Below are positions 1-20,000 of a stretch of DNA of 20,000 nucleotides, piece by piece. The notes under the pieces are model-generated. The model worked only from the letters and a program-made list of their open reading frames with translations, had not been told where the DNA came from and searched no databases. Both the position numbers and the translations under genes were made by a program. Every line of letters begins with the position of its first letter. Positions within the stretch are counted from its first letter, which is position 1. Source of the DNA: Chiloscyllium plagiosum (taxonomy: Eukaryota); contig NC_057718.1 of assembly GCF_004010195.1 (NCBI RefSeq), positions 59,021,666-59,041,665 on the forward strand. Direction: 5' to 3'.

Positions 1-919
1 CATCAGTTTAAATTCCTAGTGCCCACCCTATTTATTCTTTTTGCTAGCCCCAGATTGGTTCAGGTGGAGACCATCCCAACGATACAGGTCCCTCCTGTTT
101 CAAAACCGATGCCAATGCCCCATGAAATGGAACCCCTCTTACCCACACCACTCCTTTAGCCATGTGTTTACTTCCCTAATTTTCTTATCCCTAAGCCAAT
201 TTGTATGTGGCTTGGGTAGTAATCTGGAGATTATAACCTTCGAGGACTTGTGCTTGATAATCCCCAAACAGGTCCTCCTTTCCAGCCTTGCTATGTTGTT
301 TGTCCCAATGTGGACCACAACAATTGGATCCTCGCCTTCCCACTCCAATATCCTTTCAAAGCAGTCAGAGATGTCTCTCACCCTGGCACTAGGCAGGCAA
401 CACACCATGCAGGACTCTCAATCCTGCTTACAAAGGATGCTGTCCCCCTAATTATAGAGTCCCCTACAACTACCACTTGTCTTTTTGCTCCCCCCTCTTG
501 AATCATCTCTTGCACAGTTCAGTGGTCAGCTGGCTCATCCTTGCTACAGCTCTTTTCCTCATCCTCACAGGGAGCTAGTAACTCATACCTGTTAAAAAAG
601 ATCGAGAGCTGAGGCCCCTCCATTCCTGAATTCAGGATCCCTCTACCTGCCTTACTTGCAATCACACACTACTGTTCCTGATCACTGACTGAATTTGAAG
701 TACTTAATCTACCAGGTATAACCTTCCAAAACAAAGCATCCAGGTATTTCTCCTCCTCCTGCATGTGCCACAATGTTTGCAGCTCAGATTCCAGCTCATC
801 AACTTTGAACTGAAGTTCCTTGAGCAACCAACACTTGCTGCAGATTGGTCACTGCAGCTTGCAATGGGAACTGCCAGCTCCCATATCATACAGCTACAGC
901 ACATCACCTGCCTAGACAT
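1..919 (-). mobile_element. CR1 LINE ORF1 remnant (N-terminal Zn-finger + SGNH esterase), frameshifted, runs off window start
   Basis: 704..919 starts MSRQVMCCSCMIWE (CR1 ORF1 C-x2-C-x2-WE motif). 139..408 encodes VCCLPSARVRDI...EGEDPIVVVHIGTNN...KVIISRLLP...NTWLKEWC, the CR1 ORF1 esterase blocks. Confidence 0.9.
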
Positions 920-1189
920 CTCTATTTAGTTAATTACTTTATTAATTTATATAAATGTATTAATGAGTTAATTAATTTATTACTACTTCTTTGCTGTGTT
1001 CTTTTTCAAATTTAGTGCGGATTTTCTACCGGCCAATCGAGTCATGGCTTCCTTGTAACATAACTCCAGATATTTTTTTGCAGCTACAATGTGCCCCAAG
1101 CTCAGTTAGTTTTATGCTCACTCTGTGGTACTGCCCCACCCTATTACTGCTCCCTGCAGTCTAGAAATATTGTAGTGAGTAACTCATAA

Positions 1190-1667
1190 CTCCCTAAAGT
1201 GTGACAACCATCTACAAGGCACAAGTCAGGTGTGTGATGGAATATTGCCCACTTGCCTGGATGAATGCAGCTTCAATCAGCTTGCCATCATCCAGAATAA
1301 AGCAGGCCACTTGCACTGCATCCACAAATATCTACTCCAACCACCACCAAGACTCAGTTGCAGCAGTGTACACCAATTACAAGATGCACTGCAGATATTC
1401 ACTAAAGATTCTTAGAGAGCATCCTCCAAACTTAAGTTCTTTTCCAAAACACTTAGCATTCCTGACTTCGAAATATATCATGAGTCCTTCAGCGTTTTTA
1501 CATCAAAATCCTGGAATTCCCTCACTAACACATTGCAGATCTACCTACAGCATATGGGCTGCAGTGGTTCAGGAGGCAGCTCACCACCACTTCCCAAAGG
1601 GCAACTAGGAACGGGCAATGAATGGTTGCTAAGTGATGCTCACTTTGCATGGGTGAATTTTTAAAAA
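1190..1667 (+). mobile_element. 3' end of a CR1/L2-superclade LINE (post-RT region + 3' UTR), a family distinct from the other CR1 copies here
   Basis: ORF 1201..1608 begins TIYKAQVRCVMEYCPLAW, equivalent to the LY..LVR..LEYC..W motif after LINE RT. It ends GCAGCTCACCACCAC...CAAAGGGCAACTAGG...GGGCAATGAA followed by an A-rich end. Confidence 0.75.
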
Positions 1668-2261
1668 ATTACCACTTCCTCACAATGGACTGAAAAAAGC
1701 CAACAATTGCATGATAACCAAACACATCTTAGATTCTGATTTATCAATTTCATTCAGAAAGCTCCAAAAGGGTGATGATTTCTAACTTATCCAAAAATGT
1801 TGTACTGTAGACTGTATAATGTTGCTATTAGGATAAAGTGATCTAGTAACAAAATTATGAGTGGCATGCGAACAAGATGAGTACAAGAAGGTGGTAACAT
1901 GGTTGTTTACAGGTAGGGAGATTTATGTACATCAGAATTATGTACTTTAGGTTTGTGTTGAACATACTCTGCCACTGGTTAACTTTCTTTCTCTTACTAA
2001 AATTTAAACATGTTGCTTCCCCCACCCCATACCCCTCAACACAAATACACACACATGAAATATGTTTGACTGAAACTGAACTGATATTTATGAAACCAGC
2101 CCCATCACTAATTATCTATCTACAGCCAGACTTTATTGAAAATTGTGTTCTGAGTCCCAAATCCTTAGTCATCTTGGGGATTTAAGAACAGAAATAGATC
2201 ATTTACCCCCTTGAGCTTACTCCACTGTTCAATGCTACCAATTACAGATTTAAAACTGACA

Positions 2262-2510
2262 ATTGATCTAGCATCCTTGGGACACTGTATGTGCGGAATT
2301 TGTACACTCTTCCTGTGTCTGCGTGGGTTTGCTCTGGTTTCCTCCCACTGTCCAAAGTTGTGCAGGTTAGGCGAACTGGCCATCTAAATTGCCCATTTTG
2401 TTCAGGAATGTGCAGGTTAAGGAAATGGGTCTGGGTGGGATACTCTTTGGAGGGTCAGTGTGGACTTGATTAGCCAAATGGCCTGTTTCCACATTTTAGG
2501 CTTTCGATGA
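2262..2510 (+). mobile_element. HE1-type V-SINE of elasmobranchs, 5'-degraded
   Basis: V-domain-like TGTGTCTGCGTGGGTTT...GGTTTCCTCCCAC.GTCCAAAG.TGTGCAGGTTAGG..AA.TGGCCAT.TAAATTGCCC, followed by a CR1-derived tail GCCAAATGGCCTGTTTCCACA. Confidence 0.8.
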
Positions 2511-2517
2511 TGATTAT

Positions 2518-2585
2518 CTCTTTTTCTTTCTCCACAGATGCTGAAAGACCTGCTGAGTTTCTTCATCACTTTCTGTTTTATTATT
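2518..2585 (+). mobile_element. Short Penelope-like terminal-repeat fragment
   Basis: TCTCCACAGATGCTGAAAGACCTGCTGAGTTT...CACTTTCTGTTTT matches 10855-10982 and the antisense pieces at 7647-7693 and 18650-18770. Confidence 0.6.
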
Positions 2586-2989
2586 GTAATTTTTTTTGTG
2601 CAGACTTTGATCACATTTTCAAGACCCGGCCTTCAAGGAAGTGCAAGAAAGAAAGTTAGATGTGGCAGAGATAGGATATTGCGATGGAACCATCACATCT
2701 TGTCAAGAAACTGGACCTGACATGACAACATCTGGGAGAAAGTCAGGGTGACTGAAGTATCGAGACAGCTCAAGAGAGGAAGCAGGGATGTCATGGGTAC
2801 ATCAAACAAAGTCCAGAAATTCACATCTCAAGAGGGACATTGTAATGAACCATACCAGGAAAGCAGAAGTAAGGAACTCCAAGGAGAGGATAGATGATCG
2901 GAGAGGGTCTGAAGAAGAATGTCCTCCAGAGAGACGCTGCCAGAAACTGCAGGTTGAAGAGTGCCATCATTCCACCCAGTTGAAAAAAT

Positions 2990-4975
2990 AAGAACAAAAG
3001 AAAAGTTATACTTTTTCCTTGAGTCTCTCATTAACCATCCATAGATTTTTGTTGATAGAACTTTTGCCTTTTAGTTCTAAACTGGTTCTGTAACATTAAC
3101 TTACTTTTGAATGCCTTCCACTGATTGTCTGTCATTTTACCTTTTAAGAGATTTGGCCAGTTTACTATACACAATCTCTGAGTCAATGCATTGATGTCAG
3201 CATTATTTAATTTCAATATCTTTGCAGCTGATTTGTGTTTCTTCATCCTGAACACTAAATTAAACTCAATCTTATCCTTGCTATTAGCTAAACGCTCATG
3301 CACCATTAAGTTCCTTGTTGATTTTAGGATATAATTCTTCAGCAAAGAGGGTCATACCCGCTCAAGAAATGTACTCTTTTCTGGCATGCTAGTCTGCATT
3401 TCTAAATCTGTAAGCAAGTTAAAACCCCCATTAAATGGCCCTGACTTAACTACATGATAGTTTAACCTTTATGTAATTCAACACTTCACAGCTGCTATCA
3501 AGGACCTATACATAAATATAGTCAAAAGATAATTATAGAATTGTTGCAGCAGAGAATCAGACCTGTACATCTGTTGTGTCATGCCAGTTCTCTGCAAGAA
3601 TAATTCAGGTGGTCCTGACCCTGTTTTTTTCCCTTGTGTTCCTGCAATTCAATCCACAAGGTCTCCATTACTTAGCTTTGTCTCATCATTGTCTTATACT
3701 TAATAATTGAAATGATTTTATTCTTAATCACCAAGTTTACTCTTCCCCTCTCCATTTTCCCCACCTTTCTGGTTTAACCCAGTTGAATTTGATATATTTA
3801 GTGCTGAATAGTGACCATCCAATTTGAATTTATGCCGGTAATTCACATTCATTCCTTACATCCAAGGGTTGTATAAAGAATCCTCACTTGGGTTTTGCAC
3901 TCTTATTGGTTCTTCACAGTTCAAATGTTTCCAATGTCTCTTTTGAATCACTTTACATTATTTTTAAATTTTTCCTATGCCTAAGCAGAATTTCTGATTG
4001 TTACTCTCCTCTCTTTTTGTTTGTTTTTGCAGTATTATTTCTGTTTTTTGTTGCTGAAGCCCTTTCCCCACCAGTGATACTTTTGAAATTCTTATGACCA
4101 CCTATTTGTTTTGTTGAGATCTTGGCTCCAGATCTGGTCAAATGGAGCCAATCCTAATTGTGAAATTCCTTCCTGTCCCAATTACTGATGCCTGTGTTTC
4201 ATGATGTGGAACAAGTCTTCCCAATATTATTGTTTTAGCAAGGGTCCACCTCCCTGTTTTGCTCATTCCTCTTCCAGTGTATATGTGACTTATGTAATGG
4301 TACACTAATTATAATCTTTAAGGTCCCATTGTTTAATTTAGCCTTATACACTTGTATTTATCTCATGTTCTTCGTTCTGAAATAGACCACAATAACTTGA
4401 TCCTCTCCCTCTCTCTGAAATCCTTTCAAACTGGTTCACAATGTCACTTCATTGGCATCATGTAAGCAACATATCATATGGGACTCATGATTCTGCTTTC
4501 CACGGATTCTAATTATTACATCCTCTACAACTAACAAATTACACATCCCTTTTGCTTTCTCCTCATTAATCCTTTGAATGGCTTGTGTGGTTTTTATTCA
4601 GGCTGCCCTGCTGTCTTTTTTTGTCAATACAAAAATCACAAATGCATTATAATGTTGAATGGGATCAACTTCTGAAGATTCTCCTTCTTGATCTCATTTC
4701 GATACCCTCACTCTAAGTAAAATTTGTCACATTATTTCTGTTTTGAATCTGCACCCACCTACTGGGTGTAACTGAAGTTTGGAGCAAACTATCCAAATAC
4801 TGCTCTCCTACCTTTATTATGTCAGAATATTTCCAGCTCACAATCGAGGTCAATAGCTTAGAACCACAGAGATTCGAAATGGGGATATTTACAGTGATGT
4901 GTTAGCTCAGAATGGTTTCACTGTCCTCAAACTCCCACTTACCGCAGTTCAGACACATTGCCTGCTCTGATATCT
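2990..4975 (-). mobile_element. Old CR1 LINE: ORF1 (~4975-4090) and 5' part of ORF2 (~3880-2990), heavily decayed
   Basis: Minus strand near 4930-4968 reads EQAMCLNCGKWEF (ORF1 Zn motif), with EGEDQVIVVY near 4382-4412. ORF 3031..3345 (KIEFNL...LNNADINAL...VNWPNLLKGK...QWKAFK) is the CR1 APE-RT linker. Confidence 0.75.
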
Positions 4976-5149
4976 TTATTTGGGTTATTTGTATTTTTAT
5001 AATCTGCATTTGTTGTTCAAAGTTTTCTTCTTTCTCCCTACTGACTTGTATTAAGCACTGAAGAAAAACTAAATACTTACAGTCTCAAAACATTAGACAC
5101 AAAAAATGAATCTCTTTCAATTTCTGCATCAAATTCAATATCAGCAATG

Positions 5150-6185
5150 CAATGCACCCACCTCTATTTATATTCCCCCCACCTCCAACCCCAATCATGT
5201 CTGAAAATTCTATACCTTGGAATGTTGAGCAGCCAGTCCTACCCTTCCTTCAACCATGCCTCAGTGACTGCAAAAATATCATATTGCCACTTTTTGATCA
5301 ATGGTTTAAGTTCATTTGCTTTACCAATCAAGCTTCTTGGATCAAAATTAGATACTATTTAGCTTTACGGTATTCCCATGCTTGTCTCTTTTCTGCCTGC
5401 TAGACTGTCCTAATATCCCTTCTATGTATTCTGTGCCCCATCTCCCTGTCAAATTAGCTTAAAACCTCAACAACAGCAGGAAGTGCATCCTCCCAGCAAG
5501 TTTATTGGACCCATTCCAGTTCAAGTGCAATCCTTCCAGCTTTAACAGGTCTCACCTGCCCAGAGATTGTTCTATTGATCCAAAATATCTAAAGCCCTCC
5601 CTCTTACACCATTCTTTTCATCACACATTCATCAAACCTATCTTCCCATTCTTATTCTCAATAGCACGTGGCATTGGAAATAATCCAGAAATAACAACAT
5701 TAGTAGTATTCCTCTTTAATCTAATACTTAAATCTCTAAATTTCTGTTCTCAATTTTTTTCCCATGGCATTGTACAACAACTGCTGGCCGTTCACCCTCT
5801 CCTGTCAGCTGCTCTGAGATATCCTTAACCCTGGTACCAGGGAGACAACATACAATTCAAGAGTCTCATTTGTGGTCACAGAACCGCTTGTGAGTTCCCT
5901 TTACAGTTGAGTCCCCTATCGCTAAAGCTCTCCCTGTCGTATTCCTCTCAGCTGTGCAGCAGAGCCAGTCATGGTGCCATGAACTTGATTGTTGCTGCTT
6001 TCCCCTAAAAGGCTACCACCCCCACCTCACCCCCACCCTCCCCAACAATATCCTGCATATCTGTTTGAGAGTGGATGGCCACTGGAAACTGTCTCCCCAT
6101 GCCCATTGGTCTTCCTGGTGGTCACCCAAAGCTTTTCTGTGTAGCCCTTACTTGTGGTGTTACCATTTCACTAAATATGCTATTC
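5150..6185 (-). mobile_element. CR1 LINE remnant: ORF1 esterase and start of ORF2 endonuclease
   Basis: Minus-strand motifs IGDS (~5909-5920), VCCLPG (~5835-5853), GLHLNW (~5514-5534) and AWL...DWLLNIP (~5217-5262). Confidence 0.8.
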
Positions 6186-6190
6186 AAGTT

Positions 6191-6205
6191 GGGGGGGGGG
6201 GGGGG
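6191..6205 (+). repeat. G15 homopolymer
   Basis: 15 consecutive G between two oppositely oriented CR1 remnants. Confidence 0.95.
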
Positions 6206-7133
6206 TGCTCTGCAGTTTGAGAGAGGTGAAATGTGGGCTTAATAAGCAAGAGTATATTACAGGAATTACAGGGCAGCTATTTGGATAATGATACCCAGAA
6301 CATACAAATATGGAAACAAAAAGCAGAAATTAGGTTCAAGAGGGGAAATAATGATAAAACGGCACAAGTAATGGCTTTAAATTTGAATGCGCATAGAATT
6401 TGGAATAAAATAAATGCATGAACCACACAAATGCAGGAAAATGGCTATGATCTTATAACCAATACAGAGACATAGTTACAAGGAGACAAGGAGATCAAAG
6501 CTGGGAACTAAATACTCATGGGTATGTTACTTTCTGAAAAGGATAGCATATTTGCTACTGAATGGTACAAGCATGATAGCAAAACATTATCTTGAATTGA
6601 TAAATATAGAATCCATATGGATGGAGCTAAGTAATATAAAGAAAAGAACACAGTAGGAGTAGTCTATATGCCCCTGAGCAGTAGATATACAATGGGATGG
6701 GGAATAAATCAGGAGATAATGAGGCATATAGCAAAGGCTGTACATTAATCATGGGTGGCTTTAATATTCATGTAAATTTGGATTTTTTGGCAGAGGAAGC
6801 CATAAGGAAGAATTCACAGAGCACATTGAAGATAGTTTCCTAGAACAATATGTTGTTGGTCCAGCCAGGTGTGAGATTATTTTGCCTCTGGTGATGTTTA
6901 AAGAGGCAGATTCAATAAATGATATTATAGTAAAAGAGGCCTTCAGAAACAATGACCATAACATGGTAGAATTTAACATTCAGCTTGAAAGAAAGGAACC
7001 AGGGTTGGAAACAACTATGTAGATTTAAATAAGGAATAATTACAAGGAATGAGACTAAAGCTATCTGTTTTGGATTGTACAAAGTTAAAAATCACACAAC
7101 ACCAGATTATAGTCCAACAGGTTTAATTGGAAG

Positions 7134-7168
7134 CACTAGCTTTCTGAGCTCTGCTCCTTCATCAGGTA
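7134..7168 (-). ncRNA. Minimal type-I hammerhead ribozyme motif (core intact)
   Basis: Minus strand reads TAC-CTGATGA-A-GGAGC aga GCTCA-GAAA-GC-TA-GTG: CUGAUGA and GAAA boxes, stem II hairpin, self-complementary AGCU stem III and short stem I. Confidence 0.7.
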
Positions 7169-7170
7169 AC

Positions 7171-7205
7171 CACCTGATGAAGGAGCAGCGTTCCAAAAGC
7201 TAGTG
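7171..7205 (+). ncRNA. Minimal hammerhead ribozyme motif, mutated (GAAA->AAAA)
   Basis: CAC-CTGATGA-A-GGAGC agc GTTCC-AAAA-GC-TA-GTG. Stem I is CAC/GTG, and the G12 loss is consistent with CpG decay. Confidence 0.6.
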
Positions 7206-7646
7206 CTTCCAATCAAACCTTTTGGACTATAACCTGGTGTTGTGTGATTTTTAACTTTGTGCACCCCAGTCCAACACCAGCATCTCCAAATCATGTAATG
7301 GATTGGAGAAGGAGTTTAGCAGCAAAGATAGTTGAGGAACATTCCAGAAAATAGTTCATGGCTGAGAGCAAATACAAATTCCAATGAGTAAGAAGGATTC
7401 TAGGAAGGGGATAAGCTAACCATGGTTAACCAAGGAAGTTAAGAATAGCAACAGATTGCAAAATAAAATGTGGCAATGATTGATGGTAAGGCAGAGGATG
7501 ATCAAAAATGACCATAAAAGTAATGAGGGAGAAAAAAAAAAAATAAGGGTAAACTTGCAAGTAATATTAAGACAGATAGAAGGGCTTCTTTAAATATATA
7601 AAAAGGAAGAGAGCAGTCAAAGTTAATATAGGCTCCTTAGAGATTG

Positions 7647-7831
7647 AGATTCTGGATCAATGGTGCTGGAAGAGCACAGCAGTTCAGGCAGCAAACCCGC
7701 ACCAATCAACCAAACCGCCCCGTGGCCCAACATTTCAACTCCCTCTCCCACTCTGCCGAGGACATGGAGGTCCTGGGCCTCCTTCACCGCCGCTCCCTCA
7801 CCGCCAGACGCCTGGAGGAAGAACACCTCAT
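7647..7831 (+). mobile_element. Penelope-like element fragment (GIY-YIG C-terminal region) preceded by an inverted terminal-repeat piece, cut by the gap
   Basis: From ~7694 it encodes TRTNQPNRPVAQHFNSLSHSAEDMEVLGLLH...RRLEEEHL (PVA.HFN motif of PLE endonucleases). 7647-7693 read on the minus strand gives TGCTGCCTGAACTGCTGTGCTCTTCCAGCAC, a PLE terminal sequence. Confidence 0.8.
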
Positions 7832-8385
7832 NNNNNNNNNNNNNNNNNNNNNNNNNNNNNNNNNNNNNNNNNNNNNNNNNNNNNNNNNNNNNNNNNNNNN
7901 NNNNNNNNNNNNNNNNNNNNNNNNNNNNNNNNNNNNNNNNNNNNNNNNNNNNNNNNNNNNNNNNNNNNNNNNNNNNNNNNNNNNNNNNNNNNNNNNNNNN
8001 NNNNNNNNNNNNNNNNNNNNNNNNNNNNNNNNNNNNNNNNNNNNNNNNNNNNNNNNNNNNNNNNNNNNNNNNNNNNNNNNNNNNNNNNNNNNNNNNNNNN
8101 NNNNNNNNNNNNNNNNNNNNNNNNNNNNNNNNNNNNNNNNNNNNNNNNNNNNNNNNNNNNNNNNNNNNNNNNNNNNNNNNNNNNNNNNNNNNNNNNNNNN
8201 NNNNNNNNNNNNNNNNNNNNNNNNNNNNNNNNNNNNNNNNNNNNNNNNNNNNNNNNNNNNNNNNNNNNNNNNNNNNNNNNNNNNNNNNNNNNNNNNNNNN
8301 NNNNNNNNNNNNNNNNNNNNNNNNNNNNNNNNNNNNNNNNNNNNNNNNNNNNNNNNNNNNNNNNNNNNNNNNNNNNNNNNNNNNN
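7832..8385. other. Assembly gap (554 N)
   Basis: Run of N. The ORFs that span it are artefacts. Confidence 1.
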
Positions 8386-8574
8386 AGTTCATGGAATGCC
8401 CTGTCAGTAGCAGTGGTGGACTCTCCCTCTTTATGGGCATTTATGCGGGCATTGGATAGGCATATGGAGGATAGTGGGCTAGTGTAGGTTAGGTGGGCTT
8501 GGATCGGCGCAACATCGAGGGCCAAAGGGCCTGTACTGCGCTGTATTCTTCTATGTTCTATGTTCTATGTTCTA
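8386..8574 (+). mobile_element. Relatively young CR1 3' end with (TTCTATG)n tail
   Basis: SWNALSVAVVDSPSLWAFMRALDRHM (CR1 ORF2 C-terminus), 3' UTR GGCGCAACATCGAGGGCCAAAGGGCCTGTACTGCGCTGTA with retained CpGs, and tail repeats at 8549-8574. Confidence 0.9.
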
Positions 8575-9280
8575 GGTGCAACGGGCGGTGAAGAAGGCAA
8601 GTGGTATATTGGCCTTCATAGCAAGAGGATTCAAGGAGAGGAGCATGGATGTCCTGCTGCAACTATACAATGCCTTCGTGAGACTGCATCTGGAGTATTG
8701 TGTGCAATTTTGGACTCCTTATCAAGGGACAGATACTCTGGCTAGTTAGGGGTGCAATGAAGATTTACCAGACTCATTTCTGGGAATGACAGATCTGGTG
8801 TACGGGAAGAGACTGGACTAGATAGGTCCAAATTTATTAGAGTTTAGAAGAACGAGATTGGGTGGTCTGGGAGTAGTAATCTCATAGATACCTATAAAGT
8901 TCCAGCAGGATTAGACAGTGTAGATGCAGGAAGTATGTTGTCAATGAGTGAGGAGTTTCCATCCAGGGTTCACAATCTAAACATTAGGGCTAGGCCTTTA
9001 AGGACAGAGATAAAGAGGAATTTTTTTTCACCCCCAGAGAGTGATGAGCTTGTGAAATTCTTTCCCACGGTAAACTGTTAAGGCCAAATCATTGCAGATT
9101 TTCAAAAAAGATGTAGCTATAGTTCTTAAGACAAAGTGTTCAAAACTTTCAAAGGGTATGGGGAGAAAGCAGGAGCAGGGTACCAAGTTGAATAGTCAGC
9201 CACAATCATATTGAATGGTGAACAGGCTTGAAGTGCTGAATGGCTAACTGCTGCTCCTACATTCTATGTCTCTATGTTTC
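8575..9280 (+). mobile_element. CR1 ORF2 C-terminal region and 3' UTR remnant
   Basis: VQRAVKKASGILAFIARG and LYNAFVRLHLEYCVQFWTP motifs. Ends GAATGGCTAACTGCTGCTCCTACATTCTATGTCTCTATG. Confidence 0.9.
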
Positions 9281-10260
9281 GATAAAAGATATAACAGCAG
9301 AGGAATATTTAATGCATAATAAGCTGAGTCAGCATGGCTTCATGAAGGGGAAATCATGCCTAACAAACTTCGGAGAATTCTTTGAGGAAGTAACAGCAGA
9401 ATGGATAAAGGAAAGCAGTGAATGGTGTATGTTTGGATTTTCAGAAGGCATTTCATAAAGTGCCACACATTAGGCAACTTAATAAGAGTCCGTGGTGTTG
9501 GAAGTTGTATGTTAGCATGAATTGTTGTTAGCATGAATAATTGCCAAACTAATAAAAGACAGAAAGCTGGCAGAAAGGGGGCATTTTCAGGATGACACCA
9601 TGGAACTAGTGGAGTGGCACAATTAGCTGGGCCACAATTATTTACAATATAAATTAATGATTTGGGTGAGTAGCATGAATGTACTATAGCCAAGTTTGTG
9701 GCTGACACAAAAATAGGTGAGAAGGCAAGTGGTGAGGATGACAAGTATTGTCAGCAGAGGGATGTGGCAAGTGTACTGAGTGGGCAAAAAATTGGTAGAC
9801 AGAATATGATGTGTGGAAATGTAAAATTATGCATTTTGGCGGGGAGAATAGAGAGGCTGATTATTATTTAAATTGAGAAAGAATGCAAAAAAAAGCTTCA
9901 TAATAGCGGCATGTGAGAGTCCACAACCACAAACCATAAATAAATCTTGCATCCAATTTCAGCAGGTAAGGCAAGTGGAATTTTGGTCTGTTTTTCAAAG
10001 GGAATTGAGTACAAAATTAGGGAGCTTTTGCTAAAACTTGTGAATCTGTGGAATTCTTTACTACAGAGGACTGCTGAAGTTGGGTCATTAAGTATATTCA
10101 AAACTGAGATTAATTTTTTAATCAGGAACAGAATCGAGAGTTATGGAAAAAAAGGTAGGAAAATGAAGTTGAGGATTATCAAGTCAACCATGATCAACCA
10201 TAAATGGCAGGGCAGACTCGACTGGCTGAATGACCTTCTTCTGCTCCTAGGTTGCATTGT
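9281..10260 (+). mobile_element. CR1 reverse-transcriptase remnant with internal deletions and 3' end
   Basis: SQHGFMKGKSCLTNFGEFFEEVT, LDFQKAFHKVPH, GPQLFTI.INDL and AKFVADTKIG (decayed FADD), VNLWNSLLQR, and a CR1 3' UTR near 10200-10260. Confidence 0.9.
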
Positions 10261-10439
10261 AACTTTTCTCAACAGGTTGATTAAAAGGTTATTTAAAAGT
10301 CTCATATAAACGAATTGAATCAACAAAAGATCGTAGGTAAAATAAAGAGGGAAGTTTGATTAACACAGTTAGAATATGCGAATAGAATGACAGTTACCAT
10401 ACAAGGGAATCTAAGAGTCATTGACAGCTTATAGTAAGT

Positions 10440-10578
10440 TAAGTGATGTCTATTAAGGATACTGAGGGTGATGTAGCTATTTTGATCAGCATGTTCAGCT
10501 GTACTTCCAGGGCAAATGGGACTTGAACTCAAACCTTCTGGCCTAGAGGAAGGGACATCACTACTGCATCACAAGACC
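10440..10578 (-). mobile_element. tRNA-derived SINE head
   Basis: Minus strand GGTCTTGTGATGCAGTAG (A-box-like) and GAGTTCAAGTCC (B-box, 10519-10530) at Pol III spacing. Confidence 0.65.
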
Positions 10579-10579
10579 A

Positions 10580-11165
10580 ACCTGATAATGTGAGTAATGC
10601 ATGTTTAGAGGCACAAGTAAGGCTATAATACTAAATGAATGCTTTGTGTTTATTAAGGTACATGATTCTGATAAAATATTTGCAGAAGTAGAAATTGTAC
10701 AGGTCATGGATAGAATGAAAATTATGAAGCAGGATGTACTAAAAAGGCTGACTATTCTTGGGCTGGATATGTTGCTTCACCTGAATGGCTTGTAGCTTGG
10801 ACATTTTAGGGAAAGAGGGGCTGGGGGATTAAAAAAGAAAAACATTAACACAAAAACTTCAGTCACTGGACTCAAAATCTAATTCTGTCCTTCTCTCCAC
10901 AGATGTTGCCAGACTTGAGTTTCTCAAGCACTTTCTGCTTTTGTTTGAGATTTCCAGCATCGGCAGGCCTTTGTTTTATTTTATGGGGATAATCTTGTTA
11001 TAATCTTCTAATCTTCCCTAGAATCTTGTTCTCTACACTCATGTTTTGGCACAATCTGGAAAACTGCTGAGTTGGAAATATAACATCCTTATTAAACATA
11101 GGATGTAAGTAGAATGTTAGAGCTTAGGGACAGAGCGGGTCTATTGCTAAATTAAAAGCTCTTAA
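10580..11165 (+). mobile_element. Highly decayed CR1 ORF2 fragment (pre-RT region)
   Basis: ILNECFVF...QDVLKRL..L..D...P.GL-like residues in ORF 10601..10795. Interrupted by 10855-10982. Confidence 0.5.
10855..10982 (+). mobile_element. Penelope-like terminal-repeat fragment
   Basis: GTCACTGGACTCAAAA...TCTCTCCACAGATGTTGCCAGAC...GCACTTTCTGCTTTTG...GATTTCCAGCATC, same family as 2518-2585. Retains only the stem II/AAA half of a hammerhead. Confidence 0.65.
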
Positions 11166-12129
11166 AAGACAAATTCATTGTAAAGAATTTGGTGAAGGGC
11201 CATCACTGACAGGCAGTTACAAACTGAACATGACTGGAAGATAAATATTCCATTTATAAGGTCTTTATGAAAGATATGAAAATTGAAAATAGAGGATTAG
11301 CAACATTCATAAGAGACACTGTTAGAGCATTAGGAAGGTGCGCTCTGAATATCAAGCTTATAGGTCCTGTTTTAGAAAATACCTGTTAGTTTTAGAAATT
11401 AATGTTCTGCTTGTAGAGAATGATATTTGGTTAAAAAAACTGGTAAAAGCAATTGTGCAGTAAATGCAATGAAAACAAATTTGAAGTCTATTACACTTAA
11501 CCATTTGAAGCAATGTTTATATCAGAAACTAACAGTTTGAAAAGTAAGATTATAAAGCAGCAGGTAGGATAACTTAGCTAAAGAACTAGGAAACGTGATA
11601 TCAACAATTCTTGCAGTAAGGACAGTCTGGAGAAATGTTATTGTATTCGAGCTAAATTAGTTTAAAAGTATTCAATAAATCTTGAAGGGTTTGTAAAATC
11701 TATTTATTATTTCATCAAAAAAGAAGACATTTTAAATGATAGATACTTAAACTTTGTTTCAGAGTTCGTTCAACTTCTATGTTGTCATGACACTGGGTGA
11801 AATTTAAGTTCTCTGGTTTCAGTTTGTTCAATGTCTGGTGAGTTGAGTTAATTGCAGCTAGCACCTAGTGTGCAGTTTGTAACACACTGATAGAAAATAG
11901 CCAATGAAAATGACTGTGTTCGGCCTGAATTGTAAACAAAGAAAAAAGTAACTTTATTTGCGCCCTGGACTGTGTATAGGGCTTCATTCCAGTGTAAATA
12001 TCATAAGGACGAAGGAGCAAGAAGATTGCCTTGTTTGAACCTAGCAAAAAAATCTATAGTGGTCCTCTGAGTATGGTGCCAAAAGAAAACATCCAGCAGA
12101 TTAGCTTGGAAAAACAGGGGACTGAGGCA

Positions 12130-12447
12130 TTCACAGTCAAGAGGTAATAATTGAAAATTTTACTTCCTGAGAATAATGCTTTGGGTTCAAATCCCACCAT
12201 ATCAGCTGCTGATATCAATTAATCAATGAATCTGAAAATGAACCATTGACTGAAACTATTGTTGAATGTTGTAATACCCCATTGTGTTTACTAATGTGTT
12301 TTAAGGAAGAGAATCTGCCATCATAATCTGGTCTGATTTATGTGTCTCTGGATTTACAACAATAATGGTTGACTTTTCATTAGCCTCTGAAGTGAACTAG
12401 CAGGCCACTCAGTTCAAAGGTAATTAGAGATGGGCATTAAAGATGGT
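12130..12447 (+). mobile_element. tRNA-derived SINE whose 3' tail is split by the Penelope insertion (resumes ~13530-13548)
   Basis: B-box GGTTCAAATCC at 12184-12194, body ...AATCTGCCATC...GGTTGACT...GCCACTCAGTTCAAAGG, and a tail similar to the LINE end at 1595-1622. Confidence 0.75.
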
Positions 12448-13519
12448 TTAGGGTGTAGGTTTGCTCGCTGAGCTGTAAGTTTGATATCCAGACATTTCAT
12501 TACCTGGCTAGGTAACATCATCAGTGGTGACCTCCAAGTGAAGCGAAGCTGTTGTCCCCTGCTTTCTATTTATATGTTTGTCCTGGGGTTTGTGGTGATG
12601 TCATTTCCTGTTCAGTATCTAGATCTATGTGTTTGTTTATGGCGTTGTGGTTGGAGTGCCAGGCCTCTCGGAATTCTCTGGCATGTCTTTGCTTAGACTG
12701 TCCCAGGATCGATGTGTTGTCCCAGTCGAAATGGTGGTTTTTTTCTTCTATGTGTAGGGCTACGAGGGAGAAAGGGTTGTGTCTTTTTGTGGCTAGCTGG
12801 TGTTCAGGTATCCTGGTGGCTAACGTTCTTCCTGTTTGTCCTACATAGTGTTTGTGGCAGTTCTTGCATGCAATTTTGTAGATGACGTTGGTTTTGTCCA
12901 TGGGTTGTGCTGGGTCTTTTAAGTTTGTTAGTTTTTGTTTGAGAGTGTTGGTGGGTTTGTGTGCTACTAGGATTCCGAGGGGTCTTAGTAGTCTGGCTGT
13001 CATTTCTGAAACTTCTTTGATGTGTGGTAAGGTGGTTAGGGTTTCTGGCTGTGTTTGGTCTGCTTGTCGTGGTTTGTTCTTGAGGAATCTGTGGACTGTA
13101 TTTTTTGAGTATCCGTTCATCTTGAATACGTTGTATAGGTGGTTCTCCTCTGTTTTCCGAAGTTCGTCTGTGCTGCAGTGTGAGGTGGCTCATTAGGATA
13201 TGTTCTGATACAGCTTCGTTTGTGTGTATTGGGATGGTTGCTGGTGTAGTTAAGTATTTGGAAAGTGTTTGTCAGTTTTCTGTATACGCAGCTTTGTAGT
13301 TCTCTGTTGTCCGTTCTTTCGACTGTGATGTCCAGGAATGCGAGTTTGTTGTTCATTTCTTCCTCTTTGGTGAACTTTATGTCTGTTGATGATGTTAAAT
13401 GTCTCTTCTATCTTGTTTCGTTTTGTGATGACAAAGGTGTCATCTACGTAGCGGACCCAGATTTTTGGCTTGATGGTTGGTAGGGCTGTTTGTTCTAGTC
13501 TTTGCATTACCGCTTCTGC
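12448..13519 (-). mobile_element. 5'-truncated Penelope-like retroelement (Penelope/Poseidon type): RT C-half + GIY-YIG endonuclease + terminal repeat, frameshifted
   Basis: WVRYVDDTFVI (RT catalytic YVDD), LAFLDITV, VYRK.T...LNYTSNHP, then NVIYKIACKNCHKHYVGQTGR (GIY-YIG with C-x2-C) and later His residues. 10-bp TSD TAAAGATGGT at 12438-12447 and 13520-13529. Confidence 0.95.
12488..12527 (-). ncRNA. Minimal type-I hammerhead ribozyme motif in the Penelope terminal repeat
   Basis: Minus strand reads CCA-CTGATGA-T-GTTACCT agcc AGGTAAT-GAAA-T-GTC-TGG: both core boxes, 7-bp stem II, GUC cleavage triplet and stem I CCA/TGG. Confidence 0.8.
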
Positions 13520-13559
13520 TAAAGATGGTCTTGTAAGCAACAGCATCGGGGTTGGGTCC

Positions 13560-14600
13560 CAAGAAAAGAATAGAAGAACATTGATCAATGAGGAAAATAA
13601 TACATGGTATAAAACTGGAAGGGTTTATAAAAAGACAAAGGACAGTGGAACAGCTTCTTGCATTTTGCAAAATGTATAAATAACTGCCAAAGGATATAAG
13701 GAAAATTGTAATAACTACAAAAAGAAATTATACAAAAAAAGCTTGCAAGGAATGTTGATAATAACCCTAAAGGGTTTTACAAATATCTTAAGAGTGTTTA
13801 ACAATATTCTGAGCTACTAAATAACTCATGCAGGTATTACTATAATTGGAAAACAGGAAATGATAGACACGCTAGATCGCTACTTTAAATAAGTCATCAC
13901 AGTAGAGAATGCAGATAGAAACCAGACCTACAAGGGGAGGTAAAAATAAATCAAATGAAGTGAGTAGTTAGTTTTAATATAAAGAAATGAAAATGCTGGA
14001 GAATCTGTTGAGATCAAGGTAGACCAGTCTCGATAGTTTCCATCCCAAATTATTAAAAGGAGTAGGTGAGACCATTGTTCATTTGTCCAAAACTCTTTGA
14101 TGCAAAAATTGCCCCTTGGATTGATAAATTACCAATTTCACTCATTAGTGAAGAAGGTTAGGAAGGATAAATTAGGAAACCAAGGCTTGTTATTTAACAT
14201 CAGTTATGTGCAAGTTACTCAAAACCTTTGTCTTTTATCTTGAGTACTGATGAACAGTTTGGTATTTTTACCTTGTTCAGGCCTCTAGAGCAGGTCAGAT
14301 TTGAACCTGATCCTGCTGGGCAGGTTATTAGAATCTGTTATTAAAGAGAATGGACTGAGCATTTGAACAAATATGAGCTGATCAGACAGAACCAGCATGA
14401 ATTTGTAAATGGCAAGTCATGTTTAATAAAGTTAGCTGATTTTTTTTAAGGCAGTAATGAATGTAGGCAAGGGAAAATCAATAATTAACACTTCACTGTA
14501 AACCAATGGGACTTAACAAAGTTCTGCAGAGGACACTGAAGGAAAATAAGAAAGGGAATTAGAGATTGCTTATCAGCTTGGATAGGGAAATGTTTGAGAT
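13560..14600 (+). mobile_element. Decayed CR1 ORF2 remnant (linker to RT start)
   Basis: NPKGFYKY (~13762), DSFHPKLLK (~14032) and NQHEFVNGKSCLIKLADFF (~14390). Confidence 0.7.
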
Positions 14601-14603
14601 AGC

Positions 14604-15209
14604 GGGCAGAATTTTACAGGCCCCAGGTTGGTAGAAGGAGAGAATGATTGAAATATTGTGGAGCCGCATTGTGACTGCTTTTGAATGTAATCCTCCTGTC
14701 AGGCACTTGCAGAGCAATGGAACTAGATGAGGAATGGCTGCCCACTCCAGGGATATTGCAAGGGTAACTTATTTACATTCTTAAACGTTTATTATGATGG
14801 TTGTTTTGAGCCACCGGTGTCTTGTCAATAATGGGTTGCAGCCTGTTGGGAGGCCTCCAGATTATTGGAAGTGGTCTCCCCATGACAAACAGGCGCAAAT
14901 AGGGGGTCACAAGCAGGGAAGGTGGTTTCCATGGACCTAACAATTTAACTGGAGGGATTTCCCTCTGATGCTCAGACCCCTGATTTTTTTTTTCAATATT
15001 TTTATTCACTTAACTTTTAGAGGCTAACTGTCTCCTAGTGGTGCTACTGAGATTTCAGAATTGATAGCTCACAGAGTGGACAATGGGCCCACAGATAGTT
15101 GATTAAGAGGCTGCTTCTGACTAAACTGCTGAACTGGCACTGTTGGCAAGTGCAGGTTCCTTCTTTTGTTCAACATTGAAGTCCTGAAGCTCAAGGTAGA
15201 ATTCAGCTT
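14604..15209. mobile_element. Possible old non-autonomous DNA transposon (imperfect TIRs)
   Basis: GGGCAGAATTTTAC at 14604 versus GTAGAATTCAGCTT at ~15196-15209 (10/14 complementary). Interrupts the CR1 remnant and has no coding capacity. Confidence 0.3.
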
Positions 15210-15493
15210 CCAGAACAGGGAGAAAGACCTTGTACTCTGATTAGAACAGACAGTTCCTTAGAGAGCTATTGTATGAAATAGAGAAGGGTGACCATGCATG
15301 CAAAGTCAAAGTGCAGAACCCAACCAACACAAGTTGGCTCATCATATATCAATTTTTCACAAACAGATTCTGATGTTCCTGCAATGAACCAGATACCATT
15401 TAATATGTACCAGACTAGTGAGTTTTAAGAAGATTTGCAGCTCAGGTTGCGGTTTTGGATGCAAGTTTGCTCACTGAGTTGGGAGGTTCATTT

Positions 15494-15532
15494 CCAGACA
15501 ATTCGTCACCCAGTAGGTAACATCTTCAGTGG
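15494..15532 (-). ncRNA. Degenerate hammerhead motif (left arm)
   Basis: Minus strand CCA-CTGAAGA-T-GTTACC tactg GGTGAC-GAAT-T-GTC-TGG, with GAAA mutated to GAAT. Confidence 0.6.
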
Positions 15533-16560
15533 GCCTCAGGTGAAGCAGTGTACATGATTCCTGCTTTCTATTTATATGTTTGGGTTTCTTTGTCATTTCC
15601 TGTGGTGATGTCAATTTCCTGTGATGAAGTCATTTCTGGTTCTTTTTCTCAGGGAGTGGTAGATGGGGTCTAACTCGATGTGTTTGTTGATCGAGTTCTG
15701 GTTGGAATGTCATGCTTCTAGGAATTCTCATGTGTGTCTCTGTTTGGCTTGTCCTAATCTGGATATGTATCCCAGTCAAAGTGGTGTCCTTTCTTATCTG
15801 TATGTAAGGATAATAGTGAGAGGGTCATATTGTTTTGTGGCTAGTTGGTGTTCATGTATCCTGGTGGCTAGTTTTCTGCCTGTTTGTCCAATGTAGAGTT
15901 CTTGCACGGTATTTTGCAGTGACATTAGTTTTGCTTGTTGTCTGTATAGGGTCTTTTATTTTCAAAAAGAATGGGTACCCAATGAACACAGTCCACCAAT
16001 TTCTCAGCAACAAACCCAAACAAGCAGACAAAACATGTCCAGAAAGCCTAGCCACTCTCCCCTACATTAAAGACATCTCGAAAATGACTGCCAGACTATT
16101 CAGACCCCTTGGCATCATGGTAGCCCCAAACTCACCAACACACTAAAACAGCAGCTAATGAACTTGAAAGACCCGATACAGACAACAAGCAAAACTAATG
16201 TCATTTACAAAATACTGTGCAAGATCTGTAACAAACACTACATTGGACAAATAGGCAGAAAACTAGCCACCAGGATACTGAACACTAACTAGCCACAAAA
16301 TGACATGACCCTTACTTACAGATAAGGAAGGACACCACTTCAACTGGGACACATATCCATCTTAGGACAAGCTAAACAGAGACACGCATGAGAATTCCTA
16401 GAAGCATGGCATTCCAATTGGAACTCTATTAACAAATACATCGAGTTAGACCCCATCTACCACCCCCTGAGAAAAAGAACAGGAAATGACATCATCAACC
16501 CAAAGAAACCCAAACATATAAATAGAAAGCAGCAATCATTTACACTGCTTCACCTGAGGC

Positions 16561-16599
16561 CCACTGAATATGTTACCTAATAGGTCACAGAACGTCTGG
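16561..16599 (+). ncRNA. Degenerate hammerhead motif (right arm)
   Basis: CCA-CTGAATA-T-GTTACCT aat AGGTCAC-AGAA-C-GTC-TGG. Core substitutions, but ACGT stem III and stem I are retained. Confidence 0.55.
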
Positions 16600-18649
16600 A
16601 AATGAACTCCCCAGCTCAGCAAGCAAATCTATATCCATGTACCAGATTATTCAGGATCTCCAATTTGTCCTTTTAAAAACTGCCCAACCCCACAGCCAAT
16701 TAACAAACTCCTAAAGGACTTTATTAGTTGTTTAGTGGAGGCTAAAGGACTTTCTGTTCCCTTCCAACCATGAATTTCAAACTGGCACAGAAGCTTTGGG
16801 ATCCTGAAACAGTCCTCAGAACTGTGTTCCAATTTCTGGTTATGCAGCCTACAAGTTTATAAAATGTTTGAAAGCTGGTTTCATGAGATACCTTAAAGTA
16901 GAACTTGCAATGCAAAATACAGAGTTTGTCATCATTTGTTTACTTCTACAACAGTGAGTTTTAAGGAAGTTAAAGTTTAAAAACAGGTTGAGATTTACCA
17001 AATTTGAGAGAGGTCTGAAGCTTTTCATTCTCCCTTTGTCTCCAGGCTCCTGCATGAAAGAATGTTCAGAGTGGCTCTCTTAAAATGGGTCAAGGACTTT
17101 TGAGGGTGAATTTTAAACATAGCTAGACAATAGGAGGGAGGTGGCCAAAATGCACTTGCTGCTTAACATTTAACCTCATTTAGAAGTTGCTGTCTTGATG
17201 GAGCTTACCAGAATTGGAAAAGTAGAAAATCATGCAGCTGTCATGTTGAGTCAGCAAACAATTGGAACCTCAGAGGCTCAAGATGGGATGATCTCATATC
17301 AATCTTGAGTGGGCTGGTAGCGAACTGGAATGTTTCTATGGGTGTTGAAGAAATACTCCTTTTCCTCCTGGCTCCGTCAACAAGAATTTAATTGGGTAAT
17401 TTCTAGATTCCCTTTAACCATCACTTGTTAGGCTGCTCCATACCTACTACTAGAAATAGTAGTATGTGTCTCACAAAATCGTTTTAATTGTATCTCAATA
17501 TTGCTGTGGATGTCCTGTAAATCTTATTGGACTTTAATTTGCATATTATATGGTCTCTAGACAGAAAAAGGACGGCACTCCAACTGCACATTGCAGGGAT
17601 TTAAACAAGGTGGTGATTGTGGGAAGCCTGAGAAAAATATGAAAGAAAGTGGAGGCCTCAAAGTTACTCTTCTGGAAGGATGGAAGTTTTGGAAAAATGA
17701 TCATCTAATCTGTATTTATTTCCTTCTCTCATTGTAGAGGAGGCTGTACAATGATCTTGCAATAGAATGAAATGGATATGATTTGCCCTATACTTTAGAT
17801 GCTAAAGAGACTTTAAATGACCTATGGTGGTATTTGTAAGAAGAACAGGTGGTTGGGTACATGCTTAGTGAAAGATTCCTGCTTGATAAAGAGGTTGAAG
17901 GTTGTTCGAGGAACAACTGGCCACAGGATCATTAAGTGATTGTTTGGCAGGGCTAAGGAAAATAAATATCGACTTGTTGCTTCCCATATTTCTAGGATCC
18001 TTATGTAATTCTCATCAACACCACCCATCCCCCCCACAACTTAACTCTTTCACTCTATCATGCATGTTACTATTTCCCCATTTCCAGATTCATCAAAGTT
18101 CTTTGAGCTCTTCGTGATACATGTACTTCAAATGTTTACAATTTTTATTTACTGTCTGTCATTATTGACAGCCATAGGCATAATAGGATCTAACTATTTT
18201 GTATAGATTTACCAAATTGTCTTGATGTTAGTACTTTTATGCTTCAGTTTATAAAATCCATTTGAAATTCAGATTTCAGTATAATACACTTCACAACTGC
18301 AGCTCTGTCAGACAATTGAATGTAAGTTGGTCATTCATTCTATGCAACCAGTTCTTCTTTAAACCCGGAATACCTGGACAGCAACATTTGCAAGCACTGA
18401 AAATAAAAATCCCATGTACAAATGAAAAGATCATGAACTAACATTAAAATATTCCATTGGTGCATCGTACCTGGTTTCATTTTAATGTTTAAAAATGATT
18501 AAACATTGCAGTAAATTCATAGCAATCAATTCACCTTTTATTTTTATCCATACATGTAGGATTTGTTAACAGAAAAATTACTGAGTGACCAATGTTTCAA
18601 TTTTAAATTGATATTGACCACATTGACAAATGCCTACTATGAATTAAAT

Positions 18650-18770
18650 AATAAGAGAAGTACTGCAGAATCTGAAAGTATGAAATATGAACAGAACATT
18701 CTGAAACTACTCAAGCAGCATGTTTGGAGACAGTAACAGAATCAATGCTTCAGGTCCACAATCTTCATTT
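18650..18770 (-). mobile_element. Decayed Penelope-like terminal-repeat fragment
   Basis: Reverse complement resembles 10855-10982 (GGACCTGAAGCATTGATTCTG...TCTCCAAACATGCTGC...TTCAGATTCTGCAGTAC). Confidence 0.5.
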
Positions 18771-18771
18771 A

Positions 18772-19320
18772 TGTGTTGGGTCACAGAGTGTATCCAAGTG
18801 GTTCTTTTCGGATTCAGTTAAATGTAGTTAAGAGAAGGCTCCACAACAGCAATTGCTTAAATGTGAACATTTATTGAATAATAACACAATACAAGAAAAG
18901 AAAGGAACATTTATTGAGTAATAATCTCAGATGAAAAAGGACGGAAAACAAAACAATATGCCTCACGCCTTTCTGTCCATCGGGGACCCCTCAATCGATG
19001 GCTGGTCTGGAGGCTTAGGTTGTTCCTGGCACCGTTCACGATCCCAGTCCGAGTTTAAGTCCATGAAACTCTCTCTTATACAGTGTACCAAACAGCAAGA
19101 CACAGAAAAATAATTACTGAAAAATACGTTGGTTGTGCCGTCTTTGGCACATACAGGAATGTTCACAGGACTCAGTCAAGGTCAAGCAGCTTTCGAATAT
19201 CATCAACAGATTTAGCCCTTCAGCACATCCTGTACAGTCCATCCCTGATGATATCTGACAGTGCACGTCAAAATTGCAGATGCAAATGAGCGACAGCTGC
19301 TTGAGAACGTATAATCTATA
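18772..19320 (-). mobile_element. Putative LTR-like sequence (unassigned), truncated on the right by a CR1 5' end
   Basis: Minus-strand order is TATAAGAG (19080-19073), AATAAA (18915-18910 and 18875-18870), then terminal ...CCCAACACA at 18772. Elevated CpG. No second LTR, PBS or PPT is visible. Confidence 0.4.
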
Positions 19321-19329
19321 CTAAAAGAT

Positions 19330-20000
19330 TAAAACTACAATTAAAAAAAGTCAAAACAACAGCAGTTTTAAAAAGGAGAAGAACAGACAAAGGAAGCACA
19401 TGGTGAGGACAGTGCAGGGGAGAGCGAGAGAGAGAACCTGCACAGTTAATACCTTTGCTGTTTTGAATTCAGTATCGCTGGACATCGGAGTGCACCTGGG
19501 AAAATTAACAAACAGTGAAATTCACAATTAATCTTGGAGGAACCTGTTTGGGCCAACTTCACAGCACAGAATCAGATAAGTTAATTGTTGTTTTAAGTGT
19601 GTCCAATAGAAAAGCTACAGTAGTGAGTAGAGTGGGTTCTTTCTTGATTATATGTTTTTGGAGATATGTCTCTTGATTAAACTTAAAATATAAGCCATAA
19701 CTATTAATTTAAGCTGGGGCACTGTTTCGTAGAGGAATGTGATGGTGTTATTTTCTGGGTCTGTAGATTGTTAAGGAGCAAAAATGGCCTTTAGTACAGT
19801 GATATATACTTCTTGTCAGATGTGGGAGTTTTCAGAGAGTTTAAGGGTTAGTGCTGATTATGTCTGCCATAAATGCTGTTGGATGCGAATTTTATCAGAT
19901 CGAATGGATCGGTTGGAGAGACAGTTAGAAGCAATGAGGAATTTGCAACAGCAACAGTATGTGATGGATGGCAGTTATAGGAAGGGGGGAAAGTCTCAGA
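19330..20000 (+). mobile_element. 5' end (5' UTR + ORF1 start) of a possibly full-length CR1 LINE
   Basis: ~450-nt non-coding leader followed by an uninterrupted CR1 ORF1 start. Left boundary is approximate. Confidence 0.75.
19784..20000 (+). CDS. CR1 ORF1p N-terminus (Zn-finger/coiled coil), open to window end
   Basis: Manual translation MAFSTVIYTSCQMWEFSESLRVSADYVCHKCCWMRILSDRMDRLERQLEAMRNLQQQQYVMDGSYRKGGKSQ. Matches the C-x2-C-x2-WE...C-x2-C + heptad pattern, with the first Cys replaced by Tyr. Confidence 0.8.
   Translation, partial: MAFSTVIYTSCQMWEFSESLRVSADYVCHKCCWMRILSDRMDRLERQLEAMRNLQQQQYVMDGSYRKGGKSQ

Follow-up and report, generated by a model that had tools for sequence, protein, structure and literature searches.

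A hairpin with hammerhead motifs on both strands is best read as one decaying Penelope-like insertion

Results

Overview

Within the window, a 20,000-nucleotide stretch of Chiloscyllium plagiosum DNA (contig NC_057718.1), the hairpin at 7071-7305 is, with a probability of roughly 85%, the product of one old, decaying insertion of a Penelope-like element (PLE), and not a moving or self-regulating unit. The earlier note had proposed a minimal non-autonomous PLE derivative that looks like a MITE and moves via RNA. The hammerhead type, the one-sided tail and two staggered 3′ ends uphold the first half of that proposal, namely that the sequence derives from a PLE end and arrived through RNA, not as a DNA MITE. 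Variable junctions, damaged ribozymes and a standard PLE insertion pattern speak against the second half, that the hairpin itself is mobile. The family is putatively assigned to PLEs by hammerhead type, tail and geometry. Feature coordinates are collected in Table 1.

Table 1. Features of the hairpin locus and of two other PLE insertions in the window.
Feature	Position	Strand	Remarks
Left target-site duplication TGGATTG	7071..7077	+	arm match includes the last 2 nt; may reach 7068
Inverted, tail-less, 5′-truncated PLE end copy (pLTR)	7078..7167	-	outer end 3 nt past 7081, where tail-less copies of the family end (3′)
Minimal type I hammerhead motif	7137..7165	-	core intact; G10.1-C11.1 broken (7145); junction cuts 5′ stem I strand
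4-nt centre, offset between two 5′ truncation points	7168..7171	+	loose ends at 7167 and 7168
Right arm, direct PLE end copy	7172..7263	+	pairs with 7076-7167
Minimal type I hammerhead motif	7174..7202	+	core 7174-7180, extra A 7181, stem II 7182-7194, 7195 G12 to A
Family poly(A) signal region	7212..7250 (mirror 7089-7127)	+	hexamer A-A/T-TAAA 7212-7217, cleavage near 7229-7232, GU-rich behind
One-sided tail	7264..7295	+	terminates at the family's main 3′ end 7293-7295, 35-37 nt past the tail-less end 7258
Right target-site duplication TGGATTG	7299..7305	+	7296-7298 filler or changed start of a 10-bp duplication
Host repeat, decayed LINE-like coding remnant	6300..7640	+	flanks repetitive; reading frame continuous across the duplication
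5′-truncated PLE, no inversion	12448..13519	-	RT end and GIY-YIG endonuclease, hammerhead motif near 3′ end, 10-bp duplication
PLE of another family, inverted	15415..16636	.	arms ~500 bp (80% alike), 41-nt one-sided tail, 10-bp duplication, GIY-YIG remnant

Anatomy of the hairpin

Of the 92 positions in each arm (7076-7167 and 7172-7263), 84 are complementary, the 91% originally described, and a repeat search returned the inverted repeat as 97 nt at 90%. Folding of 7071-7304 gave -147.9 kcal/mol (z -20.65), a stability reached by 0 of 200 shuffled sequences. The hairpin is the single representative of the arm family in the window, and no tandem array was found at its locus. Its centre, AACC, had been read as a loop; 4 nt do lie between the arms, but they are not a spacer. 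They are the native upstream sequence of the right arm, through which other copies continue and which pairs in stem I of the + motif, and the two arms are therefore truncated 4 nt apart. The tail, previously put at ~35 nt, does indeed occur on the right arm side only, where it runs from 7264 to ~7295 (32-35 nt). The whole insert measures 218-221 bp, and its two copies are cut back to about 90-128 nt, with no coding sequence remaining.

The duplication given earlier as TGGATT is present and extends to an exact 7-bp TGGATTG; as a chance control, a match of at least 7 occurred in 89 of ~100,000 random pairs. A 10-bp duplication with two later changes (7068-7077 and 7296-7305, 8 of 10 alike) is plausible, since 7293-7295 marks the 3′ end of the family and the duplications of the two neighbouring PLE insertions are each 10 bp long. 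The interrupted host repeat is presumably a CR1, to judge by its translated motifs; Pfam returned 0 families for 6768-7019 within it. An empty, insertion-free site was absent among the 15 joints displayed of 1,242. Farther along, at 7640-8575, a different insertion interrupts the host repeat, spans an assembly gap (7832-8385) and ends in a TTCTATG repeat (8549-8574).

A MITE, derived from a DNA transposon and bounded by long inverted repeats at its termini, would also be short and free of reading frames, with long inverted arms and a duplication of 7-10 bp, yet it is largely refuted and very improbable here: the 32-35 nt tail separates the right arm from the duplication, so that the repeats are not terminal and not flush with the duplication on both sides, and the family has two staggered 3′ ends, many single-arm copies and a PLE-type minimal hammerhead in the arm.

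The repeat family and its 3′ ends

Four public runs were aligned to 6950-7450 at 80% likeness: assembled contigs of organisms A, B and C (X1, X9 and X14) and raw single-cell RNA reads of A (X21). The aligned contigs numbered 94,351, 88,251 and 94,620, figures that count contigs and not copies and that are saturated for X1 and X14. The main, tail end at 7293-7295 was seen as a loose end with unrelated sequence beyond it in 2,684 (X1), 3,083 (X9) and 2,803 (X14) contigs, which implies at least thousands of insertions. A second, tail-less end at 7081, the mirror of 7258, was found in 512 contigs of X9 and 442 of X14; for X1 it was not among the six ends displayed. The family thus has two fixed 3′ ends about 35-37 nt apart. 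Core position A9 and the tail end are separated by 114-116 nt at the hairpin and by 109 nt in the neighbour at 15.4 kb.

Organisms B and C yielded contigs that carry the insertion junction, with 4 differences over 183 nt, 6 over 165 nt and 6 over 156 nt; the insertion is therefore older than the divergence of B and C from A. Pattern scans found 0 matches in viral contigs, in metagenome contigs and in prokaryote genomes. Joints at 7256/7295 and 7259/7081 represent tail-to-tail junctions of family copies; they occurred in 0-8 contigs per run and are the rarer orientation.

The inversion junction varies among copies

If the hairpin were amplified as a family, its copies should share the inversion point, but junctions differ and many copies are not inverted at this point at all. 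Copies that leave the reference at 7167 and continue natively numbered 440, 470 and 450 contigs in the three runs. Among the 15 displayed joints, 10 connect the left arm (ending at 7120-7166) to the right arm (starting at 7168-7231), each in 1-5 contigs per run; copies with exactly the hairpin's junction cannot appear as joints and so are not countable in this way, joints at 80% likeness can also stem from neighbouring separate copies, and assemblies break inside such repeats. Sixteen centre-spanning contigs occurred among the 24 pieces displayed of 266,925, all of them differing at 11-19% of letters. Thirteen need 1-9 gap letters and three need none (X1 records 2 and 3 and X9 record 17, with 14-19% of letters differing). 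The centre is thus mostly not fixed among copies, and the three gap-free contigs may represent a small fixed-junction subfamily.

These three contigs bear on the possibility that the whole hairpin is a non-autonomous element, transcribed and then copied as a unit by a PLE protein in trans, with a subfamily of fixed centre. Such copying would have precedents, as pLTRs alone are able to mobilise unrelated DNA in trans (PMC3846280, in excerpt) and non-autonomous PLE derivatives are known (PMC8557442 and bioRxiv 10.64898/2026.07.22.740005, both in excerpt). We nevertheless consider it unlikely. Varied junctions and native run-through speak against it; two of the gap-free contigs may be one orthologous locus, and clustering of 5′ ends can produce one register more than once. 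Of 3,805 RNA reads, no more than 15 fall entirely within 6950-7450, though hairpins amplify poorly, and neither arm showed a signature of its own, all 8 differences being one-sided (see below).

Past the centre, the native continuation is legible for ~10-12 nt and then blurs, which fits a clustering of 5′ ends a little upstream of the hammerhead. Beyond a spacer of variable length, however, two RNA loose ends have another short motif in common, so that some copies extend farther.

The arms decay independently

At 8 of the 8 arm mismatches, the family's commonest other letter at one arm restores the pair, with 3 changes in the left arm and 5 in the right; competition of the two arms for reads introduces some bias into the family majority letters. 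It follows that the arms started out identical or almost identical, each having drifted by ~4% since. Four of the 8 mismatches fall within the 29-nt ribozyme, compared with 2.5 expected (P of 4 or more = 0.21), and so there is no sign that it has been protected. None of the 8 mismatches shows a compensatory change, and no left-arm- or right-arm-specific signature was seen.

Both hammerhead motifs are damaged

Both arms have a minimal type I layout, consisting of CUGAUGA, an extra A, stem II and a palindromic AGCU that replaces stem III; the extra base between 9 and 10.1 and the palindromic 15.2-16.2 are present. A CTGATGA/GAAA motif had been claimed for each arm, and it is found on the - arm only. 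There, CUGAUGA and GAAA are kept, the closing pair of stem II is G-A in place of the conserved G10.1-C11.1, and the junction has removed most of the 5′ stem I strand. In the + motif, 7195-7198 reads AAAA and not GAAA: G12, the general base in hammerhead chemistry, was lost at a CpG, and G is the family's commonest other letter at 7195. The + motif retains the G10.1-C11.1 pair and the palindromic AGCU, its predicted cut falls after 7202, and AACC completes its stem I with 5 of 6 pairs. The two cores lie only 8 nt apart. On the strength of these lesions, neither ribozyme is likely to cut. An Rfam scan of the whole window reported no hammerhead and two chance-level matches elsewhere, which says little because minimal motifs lack stem III. 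RNA read ends showed no pile-up at the predicted cut site, in a library of a type unable to show one.

On either strand, the antisense arm is transcribed first and the sense hammerhead after it, starting beside the loop. In model folds, the pair probability of stem II was 0.0 in both full-length strands, as well as in transcripts stopped directly behind the ribozyme, and 0.15 and 0.004 in the single right and left arms. That each hammerhead is trapped by its own antisense arm is thereby confirmed in the model; the predicted sequestration is real but would be permanent, with no "on" state to switch to.

These observations leave little room for the idea that the locus is kept as a functional RNA, either as a ribozyme switch or as a source of small RNAs from its long duplex. 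Transcription through it would yield a 92-bp duplex that includes perfect stretches of 27, 18 and 17 bp, the insertion is common to organisms A, B and C, and Penelope inverted repeats yield siRNAs in transformed Drosophila (PMC3681739, in excerpt). Against this stand the damage to both ribozymes, the stem II probability of 0.0 even in transcripts cut directly behind them, the lack of compensation among the mismatches and, weakly, an RNA depth of zero at 7001-7068 and 7307-7340 in ~2% of one single-cell run, where transcription of the locus went undetected. We rate it as even less probable than copying of the hairpin as a unit. The possible self-regulating unit of the earlier note is accordingly not supported, given the lesions in both ribozymes and the uncompensated decay of the arms.

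Other PLE insertions in the window

Two further PLE insertions lie in the window (Table 1). The inverted one at 15415-16636 carries hammerhead-like motifs at 15529 (-) and 16564 (+), both damaged, and follows the same plan as the hairpin with coding remnants still attached; a hammerhead on each strand is therefore the result of any inverted PLE insertion. In the non-inverted one, the GIY-YIG frame occupies 12566-13189 (207 codons stop to stop), and the 206-residue frame matched GIY-YIG weakly in Pfam (E 0.002, below the curated cut-off) but strongly when judged by features (0.97). The coding remnants of the two insertions are 74% identical over 50 residues. Pfam searches with 10 fragments returned one relevant family only, below cut-off; weak matches to RnlA-toxin_DBD and Exonuc_X-T_C were taken as chance. 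At 12524 (-) there is an intact-looking minimal hammerhead, with an ATG at the start of stem II, like anole Poseidon.

Family RNA and a poly(A) signal

The RNA sample comprised 12,955,460 records, about 2% of one single-cell run of organism A. On 6950-7450 there were 3,805 records, only 90 of them at least 99% alike, and most RNA reads thus come from other copies. Reads with poly(T) accumulated at 7107 (863) and 7110 (653), which mirror 7232 and 7229. Polyadenylation thus affects the hammerhead-sense strand and takes place 12-15 nt behind an AATAAA/ATTAAA hexamer, just before a GU-rich stretch. Both common hexamer alleles, AATAAA and ATTAAA, are known poly(A) signals, and the poly(A) signal in the family end repeat is complete and in use in vivo. 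At the hairpin the hexamer is broken at 7214 in the right arm, and ATTAAA is kept in the left. Most of the poly(T) reads may come from one or a few host loci.

Discussion

The hairpin most probably formed by target-primed reverse transcription by a PLE protein, with the mirror half made at insertion. The protein would have cut the host repeat with a stagger of 7-10 nt, corresponding to the duplication that is observed. Reverse transcription would then have given a copy reaching from the tail site to a point 6 nt upstream of the hammerhead core, where the ends are seen. In the same event, a mirror copy that ends close to the tail-less site, its 5′ end being 4 nt shorter, would have been made and joined head to head to the first, as the anatomy displays. 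Priming of this second copy may have come from the nick in the opposite strand or from the first copy folding back, and we lean only slightly towards priming from two nicks, which would directly explain why one half has a tail and the other does not; the junction has no clear microhomology favouring either route. Both arms have decayed independently since. The hairpin would be rebuilt at each event without serving as a template, and the hammerhead would be on both strands solely because it lies inside the duplicated end.

Earlier publications already contain an inverted, 5′-truncated copy with a tail, pairs of minimal hammerheads on opposite strands, and siRNA derived from repeats of this kind. 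The first is a standard PLE feature, with tails of 30-40 bp (Craig et al. 2021, PMC8557442, in excerpt), and Adineta has inverted unequal pLTRs, a 31-bp tail and duplications of 8-10 bp (Arkhipova et al. 2013, PMC3846280, in excerpt); the same paper describes palindromic junctions in rotifer Penelopes, for which self-priming was proposed. As far as these excerpts go, the hairpin is like endonuclease-bearing PLE insertions in its head-to-head end copies, one-sided 30-40 bp tail, 7-10 bp duplication and unequal 5′ arm lengths, and unlike them in the shortness of its copies and their lack of coding sequence. Dual minimal hammerheads on opposite strands, 100-700 bp apart, have been ascribed to truncated PLEs, and the minimal type I layout has been described for metazoan PLEs (PMC4209133). 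The motifs in the hairpin agree with these in being type I, with an extra base at 9/10.1, a palindromic 15.2-16.2 without loop 3 and short spacing; they are closer together than the Schistosoma pairs (~100-700 bp), and both are damaged.

A further parallel is PAc, the Poseidon element of Anolis carolinensis (Frangieh et al. 2024, PMC11167929, in excerpt), in which the tail is bounded by two RT start sites and the enzyme cuts and extends both strands; hammerhead cleavage was dispensable for insertion in vitro. Similar to PAc, the hairpin family has two 3′ ends bounding an AC-rich tail, and its hammerhead-to-tail-end distance of 114-116 nt resembles the PAc starts, 111-118 nt into the ORF. The difference is that the family is known here from its end repeat. 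Animal non-LTR retrozymes (bioRxiv 10.64898/2026.07.22.740005, in excerpt) are likewise non-coding, with a type I hammerhead and a PLE origin. They consist of head-to-tail tandem units with complete hammerheads, which the locus does not contain, whereas the hairpin is a damaged head-to-head pair, and a retrozyme was therefore rejected. In open-access titles and abstract starts, no paper on a fixed palindromic PLE mini-family or on the hairpin family was found.

We tentatively raise one further possibility, although we hold it to be rather doubtful: that the stubs are "strong-stop" products. The RNA would start just upstream of the hammerhead, the enzyme would prime ~79 and ~115 nt inside it at its two start sites, once per nick, and both copies would run off the 5′ end of the RNA and be joined. 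Were this so, each mini-hairpin would record both RT starts and the RNA 5′ end, and the thousands of inserts would amount to a natural experiment on two-nick priming versus fold-back, an unsolved step in PLE integration. The poly(A) signal ~27-30 nt behind the ribozyme cut site would then mean that only read-through or 5′-pLTR RNA could be the template.

As a single locus, the decayed insertion described here matters little, being one among many thousands. It does serve as a caution that a PLE insertion can look like a MITE or a "double ribozyme". Taken as a population, the family could settle the way in which PLEs build their inverted ends, and through it poly(A) signals and repeats able to form duplexes are spread across the host genome.

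As a separate observation, T>C places numbered 22 in the RNA run X21 and 8-9 in the DNA runs; A-to-I editing of duplex-forming copies could produce this excess, and allele or copy differences explain it equally well.
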